DNA from: an uncultured Candidatus Saccharibacteria bacterium
GTDB lineage: Bacteria; Patescibacteriota; Saccharimonadia; Saccharimonadales; Saccharimonadaceae
Length of the DNA: 39,374 nt
Reading direction: 5' to 3'
Assembly: GCA_946500965.1 (NCBI GenBank)
Contig: CAMMXR010000001.1
Location: 1 to 39,374 of the forward strand
Part shown: positions 1 through 39,374 of the stretch, piece after piece
How the letters are laid out: each line of letters starts with the position of its first letter
Numbering within the stretch: the first letter of the stretch is position 1
Program-made: the position numbers and the translations under genes
Notes under the pieces: model-generated
What the model was told of the DNA's origin: nothing
What the model saw: the letters and a program-made list of their open reading frames with translations, nothing else
The model's database searches: none

Positions 1-52
1 ACTTGGCAAGCATTTTATTTATGCTACAATAGAAGCAAGCATAAGGAGGATT

Positions 53-526
53 ATGAAAAAACCATTCATAGCACTAGCAACTTTAACCCTCGGGCTGACC
101 TTCGGTGCGCTCATGACCTTGCCGGTCGCCGCTCTTGATGGCACCGCCCGCGACACCAGCACCGACGACGGCGTTATGCCCATCAGCGAAACCGACGACA
201 CCACGAACGAAGTCACCGACACCACTGAAGTCGTTGATGAAACCACTGTCACCACCGACGAAACTACCACCGACCTGGAAAATCTAGAAGAGGCCGGCAC
301 TTCTGGCGAAGCCGAAGTTGTCTGCACCGAAGAAGGCGATGAGGACTGCGCCGCCGAAGTAGAGACCACCGAAGAAGAACCCGCTGAGGACTGCGAGCTG
401 GACGAAGACGGCAACTGCGTTGAAGCCGAACCCGAAACCTGGCCGATGATTCTCTCCTTCGCTGCCATTGGTGTCACCGTGATTATTACCATTATCCTCG
501 CCATCGCCGGCCGCGGCAAAAAATGA
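53..526 (+). CDS. Acidic secreted protein with C-terminal membrane anchor
   Basis: AGGAGG RBS and TGCTACAAT upstream; N-terminal signal-like segment, E/D/T-rich body, C-terminal TM followed by GRGKK. Confidence 0.8.
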   Translation: MKKPFIALATLTLGLTFGALMTLPVAALDGTARDTSTDDGVMPISETDDTTNEVTDTTEVVDETTVTTDETTTDLENLEEAGTSGEAEVVCTEEGDEDCAAEVETTEEEPAEDCELDEDGNCVEAEPETWPMILSFAAIGVTVIITIILAIAGRGKK

Positions 527-575
527 TCTCCCGGCCGCTCTCTAACCGGCCGCTAGCTCAGGATGGGCAGTCACG

Positions 576-1157
576 ATGATTGCCCATCTTGTTGGTCAAG
601 TGACCGAAAAGTTTGATAACCATCTCATCATTGACGTCCACGACGTCGGCTACGAGCTCTTCGTCCCTACTCCCGAAGCCGAACAGGCTGAGCTTGGTAC
701 CACCCAAAAGTTCTATACCTATCACTCCGTGCGCGAGAACGGGGAAGATCTCTACGGTTTCTCCAGCCTCGCCGCCAAGAAACTCTTTGAACTACTGCTC
801 TCCGTCAACGGCATCGGACCCAAAGCCGCCCTCGCCATCTTGAGTCTGGGCGCACCCGCCGATGTCCGCAACGCCATCGCCCTCGCCGATACGGCTTATG
901 TTTCCAAGGCCGCCGGCGTCGGCAAGAAATCCGCCGAGCGCATCATTGTTGACCTCCGCGACAAAGTCGGCGCCCCCGACCATTACGGCACCCACGCGTC
1001 CGCCGCCAGCACCCCCACCTTTGCCGCCTCCGACGAAGCCCTAGACGCCCTTATCGCCCTCGGCTTCCCGCTCAAAGAAGCCTCCGCCGCCCTCGCCGGC
1101 GTTGACCCCAGCCTCCCCACCGCCGAACGCGTCCGCCTCGCCCTCAAGCAACCCTAG
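576..1157 (+). CDS. ruvA: Holliday junction branch migration protein RuvA
   Basis: MIAHLVG...DVGYE, LYGF, HhH VNGIGPKAALAIL and GVGKKSAERIIVDL, C-terminal ALIALGF. Confidence 0.97.
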   Translation: MIAHLVGQVTEKFDNHLIIDVHDVGYELFVPTPEAEQAELGTTQKFYTYHSVRENGEDLYGFSSLAAKKLFELLLSVNGIGPKAALAILSLGAPADVRNAIALADTAYVSKAAGVGKKSAERIIVDLRDKVGAPDHYGTHASAASTPTFAASDEALDALIALGFPLKEASAALAGVDPSLPTAERVRLALKQP

Positions 1158-1298
1158 CTCAGCCACCCCATCGGCACATGTCACTGATACACTTCTCCCA
1201 CCCCAATCACCCCGCCGCCGATTTCCGCATTTGCCCCCTTCTCAAACCGCAAAAAGTATGCTAAAATAATGGATAGTTTTTAATATAAAGGTTAAATT

Positions 1299-1805
1299 AT
1301 GAGTTTTACAGATTTGCAATTCATTGGCGACCAGCAGAAAAAAGCTGCCGTGGTTGACGTCCGCTCCGGCGATACCGTTCGGGTTACCCAAAAAATTAAA
1401 GAAGGCGACAAGTTTCGTTCTCAGGTCTTTGAAGGCGTTGTGATTCGCACCGACCGCAAGAACTCCCACACTGCCCGCATCACCGTCCGCAAAATCGCCT
1501 CTGGCGTCGGCGTGGAGAAATCCTTCCTGATTCATAACCCCCTGGTAGAAAAGATTGAGATCGTCCACCGCGCCAACGTCCGCCGCAAGAATCTCTCCTT
1601 CCTCCGCGAGCGCTCCGGTAAATCCGCCCGCCTCGCCACCAAGGCCTTTGATCGCAACGCCGTCAACCATCCTGAAGCTGCCCTTGCTACTGAGACTACC
1701 GACGCCCCAGCCGCTGAGACCGCCGAGACTACCGCAGCCGCAGAGACTCCCGCCGAGACCCCGGCTCCCGCAGCGACCGACACCGCAACCTCTAACGCAG
1801 CCTAA
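1299..1805 (+). CDS. rplS: 50S ribosomal protein L19 with Ala/Thr/Glu-rich tail
   Basis: GDTVRV..KIKEG, FEGVVI, TVRKIASGVGVEK, VRRKNLSFLR. Confidence 0.97.
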   Translation: MSFTDLQFIGDQQKKAAVVDVRSGDTVRVTQKIKEGDKFRSQVFEGVVIRTDRKNSHTARITVRKIASGVGVEKSFLIHNPLVEKIEIVHRANVRRKNLSFLRERSGKSARLATKAFDRNAVNHPEAALATETTDAPAAETAETTAAAETPAETPAPAATDTATSNAA

Positions 1806-1807
1806 TC

Positions 1808-2893
1808 TTGGCGAGTTCAATCCTCGGTATTGATGAAGTTGGTCGCGGCCCCTGGGCCGGACCACTTGTCGTTGGCGCCGTCATTCTCGGCGCCACTTTT
1901 CTTGACCCCGAGAACCCTACTTTGCGCGACGCCTATCTTGCCCTGGACGATTCCAAGCGCCTCACGCCCGCCCGTCGCACCGCCCTCAGCGAAATTATTC
2001 TCACCCACGCTGCCGCCACCGGCCTCGGCTGGGTTACTGCCGCCGAACTTGACCGCTACGGCCTCTCCGCCAGCCTCAAACTCGCCACTCGCCGCGCCGT
2101 CAAGCCCATCCTCACCAGGAGAACGCATTTTGACGAAATTATCATTGACGGTACCGTCAATTTTCTCCAAACCACCCCACTCCGCGACTGCGTCACCACC
2201 TTAAAATGCGCCGACCACCTCGTTAAAGACGTTGCCGCCGCCTCCATCATCGCCAAAGTCGCCCGCGACCAGTATATGATCAATCTCTCCGCACGATATC
2301 CCGGCTATGGTTTTGAAAAACACGTCGGCTACGGCACTGCCCAGCACCGCGCCGCCCTCGCCGAGCTCGGCCCCTGCCCCGAACACCGGCTCAGCTTTCG
2401 CCCCCTCCAGGCTTTCGCCCCCAACCAACCCTCAAAAAGCCCTAAAAACACCACCAATGGGGCCCATAAAACTTTATGTAACTTTTACAACGTTTCCGGT
2501 TTCACATCTGGAAACCACCCTGCCGCCACCTGTTGTAATTCTTACAACACTACCATCAAAGGGCACGCCGCCGAATCCGCCGTCAAATCCTGCCTAGAAA
2601 CCCAAAGCCACACCTTCATCGCTCAAAACTTCCGCACCACAGCCTACGAAATTGATCTCATCACCACCAAAGACCGCAAAATCTACTTCACCGAAGTCAA
2701 ATACAGCCGCTCCCACTTCCGCGAAGGCAGCCCGCTGGTCCGCATCACCCCCGAAAAACAGCAAAGAATGTCCTTCGCCGCCACCGCCTTCCTTAAAACC
2801 CACCCGGAGTTCCAATCCTACGCACCCCAACTTGCCGTCGCCGCCGTCTCTGGCGACAACTTCCAGGTTGAAACCTGGTTCCCGCTTGACTAG
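1808..2893 (+). CDS. rnhB: Ribonuclease HII fused to a C-terminal YraN/UPF0102-like nuclease domain
   Basis: GIDEVGRGPWAGP, DSKRL, IDG, AAASIIAKVARD, GYGT, HRLSF; C-terminal G..AE..NFR...EIDLI...FTEVK; TTG start. Confidence 0.92.
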   Translation: MASSILGIDEVGRGPWAGPLVVGAVILGATFLDPENPTLRDAYLALDDSKRLTPARRTALSEIILTHAAATGLGWVTAAELDRYGLSASLKLATRRAVKPILTRRTHFDEIIIDGTVNFLQTTPLRDCVTTLKCADHLVKDVAAASIIAKVARDQYMINLSARYPGYGFEKHVGYGTAQHRAALAELGPCPEHRLSFRPLQAFAPNQPSKSPKNTTNGAHKTLCNFYNVSGFTSGNHPAATCCNSYNTTIKGHAAESAVKSCLETQSHTFIAQNFRTTAYEIDLITTKDRKIYFTEVKYSRSHFREGSPLVRITPEKQQRMSFAATAFLKTHPEFQSYAPQLAVAAVSGDNFQVETWFPLD

Positions 2894-2943
2894 CCTCTCA
2901 AAAATCCATCAACAACCCACGTCCACCCACACGCCAGTCCACT

Positions 2944-3936
2944 TTATTTAGACACATTAAACCGAAATTCCACCACATCCCCCTCCTGCATCACGTAAGT
3001 TTTCCCCTCCGTGCGCAGCTTGCCCGCCGCCTTCACCGCCTGCTCCGACCCCAGTGCCACCAAATCATCATATTTCATCACCTCCGCCGCAATAAACCCC
3101 CGCTGGAAATCCGTATGAATCACCCCCGCCGCTTCCGGCGCCGTCGCCCCCTGCTTAATCGTCCACGCCCGCACTTCTTTCTTACCCGCGGTCAAGAAAC
3201 TTTGCAGTCCCAGCGTCTGATACGCCGCCCGAATCAGCTCCGCCAGCGCATCTTCCTCCACCCCATATTCGTGCAGAAACTCCTTCCGCTCCGCCGCCGT
3301 CATCCCCGCCATCTCCGCCTCCAGCTTCGCGTCCACAAATACCGCCTGACTCGGCGCCACCAGCTCACTCATCCGCTGCCTTAGCTCCGTATCTAGCAGT
3401 TCCTGCTCATCTACATTAAACAAATAAATCACCGGCTTCTCTGTCAGGTAGGGAATCACCATCCCCGGGTCCGCCGCACCAGCCGGCTGCTTTTTGCGCT
3501 TCGCCTCCGCCTTCTCGCGCGTCTCCAAATCCGCCAGCTCCAACTCCGTCTGAATCACCTCAATATCCCGCTTCGGGTCCACCGTCTGCGCCACGTGTGT
3601 CACGTCATCATCCCGAAACACCCGCACCACGTGACAAATAATCTGGCACTCCCGAATGTGTGCCAGAAACTTATTGCCCAGCCCCTCGCCCTGCGACGCA
3701 CCTGCCACCAAACCCGCAATGTCCACGAACTCCACCGTCGCCGGCACCACCTTCTCCGTCTCATACATCTTCGCCAGCACCTCCAGCCGCTCATCCGGCA
3801 CCGGCACAATCCCCACGTTCGGCTCAATCGTCGCGAACGGATAATTCGCCGCCAGCGCCCCCGCATTAGTCAGCGCATTAAACAGCGTTGATTTCCCCAC
3901 ATTCGGCAATCCCACAATTCCAATCTTCAAATTCAT
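2944..3936 (-). CDS. ychF: Obg-family ATPase YchF (start reassigned to ATG 3936)
   Basis: GIVGLPNVGKSTLFNALT, NYPFATIEPN, DIAGLV, TGS domain APEAAGVIHTDF, FRFNV. Confidence 0.97.
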   Translation of the reverse strand: MNLKIGIVGLPNVGKSTLFNALTNAGALAANYPFATIEPNVGIVPVPDERLEVLAKMYETEKVVPATVEFVDIAGLVAGASQGEGLGNKFLAHIRECQIICHVVRVFRDDDVTHVAQTVDPKRDIEVIQTELELADLETREKAEAKRKKQPAGAADPGMVIPYLTEKPVIYLFNVDEQELLDTELRQRMSELVAPSQAVFVDAKLEAEMAGMTAAERKEFLHEYGVEEDALAELIRAAYQTLGLQSFLTAGKKEVRAWTIKQGATAPEAAGVIHTDFQRGFIAAEVMKYDDLVALGSEQAVKAAGKLRTEGKTYVMQEGDVVEFRFNVSK

Positions 3937-4059
3937 AGCCAAATTATACCACACTTCACCCCTAATTCCCAACCCCGCCGCCGAACCGTCCTCAAACCCA
4001 CACCCCGCCTACCGACCCGCGCCTTGCCCTCACCCGCCACCCTATGCTAAAATAACCTT

Positions 4060-4983
4060 ATGTTAGGTATCGCCCTCCTGGTTATCCTCGCTCTCTGGCT
4101 GGCTTTTTTGTATCCCATTATCCAGCGCCGCCCCGCCGAAGTCCCCAAAAGCGACCGCTACAACCTTCAGATGAAAAAACTCTGGAACGCTGCCCAAACT
4201 TCTATCCGCGAACACAAGCCTCTCCGCGCCGAGAAAGCCCTGCTCACCATTCTCAAGTTTGACGAGAAAAACGCCGCCGCCTACAACCGCCTTGGCATTC
4301 TCTATGCCAAGGAGCAGAAGTTTAATGAAGCCATTGAATGTTTTGAAATCGCCCAGTCCCTAGATAACAATCCTTCCTCTCTCCACAACGTCGGTCTGAT
4401 TTATCTTGAAACCGGCGCCTACGAAAAAGCCGCCATGGCCTTTGAGCAAGCCATCAGCCTGGAAAACACTCTTCCCGCCCGCTACATCGCCCTCGCCAAA
4501 GCCCGCGAGAAACTCGGCCAGATCAAGGCCGCCGTTGATGCCCTGGAGCAAGCCTACGACCTAGACCATAGCCTCAGCACCCTCCGCCAAATCCTCGCCC
4601 TCCACGAAGCCGTCGGTGACTCCGCTGGCGTCGCTGACACTACTGCCCGCATTGAAGCCCAGCTCGCCGAAACCGCACTTAAAAAGGCCGCCACCACCCG
4701 CCGTTCTCGTACCAGCCGAATTGCCGCCCGCGCCAGCAAGTCCACCACCAAGCCAACCACATCCGCTGCCAAGTCCACCCGACCCACCGCCATCCGGACC
4801 ACCATTAAGCCCGCTCGCACAGTCGCCACCGTCACCGCCAAAATCTCCCGCCTCGCTCCATCCACCACCGGCGCCGCTATTAAGCTCCCCCGCACCTCTC
4901 AAACCGGCACCACCGTCAAGCTCCCCCACGCCGCCAGCACCTTCAAAACCACCCCGCGCCAAATCAACATCAATAAATCATAA
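4060..4983 (+). CDS. Membrane-anchored TPR protein with basic Thr/Lys/Arg-rich tail
   Basis: N-terminal TM; TPR-type helices (AAYNRLGILY, SLHNVGLIY..G.YEKA). Confidence 0.85.
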   Translation: MLGIALLVILALWLAFLYPIIQRRPAEVPKSDRYNLQMKKLWNAAQTSIREHKPLRAEKALLTILKFDEKNAAAYNRLGILYAKEQKFNEAIECFEIAQSLDNNPSSLHNVGLIYLETGAYEKAAMAFEQAISLENTLPARYIALAKAREKLGQIKAAVDALEQAYDLDHSLSTLRQILALHEAVGDSAGVADTTARIEAQLAETALKKAATTRRSRTSRIAARASKSTTKPTTSAAKSTRPTAIRTTIKPARTVATVTAKISRLAPSTTGAAIKLPRTSQTGTTVKLPHAASTFKTTPRQININKS

Positions 4984-4986
4984 AAA

Positions 4987-5062
4987 TGGAGCCGTGTGTC
5001 GGCTCTGCCCCGACGACCTGCCGCTTACAAGGCGGCTGCTCTACTAACTGAGCTAACACGGC
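4987..5062 (-). tRNA. tRNA-Thr(UGU) with non-canonical D/T loops
   Basis: Reverse complement: GCCGTGT/ACACGGC acceptor, GCTC/GAGC D stem, GCCGC-CTTGTAA-GCGGC, GTCGG-GGCAGAG-CCGAC, T discriminator, CCA. Confidence 0.85.
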
Positions 5063-5084
5063 ACTACCTTCAGCATATCAGGTC

Positions 5085-5113
5085 TTGACAAAAAACACAA
5101 GGTTTGATAGAAT
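5085..5113 (+). promoter_or_regulatory. Sigma70 promoter for tRNA-Tyr, overlapping a divergent promoter for tRNA-Thr
   Basis: TTGACA-17 nt-TAGAAT; on the minus strand TTGTGT-17 nt-TATGCT (5100 to 5072). Confidence 0.75.
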
Positions 5114-5141
5114 AAAGGGGGGTAACCCCCGCACATCACAA

Positions 5142-5226
5142 GCTGGAGTAGTCTAGTGGCAATGACAAGAGACTGTAAATCTCTCGCGGTTTCGCTTCGT
5201 AGGTTCGAGTCCTACCTCCAGCACCA
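5142..5226 (+). tRNA. tRNA-Tyr(GUA)
   Basis: GCTGGAG/CTCCAGC acceptor, AGAGA-CTGTAAA-TCTCT, long variable arm, GTAGG-TTCGAGT-CCTAC, ACCA. Confidence 0.96.
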
Positions 5227-5238
5227 TTCGCTTGACCC

Positions 5239-5261
5239 CCGCCGGTTCGCCGGCGGTTTTT
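5239..5261 (+). terminator. Intrinsic terminator
   Basis: CCGCCGG-TTCG-CCGGCGG followed by TTTTT. Confidence 0.85.
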
Positions 5262-5342
5262 CTAGCCATTTTTACACCGCCCACCTCAGTTCGGCGGCAA
5301 TCTCGGCTTGACCATTTCGCCAATGCTTGGTAGCATAGAATT

Positions 5343-7334
5343 ATGGAATCTCAACGGGAACGTCACGGTTGTCCTGCCGCTACACGTCATCATTTCGTGC
5401 GCCGTGCTCGCCTAATCTTAGTCGGCATCCTAACCCTGCTCACCGCCTTTCTGCCCGCCCCCGTCACCCGTGCCCTCAGCGACGCTACCTGGGACTTCTT
5501 CAGCGCCAACGGCATCTATTATTATGATCCCGAGGGTGGCAGCGCAGAGTGTACCACCCACACCAACGGCAGCAACATCACCATCATCGGCGACTCTATC
5601 ACCGAAGGCTCCAAAGACGCCATCCTCGCCCTGCTGCCCGAAGCCGACATTCATTCCCAAGTCTCCAAACGCTTCGGCAGCGGCTCCGACGAGGCTATGA
5701 GTTCTAGCAACACCGACGCCAACCCTAGTGGCATCAGCATTGCCAAATACCTCATCGCCGAGAACCAGCTCCAGTCTACCGTAGTTTTTGCACTCGGCTC
5801 CAACAATATGCCCCTTACTCAAGCCCAAATTGACGACGCCCTAGCATTATTCGGCAACAATCGCCAGATCTTCTTCATCACCAACTACGATGCCAGCGGC
5901 AAAAACAGCTCTTATTACGACACCAATAATTCATTGTTCAACACCGCCGCCGAGAACAGCAACGTACACGTGATTGACTGGGCCGCCGCTGCCTCAGCGG
6001 ACCCCGCCGCCTACCTCTCTAATGACGGTTTGCATCCTACCGCTGCCGGACAAGAACTATTCGCCGAGCTGATTAGTGACGCCGTGGGTGGCTCCACTAG
6101 CACCACCAGCGGCCTCAACGGCAATTATACTAACTACGCTGGCGACCAAGTTCTCACCGACAGCCAAATCACCTTGCTCCAATCCAACATCCCTATCTAC
6201 GAACAAGCCATCCAAAACACCGGCGCCGGACAACACGGCATTAACTGGCAGTTCATGGCCACTTTGCACTACCAAGAGACCGGTCTTAACCGCTATAACC
6301 CCGACAACGGCCAGGGGGTCTACCAGATGTACACTTACGTCAACGAGACCGGCAATACCTTCCCGCCCGCCGACGAAATCAGCGAGGAAGAGTTCCTGCG
6401 CCAAAGCGAACTTGTCATCACCGAGGAGCTCATCCCGATGATCACCAGCAACGACCTCAACCTCTCCAACCCCGACGACATCAAACGCTTCTTCTTCTCT
6501 TTCAACGGTCGCGCCCAACAGTATATTGATAAGGCGCTCGCCATGGGCTTTAGCCAAGAAGAGGCCAACAATGGCGAAGGTTCACCCTATGTCATGAACA
6601 AATACGATGCCGCCCGCGACCCTGACAGCCCCGATATGGACCCTAACTGGCCTGGGCGCTTCGTTGCTGATGGCGTGTATGACCCCAGTTCAGTCGGCGC
6701 GAACTATGGTGCCTTCACCATCTATTCCGCCATCGGTGGCGCTGATGTCTGTATTAGCAGTGTCTCCAGCGGCGGTCTCACCCTGGAACAAGCCCAAGCC
6801 CTGATGGCTGATTACATCTACGACGTTAACTGTACCGACTACGATATTTACTGTACTCATAGCTCCGCCTATGGTCCCAAAGCCAACTGCGTCACCTTCG
6901 TCCAGTATTTCATTGACCGCTTCACTAGCGCCACCGGCATTGCCGCTACCGGTAATGGCGGCTGGGTCGTCAGCAACCTCACCGGCACCGACGTCAGCAG
7001 CCCCTTCGGTCTCTACGCCGCCAGTCTGGACTACAGTTCCAAAGGTTTCGTCTATGGCGGCTTCGTCCCCAAAGCCTTCGCCATCTTCAGTACCGGCCAC
7101 GGCGTTAGCATGTGTGACGGCGTCAAATGCGGACACACCGGCGTCGTGTTAGGGATTAACGAAGCCGAGGACAAAATCTACATCGGCCAAGCCGGCTACG
7201 ACACCCCCTTAGCTGGCTACTCTGACGTGATCGAATATAGTCTCAGCGACTACACCTCTGGCGAATACTGGTTCGCCTACACCGACAGCATCGTTGATCT
7301 TAACGCCATCTCAAGCGCCATAGGAGGGATCTAA
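5343..7334 (+). CDS. Secreted multidomain putative peptidoglycan-modifying enzyme (SGNH + lysozyme-like + CHAP-like)
   Basis: Signal peptide; GDS...G.N...DGLHP; INWQFMATLHYQET...GVYQ; NCVTFVQYF..GNGG..GHTGVV. Confidence 0.75.
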   Translation: MESQRERHGCPAATRHHFVRRARLILVGILTLLTAFLPAPVTRALSDATWDFFSANGIYYYDPEGGSAECTTHTNGSNITIIGDSITEGSKDAILALLPEADIHSQVSKRFGSGSDEAMSSSNTDANPSGISIAKYLIAENQLQSTVVFALGSNNMPLTQAQIDDALALFGNNRQIFFITNYDASGKNSSYYDTNNSLFNTAAENSNVHVIDWAAAASADPAAYLSNDGLHPTAAGQELFAELISDAVGGSTSTTSGLNGNYTNYAGDQVLTDSQITLLQSNIPIYEQAIQNTGAGQHGINWQFMATLHYQETGLNRYNPDNGQGVYQMYTYVNETGNTFPPADEISEEEFLRQSELVITEELIPMITSNDLNLSNPDDIKRFFFSFNGRAQQYIDKALAMGFSQEEANNGEGSPYVMNKYDAARDPDSPDMDPNWPGRFVADGVYDPSSVGANYGAFTIYSAIGGADVCISSVSSGGLTLEQAQALMADYIYDVNCTDYDIYCTHSSAYGPKANCVTFVQYFIDRFTSATGIAATGNGGWVVSNLTGTDVSSPFGLYAASLDYSSKGFVYGGFVPKAFAIFSTGHGVSMCDGVKCGHTGVVLGINEAEDKIYIGQAGYDTPLAGYSDVIEYSLSDYTSGEYWFAYTDSIVDLNAISSAIGGI

Positions 7335-8125
7335 TGAATCCAAACACCACCTATCACCCCTACAAAAAAATCGTCCTCATCAGCATCGCCTTCGTCGGTG
7401 GCATCGTCCTGCTTTCACTCCTAATTATGCTGCTCCAGCGCATTTTCTACCGCAACCCCTTTGGCGAAGAGATTCGCATTGATAACTTCTCCAGCTACTT
7501 CTCCGACACCCCCACCGAACAACAAGAAATGATCTTCCACGGACTTTACAACGCGGTCGCCCGCAACACCGCTGATCCTGCCACCATCCCCAAATCCGGC
7601 GCCCTGATTCGCGCTGATACCGTCACCAGTGAATCTAACTCTGAAACCCAAGTTAACTACGGCACCTTCATCGTTGACCTCGCCACCCTTGAACAATCCT
7701 ACCGCGTCCAATTTGAATGGTCGCCCGAAGCCGGCAACCCCAACCTTTCTGGATATGCCGTCCTCGTCACCTGTCCAGCCGCCGAGTTCGTAATCTACCC
7801 CGACTTCGTCTGCACCGATGAACTGACCGAGGAAAACGAACGGATTGAGGAAATCAATACCGAATACCCCATCATGAAAGACCTCCCCATCAAGATTGAC
7901 TACTTTGCCGGCGGCTATGGCAAACAAACCCGCTACGACATTGAGGGCGATCTGAACACCTACGAAAACGGCGAAAACACCTTCAAAATCATCATCACCG
8001 ATTACTCCGGCGGCAACTACGAAGCCGCGCTTACGCGGATTCGCGATCTCGGCTACAACCCCGACGACTACACCATTGAATATACCGACCTCAGTCAGGC
8101 CATGTCCTGGGGCTACGCCAACTAG
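7334..8125 (+). CDS. Hypothetical single-TM acidic extracytoplasmic protein
   Basis: TAATG-coupled to the upstream gene; N-terminal TM; host-like codon usage. Confidence 0.8.
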   Translation: MNPNTTYHPYKKIVLISIAFVGGIVLLSLLIMLLQRIFYRNPFGEEIRIDNFSSYFSDTPTEQQEMIFHGLYNAVARNTADPATIPKSGALIRADTVTSESNSETQVNYGTFIVDLATLEQSYRVQFEWSPEAGNPNLSGYAVLVTCPAAEFVIYPDFVCTDELTEENERIEEINTEYPIMKDLPIKIDYFAGGYGKQTRYDIEGDLNTYENGENTFKIIITDYSGGNYEAALTRIRDLGYNPDDYTIEYTDLSQAMSWGYAN

Positions 8126-8347
8126 TACAGGCACCGGGTGAGCGAGCGGGGAACTAGCGCGCCAAGATATTCTTCAGCAGCATCGTCCGCCGTCCCGCTT
8201 ATCGTTGCTCCAAACCCCTGCGCATAGTATAATCGCTCCGTTAGCCTAGCTCAGTCTAGGCTATGCTCTTTTTGATGATTGGTGGCGGTCTTTCTTTGGC
8301 CTGAAGCTTAGCCCTAAACATTCTCACTTGGAGGGAGGTGATTATGA

Positions 8348-8572
8348 ATGGTATTTGGATTCTTTGGCTCTGGCGACTACAAAGACCTCAAACCCGCTGG
8401 CACCACCGTCGCCTGTCCCGTCTGCGGCGCACCTTGCGACAGCTGGACTGAAGCTCAGGCGCACTGCCAGCACTCCTGGAACAGCCAGACCTGTTCCCAT
8501 TGCGGTGGCTCTGGTCGCGTCTATGGCGAACGCTGCCCGACCTGCCATGGCACCGGCCGCGTCTCTTACTGA
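8348..8572 (+). CDS. Small Cys-rich zinc-finger protein (DnaJ-type CxxCxGxG repeats)
   Basis: GGAGGTGA RBS; CPVC, CSHCGGSG, CPTCHGTG; own TATAAT upstream and terminator downstream. Confidence 0.75.
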   Translation: MVFGFFGSGDYKDLKPAGTTVACPVCGAPCDSWTEAQAHCQHSWNSQTCSHCGGSGRVYGERCPTCHGTGRVSY

Positions 8573-8620
8573 ACCGCTCTGACAAACACCAACCCCACCC
8601 CGCCATCACTCATCACCCCA

Positions 8621-8643
8621 GCGGTGCCTTCGGGCACCGCTTT
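8621..8643 (+). terminator. Hairpin terminator
   Basis: GCGGTGCC-TTCG-GGCACCGC followed by TTT. Confidence 0.65.
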
Positions 8644-8686
8644 CCTAGTTTACAAACCCCTTCTTTCGTGCTACAATACTTCCATT

Positions 8687-8896
8687 ATGGCAAAAAAGAA
8701 TAACACTAAGCGTAAGCTCATCGGCCTGGTCTCTGAAGAATCTGGTATTCGTGCGTATTACACCAAGAAAAATACCATGAACACCCCCGACAAACTCAGC
8801 CTGCGCAAATACGATCCAATTCTGCGCAAGCACGTCGTCTTCACTGAGACGAAGAAAAACCTCGGCCGCAACGAAGTCAAGGAAAAGAAGCGCTAA
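8687..8896 (+). CDS. rpmG: 50S ribosomal protein L33 (Cys-free form)
   Basis: [33 protein letters not shown]; start moved to ATG 8687. Confidence 0.95.
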
Positions 8897-8921
8897 ACCG
8901 CTCCTTCTTCCCATTTTTTGC

Positions 8922-8951
8922 AAATGAGCCTTTTTATAAAAGGCTCATTTT
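8922..8951. terminator. Hairpin terminator, possibly bidirectional
   Basis: AAATGAGCCTTTT-TAT-AAAAGGCTCATTT. Confidence 0.7.
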
Positions 8952-9059
8952 AATATTAGAACGTTTACAGTTTGGCGTCTTCGTTAACAAAGTGAGGTCA
9001 AGACGCATTAATATATCGGGGCTTTGCTATTGGCATTACTTCCATTATAATAACCTTAA

Positions 9060-10472
9060 ATGAAATCCACTGCGTCACCTCAAGCCGCCAACCACCGCGG
9101 TTTTCTGCGCCTGCGTGACGCCCTCCGCCTCGCCTTCGTCAATCTCGCCGGCAACCGCCGCCGCACCTCGCTCATCATCATGACCGTCGTCGTCCTCTTC
9201 GCCCCGATGCTCAGCCTTGCCTTCCTCGCCCAGGGCATCCGTAACTCGATCCTAGATGCCTCCGCCCTCCAAACTGGCGGCGCCGTTTACATCCAAACTG
9301 GCTTTCTCGCAGATATTTACTATGGCGCTGAAGAGCGCGTCATTACGCCCGCACCCGAGAACGCCGACGAAATCCTGCGCGAGCGCATCGCTGCCCACCA
9401 CGGCGAAATCGTTGGTACTATCACCGCCGCCCGCCGCAGCCTAGGCTGGGACTATGACCTCATCAGCGCTTCCGCCGTAGAAGCCTTCCAGGGCGACACT
9501 GCACCGTCCACCAATCTCACCGCCACCGCGACCACCACAGACATCGCCCCAATCACCGACGCCCCCGCGAACACTCTCGCCTCACCCCTCCCCGCCATCA
9601 CCAACTCCAACCTCCATTTAAGCGACCCCGCCCTCTCCATCCTCGCCACCTACCCCGGCACCAAAACTCTCTTCAGCCTACAGGGCGCCAGCGCCGCCCT
9701 TAGCTTCTTCACGGACGCCATCAGCGGTACCCCCAGCCAAACTTTCCTAGTTGATGACAACTCACCCGCCATCCAGTCCTACCGCGACCAAGCTCTCGCC
9801 GACTGGCGCGCCCGCTGCCAACAAACCTACCAATCCACCTGCGACTACCGCCCTAGCCTCCCCGAACTCTACGTCGTACGCTTCGCAAACCCCCGCGATG
9901 CCGCCGCCTACCAAACCACCGCCGGCCTTGACTCGCTCCACTACGGCTACGATACCGACGCCGATTACCAATACCTCATCGCCGACCTCTTCAACAATAC
10001 TCTCAGCGCTGCCGGCGCTACCACCTCCGCCCAGTTCATCATCTACGTCGTCATGGGCGCCTTTCTCATCCTTGCCCTCATCCTCATCGTCACCACCTTG
10101 AGCCACGCTGCCGACGAAGACGCCGCTACTATCGCCCTCTATCGCTCGCTCGGCGCTTCTACCCGCGCCGTCCACCTCATCTACTTCCTCTACCTCTTGC
10201 TGCTCTGCCTGTTCGCCGCACTCATCAGCTTCCTGATTGCGCTGCTGTTCGCTAGCCTCATCGCCCTGATTGTCGCTGCACCCTTTGCCGCCTCACTCCA
10301 GACTTTTTACCAGCTCAGCGCCCCGCCCGCCGTCTCCTGTCTCGGTCTGGACGGCTTCGCTCTGCTCTTGCTTGCCGCTATTCTCCTGGTCGCGCCCCTC
10401 GCCCTTCTACTCACTTTCCACCAATTCTCCGCCAAACATCTGTCCCGCAAACTTAAAAACGAGGTCACATAA
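9060..10472 (+). CDS. FtsX/MacB-like ABC permease
   Basis: N-terminal LRLAFVNL..NRRRT+TM, large external loop, IALYRSLGAS, three C-terminal TMs. Confidence 0.85.
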   Translation: MKSTASPQAANHRGFLRLRDALRLAFVNLAGNRRRTSLIIMTVVVLFAPMLSLAFLAQGIRNSILDASALQTGGAVYIQTGFLADIYYGAEERVITPAPENADEILRERIAAHHGEIVGTITAARRSLGWDYDLISASAVEAFQGDTAPSTNLTATATTTDIAPITDAPANTLASPLPAITNSNLHLSDPALSILATYPGTKTLFSLQGASAALSFFTDAISGTPSQTFLVDDNSPAIQSYRDQALADWRARCQQTYQSTCDYRPSLPELYVVRFANPRDAAAYQTTAGLDSLHYGYDTDADYQYLIADLFNNTLSAAGATTSAQFIIYVVMGAFLILALILIVTTLSHAADEDAATIALYRSLGASTRAVHLIYFLYLLLLCLFAALISFLIALLFASLIALIVAAPFAASLQTFYQLSAPPAVSCLGLDGFALLLLAAILLVAPLALLLTFHQFSAKHLSRKLKNEVT

Positions 10473-10476
10473 CATA

Positions 10477-11778
10477 ATGCGTTTCTACGATTGCCTGCGT
10501 CTCGCCGCCGCGACCATCACCCGCCAAAAAGGTCGCACCATCAAAACTCTTATCATCTGCGGTCTACTCCCCGCGATTATTTCCGGCGCCAGTTTTCTTA
10601 CCTACGGCGTCTTCCAAGTCAGCAACCGCGCCATTAACGCCGCCACCGCCGGCCGTATTATCGTCACCGCCGAACCTGACGCCGACTACGGCGCTGACGC
10701 CAACCAGGCAGAACTGACCACCCTCATCCAGCATTACGGCGGCAACCTGATTGAGGACGTCGCGCTCGCCCCCACCACTGACGGCACCTACCCAATCCTC
10801 CCCGCCGCACTCTTCTCGCCCGACATTCAAGCCCTCGCCGACCAAGTCCCAGCCGACAGTATTCCAATCGTGCTGCCCGTGAGTACCGCCATCACTTGGC
10901 TGCAAACCGCCGAGACCTCCGCCGACCCTGCCGCCACCAGCTTACCCCTTCTTAACAGCACTACCGACGCCAGCCTCGCCCACTCCGCCCTCGGTCAAAC
11001 CATCACCAGCCCCAGCGGTCAGAACTATTTTCTTGCCGGTCTGATCGCCAGCTCAGTTGGCATCAACAATATCACTTTTGCCGACCCCATTATGAGCTAT
11101 TACGCCCAAGAACTCATCACGCCCCGCACCGCCACGCCGGTCCTGCTCCGCACCGCTGGGTCCGCCGCCAACCTCCCCACCGAAGCCTCCACTGCCCTCT
11201 GGGCCTACTTTACCAGCGCCACCGACGCCTACCGCTTCTTCGCCGATCCCGCCGTGAATTGCGACCAATTTGACCGTCAGGAACAAATCTGTCCCGACAC
11301 TTTCCGCTACGCCGCCACCGCACCCCTCGGCTTTGAACTCAGCTTCCGCTGGTCCTACCAAAACCTCTTCTCCTTCCATACCGGCCTCGCCCTCGTCCTC
11401 GGCGTCTTCGCCCTCACCATTGCCTTCATCACCCAGCTGCGCCTGCTCGGACATAATCCTCGCAGTATCGCCCTCTATTACTCCCTTGGTGCCTCCACTA
11501 GGCAAGTCCGCCTCATCCATCTCACCCATCTCATCTTACTTGACCTGCTCGCTGGCCTCTCTGCCATCCTGATCGGCTTTCTACTCGCCCTCATCCTCAA
11601 TCTCATCAACCTCGGCAACCTCACCGAACTCTATACCACACTCTATGGCTTACCCACCTCCACCGTTTTTCTGATCGGCTGGAGCTGGTCGCAACTATTA
11701 CTGCTAATCTTCCTCCTCCCCACCGCACCTCTTTGTATCCTCTGTGCCCGTCGCGCGCTCACCAATAAACAACTTTAA
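10477..11778 (+). CDS. FtsX/MacB-like ABC permease, paralog of the upstream gene
   Basis: MRFYDCLRLA..RT+TM; IALYYSLGASTRQV; start moved to ATG 10477. Confidence 0.85.
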   Translation: MRFYDCLRLAAATITRQKGRTIKTLIICGLLPAIISGASFLTYGVFQVSNRAINAATAGRIIVTAEPDADYGADANQAELTTLIQHYGGNLIEDVALAPTTDGTYPILPAALFSPDIQALADQVPADSIPIVLPVSTAITWLQTAETSADPAATSLPLLNSTTDASLAHSALGQTITSPSGQNYFLAGLIASSVGINNITFADPIMSYYAQELITPRTATPVLLRTAGSAANLPTEASTALWAYFTSATDAYRFFADPAVNCDQFDRQEQICPDTFRYAATAPLGFELSFRWSYQNLFSFHTGLALVLGVFALTIAFITQLRLLGHNPRSIALYYSLGASTRQVRLIHLTHLILLDLLAGLSAILIGFLLALILNLINLGNLTELYTTLYGLPTSTVFLIGWSWSQLLLLIFLLPTAPLCILCARRALTNKQL

Positions 11779-11872
11779 CTAATGTCACTAAAACCTACCG
11801 GGCAGGGACCTAACCGCCAAATCAGCCCCACCTCTCCCCAAACTCGCCCACATCTGCTATAATATATATTAT

Positions 11873-11947
11873 AGGGGCGTAGTACAACGGTTAGTATAGC
11901 GGTCTCCAAAACCGTAGATATGGGTTCAATTCCTGTCGCCCCTGCCA
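11873..11947 (+). tRNA. tRNA-Trp(CCA), integration target
   Basis: AGGGGCG/CGCCCCT acceptor, GCGGT-CTCCAAA-ACCGT, TTCAATT loop, GCCA; TGCTATAAT upstream. Confidence 0.96.
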
Positions 11948-12682
11948 AATAGAACTTCGTTTTTTGAGGAAGAGCCCCCCGAGGGGCTCTTTCAGGGTAT
12001 AAGTGAGATTTTCACCGTCAAAATAGAGGTTCGATAGTAGCATACTTAGAATTTGGCGTTTCTCGTTCGAGTTCGCAACCTTAAAGATGTCAGCAGCCAT
12101 TGCAAACGCATCTGCCATCGTAATAAATGAATCGGCATCTTTACTCACGATCTGGCTATCGACAGTCTGTTCGGTATGAGTAGTTATTTTTACAGCACCA
12201 TTATTAGTTGACGTAGTAATAATACGGTCAACCGTGCTAGGCAAAGATAACGATCTGCCATCCTCCACGAGACGGCTTGCTGTGTCGGTATTAACAGTGA
12301 CAGATGCCGTTTCAGAACGATAACTCCTAATTGGCTCAACTTTGTAGTCGTCATATAGTGCAACTTCCAATTCGGCGTAGTTTGATTCGTAACTGATTCT
12401 GAGCACTGGACGTTCGCACTGCTTTATACGCTCAGTTTCAGCCTCGACAATTTGTCTAGCCTTATGTAAAGTCTCGATTTGGGCTTTTTCGTTGATTTTT
12501 AGTTGTCGCAGAGCAGCGATCAATGTGTCAGTTTGGTAGGAAGGGTTCGCAATCTGGTCAACATCAAGTTGGACCGTAACAGTCGCTATCCATCGTGGCA
12601 ACGAGCGAACATCAAGAGAAGCACTAACGTGACGTTCCGTAGTGACTGCATCTTTTGACTTCTTCGTTACTTTTTCGATCAT
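11891..12682 (-). CDS. Protein with large-serine-recombinase-like C-terminal tail but no recognisable catalytic domain; reads through attL antisense into the tRNA
   Basis: F..ANSNEKRQILSMLLSNLYFDGENLTYTLKEP resembles LSR C-termini (recalled); ends WQGRQELNPYLRFWRPLY, the tRNA antisense. Confidence 0.55.
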   Translation of the reverse strand: MIEKVTKKSKDAVTTERHVSASLDVRSLPRWIATVTVQLDVDQIANPSYQTDTLIAALRQLKINEKAQIETLHKARQIVEAETERIKQCERPVLRISYESNYAELEVALYDDYKVEPIRSYRSETASVTVNTDTASRLVEDGRSLSLPSTVDRIITTSTNNGAVKITTHTEQTVDSQIVSKDADSFITMADAFAMAADIFKVANSNEKRQILSMLLSNLYFDGENLTYTLKEPLGGLFLKKRSSIWQGRQELNPYLRFWRPLY

Positions 12683-12782
12683 TGCTACAACTTCCCAAAA
12701 CAGAAAGTAGCCCCTACTTCAGGGCTACCTCACTCATATTAAAATTATACATAAGTTTACAGCACTTGCCAACTTATTGTGG

Positions 12783-13766
12783 TTACAAGCCAAAATCAGC
12801 ATCGTTCATAATTGCCTTTGGCATCTTCGGATGATACTCATCACGATCTACCACGTAATTCGCTATTAACAACTTATCGTCTAGATCATCATACAAGATA
12901 GTTGCCATACAATCCTCTCCCTCTATATCCTGTAAGATTTTTCTTAGCGTATATTGCCCTCCCCTGAGCATACGAATAGCATATGTAGGAACTCCCATCA
13001 TCGACAGCATTTTAGGGGCAGTTTCATCTATACCGTTGATTAGCATCGGTGGTAAACTTATCTTGAATTTCATCATCTCATCAAGCCTATCCTCCGTAGG
13101 CATTATACTATTGTAGCAAATGACTGAGTTTAAATTCTTGCCAAGGAGTTGATATACAAGATCTTCAACGGCTAATGGCTCAGCAGCCCCATAAGCCTCC
13201 ACCAAATTGTCGCTCGTTGGGTCTTTCACGAGAAAATGCCGCAGTTCGCTCTCTATTGTTTTAATTTTTTCTTTACATTGCCAAGCGAAGTTAAGGCTCT
13301 CCACATAGCCATCCACGAGTTTATCCAATTTATCGTGTCCACAACCATAACTCAAACAAGCATCTGTGTTAATTTCACCGATAATGAAGGCTACTATCCA
13401 AGCAATCGCACTATCATAGTCGTAACTACCGTCATCAAATGATTTCGTTAACGTATCTACAGCCATATGATAGTTACACAAGTGCAACAGTGTTGACGTG
13501 AGATATGGAGTTCCCGTAAGAATTAAAAAGTCCATAATCGAATTGTGTAGCCTATCGTCGTAAACTCCACTAAATATTCTGTTCCCCAATTCAGATGCTA
13601 TATTGTAAATCTTACGATAGCTATCATCATCCACCACATAATAATCACGCACTTCCTCTACTGTAGTTGGTTCGCCTTTCTTGGACATTTCTTTGGCGAT
13701 CGCCTCATTTACAGCCTTGGTAGCCGATATCATTTTCTCGTAGCGTTCCTTCATATTTTCTTCCAT
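12783..13766 (-). CDS. Hypothetical protein (element cargo)
   Basis: 327-aa ORF; TGGTATAAT 7 nt before the ATG; hairpin GTAGCCC/GGGCTAC downstream. Confidence 0.75.
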   Translation of the reverse strand: MEENMKERYEKMISATKAVNEAIAKEMSKKGEPTTVEEVRDYYVVDDDSYRKIYNIASELGNRIFSGVYDDRLHNSIMDFLILTGTPYLTSTLLHLCNYHMAVDTLTKSFDDGSYDYDSAIAWIVAFIIGEINTDACLSYGCGHDKLDKLVDGYVESLNFAWQCKEKIKTIESELRHFLVKDPTSDNLVEAYGAAEPLAVEDLVYQLLGKNLNSVICYNSIMPTEDRLDEMMKFKISLPPMLINGIDETAPKMLSMMGVPTYAIRMLRGGQYTLRKILQDIEGEDCMATILYDDLDDKLLIANYVVDRDEYHPKMPKAIMNDADFGL

Positions 13767-13795
13767 ACCACCATTATACCATTTCGTAGGCTGAT

Positions 13796-14095
13796 TCAGA
13801 CTATAGGCAAGTCAAACGGCATATTCCCAGGTGACTGATAGTTTACCGATGGTCGGTTCAGCCTCCTAGCGTAGCCTCGGTAGACGCTACGGACAAGTTG
13901 CTCGGCATACTTCCATTGTAGGTCGGTTGCCTCCACTACTGCTTTATGGAAATCAGGGCATTTGTCGCACCAACGGTAGAAGGTGCCGGTGGAGGTTCTT
14001 GCTCCTCGGCACGCATCAGACACAGTGTAGCCGTCACGAATCAAGACTAGGATTCGCTCCGTGACTTCTGGAGTGAACTTCGATTTTCTACTCAT
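13796..14095 (-). CDS. Phage-type HTH protein (terminase small subunit N-terminal-like)
   Basis: SKFTPEVTERILVLIRDGYTVSDAC...TFYRW..PDF pattern. Confidence 0.65.
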   Translation of the reverse strand: MSRKSKFTPEVTERILVLIRDGYTVSDACRGARTSTGTFYRWCDKCPDFHKAVVEATDLQWKYAEQLVRSVYRGYARRLNRPSVNYQSPGNMPFDLPIV

Positions 14096-14291
14096 ATTTT
14101 CATCTTATCACGGCTTTATAGTCTCGTATTTTCGCCTTCATAATACCAAAAAAATCGGTGGAGATTGTTTGACGGTTCAGAATCTTTGATTCTGTCAGAT
14201 TTGCCGTAATTGAGATTCTAGAATCACCAACATTTGATTTTGCTACCTTCAGACAAGTAGACAGAGGTCAGGGGCGTGATTTTATTGTGTT

Positions 14292-14675
14292 TTACCGTGC
14301 CAACATTGCTCCTGGATTACCACCAAACCTCACAGGTAAACCTTCATACATCACTATTTCGCTCTGCTGATTTTGCCCTCCAAAGCCATTTATTTGCCTT
14401 CTGAGAGCCTTTTCTTTGCTTTGTGGGTGTTTTATCAGGTTTTCTCTCGTAAACCCCGAATCCAGCCCTTTTGATAGCCTTCCTGCCATACCAGGATTGC
14501 TCCTCTGTGGCTTTTTAAACTCAGCATCAAAGTCTGGATGTCGCCTTCGCCAGCGACTGAGGGTCATATCAGCCACCCCAGACATTACACAAGCAATCTT
14601 CACCGTGAATCCACTACGGACGGCATCGAGGAATCGTTTGGTCGTATCTGGGGTGTATTTAGTGGGCTTACTCAC
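14292..14675 (-). CDS. Paralogous HTH/terminase-small-like protein, probably frameshifted near 14512
   Basis: TKYTPDTTKRFLDAVRSGFTVKIAC...TLSRW..PDF; similarity to the paralog continues in the -1 frame (ATEEQSWY). Confidence 0.6.
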   Translation of the reverse strand: MSKPTKYTPDTTKRFLDAVRSGFTVKIACVMSGVADMTLSRWRRRHPDFDAEFKKPQRSNPGMAGRLSKGLDSGFTRENLIKHPQSKEKALRRQINGFGGQNQQSEIVMYEGLPVRFGGNPGAMLAR

Positions 14676-14677
14676 AA

Positions 14678-15418
14678 TTAGATCCTTGCCACCCTCTTCA
14701 TAATCAAAGCATTTTTTAATGCGAACTCGAAATCTGGAGACTGACCAGCATCGCCCAAATTAATTACCTTGATGTCACTACTCGTAATTGCTAACTTATC
14801 TAAAGCCTCAATGGATTGCTGAGAAACCTTTATCATCCATATCCAGCCCCCAGGCATAAAAGTTCTGTAATAGTTTGCTATACAAGGTCCGAGTCGCAAT
14901 CGACAAGGTATTTCGGTCATTTCATCAAGAATAGTATTCTCGCTGGAATACCTAGCAAGCGTAATAGCGTATTCTCCAAAATCATCCACTCGCCCTTCTC
15001 TCAAAATTTCAAGAATTCGATCGGTATGTTTTTGCCCGAGGTTAACACCAGAGTAAATCGGATGACTAGTCAGCGAGCAACGAAGAATATCAGCCAAAAA
15101 TGCCAGAGCAATATGTTCGCTATTATATCCATAACCAACTATAGCACTTTGCTCATCTCGTGGTTGATGAGGGCGACTACCTTCAGAGGTTAGCATTGTC
15201 TTTCGCTCATCCTCCCATCGACCAAGTTTTTTGTCACATTGATCGCACAGCAACTTAGTCTCCCACGCCTGCTTATTGGCATCACCGACAGTGCCATCAT
15301 CAAGCACCACAAGCCTATTGCCACCCCAATACGAGGACTTAGTCAGAAGATGGGATCTAACTCTATTATCTTTAGTAATTTCGTTGCCACAGATATGGCA
15401 ATAACTTCTTGTTACCAT
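14678..15418 (-). CDS. HNH-like zinc-binding putative nuclease
   Basis: CHIC...RSHLL...LLCDQCD pattern. Confidence 0.55.
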   Translation of the reverse strand: MVTRSYCHICGNEITKDNRVRSHLLTKSSYWGGNRLVVLDDGTVGDANKQAWETKLLCDQCDKKLGRWEDERKTMLTSEGSRPHQPRDEQSAIVGYGYNSEHIALAFLADILRCSLTSHPIYSGVNLGQKHTDRILEILREGRVDDFGEYAITLARYSSENTILDEMTEIPCRLRLGPCIANYYRTFMPGGWIWMIKVSQQSIEALDKLAITSSDIKVINLGDAGQSPDFEFALKNALIMKRVARI

Positions 15419-15826
15419 ATAAAGAACTCCTCATGGCTATTAGTTGGTAATATTCTTGAGTTACACCCCCCTATTATAACAATTCTTTACCCTAGTGCAG
15501 GTAATTCTCACGCTTATCTCGATCAGGAGGTGTATATTGAGGTGGGGGTATTAGTTTTGGGTTCGAAAATCCACAAAAATCACAAAATGATCAAAAATCG
15601 GGCAAAATTTAGCAAAATCTACGCATAGTAAGCAATCCCGTGCCTTTCCAATACCGACTTCGCACACTCGACATTAAACCCTCCAAGTGTTACCATATAC
15701 TTAGTGGGGTTGATGATTAAGTCCTTGAAGCCCTGCCACGATTTTTGACACCTTTGATGCCGTCTCACCCCGACCGCCCGACCCCCTACCATTTCGCTCT
15801 CGCTTATGCTAAAATAATCCTTAATA

Positions 15827-16522
15827 ATGTCGTCCAAGAACCCCAAAACCCTGATGCCGCTCCCCCATCCTTGGCCCGTCGTCTGGGGTTGTTTTTATGT
15901 CGCCATCCTTACCCTCGGGCTGCTCGCCCCCAACGGCTCCAGCATCACCTTCATCAAACTCACCGGCATCTTCCTCTGCGCCCTCTACGCTTTCTGGATG
16001 TTCCCGAGGGACCACCTACTCCAGCTCGCCCTGCTCGTCACCTCCGTCGCCGACCTCATCCTCGCCATTGACAACACTCTCGTAATCGGCGTCGTCGTTT
16101 TCCTTATCGCCCAGCTCATTCACCTCGCCCGCCTAGACTGGCCGCATTTCCGCCTCCCCATTCTCATCTATTCTCTCGTCGCCGCCACCGTCATCATCCT
16201 TGATATGATTCTAGATTTTGCGCCCTTGATGTATGTGGTCTGCTGTTTTTATGTCACCGCCCTCATCACCAACATCATCGTTTCCTGGCGCTGGTACCGC
16301 CAAGATCGCAACAACCTGCTCGCTTTCCTCGCCGTCACCGGCTTCACCCTTTTTCTAGCCTGCGACATCTGCACCGGCGTCTCCTACCTCTCTCGCACCG
16401 CTGTTCTCCCCGCCGTCCTTTTCGCACCCGCCAACTTTTTCGCCTGGGCTTTTTACTATCCTTCCCAAATCTTTATCTCAAACAGCTCAAAGTGTGCTAA
16501 AATACTTACCAAAGGAAGGTAA
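15827..16522 (+). CDS. YhhN/lysoplasmalogenase-like membrane protein
   Basis: Multiple TMs; ADLIL, FLIAQLIH, LFLACD motifs. Confidence 0.65.
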   Translation: MSSKNPKTLMPLPHPWPVVWGCFYVAILTLGLLAPNGSSITFIKLTGIFLCALYAFWMFPRDHLLQLALLVTSVADLILAIDNTLVIGVVVFLIAQLIHLARLDWPHFRLPILIYSLVAATVIILDMILDFAPLMYVVCCFYVTALITNIIVSWRWYRQDRNNLLAFLAVTGFTLFLACDICTGVSYLSRTAVLPAVLFAPANFFAWAFYYPSQIFISNSSKCAKILTKGR

Positions 16523-16545
16523 TTGTGCTACAATGGAGGTAGTTT

Positions 16546-17046
16546 ATGGAAGGTAAGAAGAAACACAGCAGCAACAATCCCCGCGCCATCCTCGTTTTCG
16601 GCGCCCCCTGCAGTGGTAAATCCACATTCGCCAAACAATTCGCAAATCAGTTTAACGCCACGTTCTATGACCTTGACGCCCTGAAACGTGAACACAGCCT
16701 CTCTCGCGCCCTGGTCTTACTGCTCGTCAGCCAAATCGCCAAAACCGGTGCCACCCTCGTCCTGGAAGGCGGCAATGCCACCGAACGCGACCGCCGCGAG
16801 CTGAACGAAATCCTACGCGCCGCCGGCTATGCTCCTGCCCTCGTCTGGCTCCAGACCGACGTCGCCACCATCAAATCCCGCCTCAAAGTCCGCCTCAAGT
16901 CCGTAGAAGAAGCCAAAACCGTTTACGAGTCCCGCATCAAAACCCTGGAAGCCCCCTCGGAGCTTGAAAATCCCATTGTCCTCTCTGGCAAACACACCTA
17001 TCCCACCCAGCTCAAACAAGTCTTGACCCAGCTTCAGACCCGTTAA
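16546..17046 (+). CDS. P-loop kinase/AAA_33-like protein
   Basis: GAPCSGKST Walker A; NMP-kinase-like layout. Confidence 0.8.
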   Translation: MEGKKKHSSNNPRAILVFGAPCSGKSTFAKQFANQFNATFYDLDALKREHSLSRALVLLLVSQIAKTGATLVLEGGNATERDRRELNEILRAAGYAPALVWLQTDVATIKSRLKVRLKSVEEAKTVYESRIKTLEAPSELENPIVLSGKHTYPTQLKQVLTQLQTR

Positions 17047-17053
17047 TCGCTCC

Positions 17054-17599
17054 ATGATTCTCTCCGACTCAGAATTCGGTGATATTATTGTGCGCAAAAA
17101 TCCGCTTTCCAGGAGCGTCCGTTTTTCCGTGGCGCCTTCCGGTCGTCTCCAGATGTCCGTTCCCCAACACACCAGTGATTTTCTCGTCAAGCGCTTCCTT
17201 AACACCAACCGCGCCCTCATCCGCGAAAAAATCCCCTTGAGCGACCCCACCACCCAGCGCGCCCGCGACGCCAAGAAAAAGCTCCTCGCCAAAAAAGCCC
17301 GCGCCTATCTCCCCTATCGTTTAGAATATTTCGCCACCCTCTACGGCTACCATTACGAACGCTGCCGCCTCTCCCACGCCGCCACCCGTTGGGGCAGTTG
17401 TTCCTCTACCGGCACCATCTCCCTCAACATCGGTCTCATGCAAGTCCCGCCTATCCTGCGTGACTATGTCATCCTCCACGAACTCGCCCACCTCCATCAC
17501 CTCGACCATTCCGCCGCCTTCTGGGCCGAAGTCGGCGCCCACGACCCCCGCTACAAAGAACACCGCGCCAAGCTCAAAGCCTTCTCCCCCGGCGTCTAG
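17054..17599 (+). CDS. YgjP/DUF45 (M48-like) zinc metallopeptidase-family protein
   Basis: RWGSCS, DYVILHELAH, HSAAFW. Confidence 0.9.
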   Translation: MILSDSEFGDIIVRKNPLSRSVRFSVAPSGRLQMSVPQHTSDFLVKRFLNTNRALIREKIPLSDPTTQRARDAKKKLLAKKARAYLPYRLEYFATLYGYHYERCRLSHAATRWGSCSSTGTISLNIGLMQVPPILRDYVILHELAHLHHLDHSAAFWAEVGAHDPRYKEHRAKLKAFSPGV

Positions 17600-17696
17600 C
17601 CGCCCCGTCCCTCCGCTCGTATGCGCCCATAACCCGCTCGCCGCGCCGCTCGCCCCATTCTGCCCGTTAAAACCCCTTGTTTTTCCCGCAAAACTG

Positions 17697-17823
17697 TGCT
17701 AAAATAAACCACGTATAGTTTATTAACCGGACTACGACCGTACTAGACGACAGGGTAAGCCGCGCGAGGCGGAACCGCCCATTAGTCTAGTTTCGTTCGT
17801 GCTCCACAAGGGAAAGGACAAGG
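17697..17823 (+). promoter_or_regulatory. Promoter and structured 5' leader of the r-protein operon
   Basis: TGCTAAAAT near 17697; ACTAGAC (17742) / GTCTAGT (17785) stem enclosing a CCGC/GCGG hairpin. Confidence 0.55.
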
Positions 17824-18435
17824 ATGCAAGTCATCATCGGCACCAAAATTGGTATGACCCAGATCATCGGCAGCGATGGTATCGTGACTCCGGTTACGAT
17901 TTTGCATGCCGACCCCTCCACAGTGACTCAGATTAAAACCGTCGCTTCCGACGGCTATAACGCTGTGCAACTGGGGTACGGTCAGGGTAAGAATCTGAGC
18001 AAGTCGGTTTCCGGCCACGTCAAAGCGGCTGGAGTCACTCCGAAAGTCTTGCGTGAGTTTCGCACCAAGGAAACTCCCGAGCTCAAAATCGGAGACAAAA
18101 TCAGCGTAGAAAACTTCAAACTCGGCGACAAGGTAACCGTCACCGGGATTTCTAAGGGTAAAGGCTTTGCCGGCACCGTCAAACGCTGGAACTTCAACGA
18201 GTCGCGCAACACGCACGGCTTCAAGGGCAACATTCGCCGGGTCGGTTCCATCGGCTCAATGTATCCCCAAAAAGTATTCAAAGGTAAGCGTATGCCCGGC
18301 CGCATGGGCCACGATCAGGTAACGGTGAAGAATCTCGTCGTTGCCTATATTGATACCGATCGTAACCTGATCGGCCTCAAGGGCGCCGTTCCTGGCCCCA
18401 AGAAAGGCATCGTCACAGTGGAGGGAGAAGCATAA
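17824..18435 (+). CDS. rplC: 50S ribosomal protein L3
   Basis: GTKIGMTQI, DGYNAVQLG, SKGKGFAG, MPGRMG. Confidence 0.98.
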   Translation: MQVIIGTKIGMTQIIGSDGIVTPVTILHADPSTVTQIKTVASDGYNAVQLGYGQGKNLSKSVSGHVKAAGVTPKVLREFRTKETPELKIGDKISVENFKLGDKVTVTGISKGKGFAGTVKRWNFNESRNTHGFKGNIRRVGSIGSMYPQKVFKGKRMPGRMGHDQVTVKNLVVAYIDTDRNLIGLKGAVPGPKKGIVTVEGEA

Positions 18436-18436
18436 T

Positions 18437-19033
18437 ATGGCTACACTAAATCCAGATATTTTCGCTCTCAAAGTTGAGAACCACGAGTTACTCAAGACCG
18501 CTTACGACGCTTATCTCGCCAACTCCCGCAGTTCCCACGCCAAAACTCTGAAGCGTGGCGAAGTTCGCGGCGGCGGCAAAAAACCCTGGAAGCAGAAGGG
18601 AACTGGTCGCGCCCGCTTTGGCTCCACCCGCAACCCAATCTGGCGCCACGGTGGTGTCGCCTTCGGTCGCACCGGCAACGAAAACTTCACCAAGAAGCTT
18701 TCCCGGAGCGCCAAGAAACTAGCGGTTCGCCAAGCCCTCAGCCTCAAGAACCAGGCCAAGGCCGTCTATACCACCAGCCTCTCTACTACCGGCAAGACTC
18801 GCGAAATCGCCCAGCAACTGCACGACCTCAAGCTTGATGGTCAGAACATCCTGCTCGTTGTTTCCGAGAAAGCCCCGGAGCTGCTCCGTGCTACCAATAA
18901 CCTCGCTAACGTCAAGCTCGTCCGCGCCACCTATCTCAACGTCTTTGACATTCTGAATGCCGACGCCGTTGTGTTTAGCGAAACCGCACTTGACCAAGCC
19001 GCCAACTGGCTGCTAGATAAGGAGGAAGCCTAA
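18437..19033 (+). CDS. rplD: 50S ribosomal protein L4
   Basis: RGEVRGGGKKPWKQKGTGRAR. Confidence 0.98.
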   Translation: MATLNPDIFALKVENHELLKTAYDAYLANSRSSHAKTLKRGEVRGGGKKPWKQKGTGRARFGSTRNPIWRHGGVAFGRTGNENFTKKLSRSAKKLAVRQALSLKNQAKAVYTTSLSTTGKTREIAQQLHDLKLDGQNILLVVSEKAPELLRATNNLANVKLVRATYLNVFDILNADAVVFSETALDQAANWLLDKEEA

Positions 19034-19458
19034 TGATTACCCCACGCGCTACTGAGAAGGCTTACAACGCCCAAACTCAGCACACTTATATCTTCTTTGT
19101 CCCGCGCGCCGCTTCCAAGCAGCAAATCGCGGCCGCCATTGCCGAGGCTTACAAAGTGACCGTCCTGGACGTTCGCACCGCTAACCGCAAGGGCAAAGCT
19201 ACTCGCTTCTCACGCGGCAAGCACGCCTACCCTGGCATCACCTATCGCCAGGATCACAAAGTCGCCTACATCACTGTGAAGGAAGGCGACAAGATTCCGG
19301 TCTTTGAAGACACTAAAGCCGAAGCTGATAAATCAGAAAAGTCCGCTAAGACTACCAAAGCCGCCAAAGACCAGAAAGCCCAAAAACCTGCGGAAACCGC
19401 CAAAGCGGAGAAAAAGGTCGCCCGCAGCGCTAAGAAATCCGCTAAGGAGAATCAGTAA
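19033..19458 (+). CDS. rplW: 50S ribosomal protein L23 with Lys/Ala-rich C-terminal extension
   Basis: PRATEKA, K.QI..AI, KVAYITV. Confidence 0.95.
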   Translation: MITPRATEKAYNAQTQHTYIFFVPRAASKQQIAAAIAEAYKVTVLDVRTANRKGKATRFSRGKHAYPGITYRQDHKVAYITVKEGDKIPVFEDTKAEADKSEKSAKTTKAAKDQKAQKPAETAKAEKKVARSAKKSAKENQ

Positions 19459-20294
19459 TGAGTATTAAAGCTTATCGCCCCACTACTCCCGCCCAGCGCC
19501 AAAAGACCACCCAGGATTTTGATCAAATCACGACCAAGAAACCTCTCAAGTCTCTCACGCTGAGCAAAAAACAATTCGCCGGCAAGAACAACCAGGGTCG
19601 CATTACGGTGCGTCATCGCGGTGGCGGCGTCAAACGCCACTATCGCCTCCTGACCTACAGCCTGCCCCAGGACAGCCAGTTCACCGTGCGTGAAATTGAA
19701 TACGATCCCAACCGCAGCGCCCGGATCGCTCGCGTCCAAGATCAGAACGGCACCTACTACTACGTCCTCGCCGACGCCAATATGCGCCAAGGCAGCAGCT
19801 TCGCCACCGGCAAAGATGCTCCGGTTGAAACTTCCAACCGCCTGCCACTGGAGCAAATCCCGGTTGGTACCTTCATTTACGCTATTGAGCTCACGCCTGG
19901 CCGCGGCGCCCAAATGGTCCGCTCTGCCGGCACCAGCGCCCAGCTCATGGCTAAGGAAAACGGCTACGCCACGCTGAAGATGCCGTCTGGCGAGATGCGC
20001 AAGGTCCTGATCAACTGTGAAGCTTCCATCGGCACCGTCGGCAACGAACAGCACCAGAACATTAAGATTGGTGCCGCTGGCCGCCGCCGCCGCAAGGGCA
20101 TCCGTCCGACCGTTCGCGGCGTCGTGATGAACGCAACTGATCACCCCCACGGTGGTGGTGACGGTGGTCGTCACGGTACCGGTAAAGCTCCCCGCACTCC
20201 GTGGGGTCAGCTCACCCTTGGTTATCGTACCCGTCATAATAAGAAAACTAATAAGATGATCGTGCGCAGTCGCCACGAAGGAAAGAGGAAATAA
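19458..20294 (+). CDS. rplB: 50S ribosomal protein L2
   Basis: [28 protein letters not shown]. Confidence 0.98.
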
Positions 20295-20581
20295 TGTCTC
20301 GGAGTCTGAAGAAAGGTCCATTTGTGGACTACAAACTCGCGAAGAAAGTTGCTGCTCTCTCCGCCGAGGATCGCACCGTGATCAAGACCTGGGCGCGCCA
20401 GTCTGCCATTTCCCCTGAAATGGTCGGCCGCACCATTGCCGTCCATAACGGCAAGACTCACGTCCCTGTCTTTATCAGCGAAAATATGGTCGGCCACAAA
20501 CTCGGTGAGTTTGCTCCAACCCGCAAATTTAAGCGCCACGGTGGCAAGAAAGCCGCTGAGGCTGTGAAAGGAGCTAACTAA
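20294..20581 (+). CDS. rpsS: 30S ribosomal protein S19
   Basis: [23 protein letters not shown]. Confidence 0.98.
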
Positions 20582-20991
20582 TGAGTCAGCCAATTTTCGC
20601 CTACGCCGTTGAGAAGGGCATTGACAGTCAGCCCCGCAAGGTCAACATCGTGGCCAGCCTGGTGCGCGACCGCTATGTCGCCGACGCCGTGGTGATTCTG
20701 GAAAACACCCCGCGCCGCGCCGCCAAAGCTGTGCGCAAGGCCATTGAATCTGCCGCCGCCAACCTGATCAACAATTCCGGCGTCAGCATTGACCCCAAAA
20801 CCATTCGCATTTCCCGCATTTCTGTTACCGCCGGCACGCGTATGCGCCGCTACGTTCCGGCTTCCCGCGGTCGTGCCTTGCCTTTTGAAAAAATCTCCAG
20901 CAACATCTTCGTAGAAGTCGCTGGCGAAGAGAAAGTCAAGAAAACCAAACCAACTCAATCAGCCGACAAAGCTGATGGAAAGGAGAAATAA
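20581..20991 (+). CDS. rplV: 50S ribosomal protein L22
   Basis: PRKVNIVA, SAAAN, PASRGRA. Confidence 0.95.
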   Translation: MSQPIFAYAVEKGIDSQPRKVNIVASLVRDRYVADAVVILENTPRRAAKAVRKAIESAAANLINNSGVSIDPKTIRISRISVTAGTRMRRYVPASRGRALPFEKISSNIFVEVAGEEKVKKTKPTQSADKADGKEK

Positions 20992-21617
20992 TGGGTCAGA
21001 AAGTCAACCCAGTATCTTATCGTCTCCAGATCAGCAAGGATTGGTCGTCCAAGTGGTTCACCCGCAAGGCTGACTTCCGCCACTGGCTGGTAGAAGATTC
21101 CAAGATCCGTGATTGCATTGAGCAGCGCTACAGCAGCCGTCCGACCATCGCTCGCATCGGCATTGAACGCAGCGCCAACCTCACCACCATCACCATCTTG
21201 ACCGCCAAAGCCGGTGCCGTCATCGGCAAACAGGGCGCTGGCATCAACGAGCTCAAGAAAGAGCTGGAAAAATTCGTCAGCGGTCCCATCCGCATCAACG
21301 TAGAAGAAGTTAAGAAACCCGAGCTTTCCGCCAAACTGGTCGCCGAGAACATCGGCTTCCAACTCGGCAAGCGCATGAACTTCCGCCGCGCCGTCAAAAT
21401 GGCCTGCCAGTCCACTATGAACGCGGGCGCCAAAGGTATCCGCGTGGAAGTTTCCGGCCGCTTGAACGGCGCCGAAATGTCCCGCCGCGAGAAATTCATT
21501 GAAGGTTCCGTCCCTCTGCACACCCTGCGCGCGGACGTGGACTTCTATGTCTGCCACGCCAAGACCGTGGCTGGCATCGTGGGAGTAAAGGTCTGGATCT
21601 ATAAGGGGGAGAAATAA
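20991..21617 (+). CDS. rpsC: 30S ribosomal protein S3
   Basis: MGQKVNP, SGRLNGAEM, VPLHTLRADVD, GVKVWIY. Confidence 0.98.
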   Translation: MGQKVNPVSYRLQISKDWSSKWFTRKADFRHWLVEDSKIRDCIEQRYSSRPTIARIGIERSANLTTITILTAKAGAVIGKQGAGINELKKELEKFVSGPIRINVEEVKKPELSAKLVAENIGFQLGKRMNFRRAVKMACQSTMNAGAKGIRVEVSGRLNGAEMSRREKFIEGSVPLHTLRADVDFYVCHAKTVAGIVGVKVWIYKGEK

Positions 21618-21618
21618 T

Positions 21619-22038
21619 ATGGCTATTCTAACACCACGCCGTGAGGCACACCGCAAAGTCCGCAAGGGCAAGAACAACGGCACCGCATCGCGCTGCAACT
21701 ACGTTGCGTTCGGCGATTGGGGTCTGATGTCACTTGACAACGAACGCGTCACCAGCCGCCAAATTGAGGCTGCCCGTCAAGCTATCACCCGCTTCGTCAA
21801 GCGTGGCGGCAAGATCTGGATTCGCATTTTCCCGCACACTCCCGTCACCAAGAAACCCTTGGACGTCAAAATGGGTAGCGGCAAAGGCGAACCGCAGTTC
21901 TACGTTGCCAAAGTCAAACCTGGCACCGTGATGTTTGAAATCAGTGACGTCACCGAAGAACAGGCCAAAGAAGCTTTCCGCCTTGCTGGCCACAAGCTGC
22001 CGGTGCGCACCAAAATCATTAAGAGAGAGGAGTTCTAA
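21619..22038 (+). CDS. rplP: 50S ribosomal protein L16
   Basis: [25 protein letters not shown]. Confidence 0.98.
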
Positions 22039-22039
22039 G

Positions 22040-22348
22040 ATGGCTACCACTTTGCAAGGTATTGTCACTTCGGCCCAGCGCGATAAGACCATCACGGTCT
22101 CCATTGCGAGCCGCGAAACTCATCCGCTTTACCGCAAGCAATATACCAAAACCCGCAAATACACTGCTCACGACGAGCAAAACCAAGCTGGCGTGGGCGA
22201 CAAAGTTGAAATCGTCGCCTGCCGTCCTCTCTCCAAGACCAAAGCCTACAAACTCGTCCGGGTGCTGGAGAAGTCTCACGGCACCGTGGAGCTGAAGGAC
22301 GAAGTCTTGGGTGAGACCAAGGACCACGCCGAAGGGGAGGAAGAGTAA
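22040..22348 (+). CDS. rpsQ: 30S ribosomal protein S17
   Basis: LQGIVTS..DKTITV, HPLY, AHDE, RPLSKTK; start at ATG 22040. Confidence 0.96.
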   Translation: MATTLQGIVTSAQRDKTITVSIASRETHPLYRKQYTKTRKYTAHDEQNQAGVGDKVEIVACRPLSKTKAYKLVRVLEKSHGTVELKDEVLGETKDHAEGEEE

Positions 22349-22717
22349 ATGATTCAACAGGAAACTAGATTAAAAGTCGCCGACAACAGCGGCGCCAAAG
22401 AACTTGGAGTAATCCGTGTCCTCGGTGGGACGCGCGCACGCTATGCCCGCGTTGGTGACATCGTCACCTGCAGCGTCAAAGACGCCAGCCCCACCGGCAA
22501 CATCAAGAAGAAAGCCGTGGTGAAGGCCGTAATCGTCCGCACCCGCCAGCAAATCCGCCGTCCCGATGGCAGCACTATTCGCTTTGACGACAATGCCGCT
22601 GTGCTCGTGAACGACGACAAAACCCCCAAAGGTACTCGTGTTTTCGGACCCGTCCCCCGCGAACTGCGTGACCTCGGTTTCAACAAAATCATCAGCTTAG
22701 CTCCGGAGGTCCTCTAA
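22349..22717 (+). CDS. rplN: 50S ribosomal protein L14
   Basis: [22 protein letters not shown]. Confidence 0.98.
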
Positions 22718-22944
22718 TGGCACAGACTCTAAAAACCGGTGACACCGTAAAAGTCATCGCCGGCGACCACAAAGGCACCGTCGCGAAAATCGTCAAGGTT
22801 GACCGCACCGCTCACAAAGCTATGTTGGAGAACCTCAACCTGCGCGAACGGCATCTCCGCGCCACCCAGTATAACCCCAAGGGCGGCAAGAAGACCATTC
22901 ACGTCGGGATTGATTTGTCAAACCTAAAGAAGGAGGACAAATAA
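22717..22944 (+). CDS. rplX: 50S ribosomal protein L24 (short, 75 aa)
   Basis: KOW motif GDTVKVIAGDHKG; ends shortly after IDLSNL. Confidence 0.93.
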   Translation: MAQTLKTGDTVKVIAGDHKGTVAKIVKVDRTAHKAMLENLNLRERHLRATQYNPKGGKKTIHVGIDLSNLKKEDK

Positions 22945-23504
22945 TGGCCGCTCCTAGACTGAAACAGCTTTACCAAGCTAAAATCGCCAAGCAGCTCCAG
23001 GAAGAGCTCGGCCTGGCCAATATCAACCAAGTCCCGAAGCTGGAAAAGGTCGTGATTTCTAGCGGCGTCGGCAAAAAACGTGAGGACAAGAAATTCACCG
23101 AGACCGTCGGACTCACTCTGACCAAAATTACTGGTCAAGTCCCCACCGCCCGCCTGCCCAAGAAATCCATTGCCACCTTCAAAATCCGCAAAGGCATGGG
23201 TGCCCCGGTTGGCTATCTCGCCACCCTGCGCAACGACAAGATGTATGAGTTCGTTGACCGTCTGATCAACGTCACTCTGCCTCACGTTCGCGACTTCCAC
23301 GGCGTCTCCCGCAACGCCTTTGACGCCCAGGGCAACTACAACCTCGGCCTCAAAGAACAAACCGTTTTCCCCGAAATTACCTTTGAAGATGCCGCGGTGT
23401 TGCACGGTCTAGAAATCACTTTCATCATTAAAAACGGTTCTAAAGAAGGGAGTACCAAATTGCTTGAAGCCTTTGGGATGCCGTTTGAAAAGGAGAACAA
23501 GTAA
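22944..23504 (+). CDS. rplE: 50S ribosomal protein L5
   Basis: [27 protein letters not shown]. Confidence 0.98.
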
Positions 23505-23773
23505 TGGCTAAGAAGTCCGCAATTCTCCGTGATCAAAAACGGCGCAAACTATACGAAAAATATCAAGCCAAGCGCGCTGCGCTCAAGGCTGCCGGTGACC
23601 TGGAAGGTCTCCAGAAGCTGCCCCGCAACGCCAGCCCCACGCGGTTGAAAAACCGCGACCTGCTTGACGGCCGCCCCCGTGGCTATATGCGCTACTTCGG
23701 TCTCAGCCGTATCAATTTCCGCGAAAAAGCCTCCAAGGGCGAAATCCCGGGTGTAACTAAGAGTAGTTGGTAG
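23504..23773 (+). CDS. rpsN: 30S ribosomal protein S14 (89-aa Zn-free form)
   Basis: [19 protein letters not shown]...FGLSRI; no Cys. Confidence 0.97.
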
Positions 23774-23786
23774 GAAAGGAGAGAAT

Positions 23787-24188
23787 ATGTCATTACAATC
23801 AACTGATCAAATCGCCGACCTGATTACTCGCATCCGCAACGCAGTCCTGGTCGGGAAGAACGAAATCCTCGTCCCCACTTCCAAGCTCAAACTGGCCGTC
23901 ACCGAAGTCCTCGCTAAGAACGGCTACCTGTCCGCCTACGAAGTGACCGAGGCGAAACCCCGCGGCGTCCTGCACATCACCATTAACCAACCCGGCACCA
24001 GCGCCAAAATCAACGAGATCACCAAGGTCTCCAAACCTGGTCGCCGCGTTTACTCCGCTGCCGCCGACCTCCCAGTCGTCAAATCCGGCCGCGGCATGGT
24101 GATTGTCTCTACTTCCAAGGGCCTGATGACCGGTCGCGAAGCCAAGAAGAACAAACTTGGCGGCGAAATCCTGGTCAAGGTCTGGTAG
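23787..24188 (+). CDS. rpsH: 30S ribosomal protein S8
   Basis: IADLITRIRNA, SKPGRRVY, STSKGLM, GGE. Confidence 0.98.
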   Translation: MSLQSTDQIADLITRIRNAVLVGKNEILVPTSKLKLAVTEVLAKNGYLSAYEVTEAKPRGVLHITINQPGTSAKINEITKVSKPGRRVYSAAADLPVVKSGRGMVIVSTSKGLMTGREAKKNKLGGEILVKVW

Positions 24189-24189
24189 A

Positions 24190-24218
24190 TTGACTATTTA
24201 AGCAAGGTATGCTATAAT
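24190..24218 (+). promoter_or_regulatory. Internal sigma70 promoter between rpsH and rplF
   Basis: TTGACT-17 nt-TATAAT with extended TG. Confidence 0.8.
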
Positions 24219-24247
24219 TATAGAGAGATTAAACGTAAAGGAAAAAT

Positions 24248-24784
24248 ATGAGTCGTATCGGAAAACAACCCATCGCAATTCCGGCGGGAGTGACAATCAC
24301 GGTCGGCGCACAGGACATCACTGTCGCTGGACCGAAAGGTTCGCTCACGGTTCCGCTTCAACCACATGTCAAAGTTGCGGTAGAGGATAACCAAATCCTG
24401 GTCACCCGCAGCGATGACGAACCCAAATCCCGAGCCTGGCACGGCCTCCAGCGCGCGTTGCTAAACAACGCCGTTCAGGGTGTCACCAAGGGCTTTGAGA
24501 AAAAACTAGAAATCAACGGCGTCGGCTTCCGTCTCAGTGGCGGCGGTAAGTCCATTGAGATGGCCCTCGGTTTCTCTCACCCCGTTAAATACCAAGCTCC
24601 GGATGGCGTAGAGCTCAAAACCGACAAGATGACCATCACCGTCTCTGGCATTGACAAACAGCAGGTCGGTCAGGTCGCTGCGGAAATCCGCGCCCTCAAG
24701 AAACCCGAACCCTACAAGGGTAAAGGCATTAAATACGTTGACGAAGTGATCCTTCGCAAAGCTGGAAAGGCAGGGAAGAAATAA
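24248..24784 (+). CDS. rplF: 50S ribosomal protein L6
   Basis: MSRIGKQPI, LGFSHP, PEPYKGKGI. Confidence 0.98.
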   Translation: MSRIGKQPIAIPAGVTITVGAQDITVAGPKGSLTVPLQPHVKVAVEDNQILVTRSDDEPKSRAWHGLQRALLNNAVQGVTKGFEKKLEINGVGFRLSGGGKSIEMALGFSHPVKYQAPDGVELKTDKMTITVSGIDKQQVGQVAAEIRALKKPEPYKGKGIKYVDEVILRKAGKAGKK

Positions 24785-25113
24785 TGAATACCGCATTTCG
24801 CGCCAAGCGCACCCGTTCTAAAATCCACGGCACGGCTGCTCGCCCTCGCCTCAGCGTCCACGTGAGCAACCGCCACATTATCGCTCAAATTATTGACGAC
24901 GACGCCCAGAAGACGCTCGCCTACGCTACTACCGTCGGCAGCAAGATCACGGGCACTATGACCGAAAAAGCCGCTGCGATCGGTCAAGAAATCGCCGCAA
25001 AGGCCAAGAAAGCCAAGATTTCCACCGTCGTCTTTGACCGCGGCGCAAAACTATATGCCGGCCGCCTCTCTGCACTCGCAGACGCCGCCCGCAAGGAAGG
25101 ATTGGAGTTCTAA
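24784..25113 (+). CDS. rplR: 50S ribosomal protein L18
   Basis: RPRLSV..SN.HI.AQIIDD, VFDRG, AR..GLEF. Confidence 0.97.
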   Translation: MNTAFRAKRTRSKIHGTAARPRLSVHVSNRHIIAQIIDDDAQKTLAYATTVGSKITGTMTEKAAAIGQEIAAKAKKAKISTVVFDRGAKLYAGRLSALADAARKEGLEF

Positions 25114-25821
25114 ATGGCCGAAGAACAAGCAAAAGTCATCAACAAGTCCGGCACTCTCAAAATGACCGACGAAGTCGCCGCGACTCGCGTCCGCAAGGAC
25201 ATCAGCGGCAAGACACTTTCGCGCCGTGGCAATGGCCGCCGCGATCGCAGCCGCAACCTCGACAACGTCCCCAAAGAGTTTGACACCGTCACTATCAACA
25301 TTGACCGCGTCTCCCGCACCGTCAAGGGCGGCCGCCGCATGCGCTTCAAGGCTCTGGTCGCAATGGGGAACCACAAGAACAAAATCGGCATCGGTGTCGC
25401 CAAAGGCGGCGATGTCACCAGCGCCGTTCAGAAGGCCACCGCTAAAGCCAAGAAGTCCATGATTGAATTCAACATGGACGGCGAAACCATCTGCCACGAA
25501 GTAGAGACTCGCTCCACCGGCGCCGACATTCTGATGAAGCCGGCTGCCCCCGGTACCGGGATCATCGCTGGCGGCGTGGTGCGCAGCATCATCGGTCTCA
25601 CCGGCATCAAGAACCTCATTTCCAAATCGCTCGGCAGCACCAACAAGGTCAACATCGCTTACGCCGTAATTGAGGGTCTGCGCCAACAGGTTCCGCGCAA
25701 CGAATGGCTCGGCAACCAAGGCAAAGCTCCGGCGGCTGACCAGCCCAAAGCTGAGACCGCCAAGGCCAAAGCCACCAAGACCGCCAAGGCCGCTGCTCCC
25801 GCCAAAGAGGAGGATAAGTAA
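25114..25821 (+). CDS. rpsE: 30S ribosomal protein S5 with N- and C-terminal extensions
   Basis: RV..TVKGGRR, PAAPGTGIIAGG, KSLGS.N. Confidence 0.97.
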   Translation: MAEEQAKVINKSGTLKMTDEVAATRVRKDISGKTLSRRGNGRRDRSRNLDNVPKEFDTVTINIDRVSRTVKGGRRMRFKALVAMGNHKNKIGIGVAKGGDVTSAVQKATAKAKKSMIEFNMDGETICHEVETRSTGADILMKPAAPGTGIIAGGVVRSIIGLTGIKNLISKSLGSTNKVNIAYAVIEGLRQQVPRNEWLGNQGKAPAADQPKAETAKAKATKTAKAAAPAKEEDK

Positions 25822-26288
25822 TGAAATACAACGAACTACAAGTTAATCGCAATACCCGTCCCACCCGGGCTGGCCGCGGCATCGCCGCCGGCCGCGGTAA
25901 AACCGCTGGGCGCGGCACCAAGGGCCAGAAGGCCCGCACCGGTCACCACAAGCTCCCCGCGGGCTTCATGGGTGGTCAGCGCGCTATTATGCAAGCGATC
26001 CCGAAGCTCAAGGGCTTCAAGAGCCTCCACGCGAAGGCTACCGTGGTTTATACTGATCGCCTCAACGATCTCACCGGCAAGGTGGACAACTTCACCCTCG
26101 CCGACCACGGTCTGATTGAGAGTCCTTACGCCAAGGTGAAGATTATTTCTCGCGGCGAGCTCACCGCTAAGATCGACCTGGAGACCCAGTTCGCCAGCAA
26201 AACCGCTGTGGCTGCGATTGAAAAGGCCGGCGGCAGCTTCAAAGCGGTTGCAGTTCCGCAGCGAATCGCCCAAAAAGACGCCGAATAA
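25821..26288 (+). CDS. rplO: 50S ribosomal protein L15
   Basis: GRG...G.GKTAGRGTKGQKAR, IEKAGG. Confidence 0.97.
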   Translation: MKYNELQVNRNTRPTRAGRGIAAGRGKTAGRGTKGQKARTGHHKLPAGFMGGQRAIMQAIPKLKGFKSLHAKATVVYTDRLNDLTGKVDNFTLADHGLIESPYAKVKIISRGELTAKIDLETQFASKTAVAAIEKAGGSFKAVAVPQRIAQKDAE

Positions 26289-26348
26289 TTCATTCGCGCA
26301 TGCTCCGGTCGGGCACCGCAGCATCACTCAGGCATTCGCCCAGAAAAT

Positions 26349-26369
26349 CACCCCTCCGGGGGTGTTTTT
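26349..26369 (+). terminator. Terminator after rplO
   Basis: CACCCC-TCCG-GGGGTG followed by TTTTT. Confidence 0.75.
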
Positions 26370-26370
26370 C

Positions 26371-26400
26371 TTGTCTAACCCGGCGAAGCTGTGCTATAAT
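26371..26400 (+). promoter_or_regulatory. secY promoter
   Basis: TTGTCT-18 nt-TATAAT with extended TG. Confidence 0.65.
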
Positions 26401-26461
26401 GGAAACATATTGATATAACAGTTTTTTGGAGGGCTGTCTAATTCCGGACGCAATCAATGTC

Positions 26462-27880
26462 ATGAATTTCAAAACTATTTTCAAATCACTCAAACACAAA
26501 GACGTCTTAAAGCGCGTTTTTATCGTACTCGGACTAATCGTGATTTACCGCTTTCTTGCTCACGTCCCCGTGCCGCTGGGTGAACCGACCACCTTCCAAG
26601 AAGCCGTCCAAAACCTTATTACCAAATCCGACTTCGGCAGCTTCCTTAACCTCATCTCCGGTGGCGGCCTCACCGCCTTCTCCATCCTGCTGGTCGGCCT
26701 CTCTCCTTACATTACCTCCAGCATCGTAGTCCAGCTCGTCACCAAAGCCATCCCTCGTCTCGAAGAACTCTCCAAGGACGGAGAAACCGGCCGCCGCAAA
26801 ATTAACCAGTGGACCCGCATCCTCACCGTTCCGCTGGCCATCGTCCAGTCCGCCGCTTACATCTTCATCCTCTATCAGTCCGTCATCTCTGCCAACACCG
26901 CTCTCACTTACACCCCCACCACCGCTGACTGGCTGCTTTCCATCACCGCCATGGTTGCCGGCTCCGTCATCCTGATGTGGTTCGGCGAGCTCATCACCGA
27001 ACAGGGAATTGGTAACGGCATTTCTATGCTCATCTTCGCCAGCATCATCTCCCAGCTCCCCACCACCCTCGCCAGCCTTGGCGCCGCCCTCTTTGACACC
27101 TCTTCCGGCTCGCTCTCCCTCTTCGGCTGGCTCAATCTCCCAGTCAACCCGGTCATCTTCTGGATTGTGGTCGGCTTCGCCCTCGCCCTGCTCCTCGTCA
27201 TCTATTTCTTGGTCAAACTTAATGAAGCGCAGCGCGTCATCACCATTAACTACGCCAAGCGCGTCCACGGCAACAGCGCCTACGGCGGCATCAAGTCCAT
27301 CCTCCCGCTGAAGCTTATCGCCGCCGGCGTCGTCCCCGTCATCTTCGCTACCGCCTTCCTCTCCCTCCCCGCCCTGATTGGCCAGCTCATCCAGACCATC
27401 AACCCCGACGGCACCTTCGGCAACACCTTGATCACCCTCTTCACCGCCCCCTCCGCCTCCAACTTCTCCACCCTCTACCCAAACGGCATCACCGCCCAAT
27501 GGTTCTTCTACCCCGCGGTTTACTTCGTCCTCGTCGTCCTCTTCACCTACTTCTACACCAGCATCATCTTCAACACCAAAGAAATCGCCGACAACCTCCA
27601 GAAACAAGGCGCCTTCATTGAGGGTGTCCGCCCCGGCAACCAGACCGCCGAATACCTCGGCAAGACCATCAACCGCCTCAACCTCTTCGGCGCCCTCGCC
27701 CTCGGCCTCATCGCCATGCTCCCCTTCCTCACCGATTACGTCTCTATCGTTATTTCTGGGATGCCGATCGGTCTCTCCCTCTCTGGTACCGGGCTTCTGA
27801 TTGTGGTTACGGTCGCCCTTGAGAATCTCCGTCAGCTCAATTCGCGCGCTCTGATGGCAACTTACGACGAATATAAATAA
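26462..27880 (+). CDS. secY: Preprotein translocase SecY
   Basis: GLSPYITSSI, ITEQGIGNGIS, GVRPG.QT, GTGLLIVV; start at ATG 26462. Confidence 0.98.
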   Translation: MNFKTIFKSLKHKDVLKRVFIVLGLIVIYRFLAHVPVPLGEPTTFQEAVQNLITKSDFGSFLNLISGGGLTAFSILLVGLSPYITSSIVVQLVTKAIPRLEELSKDGETGRRKINQWTRILTVPLAIVQSAAYIFILYQSVISANTALTYTPTTADWLLSITAMVAGSVILMWFGELITEQGIGNGISMLIFASIISQLPTTLASLGAALFDTSSGSLSLFGWLNLPVNPVIFWIVVGFALALLLVIYFLVKLNEAQRVITINYAKRVHGNSAYGGIKSILPLKLIAAGVVPVIFATAFLSLPALIGQLIQTINPDGTFGNTLITLFTAPSASNFSTLYPNGITAQWFFYPAVYFVLVVLFTYFYTSIIFNTKEIADNLQKQGAFIEGVRPGNQTAEYLGKTINRLNLFGALALGLIAMLPFLTDYVSIVISGMPIGLSLSGTGLLIVVTVALENLRQLNSRALMATYDEYK

Positions 27881-27890
27881 GATAAAGGAA

Positions 27891-28586
27891 GTGGTGGTGA
27901 AACAACAACGCAAAATCCATATCAAGCCAAGCTACATTATCCTCGGGGTAATCTTGATCCTCCTGGCGGCCTTCTGTATCCGTGTCGCTGTCTGGGAACA
28001 TAACTACTTTGCCCGGATGGAAGGCAGTGAGCGCGCCAGCAGCGGCGCCTACATTGACGGCCAGGACGTGGATGAAGAAAAACCCGACTCTACCGCTATT
28101 GCCGAATATAAGGTCGCTCCCGACAAGCCCCGCTATCTTACCATCCGCAGCCTCGGCATCATTAACGCTCGCATCGTTGAAGTCGGTCTCAAAGAAAACC
28201 AAGAACTCGCCACCCCCGTCAACATCTACGACATCGGCTGGTATACCGGCTCCGATCTTCCCGGCACCGGCGTCAGCGTGATGGACGCCCACGGCGGTAA
28301 TGCCGGCCAGGGTATTTTCCGCACTCTCCCCAACATCCAGACCGGCGCCGAAATCGCCGTTGAAATGGGCGACGGCCGTCTCTATACCTACGTCGTCACC
28401 GACACCGCCACCAAAGCCCTCGGCGATGACGCCAACGCATATATGAACACCGCCTTCACTTCACCCGAACCAGGCACCCCCTCCCTCACCCTCATCACCT
28501 GCACTGGCGACTGGTGGCTCCAAAGCCAGACCTACTCGCACCGTTTCTTCGTTCGCGCCCTGCTCAAAACCGAACCGACAGAATAG
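27891..28586 (+). CDS. Class F-like sortase
   Basis: N-terminal TM; GWY...PG...DAH; LTLITCTG; downstream Arg (HRFFVRA). Confidence 0.85.
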   Translation: MVVKQQRKIHIKPSYIILGVILILLAAFCIRVAVWEHNYFARMEGSERASSGAYIDGQDVDEEKPDSTAIAEYKVAPDKPRYLTIRSLGIINARIVEVGLKENQELATPVNIYDIGWYTGSDLPGTGVSVMDAHGGNAGQGIFRTLPNIQTGAEIAVEMGDGRLYTYVVTDTATKALGDDANAYMNTAFTSPEPGTPSLTLITCTGDWWLQSQTYSHRFFVRALLKTEPTE

Positions 28587-28701
28587 CTCCAGCGCCGCCC
28601 GTAAATCTCTCCGCGCCCGCCCCGAAAAAAAACTCACCGCAAAATCTTCAGTTTTATGCTTTACTTTTGCTTCTTGCTGTGGTAAAATCAAAAAGTAATT
28701 T

Positions 28702-28962
28702 ATGGCTAGTCACAAAACTGCGACTTCAGCTCCTGCTACCAGCAAGAGCCAGAAGGAAGTTATCAAACTCACCGGCAAAGTTGTTGAGGCTTTGCCCAAC
28801 ACCCAATTTCGGGTGGAGCTTGAGAATGGTCATAATGTCATTGCACACATAAGCGGACGCATGCGCAAGAATTTTATCCGCTTGGTGCCGGGCGACCGGG
28901 TCGAGGTTGAGTTAACCCCTTACGATCTAGAAAAGGGCAGAATCAGCTTCCGCTTGCAGTAA
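28702..28962 (+). CDS. infA: Translation initiation factor IF-1
   Basis: [25 protein letters not shown]. Confidence 0.98.
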
Positions 28963-28969
28963 TATTAAT

Positions 28970-29035
28970 TGTTGTAATTTTTACAACGGCCGAAAACCCA
29001 GCGCGACAAGATAAGGCGTTGTAAAAATCACAACA
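28970..29035. repeat. 19-bp inverted repeat of the TGTAA-N3-TTACA family
   Basis: TGTTGTAATTTTTACAACG (28970) and CGTTGTAAAAATCACAACA (29017), one mismatch. Confidence 0.75.
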
Positions 29036-29059
29036 GGTAACGGAAAGGATTTTAGCACT

Positions 29060-29176
29060 GTGAAGGTACGTGCAAGTGTTAAAAAAATCTCCCCCGATGA
29101 CATTATCGTGCGTCGCAAAGGTGTGCTGCGTGTCATCAACAAGAAAAAACCTAAGAATAAGCAAAGGCAGGGTTAA
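29060..29176 (+). CDS. rpmJ: 50S ribosomal protein L36 (Zn-free form; not in the ORF track)
   Basis: GTG start; [38 protein letters not shown]. Confidence 0.95.
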
Positions 29177-29178
29177 GC

Positions 29179-29565
29179 ATGGCAAGAATTGCTAGTGTGA
29201 CCATCCCGAACGAGAAGCAGGCGTGGATTGCTCTCACCTACATCTACGGCATTGGTCAAACGACGAGTAAAGCCATCCTTGCGGAGGCCAAGATTGAGCC
29301 TACCACTCGGGTGAAAGATCTCACCGAGGCTGACATTCAGAAGATCAACGACCTGATCAGCAGCAAATACGCTGTTGAAGGCGACCTGAAACGCCTCGTT
29401 ACCAACAATATCAAACGCTTAAAGGACATCAACTCCTACAAAGGCATCCGCCACAAGGCCGGTCTCCCGGTCAATGGTCAACGTACCCGCACGAACGCAC
29501 GTACTCGCAAGGGTAAAGCGATTGCCGTAGGTGGTGCGCAGCCGAAAGCCGCCAGTAAGACTTAG
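29179..29565 (+). CDS. rpsM: 30S ribosomal protein S13
   Basis: [27 protein letters not shown]. Confidence 0.98.
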
Positions 29566-29582
29566 AAAGTAGGAGAAAAGAT

Positions 29583-30023
29583 ATGTCAGAAGAAGAGAAA
29601 AAGACTGTAGGAGCCGCGACCACCGAAGTTCCAGCAGTCAAGACCAAAGTCAAAGGCAAAAAAGGTAAACGGGTTGTCACCTCTGGTCAGGTTCACATCC
29701 AATCTACCTTCAACAATACAATTATTACTGTCACCGACAAGGCCGGCGGCGCCCTCGCTGCCAGCTCGGCTGGCGCTAACGGCTTCCGCGGCAGCAAAAA
29801 GGGCACCGCTTACGCCGCCCAAGTAGCCGCCGAGAAAGCCCTGGAAACCGCCAAGCGCGAACACGGCCTCAGCAGCGTTGATGTCTATGTCAACGGTATC
29901 GGCCTCGGTCGCGACAGCGCCATCCGCGCCGTTTCCAGCGTTGGCATCAAAATTGACAGTATTACCGATGTTACCCCGATCGCACACGGTGGCGTGCGTC
30001 CGAAGGGAGAAAGGAAACCGTAA
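29583..30023 (+). CDS. rpsK: 30S ribosomal protein S11
   Basis: STFNNTI, YAAQ, DVTPIAHGG. Confidence 0.98.
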   Translation: MSEEEKKTVGAATTEVPAVKTKVKGKKGKRVVTSGQVHIQSTFNNTIITVTDKAGGALAASSAGANGFRGSKKGTAYAAQVAAEKALETAKREHGLSSVDVYVNGIGLGRDSAIRAVSSVGIKIDSITDVTPIAHGGVRPKGERKP

Positions 30024-30640
30024 TGGCCCGAGATATTTCTCCAATTGTTAAACAAAGTCGTCGCGAAGGCTACGCGCTGGCTCCCAAGGCCCACAAAGTC
30101 ATGGCCAAGAAGACCGGCATCCCTGGTGAACACGCTGATATGCGCGTCCGGGGTGGCAGCCTCTACCTGACGCAGCTCCGCGAGAAGCAAAAAGTCCGCC
30201 GCCTCTACGGCGTCCTAGAAAAGCAATTCGCGAAACTAATGAAAGAAGCCGCCGCGGCCGACGGTCTCGCCGGCGAGAACCTGCTCCAATACCTGGAGCG
30301 CCGCGCCGACAACGTCGTCTATCGCGCTGGTTTCGCCCTGACCCGCCGCCAAGCCCGGCAGCTGGTCTCGCACGGCCACTTCCTCCTGAACGGTCGCCGC
30401 ATTGACATTCCGTCCATCCGGCTCAAGCCCGGCGACATCCTGGAAGTTCGCCCCAAATCGCAGAAGTCCGAATACTTCAAGAACCTTGACAACATTGTCA
30501 GCGGCAGTTCTACGGTCCCCCTGAGCTGGCTCAAGAGCGATCCCAAGCAAATGAAAATTGAAATCACTGGCCTGCCCAAGCGCGAAGAGGCAGAAGCTGG
30601 TATTAACGAACAGTTAATCGTTGAGTACTACTCACGTTAA
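30023..30640 (+). CDS. rpsD: 30S ribosomal protein S4
   Basis: QLREKQK, LERRADNVVYR, ARQLVSHGH, IVEYYSR. Confidence 0.98.
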   Translation: MARDISPIVKQSRREGYALAPKAHKVMAKKTGIPGEHADMRVRGGSLYLTQLREKQKVRRLYGVLEKQFAKLMKEAAAADGLAGENLLQYLERRADNVVYRAGFALTRRQARQLVSHGHFLLNGRRIDIPSIRLKPGDILEVRPKSQKSEYFKNLDNIVSGSSTVPLSWLKSDPKQMKIEITGLPKREEAEAGINEQLIVEYYSR

Positions 30641-30650
30641 GGAGGACCAC

Positions 30651-31589
30651 ATGACAACAAAAGTTATCCACGAAGCTGAACTCGCCGCCGTCAACCAACT
30701 CGGCCCGAACAGCGCGGAATTCGTGATCCGACCGCTCTTTTACGGCTACGGCAACACGCTGGGCAATTCCATTCGTCGCGTCCTGCTTTCCAGCATCAAA
30801 GGTGCCGCCATTACTGCGTTCAGTATTGACGGCGTCAGCCACGAATACACCGCCATCCCTGGTGTCCGCGAAGATGTGGTTGATATTATGCTCAATCTCA
30901 AGAACATCCGCTTCAAGTCCCACAGCGACGAACCGGTTGAAATCACCTTTGAGATCAAAGGCAAAGACACTGGTGAAGATGGTAAAGTACTCGCCGGCAG
31001 CATTAAGCTCCCAGCTGGTCTGGAAATCGGCAACCCCGACCAGATCATCTGCCACATTGACGACCCCAACTACACCCTGAAAATGCACCTGGTCGTCGAA
31101 ACCGGCCGCGGCTACCTCAACATTGAGAAAGCCAGCGCCGACCGTCTCCATAGCGATATGATCGCTCTGGACGCTGTCTTCAGCCCGGTCCTTCGCGTCC
31201 GCTACAAGGTTGAGAACACCCGCGTTGGTCAAGACACCAACCTTCAACAACTCACCATTACGGTTGATACCGATGGTACGATTACTCCGCAGGAAGCTTT
31301 CCACGAAGCCAACGCCATCCTGGTCAACCAATACACGGCTCTGGCTGGTGGTCTCGTAGTTGAGAGCGCGCCCGCTCCTGGCTCCGAACCCAGCGCCGAT
31401 GATGCCAACCTCTCTCTCCCCATTGAAGAGCTTGGCCTCTCGGCTCGCACCGCCAATGCCCTCGTCAACAACCAAATCAAGACCGTCCGTGACCTAGTTG
31501 CCCTTTCCGAAGTTGATCTCAAAGATCTCAAAGGTTTCGGCAGCAAAGCCCTGGACGAAGTTAAAGAGAAACTTACGGAGTTACTATAA
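30651..31589 (+). CDS. rpoA: RNA polymerase alpha subunit
   Basis: GYGNTLGNSIRRVLLSS, GVREDV, DAVFSPV, alpha-CTD LSARTANAL; AGGAGG RBS before ATG 30651. Confidence 0.98.
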   Translation: MTTKVIHEAELAAVNQLGPNSAEFVIRPLFYGYGNTLGNSIRRVLLSSIKGAAITAFSIDGVSHEYTAIPGVREDVVDIMLNLKNIRFKSHSDEPVEITFEIKGKDTGEDGKVLAGSIKLPAGLEIGNPDQIICHIDDPNYTLKMHLVVETGRGYLNIEKASADRLHSDMIALDAVFSPVLRVRYKVENTRVGQDTNLQQLTITVDTDGTITPQEAFHEANAILVNQYTALAGGLVVESAPAPGSEPSADDANLSLPIEELGLSARTANALVNNQIKTVRDLVALSEVDLKDLKGFGSKALDEVKEKLTELL

Positions 31590-31969
31590 TGCATCGTCAC
31601 GGATACAAAGGCCGCAAGTTCGGCCGCGAAACCGATCAGCGACGAGCGCTCCAACGTGGGCTAATGCGCGCGCTGATTGAACATCAATCTATCACCACTA
31701 CTCTTGCCCGAGCCAAAGAAATTCGCCGCGGCACCGAAAAACTGGTCACCATCGCCAAAAAAGGCGGTCTAGCCAATCGGCGCCTGCTGATTTCCCGCCT
31801 GGACGATATCAAAACCGCCGATCTGCTGATGGACGTCATCGCCCCTCAGATCAAGCGCGATTCTGGTTATCTCCGCATTGAGCGGGCCGGCTTCCGCAAA
31901 GGCGACAACACCGAAATGGCCACCATTTCCTTCGTTGATGATATTGACCTCAAGAAGGGAGGCAAATAA
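31589..31969 (+). CDS. rplQ: 50S ribosomal protein L17
   Basis: ITTTLARAKE, GYLRI, RKGD..MA. Confidence 0.97.
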   Translation: MHRHGYKGRKFGRETDQRRALQRGLMRALIEHQSITTTLARAKEIRRGTEKLVTIAKKGGLANRRLLISRLDDIKTADLLMDVIAPQIKRDSGYLRIERAGFRKGDNTEMATISFVDDIDLKKGGK

Positions 31970-32406
31970 TGACCGCTCCTCAGAAAACTTACAGCCAAAA
32001 AGGCGCTGACATCCAGCGCGAATGGTGGCTGATTGACGCCAGCACCATGCCGCTCGGCAAACTGGCCGTCATTATTGCCGACAAACTGACCGGCAAAAGC
32101 AAAGTCACCTACACCCCGCACGTTGACAACGGCGATTATGTGGTCGTGATTAACGCCAAGAACCTCCAGGTTACCGGCGACAAACTTACCGACAAGAAAT
32201 ACTATCGCCACAGCGGTTTCCCCGGTGGTCTGACCGAACTCAAACTGGAAGAAGTGATTGAGAAAGACCCGCGGATTGCGATTGAGCACGCCGTCAAAGG
32301 CATGCTGCCCAAGAACAAGCTCGCCGCTGACCGTCTGGCGCGTCTCCGCGTCTTCCCCGGCGCCGAACACGCTCACACCGCACAAACTCCAAAGGAGATT
32401 AAATAA
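31969..32406 (+). CDS. rplM: 50S ribosomal protein L13
   Basis: W.LIDA, YTPHVD.GD, YYRHSGFPGG, GMLPKN. Confidence 0.98.
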   Translation: MTAPQKTYSQKGADIQREWWLIDASTMPLGKLAVIIADKLTGKSKVTYTPHVDNGDYVVVINAKNLQVTGDKLTDKKYYRHSGFPGGLTELKLEEVIEKDPRIAIEHAVKGMLPKNKLAADRLARLRVFPGAEHAHTAQTPKEIK

Positions 32407-32807
32407 TGGCTACGAAAGACACCTACATCTACGGGCTGGGTCGCCGCAAGGCCGCTACTGCCCGCGTCCGTCTCTATGCGGGTAAGGGCGAAATCACTAT
32501 CAACGACAAACCCGCGCTGGAATACCTTTCCGGCAACAAGTCCTATCTCGCTGAGATTACCGATCCGCTCGCCCTAGCTGGCAAACAAAACGAATACAAT
32601 GTTTCCATCAAGGTCGCGGGTGGCGGTCTCGCCGGCCAGGTTGATGCGATTAAACTCGCTCTCTCCAAGGCTCTCACCACCGAGATGGCCGACCTGCGCC
32701 CAGTCCTCAAAAAGGCTGGTTTCCTCAAGCGCGATCCCCGCGAGAAAGAACGCAAGAAATACGGTCTGCGCTCTGCTCGCAAGAAAGAACAATTCTCCAA
32801 GCGTTAA
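32406..32807 (+). CDS. rpsI: 30S ribosomal protein S9
   Basis: GRRKAATARV, GGGLAGQ, RDPREKERKKYG, QFSKR. Confidence 0.98.
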   Translation: MATKDTYIYGLGRRKAATARVRLYAGKGEITINDKPALEYLSGNKSYLAEITDPLALAGKQNEYNVSIKVAGGGLAGQVDAIKLALSKALTTEMADLRPVLKKAGFLKRDPREKERKKYGLRSARKKEQFSKR

Positions 32808-32894
32808 TTGTTGCTCTCAGCTCCGGCGGCGGCCCCTGGTCGCCGCTCTGCTGAGCTGGAGAACCTAACTGACATTATTGCAAAACCTCACACC

Positions 32895-33500
32895 ATGTTA
32901 CCCCAAGCCCTATCTGATACGATTGAATCTCTCGGGCATTTGCCCGGCGTCGGCCCTCGTACTGCCGAACGCTATGCTTATTTTTTGTTCAAAAGCAGCC
33001 CGCGCCTCAGCACTGACATCGCCGAGGCCCTGGTCAATCTTCACACCGGCGTCAAATCCTGCCCGGTCACCTTCGCCCTGATTGATAACGACGAGACCGT
33101 CTCGCCACTCTACAGCGCCCCTGAACGCGACAAAAGCACCATCCTTGTCGTAGAAGAGCCGCTTGACATCTACGCCCTTGAGCAAACCAAACAATACCGC
33201 GGCACCTATCACGTCCTCGGTGGCGCCATTTCCCCCATTGACGGTATCACGCCCGACCAACTCCATATCAAGGAACTGCTGGATCGCATCGTCCCCGACC
33301 AAGTCAAAGAAATTATCATTGCCACCAACCCCTCCGTGGAAGGGGAATCAACCGCCCTCTTGCTCCAGAAAACCCTCCACGAGCAATTCCCGCACCTCAA
33401 AGTCACCCGCCTCGCGCGCGGTCTACCGCTCGGCGTCGATCTCTCCTACGCCGACCAGATCACTCTCTCCGCCGCCCTGGAAAACCGCACCAATCTCTAG
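32895..33500 (+). CDS. recR: Recombination mediator RecR with degenerate zinc finger
   Basis: LPGVGPRTAER, YHVLGG.ISPIDG, ATNPSVEGESTA, RLARGLP; start at ATG 32895. Confidence 0.95.
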   Translation: MLPQALSDTIESLGHLPGVGPRTAERYAYFLFKSSPRLSTDIAEALVNLHTGVKSCPVTFALIDNDETVSPLYSAPERDKSTILVVEEPLDIYALEQTKQYRGTYHVLGGAISPIDGITPDQLHIKELLDRIVPDQVKEIIIATNPSVEGESTALLLQKTLHEQFPHLKVTRLARGLPLGVDLSYADQITLSAALENRTNL

Positions 33501-33529
33501 CTTCCCAGTCCGCCCTCCCGCGGGTATTT

Positions 33530-34444
33530 TTATGCTTCTTTACTTCGCTCTCCGTCCACACCCAGCAGCCCCAGCGCCATACACGTATCCCGGAGCAGCT
33601 TCTTCCGAAAATCCAACACCTGTACCTGCCAACCAAAAATCTGCCCGATTTCTTCCTTCCACAGCCACAGCCGCGGATCCAGCAGTACCACCACCGCCGG
33701 CTTCAGTGGCATCACCAATTCATCCGCATCCTCGCCCGGCCAGACCATCATCGCTCGCCGCTCACCCCGCTTTGCCAGTTGCCAAGCCCGCTCTCGCGCT
33801 TGCGCCACCTCAAACTGCGCAATCTTCGCCACCGTTGCCACCAGTTTCACCCGGTGCTTCTCAATCGTAATTGTCTGCGCTAGTGTCAAGCGCGTTCTTG
33901 ATCTGCTCAGCGTCTCCAACCGCGCTCCGCCCCGCACCGCCTCGGTCTGCGTCTCTAGCTTAAAATCCCGCGCCAAATCCCGCCACAAAATCTCCATCGT
34001 CATTAAATCACGATCTATCAACGTCCCCCAACTCCGCCCGTCCGGCAGCAGCCAGGTCAGCTTTGGCAAGTCCCGCTTCAGATCCATCAAGCGCTCATCC
34101 TCACCCACTTCCGCCCCCGCCAGCAGCGCCGCTGCGCCATCCCGTATACACCGCTGCCGCAGCAAACGCCGATTTATACCTAGCGCAACCAGGTTTTGCT
34201 CCGGATGGCGCTGCCTCAATTGCGTCAACCCCGCACCCACACAATCCGCCAACACGATTGCTGCCACCCGCCCCCAGAATCGCGCCAAGTTTTGCTCCGC
34301 CCGCTCCAGCCACGCCTCGCCCGTCACCTCCGTCTGCGCCCAATCTATCACTCGCACCACCTCCACCACTCCCAATTCTTCCTCCAAATACTCCGCCACC
34401 ACCTCACCCGCTCGCCCCCGACCATAAACTACAACCCGTAGCAT
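33530..34444 (-). CDS. Hypothetical protein, divergent glutamate-racemase-like
   Basis: 304-aa ORF with G-rich codons like ychF; segment order resembles MurI but catalytic motifs are altered. Confidence 0.6.
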   Translation of the reverse strand: MLRVVVYGRGRAGEVVAEYLEEELGVVEVVRVIDWAQTEVTGEAWLERAEQNLARFWGRVAAIVLADCVGAGLTQLRQRHPEQNLVALGINRRLLRQRCIRDGAAALLAGAEVGEDERLMDLKRDLPKLTWLLPDGRSWGTLIDRDLMTMEILWRDLARDFKLETQTEAVRGGARLETLSRSRTRLTLAQTITIEKHRVKLVATVAKIAQFEVAQARERAWQLAKRGERRAMMVWPGEDADELVMPLKPAVVVLLDPRLWLWKEEIGQIFGWQVQVLDFRKKLLRDTCMALGLLGVDGERSKEA

Positions 34445-34726
34445 CCAATCTCCTTTTCAGTTTTCTACATCATACCAGACTTTACCCTAACCCGCCGAAA
34501 AAAGTTTTGACTTATTTAACACTCTGTAAAGTTTACAGAGAGAAAAATCAGTAGAAAATATCACGCTTCTGTTTAGAAAAACCTCCATTCCGCCCCGCTT
34601 GCCACCCTGACAAGCACGGCACTTAGCCTCGGTTATCGCCCTGACAGGCACGGCCTTTCGCGCGCAGTCGCACAAAAACCTAGCCAAAAATCACTTTTTC
34701 TGCTATAATCAGCTCAGCCCAAATGT

Positions 34727-34801
34727 TGGGGATTCGCCAAGTGGTAAGGCAGTGGGTTCTGGTCCCACCATTCGGGGGTTCGAATCCCTCATCCCCAGCC
34801 A
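34727..34801 (+). tRNA. tRNA-Gln(CUG)
   Basis: TGGGGAT/ATCCCCA acceptor, GTGGG-TTCTGGT-CCCAC, TTCGAAT loop, GCCA; TGCTATAAT at 34701. Confidence 0.96.
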
Positions 34802-34907
34802 ATAAAATGAGGGGAGCATGCTCCTCTCTTTTTATTGGCCTTGGACCGAGAATCAAACGGGTTCGTTATCTCGCGTAGCGAGATTTCTTTTCCCTCATCC
34901 CCAGCCA
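34785..34907 (+). repeat. 17-bp direct repeat of the tRNA-Gln 3' end flanking an 89-bp insert
   Basis: TCCCTCATCCCCAGCCA at 34785-34801 and 34891-34907. Confidence 0.9.
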
Positions 34908-34917
34908 TATTAAGACG

Positions 34918-35057
34918 TCACTTTTGATACAGCTCAGTGGGTTTATCATTGTAGGTGACTTCACTGCTGCATGACAGGAAAGCTATCTGCGTCCCGTCCG
35001 GGCTGAGTTTCCCGCTCCAAGTAAAGCGACTGACTTCGGGATAGAACCCAAGCGTGG
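34918..35057 (-). pseudogene. Fragment of a TolB/PD40-like beta-propeller gene
   Basis: Translates ...FTWSGKLSPDGTQIAFLS...PTELYQK*; no clear start. Confidence 0.35.
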
Positions 35058-35116
35058 ACTTGTGGAAAACTCCGTTAAAATTGCGCCCCGATTTTTTCCA
35101 TCGCTTTCTAAAATCA

Positions 35117-35287
35117 TGCTATAATAGTAGTGTCTATTCTAAACCACAATATTTGTGCGGAGTCGTAAAAACGGCACCGCATCTGCAAAAAGAACGGCTT
35201 TGCCTTCGATTTGTGGTTTGGAATAGACACCCAATGCGGTGTCGTTTTTTACCATAGCACCGCAGCACTAAGAAATAGGAGGTAGCG
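35117..35287 (+). promoter_or_regulatory. Promoter and highly structured leader of the FISUMP gene
   Basis: TGCTATAAT at 35117; helices 35130-35149/35211-35230 and 35165-35182/35234-35252; AGGAGG at 35277. Confidence 0.7.
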
Positions 35288-36826
35288 GTGTTAAGGATAC
35301 ATAGAGATATAAATGAGCAGAAAATCGTTCAACTGCCATGGCTAGAATTGATTGGAGTAGCCAGTTGTTGCATCTTACTTCTAATTCTTGGCGCCATGGT
35401 TTTTCCTTTATTGCCGCAGGAAGTGTATGCAACGCCCGATCTAGCTGATAGCACTGTAGCTCCGCGTGCTGGCGCGGTGTGCGGCCCTGGGGAGTACGAT
35501 CCATCTGTCTCTATTAGTCTCCCTTCTACCATAAACTTTGATTCTGTTATGCCTACTTCAGCCGGTGCTACTACCACGGCTACCGCTAGTCTGAATATAA
35601 CGACAACTAACACTGCAGACTACGACCTTTACCTCTATTCTTCCGATGGTGATAATAGCCTCAGACCCAAAGTCTCTTCCCTTGCCAACATCTCCTCTAT
35701 TGACGCAATCGCAGGAGATGTTGGCCTAACCTTAAGTAGCCTCAAGCCTAACACTTGGGGCTACAACCTTGGGGCAGAAGCGCCAACCGAGGCAACAATT
35801 TACTCTTCCATTCCAACCGATAACTCCACGCCAATCCAGACCAAGGATACTACAGCCACCGCTCAAGCAGACGACACTTATACCCTATCATTTGGCGCAA
35901 AAGTGGACACGACTATTCCGTCCGGAACCTATTCTAATACTGTGACTATAGCAGTAGTGGCCAGCCCGCTTGTATTTGGAGTCCAGTTTAACGGTAATGG
36001 GGCGGACGCTGGGAATATGGACCTTTTTGGCATGAGATGCCCGGGCAACGCTGCTTCGCTGCCAGCTAACACTTTTACGCGTGACGGGTATGTTTTTACT
36101 GGTTGGAACACGGCTCCCGATGGTAGTGGGGTATCCTATTCTGATGGAGGGACTTACATCGTTCCACATGAACCAAGTGAATATCTAATCACATTATACG
36201 CACAATGGGAGAGAGCTTATTACATACAGGACTTCACTAACTCTCAGTGCCAGAACCTAGCCTCAGATACCAACTTTACCGTAATAGATAAACGCGATGG
36301 TAATGACTATGCCGTCCGCTACATCAACGGCGCTTGCTGGATGACCCAGAACCTGCGGCTGGCTGGTGGAACCGCGCTCACCACGTCTGACTCTAACATA
36401 ACTCAGAATTACACCTTGCCAACCATTCAGCTTGCCGGTAATAGCAATTCCTATACTGAGCCGCAGACTACCATCAGCAGCGACACTTCCTACGGCGGCT
36501 ATTACAACTATTGCGCCGCATCAGCAGGAACAGTCTGCTCCCAAACTCAGGCAAGTGCCACCCAAGACATCTGCCCGAAGGGCTGGAGGTTGCCAACAGG
36601 TAGTGAGATAGACGGCATCACTAGCTATGTCTCCGCATTCTCGCCTGTCTATAGTGGCAACTACAACGGTGGCTCGCTCAGCGATACCGGCTCCAGCGGC
36701 CACTGGTGGTCAGCTACCGCACGCTTTGGCTACCCGCTCTCCCTGCGCTACAGCAGTGGTAGCTTGAATACCAGCCTCTACGACAACTACTACGGGTTCT
36801 CGGTGCGGTGTATCCGCTCTAGCTAG
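35288..36826 (+). CDS. Surface protein with Listeria-Bacteroides (InlB B-type) repeat and C-terminal FISUMP domain; candidate DGR target
   Basis: N-terminal TM; FNGNG..LPANTFTRDGYVFTGWNT.PDGSG; WMTQNL, YYNY.AA, ICPKGWRLPT, WWSAT, GFSVRC. Confidence 0.85.
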   Translation: MLRIHRDINEQKIVQLPWLELIGVASCCILLLILGAMVFPLLPQEVYATPDLADSTVAPRAGAVCGPGEYDPSVSISLPSTINFDSVMPTSAGATTTATASLNITTTNTADYDLYLYSSDGDNSLRPKVSSLANISSIDAIAGDVGLTLSSLKPNTWGYNLGAEAPTEATIYSSIPTDNSTPIQTKDTTATAQADDTYTLSFGAKVDTTIPSGTYSNTVTIAVVASPLVFGVQFNGNGADAGNMDLFGMRCPGNAASLPANTFTRDGYVFTGWNTAPDGSGVSYSDGGTYIVPHEPSEYLITLYAQWERAYYIQDFTNSQCQNLASDTNFTVIDKRDGNDYAVRYINGACWMTQNLRLAGGTALTTSDSNITQNYTLPTIQLAGNSNSYTEPQTTISSDTSYGGYYNYCAASAGTVCSQTQASATQDICPKGWRLPTGSEIDGITSYVSAFSPVYSGNYNGGSLSDTGSSGHWWSATARFGYPLSLRYSSGSLNTSLYDNYYGFSVRCIRSS

Positions 36827-36914
36827 TTAGCTCTTGTGCCTTTCTCCCGACCCCCACGGAGGACGTGCGCCGCGACCTGAGGGAGGTGGTGTCTGGGGGG
36901 CGGGGCGGGGAAAC

Positions 36915-36946
36915 CTAAGAGCAACGCCATCGGGCGTTGCTCTTAG
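36915..36946. other. Perfect 14-bp hairpin/cruciform
   Basis: CTAAGAGCAACGCC-ATCG-GGCGTTGCTCTTAG, no U tract. Confidence 0.8.
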
Positions 36947-37187
36947 CCGCGGCCAATATTGAGACGTCTCACCCTTCTGTTTCCATTTGTTCCCGCAGTT
37001 TCTGGAGAGCCCAGCTTTCCGGCCGTTCCTCTACATTATCGCAGACGCTGCACCTTCCGTGACAACGCACACCCCGGGCGTCCCCAACCCTGCCCCGACA
37101 AGCTTCCAACCCCTTCTCCTTATTCCCAAGTCATGCTAAAATAATAAACATTAACACTCGCGCTCGCGTGAGCCAAAGGAGGTAAAA

Positions 37188-38546
37188 ATGCCAGCAAATT
37201 CAACCACATCCAAACCCGTCGTGAACCCCAGTTCTACCGACCCCGTCTTTGATCTCATTCATCAAGAAGAAATCCGCCAAAGCGACGGCCTTGAACTCAT
37301 CCCCAGCGAGAACTATGTCTCCGCCGACGTCCTAAAAGCCATGGGCTCCGTCCTCACCAACAAATACAGCGAGGGCTACCCCGGTAAGCGCTACTACGGC
37401 GGCAACGAAAACGTGGACCAAATTGAAACCTTCGCCATTGAGCGCGCCAAGCAGCTCTTCCATGCCGACCACGCCAACGTCCAGCCCCATTCCGGCGCCA
37501 ACGCCAATGAAGCTGTTTACTTCGCCTGGTGCCAGCCGGGCGACACCATCCTCGCCATGTCCCTCCCTGCCGGCGGCCATCTCACCCACGGCTCCCCCGT
37601 CACCCGCAGCGCCAAGATCTACCACTTCGTCGGCTACGGCGTTACCCCCGAAGGCGACATTGACTACGACGAACTTGAGCGTCTCGCCCGCGAACATCAG
37701 CCCAAAATCATCCTGGTCGGCTACTCCGCCTTTATGAAAATCCCTGATTTCGCCCGCGTCGCCAAAATCGCCGCCGCCATCCCCGATTGTATGCTGATGG
37801 CTGATATGGCCCACGTCGCTGGCCTGATCGCAGGCGGCGTCCACCCCAATCCGCTGGATTTTGGTTTCCATGTTATGACCACCACCACCCATAAAACTCT
37901 CCGTGGTCCCCGCGGCGGTCTCATTGTTTCCCGCGGCAAGGTCAGCAACCCGCTCCATAAAGTCCCCCACACCCTAGAGAAGCTCCCCACCCTGATTGAC
38001 CGCGCCGTTTTTCCTGGCACCCAGGGTGGCCCGCTTGACCACGTCATCGCTGCCAAGGCTGTGGCCTTCGGCGAAGATCTCCAGCCCGCCTTCCAGACCT
38101 ACGCCCAACAAATCGTCGCCAACGCCAAAGCCCTTGCCGCCGAACTCCAAAACCTCGGCTTCACCCTCCAAGGTGGCGGCACCGACAACCACCTCATCCT
38201 GGTCAACGTCAAAGACAGTTTTGGCATTGATGGCAAGACCTACGAAACCGCGCTTGACAAAGTTGGACTCACCCTGAACGCCAACGCCCTCCCCACCGAT
38301 AAAGGCGGCGCCTTCCGCCCCTCCGGCGTACGGCTCGGCACTCCCGCCATGACCACCCGCGGTCTCGGTCTCCCCGAGATGAAAATCATCGCCGGCTGGA
38401 TGAAGCGGGTCCTGGATCTCTGCGTCAAGGCTGGCAGCGAAGACCAGCTGGACCAATACGCCGCCGAGCTTGAGACCATCCGCGCCGAAGTCCGCACCCT
38501 CGCCCGCCAATTTCCCATCCCCGGCATCCCCCAACCCACCGAATAA
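37188..38546 (+). CDS. glyA: Serine hydroxymethyltransferase
   Basis: LIPSENY, NKYSEGYPGKRYYGG, GGHLTHG, TTTTHKTLRGPRGG, SGVRLGTPA. Confidence 0.98.
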   Translation: MPANSTTSKPVVNPSSTDPVFDLIHQEEIRQSDGLELIPSENYVSADVLKAMGSVLTNKYSEGYPGKRYYGGNENVDQIETFAIERAKQLFHADHANVQPHSGANANEAVYFAWCQPGDTILAMSLPAGGHLTHGSPVTRSAKIYHFVGYGVTPEGDIDYDELERLAREHQPKIILVGYSAFMKIPDFARVAKIAAAIPDCMLMADMAHVAGLIAGGVHPNPLDFGFHVMTTTTHKTLRGPRGGLIVSRGKVSNPLHKVPHTLEKLPTLIDRAVFPGTQGGPLDHVIAAKAVAFGEDLQPAFQTYAQQIVANAKALAAELQNLGFTLQGGGTDNHLILVNVKDSFGIDGKTYETALDKVGLTLNANALPTDKGGAFRPSGVRLGTPAMTTRGLGLPEMKIIAGWMKRVLDLCVKAGSEDQLDQYAAELETIRAEVRTLARQFPIPGIPQPTE

Positions 38547-38590
38547 CATCAATTCGTGCTATAATAACATCATAAACAAGGAGTTTTTCT

Positions 38591-39121
38591 ATGGCAGATT
38601 TTAACAAAATCCTCAACCCTGGCGATTACGAAAACGGCGAAATCAACGTCGTCGTAGAGATCCCCACCGGTTCCAACCACAAAATTGAGTGGGATCGCAA
38701 AAACGCCTGCTTTATGCTGGACCGCGTTGAGCCCATCGCCTTCGCCAAGCCCTGCAACTACGGCTTTATCCCCCAGACGCTGGATGAGGACGGCGACGAA
38801 CTGGATGTTCTGCTAATTACCGACCAGCCCCTCACCACCGGCATCTACACCACTGCCCACATCCTCGGCGTGATGAAGTTTGTGGACAGCGACGAAGTTG
38901 ACGACAAAATCATCGCCGTCCCCGCCGACGACCGCAACAACGGCGACCGCTACAAGACCCTGGCCGACCTCCCTGAACAGCTGTTAAAGCAAATTGAGTT
39001 CCATTTCAATCACTACAAGGACCTCAAGAAACCCGGCTCCACCGAGGTCAAAGAGTTCGCCGACGCTGACGAGGCCAAGCGCGTCATCGCCGCCGCCATC
39101 AAGCGCTGGAACGACCAATAG
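38591..39121 (+). CDS. ppa: Family I inorganic pyrophosphatase
   Basis: EIP.GS..K.E, NYGFIPQTL..DGDELDVL, DDKIIAV, F.HYKDL. Confidence 0.97.
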   Translation: MADFNKILNPGDYENGEINVVVEIPTGSNHKIEWDRKNACFMLDRVEPIAFAKPCNYGFIPQTLDEDGDELDVLLITDQPLTTGIYTTAHILGVMKFVDSDEVDDKIIAVPADDRNNGDRYKTLADLPEQLLKQIEFHFNHYKDLKKPGSTEVKEFADADEAKRVIAAAIKRWNDQ

Positions 39122-39136
39122 GCCGGCAACCAACCT

Positions 39137-39170
39137 ACGCAAACGCCGCCGGAAGAGGCGGTTTTTGCGT
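39137..39170 (+). terminator. Terminator after ppa
   Basis: GCCGCC...GGCGGT followed by TTTT, extendable by ACGCAAA/TTTGCGT. Confidence 0.7.
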
Positions 39171-39173
39171 GGC

Positions 39174-39231
39174 ACGCTAGATCTAGCGTATTTTCGCCCC
39201 AAAACTCCCCGGAAAACGCTACATCTAGCGT
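39174..39231. promoter_or_regulatory. Tandem 16-bp palindromes (NrdR-box-like)
   Basis: ACGCTAGATCTAGCGT (39174) and ACGCTACATCTAGCGT (39216), 42 bp apart. Confidence 0.5.
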
Positions 39232-39295
39232 ATCGGGCCTTTCGCCCGCCAGCCCTTGGCAACCCCGCCCATCCGTGCTATAATACCCAAAAGAC

Positions 39296-39371
39296 GCCGC
39301 GATAGCTCAGTTGGTAGAGCGCATCCATGGTAAGGATGAGGTCACCGGTTCAAACCCGGTTCGCGGCTCCA
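39296..39371 (+). tRNA. tRNA-Thr(GGU)
   Basis: GCCGCGA/TCGCGGC acceptor, CATCC-ATGGTAA-GGATG, ACCGG-TTCAAAC-CCGGT, TCCA. Confidence 0.97.
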
Positions 39372-39374
39372 TTT

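What the first reader, a model, noticed from the sequence alone, without database searches (positions are those of the whole stretch)
11891..15738. tRNA-Trp element whose attachment core sits inside a gene, so integration swaps the protein's C-terminus
Seen: CCCTGCCA (tRNA 3' end, 11940-11947) recurs at 15731-15738, where host-like composition resumes. On the minus strand both copies encode W-Q-G. Integrated, ORF 12682 ends ...SIWQG-RQELNPYLRFWRPLY* (tRNA antisense). Circularising at the core gives ...SIWQG-FKDLIINPTKYMVTLGGFNVECAKSVLERHGIAYYA*, an open 36-codon tail at 15619-15730. Established: some phages carry attP within a gene so that integration changes a C-terminus, as in mycobacteriophage integration-dependent immunity. 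Inference: a recombination-controlled tail switch that may set directionality or protein stability. An 8-bp match alone is weak; the open tail and the composition boundary add support.
Basis: partly seen in the sequence, partly recalled or inferred. Interest (0 to 1): 0.75.

Follow-up and report, generated by a model that had tools for sequence, protein, structure and literature searches.

The report
Dead relic of tail-swapping serine integrase
A 3.8-kb mobile-element remnant sits at the very end of a tRNA-Trp gene; in its intact relatives the insertion site lies inside the element's own serine-integrase gene, so insertion cuts off a conserved 36-residue tail that likely tunes the enzyme, but this copy has lost the enzyme's catalytic part and likely cannot move by itself.

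Summary
Observation confirmed. CCCTGCCA bounds a 3,791-bp, 43%-GC island (flanks 56%), and the predicted empty site appears in run X18. Five related elements with a large serine recombinase (LSR) gene carry the same core and the same open tail at their far end. A natural 569-aa LSR (P0046) ends in almost exactly the predicted circle-form tail. The tail is under protein-level selection (pN/pS 0.31 in frame, 1.0-1.5 in shifted frames) and folds as three helices beyond the last domain seen in solved integrases. 93 of 117 complete related LSR frames read into an antisense tRNA.

It is a deletion chimera, a cargo gene fused at an 11-bp microhomology to the last ~66 LSR codons. Here the switch controls nothing.

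The tRNA-derived tail varies freely, so the family switch is tail-on (circle) versus tail-off (integrated); its function is untested. Published precedents exist (Dehalococcoides DsiB, streptococcal rumA ICEs, phage Mx8). This scan noted the class before in at least 22 other genomes.

The parts
11873..11947 (+). Host tRNA-Trp(CCA), intact; its antisense strand supplies the integrated-state tail RQELNPYLRFWRPLY (stop at 11891-11893)
11940..11947 (+). att core CCCTGCCA, tRNA-side copy (end of acceptor stem, discriminator, CCA); WQG on the minus strand
   Evidence: empty-site loose end in X18
11948..12097 (-). Relic of the 3' end of the large serine recombinase gene (AADI...SSI), all that remains of the integrase; also the integrase-side att arm
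   Evidence: 86% protein identity to P0016 residues 483-547; 76-96% DNA identity to L111-L118 and L166
11970..11991 (+). GC-rich hairpin just behind the tRNA, inside the integrase codons; candidate terminator, not conserved in L116/L117
   Evidence: z -2.1 window, -3.4 L111, -3.2 L112, -1.1 L116, -0.4 L117
12087..12097 (-). 11-bp microhomology GCTGCTGACAT (AADI) at the deletion joint between cargo gene and integrase end
   Evidence: X16 record 1 covers 12087-12097 twice with ~1.65 kb between; AADI in both parent proteins; DNA motif in 7 of 8 relative loci scanned
12098..12682 (-). 5' part (~195 codons) of a cargo gene of unknown function (P0002/P0004 family, 290-342 aa), now fused in frame to the integrase end
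   Evidence: weak match to the gene at the same position in L113 (24%, E 1e-4)
12744..12772 (-). Promoter-like site (11 of 12 consensus bases) upstream of the chimeric ORF
   Evidence: consensus match only
12783..13766 (-). 327-aa cargo ORF, no family assigned
13796..14095 (-). 99-aa helix-turn-helix protein, terminase-small-subunit-like; also in L111
   Evidence: PF20901 E 7e-7
14292..14675 (-). 127-aa helix-turn-helix ORF, shortened by a ~143-bp deletion at 14318 relative to L111 (178 aa) and X18 record 21
14678..15418 (-). 246-aa cargo ORF with CxxC pairs, weak HNH-like hits below cut-off; replaced by other sequence in X19
15619..15730 (-). Separated 36-codon circle-form integrase tail (FKDLIINP...IAYYA, stop 15619-15621) and far att arm
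   Evidence: 90% identical to P0046 residues 531-569
15731..15738 (+). att core CCCTGCCA, far copy; host sequence resumes after it
15827..16522 (+). Host membrane-protein gene; its homologue follows tRNA-Trp directly in L018, which has no island there

Best explanation
The window holds a defective 3,791-bp relic of a plasmid-like element whose large serine integrase gene spans its own attachment site; in intact relatives, insertion at the tRNA's CCA end removes a conserved three-helix tail, which likely makes the free-circle enzyme the fully active, integration-competent form and the integrated enzyme a damped form that keeps the element in place. Shown: the boundaries, the empty site, the in-gene core, a natural tail-bearing integrase, selection on the tail, and the chimeric state of this copy. 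Inferred from structure prediction: the tail is an appendage after the zinc-ribbon domain, so the integrated protein keeps all canonical domains and could still excise, probably with a separate cofactor. Inferred by analogy with Mx8 and DsiB: loss of the tail lowers activity. In this lineage two successive deletions likely removed first the Rep end and most of the integrase, then ~1.65 kb more. Only the att sites, 66 integrase codons and the orphan tail remain, so this copy would move only with an integrase supplied in trans.
For: Same 8-bp core and open WQG-FKDLILNP tail 8.7-9.5 kb upstream of the LSR end in L111, L112, L113, L116, L117; the LSR frame of L112 is split by one stop. P0046 (569 aa; Resolvase, Recombinase, Zn-ribbon) ends in the tail. 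In-gene junctions also occur in L118/P0009, P0099, P0100 and L248. The tail profile hits 31 of 369 genus genomes, with 1 of 36 matches holding a stop. pN/pS is 0.31 over 12 disjoint pairs against 1.02 and 1.25 in shifted frames, and stays 0.31 over codons 12-31, beyond a ~25-bp DNA-binding arm. AlphaFold2 model (93 rows, mean pLDDT 81): helices 530-539, 541-548, 553-562; solved LSRs align only up to residues 516-534. The integrated tail is unconstrained. Mx8: the integrated form is less active (PMC4701971 passage). DsiB: proposed to be fully functional only on the circle (PMC3146451 passage). Chimera; Rep-LSR fusion P0011.
Against: No activity data for either form. The integrated form keeps every domain known to be needed, so it may be as active. 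P0046 comes from one 3.7-kb contig whose DNA I could not see, and could be a tandem-array junction rather than a circle. The longer allele in X16/X18 was measured, not read, so its content is inferred from length and from P0011. Few alignment rows hold both body and tail, so the model says little about where the tail packs.
Confidence: 0.5

Rival explanations
1. The tail is a built-in directionality switch: tail-on enzyme does only attP x attB, tail-off enzyme does attL x attR, so the element needs no separate recombination directionality factor (RDF).
For: The tail follows the zinc-ribbon domain. RDFs act at the junction of that domain and the coiled-coil base (PMC11795197 abstract), and coiled-coil contacts set direction (PMC3783163 passages). 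No known RDF family was found among the genes I scanned in intact elements.
Against: RDFs share no common structure, so one could be the tiny ORF or the SpoVG-like protein upstream of Rep (39 of 115 loci with enough flank). A freely excising integrated form would make the elements unstable, yet almost all database copies are integrated forms.
Confidence: 0.22
2. The tail is a docking or stabilising module needed only in the circle phase (for example to pair the integrase with Rep or a host factor); its loss on integration is tolerated rather than regulatory.
For: Purifying selection shows only that the tail matters when it is translated. The integrated protein keeps all canonical domains. Hybrid ends occur, where an integrase is followed by a different non-tRNA tail (P0029, P0048, P0062).
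Against: The in-gene core is kept across LSRs only 23-31% identical and across many tRNA targets, which is easier to explain if the split itself is selected.
Confidence: 0.16
3. The tail is a degron, as in mycobacteriophage integration-dependent immunity: the circle-form integrase is degraded and the integrated form is stable.
For: Many tails end in non-polar residues (-IA, -YA, -VI, -LF). The genome has ClpP and tmRNA. Precedent in the BPs repressor (PMC4557955 abstract).
Against: Invariant residues are W1, I8, N10, P11 and near-invariant D6, K13, Y14, while the ends vary in length and sequence, with no shared -AA. An unstable circle form would hinder the integration it must perform.
Confidence: 0.08
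4. The chimeric 263-aa ORF in this window is a new functional protein whose own end is switched by excision.
For: The fusion is in frame, has a good promoter-like site, and recurs in several assemblies (P0001 cluster of 6 members; run X19 is a divergent strain with the same joint).
Against: Sibling strains frameshift or delete its end: +C at 11974 in X13, -1 at 11975 in X19, P0003, P0005, P0085, P0087. No circle junction in 8 runs laid.
Confidence: 0.04

Closest known systems
Dehalococcoides ssrA-island integrase DsiB (McMurdie et al. 2011, PMC3146451; passages read)
   Same: A ~540-aa large serine recombinase whose 3' end always overlaps attL and runs antisense into a small RNA gene. The authors suggest it is fully functional only on the circle or behind an adjacent island.
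   Different: Targets tmRNA, not tRNA CCA ends, and comes with DsiA/ParB/Mom genes rather than SpoVG-like plus G2P-type Rep. The passages I read show no conserved circle-form tail and no selection test.
Streptococcal ICEs integrated in rumA (Ambroset et al. 2016, PMC4701971; passage read)
   Same: [quoted passage not shown]
   Different: Protein-coding target; conjugative elements; function untested in the passage read.
Myxococcus phage Mx8 integrase (as described in PMC4701971; primary papers not held)
   Same: attP inside the integrase gene; integration swaps 112 residues for 13 and lowers activity. That Mx8 inserts in a tRNA gene is recalled, not read.
   Different: Tyrosine recombinase of a phage; a much larger part is lost.
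Phage large serine integrases (A118/LI, TP901-1, Bxb1, phiC31)
   Same: Catalytic, recombinase, zinc-ribbon and coiled-coil architecture in the intact relatives.
   Different: The solved chains align only up to residue 516-534 of P0046 and have no counterpart of the tail. Their excision needs a separate RDF.
Mycobacteriophage BPs integration-dependent immunity (PMC4557955; abstract read)
   Same: attP inside a gene; integration removes about 33 C-terminal residues.
   Different: The gene is the repressor, and the removed part is an ssrA-like degron.

Membership tests
Large serine recombinase (window ORF 11891-12682) | N-terminal catalytic Resolvase domain (PF00239) | tested here: not met
   0 Pfam families at E 0.1; residues 1-197 match the P0002/P0004 cargo family
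Large serine recombinase (window ORF 11891-12682) | Recombinase (PF07508), zinc ribbon (PF13408) and coiled coil | tested here: not met
   Only P0016 residues 483-547 are found in the contig
Large serine recombinase (intact relatives P0016, P0046) | PF00239 + PF07508 + PF13408 + coiled coil | tested here: met
   All three above cut-off; helices 376-464 in the model; best fold matches are serine integrases
Large serine recombinase (intact relatives) | 2-bp crossover within ~50-bp att sites; directional recombination | not testable with these tools
   Shared cores shrink to 6-7 nt in L245, L260 and L261; no clear att palindrome in L111
Large serine recombinase (intact relatives) | Separate RDF for excision | tested here: inconclusive
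   No RDF family among the genes scanned; RDFs lack a common fold
DsiB-type self-overlapping serine integrase | Gene 3' end overlaps attL and reads antisense into the target RNA gene | tested here: met
   93 of 117 complete frames
DsiB-type self-overlapping serine integrase | Target is ssrA (tmRNA) | tested here: not met
   Target is tRNA-Trp; the genome's tmRNA is on another contig
DsiB-type self-overlapping serine integrase | Six-gene module with second recombinase DsiA, ParB, Mom | tested here: inconclusive
   Genes next to the LSR in five elements are Rep and SpoVG-like; not every cargo ORF was scanned
Mx8-type integrase | attP inside the integrase gene | tested here: met
   P0046, L118, L248 junctions
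Mx8-type integrase | Tyrosine recombinase | tested here: not met
   Serine family
Mx8-type integrase | Integrated form less active | not testable with these tools
   Needs biochemistry
Integration-dependent immunity (BPs) | attP inside the repressor gene | tested here: not met
   The core lies in integrase codons
Integration-dependent immunity (BPs) | C-terminal ssrA-like degron on the free form | tested here: inconclusive
   Ends are non-polar but variable, with no conserved -AA

The most novel reading that the evidence does not exclude
A very large clade of Patescibacteria serine integrases that target tRNA CCA ends uses its own recombination event as the directionality control: a conserved three-helix tail present only on the circle licenses integration, and its removal converts the same enzyme into the excisase, with no RDF. 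In tandem arrays, neighbouring elements hand their tails to one another.
Probability: 0.2. Interest if true: 0.8.

Novelty: new variant of a known kind. Interest (0 to 1): 0.45.

Why it matters
How serine integrases without a recognisable directionality factor choose between integration and excision is an open question. This family makes it directly testable with two natural forms of one protein that differ by 36 residues. Database entries of these integrases are nearly all the truncated, tRNA-tailed form, so screens that clone them as annotated may be testing the wrong protein. They target conserved tRNA 3' ends with a 6-11-bp core, which could be useful for engineering Patescibacteria and other hosts. 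The window's copy is a poor experimental object; its value is the exact empty site and a record of stepwise decay.

Tried and rejected
1. Circle junction of this copy: no backward joint in 8 of 23 listed runs laid (X16-X19; X1, X3, X10, X13). All are contigs, so absence is not shown; X1 and X3 may be this DNA's source.
2. My first reading, that the longer allele in X16/X18 is the intact element, was rejected. It has about 1,646 extra bases, whereas the intact layout needs about 3.4 kb (rest of cargo gene, at least 282; 511; 1,186; 1,440).
3. A homologue of the cargo gene P0004 was not found in 368 other genus genomes.
4. Searches for full-length tail-bearing integrases by region and by tail profile among 50% representatives (23 hits, none longer than 221 aa) found none; the cluster look-up did.
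5. The single-sequence fold was unusable (pLDDT 45.6).
6. Complex prediction of the tail-less integrase C-terminal half with the SpoVG-like protein gave no answer (score 0.00); it is no evidence either way.
7. No att palindrome stood out in L111 (best 11 of 30).
8. The 327-aa cargo ORF stayed unassigned.
9. The hybrid tail of P0048 had no clear attR counterpart in my loci.
10. Literature: four searches returned 0 papers and one returned a review of archaeal tyrosine recombinases (listing only). PMC12424338 (whole text) and PMC9580842, PMC13626063, PMC12884075 (passages) said nothing on this arrangement. Mageeney 2020 and the Mx8 primary papers were not held and may bear on novelty. No supplements were read.
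11. The motif test used a motif I chose, so it is descriptive, not independent.
12. One search ended in a script error after printing pN/pS 0.38 (Trp clade, all pairs, not independent); one search repeats the test on disjoint pairs. The two tail sets overlap and are not separate evidence.
Full report
Observation. The tRNA-Trp(CCA) lies at 11873-11947. Its last eight bases, CCCTGCCA, recur at 15731-15738, the only other copy in the contig. Between them lie 3.8 kb at 42.7% GC, against 56% on both sides. Taken alone, the 8-mer (0.055 expected in 4 kb) and a 36-codon open frame (P about 0.09) are only suggestive. The genome has 735 kb in 65 contigs. The closest integrase relatives come from records titled Candidatus Saccharibacteria, and most runs that hold the stretch are labelled chicken gut metagenome.

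The boundaries are exact. In run X18, one contig continues from 11947 with CGATTTTT and two contigs reach 15731 from TCAATTCCTGTCGC. That is the tRNA end joined to the host sequence after the second core. In L018 the homologue of gene 15827 follows tRNA-Trp directly. No circle junction for this copy appeared in the eight runs laid, but contigs drop rare forms.

The ORF is a chimera. It has no Pfam hit. Residues 1-197 match a family of 290-342-aa proteins that continue differently after AADI (P0002, P0004). The rest is 86% identical to residues 483-547 of a 547-aa large serine recombinase. The joint is the 11-bp word GCTGCTGACAT at 12087-12097. X16 record 1 covers that word twice with about 1,646 bases between, and X18 record 21 breaks at the same place. 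X19, a divergent strain, has the same deletion as the window, so it is not an assembly error. The longer allele is too short for the intact layout (about 3.4 kb). It fits P0011, a fusion of the element's Rep to the last ~160 integrase residues, so I infer two successive deletions. A third loss of ~143 bp shortens the HTH gene at 14318. The chimera's end is frameshifted or deleted in X13, X19, P0003, P0005, P0085 and P0087. In this window the swap therefore acts on a non-enzyme. The genome's two other LSR matches are distant (22-25%) and lie near tRNA-Leu and tRNA-Lys.

The family mechanism is real. L111, L112, L113, L116 and L117 are 8.7-9.5-kb elements whose LSR gene ends in antisense tRNA-Trp (L112's frame is split by one stop). 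Each has the same 8-bp core at the far end, followed in frame by WQG-FKDLILNP... of 36-39 residues, with unrelated host sequence before the core. Their shared core is a 350-410-aa gene, a tiny ORF, a SpoVG-like gene, a G2P-type replication initiator (PF05144) and the LSR. SpoVG-like and Rep genes were found in 39 and 37 of 115 loci with at least 2.5 kb upstream. The predicted circle-form protein exists: P0046, 569 aa, with all three LSR domains, ends SVWQGFKDLILNPTKY...ERHGIACYA. It is one protein among the members listed and rests on one contig. In-gene junctions also occur in L118/P0009, P0099, P0100 and L248.

The tail is selected as protein. A 12-row tail profile hit 31 of 369 genus genomes, with one internal stop in 36 matches. 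Of the 30 loci returned, 29 gave distinct tails of at least 31 codons. Twelve disjoint nearest pairs gave 65.8 synonymous changes in 212.8 sites and 76.2 non-synonymous in 795.2, so pN/pS is 0.31, against 1.02 and 1.25 in the shifted frames. Over codons 12-31 the values are 0.31 against 0.96 and 1.48. A serine integrase contacts about 25 bp per half-site (PMC3783163 passages), so DNA binding does not explain this.

It is widespread. Of 136 loci fetched with P0016 (redundant), 117 had a complete frame and 93 of those ran into an antisense tRNA of many kinds. Several of the remaining 24 run into tRNA-like sequence that ARAGORN missed, and a few end in helical tails (L055, L081, L096, L098). The tRNA-derived ends range from a stop about 10 nt inside the tRNA to more than 60 unrelated residues, so they carry no common function. 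Among 72 non-redundant loci with at least 2 kb upstream, 161 core-like copies were found. An acidic-hydrophobic-R/I motif followed 14 of them in frame (13 loci; Trp, Gln, Asn, Leu, Gly targets), against 1 and 0 in the other frames (motif chosen, so descriptive).

Structure. AlphaFold2 on P0046 with 93 rows gave mean pLDDT 81 and three tail helices at 530-539, 541-548 and 553-562. The best matches are serine integrases, and their alignments stop at residues 516-534, at or just before the crossover at W531. The integrated enzyme therefore keeps every canonical domain and loses an appendage.

Mechanism. I commit to a tail-on/tail-off rheostat: full integration activity from the circle and damped activity once integrated (0.5). 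Rivals are an RDF-free directionality switch (0.22), a circle-phase docking module (0.16), a degron (0.08) and a functional chimera (0.04). None was tested at the bench.

Comparison with what is known. McMurdie et al. [quoted passage not shown] Ambroset et al. 2016 report att sites inside serine integrase genes of rumA ICEs and cite Mx8, whose integrated form is less active (PMC4701971, passage). BPs uses the same trick on a repressor with a degron (PMC4557955, abstract). I found no paper on the tRNA-targeting Patescibacteria clade, but Mageeney 2020 and the Mx8 papers were not held. This scan noted the class in at least 22 genomes, and the DsiB lead came from those notes.

Verdict. The principle is known; the tRNA-CCA-targeting clade with a conserved, selected tail is a new variant of it. 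The window's copy is a dead relic. Interest 0.45.

Noticed in passing
G000:C3 8333-16575: A second LSR frame (8407-10014, minus, 535 codons stop to stop) overlaps the 3' end of tRNA-Leu(gag) by 16 nt. An 11-bp copy of the core at 16575 is followed in frame by an open stretch of about 44 codons: likely a second, 8.2-kb element of the same design in this genome.
   Followed up: partly
G000:C24 6496-7922: A truncated LSR frame (306 codons) upstream of tRNA-Lys(ctt).
   Followed up: no
L118:9758-11387: An integrase C-terminal piece fused to an unrelated N-terminus sits in the circle-type junction about 1 kb from an apparently unoccupied tRNA-Trp end (P0009).
   Followed up: partly
L145:3791 and 4163; L198:4538 and 4615; L199 (gene orientation 13105 and 13236): Two core copies close together at the far end of an element, suggesting serial integrations; in L145 both carry tails.
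   Followed up: no
P0029, P0048, P0103, P0104, P0062, P0039: Integrases or their fragments that continue after WQG/WLG/WQ with other non-tRNA tails, possibly tails borrowed from a neighbouring element or secondary sites.
   Followed up: partly
G288:C22, G219:C9, G374:C34, P0008, P0010-P0012: Relics that keep only the last 70-190 integrase codons next to the tRNA recur in this genus, so the window's decay pattern is common.
   Followed up: no
window 11970-11991: Terminator-like hairpin encoded within the integrase codons KEPLGGLF, with changes on both arms or loop in L112 but absent in L116/L117.
   Followed up: partly
window 13796-14675: Two tandem terminase-small-subunit-like HTH genes near the far end; one or two similar genes lie there in L111, L112, L116 and L117, a possible packaging-hijack function.
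   Followed up: no
L111:5166-7093; L113:4536-6664: Intact relatives carry ORFs that begin like C5 cytosine methyltransferases (my reading of their N-termini, not scanned) with a neighbouring gene, likely restriction-modification cargo.
   Followed up: no

Follow-up and report, generated by a model that had tools for sequence, protein, structure and literature searches.

By the signature of its codon positions, the 3' end of a FISUMP gene from an uncultured Candidatus Saccharibacteria bacterium is a remote target of a DGR. The gene is situated in a stretch of 39,374 nucleotides, which was analysed as a whole and is referred to in the following as the window. On balance, we lean towards the reading that this region was written by a DGR at another locus, that it is static now, with the cassette likely lost or silenced, and that it forms the lectin-like end of a protein predicted to cap a donor-strand pilus.

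The FISUMP gene and the signature of its 3' end

The reading frame of 512 aa matches Fib_succ_major/FISUMP (E = 6.8e-14) and TIGR02145 (E = 1.6e-15) in a profile search; its features are given in Table 1. The hydrophobic leader is likely a Sec signal peptide, with a cleavage site that would, as placed by eye, lie near aa 48. The assembly holding the gene comprises 735 kb on 65 contigs, the shortest of them 2,597 nt long, and is 91% complete. The named runs containing the DNA of the window are mostly chicken gut metagenomes.

Table 1. Features of the FISUMP gene and its surroundings in the window
Feature	Position	Strand	Remarks
Structured leader, containing a terminator-like hairpin (35226-35251) as well as alternative pairings	35110..35287	+	common to the C15 and C5 loci
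FISUMP target gene, 512 aa	35288..36826	+	signal/membrane segment, pilin-like domain, Flg_new spacer, C-type-lectin-like FISUMP domain with variable region at its end
Hydrophobic N-terminal segment, aa 21-39	35348..35404	+	Kyte-Doolittle 2.77 vs at most 1.42 after aa 60
Pilin-like Ig domain, aa 70-229, predicted donor-strand acceptor	35495..35974	+	pLDDT 93.7; Foldseek; complex model
Listeria-Bacteroides repeat (Flg_new) spacer	35981..36208	+	PF09479 at aa 232-292, E = 8.8e-7; TIGR02543 at aa 264-307
FISUMP domain, C-type-lectin-like fold	36218..36823	+	model pLDDT 92.7; structural match to Lcl and Bd2740
Family-I variable region	36629..36793	+	template-fixed third positions; first and second positions varied
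Constant 3' section of the repeat, extending beyond the stop codon as far as the IMH-like end motif	36794..36857	+	comparison of paralogs and relatives
Downstream element with stem 36867-36873/36886-36892	36844..36892	+	kept behind four terminal family-I genes
Perfect 14-bp hairpin, no T-tract	36915..36946	+	private to the window locus

The leader upstream of the gene is strongly structured (z -7.0) and resembles G000 C15:11749-11947 as well as C5:13202-13277 and 16174-16344. Its two alternative pairings overlap the terminator-like hairpin and are kept in C15 despite sequence changes. An Rfam search returned only the tRNA and no match for the leader, which is a candidate attenuator for these surface genes. 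Of the tRNA (34727-34798), the 3' end (34785-34801) is repeated 106 nt downstream (34891-34907) and is followed there by a word of 30 nt found again on C5, an arrangement that resembles an integration scar. Still further upstream, a reading frame of 304 aa on the reverse strand (33530-34444) has no Pfam match; its start may recall glutamate racemase.

The motifs SPVYSG, WWSAT and SVRC and the codons at 36770-36793, from which the initial annotation had proposed a DGR variable region, are present as described there. The bias towards NNC/NNT codons holds in relation to the upstream part of the gene, with C or T in the third position of 49/62 codons (79%) vs 287/450 (64%; p = 0.02), but not in relation to the neighbouring glyA, which reaches 77% as well, and the caveat of a generally C-biased strand was justified. 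Depletion of A in the third position is stronger (2/62 in the region vs 86/450 upstream, p = 9e-4). Taken alone, the NNC/NNT bias would be weak evidence for a DGR.

The comparison of paralogous FISUMP ends, which had been suggested as a check, yields a clear DGR signature. In the genome, 19 matches to the FISUMP domain were obtained. Fourteen paralog ends were extracted, four of which (the internal one of C49, that of C5, and those of the first gene of C25 and the second gene of C39) were too diverged and were left out. The ten 3' ends compared are spread over eight contigs and fall into two families: six ends including that of the window in family I (C1, C21, C15, C49 and twice C23) and four in family II (C25, C8, C51, C39). 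In family I, differences at codon positions 1/2/3 amount to 0.28/0.23/0.49 upstream and to 0.34/0.27/0.16 in the last 60 codons, and in family II to 0.20/0.19/0.50 and 0.24/0.22/0.02, respectively. Synonymous divergence falls from 583/1277 (46%) upstream to 85/493 (17%) in the region among the six copies of family I, and from 159/326 (49%) to 4/248 (1.6%) among the four copies of family II. Despite this drop, positions 1 and 2 are as variable in the region as they are upstream. Since the upstream parts are half-saturated, yet third positions are common at ends situated on different contigs, the ends were rewritten from shared templates, one for each family.

The template closest to family I was found in another species of the genus (genome G188), and it is against this sequence of 70% identity, together with the paralog columns, that adenine specificity is read here. 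Among five family-I copies, 43/69 variable columns but only 10/120 invariant ones face an A of the G188 template (p = 3e-15), and with all six copies the proportions are 46/88 and 7/101. The window region itself deviates from this template at 31 of the 53 positions with A and at 30 of the 136 without. Seen in this way, variation is located at template-adenine positions and third positions are fixed, and both lines of evidence support the DGR origin that the initial annotation had proposed for the 3' region. The copies differ in how closely third positions are kept: deviations amount to 3/58 in the window copy, in whose variable region one codon is missing, to 15/59 in C15, to 1/59 in C21, to 0/59 in C23_11872, and to 0/57 in each of the four copies of family II. 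The zero or near-zero values of family II, C21 and C23_11872 are as would be expected for recent homing.

DGR cassettes of relatives and the homing end

An RT match exists in 97 of 150 genomes of the genus, not all of them being of the DGR type. From these, 29 RT loci were fetched because they lie near matches to the region or in well-assembled genomes, and they are thus not a random sample. An adenine-biased repeat pair is found at 27 of the 29, and at 21 the order is target, Avd-like gene, RT and a convergent template, with proteins of the FISUMP class as cassette targets. Summed over the fetched pairs, the substitutions of template A are 257 to G, 242 to T and 78 to C. We call the gene between target and RT Avd-like on account of its position. 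It encodes about 260-370 aa (e.g., L092:424-1380), and the G188 protein is without Pfam or NCBIfam match. Avd proteins are usually smaller than this. A second DGR class was met at L069 (G034:C31) and L072 (G103:C30), with an upstream template on the same strand, an accessory gene of about 150 aa and a different variable-region motif.

The G188 genome documents action in trans, as the initial annotation had supposed for the window gene. Its template differs from the adjacent target at 20 positions, 19 of which are A, and from three targets on other contigs by mismatches that fall on A in 20/20, 23/24 and 26/31 cases, whereas no RT was found in the fetched flanks of these three remote targets. 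A second G188 template shows 14/16 mismatches at A against another remote gene. Dispersed targets of a single template, with A-to-N differences, are described by Wu et al. (2018, PMC5758913) for the Treponema DGR and in the available part of their survey. Our system is similar to these in that one template serves several dispersed targets. It differs in comprising ten ends of two families on eight contigs in one genome and in the convergent template at 21 of the 29 genus loci, contig breaks hiding the actual distances. The inverted template was discarded as a novelty, since template and RT on different strands are already reported for some DGRs in the same source.

Families without a matching cassette occur in relatives as well. 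The dispersed ends of G034 do not match the fetched template; in G113 only one of five ends matches the fetched templates, and only partly (15/26 mismatches at A); and G012, which is 96% complete, possesses drifted ends without an RT match. Orphaned families are therefore not rare.

Concerning the 3' boundary, the repeats of relatives run past the stop codon and often end at a short motif that differs between target and template and behind which the target side has a stem-loop, and an imperfect repeat of this kind behind the mutated zone (IMH/IMH*) is known from other DGRs (PMC5758913). In the window, the target-side motif is found at 36844-36861, and it also follows the genes of C21, C49 and C15 (the shared motif spanning 36844-36885 overall), such that the IMH-like constant 3' end and the downstream motif are common to four terminal genes and match the target side of relatives. 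Position 36853 is C in the window alone and T in C21, C49 and C15. The stem is formed by Watson-Crick pairs in C21 and contains three G-T pairs in the window, where the fold of the element does not exceed that of shuffled sequences (z 0.5). Judged from its sequence and its conservation behind these genes, the element is likely a cis-acting homing element. Internal FISUMP domains are not followed by it.

The 14-bp hairpin further downstream, to which a role in targeting had been ascribed, is real (arms 36915-36928/36933-36946, 100% complementary, -17.2 kcal/mol, z -5.7), but it probably does not serve this function: it exists only at the window locus, where it is located 60 nt further on, and the homologous stretch behind C49 does not fold it. 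As a shared homing signal it was rejected. Family II (L096-L099, on C25, C8, C51 and C39) has a shared downstream hairpin of its own and exhibits no third-position drift. Its gene on C25 ends 48 nt from the contig end, within that hairpin, which is a candidate place for a missing cassette.

The missing cassette and the present state of the region

Neither an RT nor a template was found near the gene, in agreement with the initial annotation, nor anywhere else in the window or the assembly. In the suggested BLAST search of the region against the genome, all matches fall inside paralog reading frames and no non-coding template copy appears, and 19 templates of the genus likewise match only the paralog genes of the assembly. 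A PF00078 search of the assembly found no RT, five genus RTs gave a best E of 0.32 there in tblastn, and profiles of 120 RT homologues and 29 Avd-like proteins gave nothing at E 10, whereas they detected a control locus at 4e-131 and 1e-72. Two candidates for an accessory gene were dismissed: the reading frame downstream of the C21 gene has no similarity to Avd-like genes, and the single match of an Avd-like query, on C17, spans only residues 10-60 of a single protein and probably represents a helix-turn-helix. Outside the assembly, no template closer than about 71% was found among 368 other species of the genus, with two candidates scored per genome. The downstream element has no match on viral contigs, and a motif scan of genome contigs gave four matches, in unrelated taxa. 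The family-I genes found in a metagenome scan had no RT, and the DGRs that it yielded separately were of a different kind. The absence of template and RT from this and related genomes, named beforehand as speaking against a DGR, thus applies to this genome but not to its relatives, in which both are abundant.

The expectation that the region is hypervariable at present was not borne out. It is identical, letter by letter, in contigs of X6, X8, X9 and X13 (four studies with zero other letters, none of them flagged as source), and its 3' part is identical also in a fifth study, X7; the exact window protein exists on 13 contigs, of which the longest measures 411,620 nt. Ongoing variation between samples is not found at the contig level, and the window copy shows drift at non-adenine positions. 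In the orthologues of the C49 and C23 proteins, a single residue differs, and it lies outside the variable regions. Homologues more remote from the C23 protein diverge by 15-34% inside the region vs 9-15% outside, and one cluster member has 20 different residues in the region after 370 identical ones.

Family-I ends that can be compared between studies are the same, and contigs of X1, X6 and X7 contain at least three family-I ends that are absent from the bin. No template-like family-I end was found among the records listed (4/4 of X1, 8/13 of X6, 8/10 of X7) or among the 15/17 loose ends listed; these records had been pre-filtered, contigs drop rare variants, the runs have a depth of about 20-40x, and the samples may represent a single clonal strain. 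Assigned by hand, target-type ends account for 12 of the 13 X6 records, and a mixed loose end of X6 consists of C21 and an end also present in X1. This lack of a template-like family-I end in the runs speaks for a lost or silent family-I template, and we judge it somewhat probable, from these sequence comparisons, that the family-I cassette is lost or silent.

A possible but less probable alternative is that the region is a live remote target, the cassette being present but dropped from the assembly as a contig of about 2.2 kb and homing being slow or purged, such that contigs look fixed. The cassette core between the repeats measures 1,953-2,398 nt in 21 relatives and is shorter than the shortest contig of the bin (2,597 nt), and its non-assembly is possible for this reason; 47 of the 120 RT homologues lie on contigs shorter than that limit, and 30 of the 120 on contigs of 2.1-2.6 kb. 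An RT match in 97/150 genus genomes, the undrifted family II, the break of its C25 gene 48 nt from the contig end, inside the hairpin, and the lack in the bin of paralog ends present in the runs point in the same direction, as do the lower than average activity of CPR-clade DGRs and the under-detection at 20-50x, which are reported in the available part of Roux et al. (2021, PMC8144416). Against a live target stand the three runs of about 20-40x without a template-like family-I record, with 12/13 of the X6 records being target-type, the sameness of comparable family-I ends between studies, and the drift of the window copy at non-A sites.

Domain shuffling occurs, and so does conversion between tandem FISUMP domains (L051:4520-5979; P0010, P0039, P0057, P0248-P0250): the same variable region can be met at different positions, and a block of 14 residues is swapped between domains, although some of these cases may be effects of assembly consensus. 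Conversion thus also spreads written domains, as in L051, whose two tandem domains show no difference over the whole region and are distinct in their first 124 nt only. It might therefore be supposed that the window gene was never a direct target and received a DGR-written domain by duplication or gene conversion, which was then fixed. Identical variable regions in different proteins (P0010/P0039) and internal domains without a downstream element would fit this history, but the window copy possesses its own IMH-like element and a variable region common to no paralog seen, and remote homing is evident by signature in G188, so that we regard such an origin as improbable. An origin without any retroelement, by gene conversion among paralogs, diversifying selection and C-rich codon bias, could appeal to the third-position C/T content that glyA shares with the region (77% vs 79%) and to the inter-domain conversion, but it is very improbable, as conversion would homogenise all codon positions whereas only positions 1-2 vary (0.24/0.22/0.02 in family II), variable columns lie where the template of a relative has A, and the same protein class is targeted in relatives.

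In the reading preferred here, i.e., a region written from another locus and now static, the process would begin with cassettes of the kind found in the genus (target, Avd-like gene, RT and converging template), one template of which can match several dispersed FISUMP genes, as shown in relatives. The two families of dispersed 3' ends of the genome would have been written by two such templates; by its signature, the window gene is a member of family I. As in the established DGR mechanism, adenines of the template's AAC/AAT codons would be randomised by error-prone reverse transcription, and the target would be replaced by the cDNA from the IMH end. The window copy is identical wherever it was seen, has gathered non-adenine changes and may be a retained, selected variant. 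Retention of selected variants has been proposed for dispersed C-type-lectin paralogs of cyanobacteria that show remnant template homology without a nearby RT (Vallota-Eastman et al. 2020, PMC7517822). According to the available text, these are mostly cytosolic kinase fusions in genomes still containing the DGR, whereas in the present case secreted pilin fusions are found in an assembly without RT.

Lectin fold, predicted pilus and wider context

The modelled FISUMP domain resembles the C-terminal domain of Legionella Lcl (VIA Z 7.8, rmsd 2.9, 104 residues aligned) and Bdellovibrio Bd2740 (Z 7.4). Almost all top VIA rows are C-type-lectin-like, with middling Z values below 8; Foldseek gave no match at E <= 0.001 for this domain, and a sequence search of solved structures found nothing under E 0.05. 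The C-type-lectin-like fold assumed in the initial annotation is thus supported by a middling structural match, and its idea of a secreted adhesin by the hydrophobic leader together with this fold.

The pilin domain (aa 70-229) matches CFA/I (Foldseek E = 2.9e-4) and Csu (7e-4), the range being 3e-4 to 8e-4 with TM of about 0.45-0.5. Small stand-alone pilins are located beside one or two membrane-anchored DUF916-like genes at G000 C39:2504-4045 and C17:10088-12540. Those of C39 lie near two FISUMP genes. Across the genus, a DUF916-like partner adjoins 25 of 30 loci with pilin hits and is present in 145 of 150 genomes. By eye, a donor-strand-like N-terminus is seen in the family II proteins and the small pilins but not in family I. 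In the complex model, residues 1-16 of the C39 pilin lie between the first and last strands of the window pilin domain. The score is 0.73 vs 0.00 for the best control, a mark that 116/157 solved but only 2/215 mismatched pairs reach; runs with own alignments showed contact agreement of at least 97% and a partner pLDDT of at least 87, and likeness to solved pili may carry the score.

From these models, the window protein is predicted to be the lectin-fold tip adhesin of a donor-strand pilus. After Sec export, a membrane-anchored DUF916-like chaperone would hand the pilin domain over to the N-terminal strand of the small pilin, by which the varied lectin surface would come to be exposed at the tip of the fibre. 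The ligand may be a molecule on the host bacterium's surface or of the gut matrix, and a role in host recognition, also suggested in the initial annotation, would be in line with this.

The organization is similar to that described in the available part of a study on the Elr/WxL pilus (10.64898/2026.10.17.759780), in which a small pilin with an N-terminal donor strand is likewise found beside a DUF916-like protein whose membrane helix is C-terminal, and a large adhesin carries an acceptor pilin domain. There are also differences: of 2,871 Elr-type adhesins, 2,867 carry their pilin domain at the C-terminus, whereas that of the window protein is N-terminal and leaves the C-terminus free for the variable region, the adhesin genes are dispersed, and the WxL/WxLIP cut-offs are not reached. 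None of 22 pilins matches Pfam WxL (PF13731) at E <= 0.1; 7/16 chaperone-like partners match PF06030 weakly and none exceeds the cut-off of PF06030 or PF11797, such that, beyond these sub-threshold matches, the link to the WxL/Elr type consists of atlas leads. DGR variation of adhesive tips is reported for the type V pilus of gut Bacteroides (10.1101/2024.11.15.621889); phylum and pilus type are others there, as far as that source was available, and DGR-varied tips in gut bacteria are the shared trait.

FISUMP domains have been discussed as DGR targets, 43 of them in Bacteroidota of fresh and waste water (PMC11661182), and cellular DGRs of Patescibacteria are described as CPR clade 2, whose targets are usually without membrane segments or known domains and mostly aquatic (PMC8144416). 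In so far as these accounts were available, the present case agrees with both in the FISUMP domain as target and in the occurrence of cellular DGRs in Patescibacteria, and it differs from them in concerning animal-gut Saccharibacteria and proteins that combine a hydrophobic leader with pilin, spacer and lectin domains. CPR DGRs generally possess just one target according to the accessible part of a DGR survey. Remote targets, opposite-strand templates, remnant paralogs, FISUMP targets, CPR DGRs and usher-less donor-strand pili are thus all known already. Our literature searches, which were weak and of limited coverage, yielded no account of multi-template, many-target networks in gut Saccharibacteria, nor, with the same coverage, of DGR-varied tips with an N-terminal pilin domain; multi-target DGR networks on donor-strand pili look new, with some uncertainty as to their novelty.

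The FISUMP adhesin family is present in 132 of the 150 genus genomes. With some hesitation, we consider a genus-wide adhesin library conceivable, in which several DGR templates would each rewrite large numbers of lectin tips at dispersed loci, the tips being recombined by domain shuffling and attached, all through the same N-terminal pilin domain, to a single usher-less donor-strand pilus; the window gene would be an archived, selected entry of this library, a static member, which limits its own interest. Surveys restricted to contigs above 2.5 kb and to targets with a neighbouring RT would overlook systems of this kind, whereas third-position conservation among paralogs can reveal a DGR without its template. 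For the choice of bacterial hosts by Saccharibacteria, the family provides candidate determinants of specificity with known variable residues. If the library exists, an epibiont with a genome of 0.7 Mb would retune its host range in the way a phage retunes its tail fibre.
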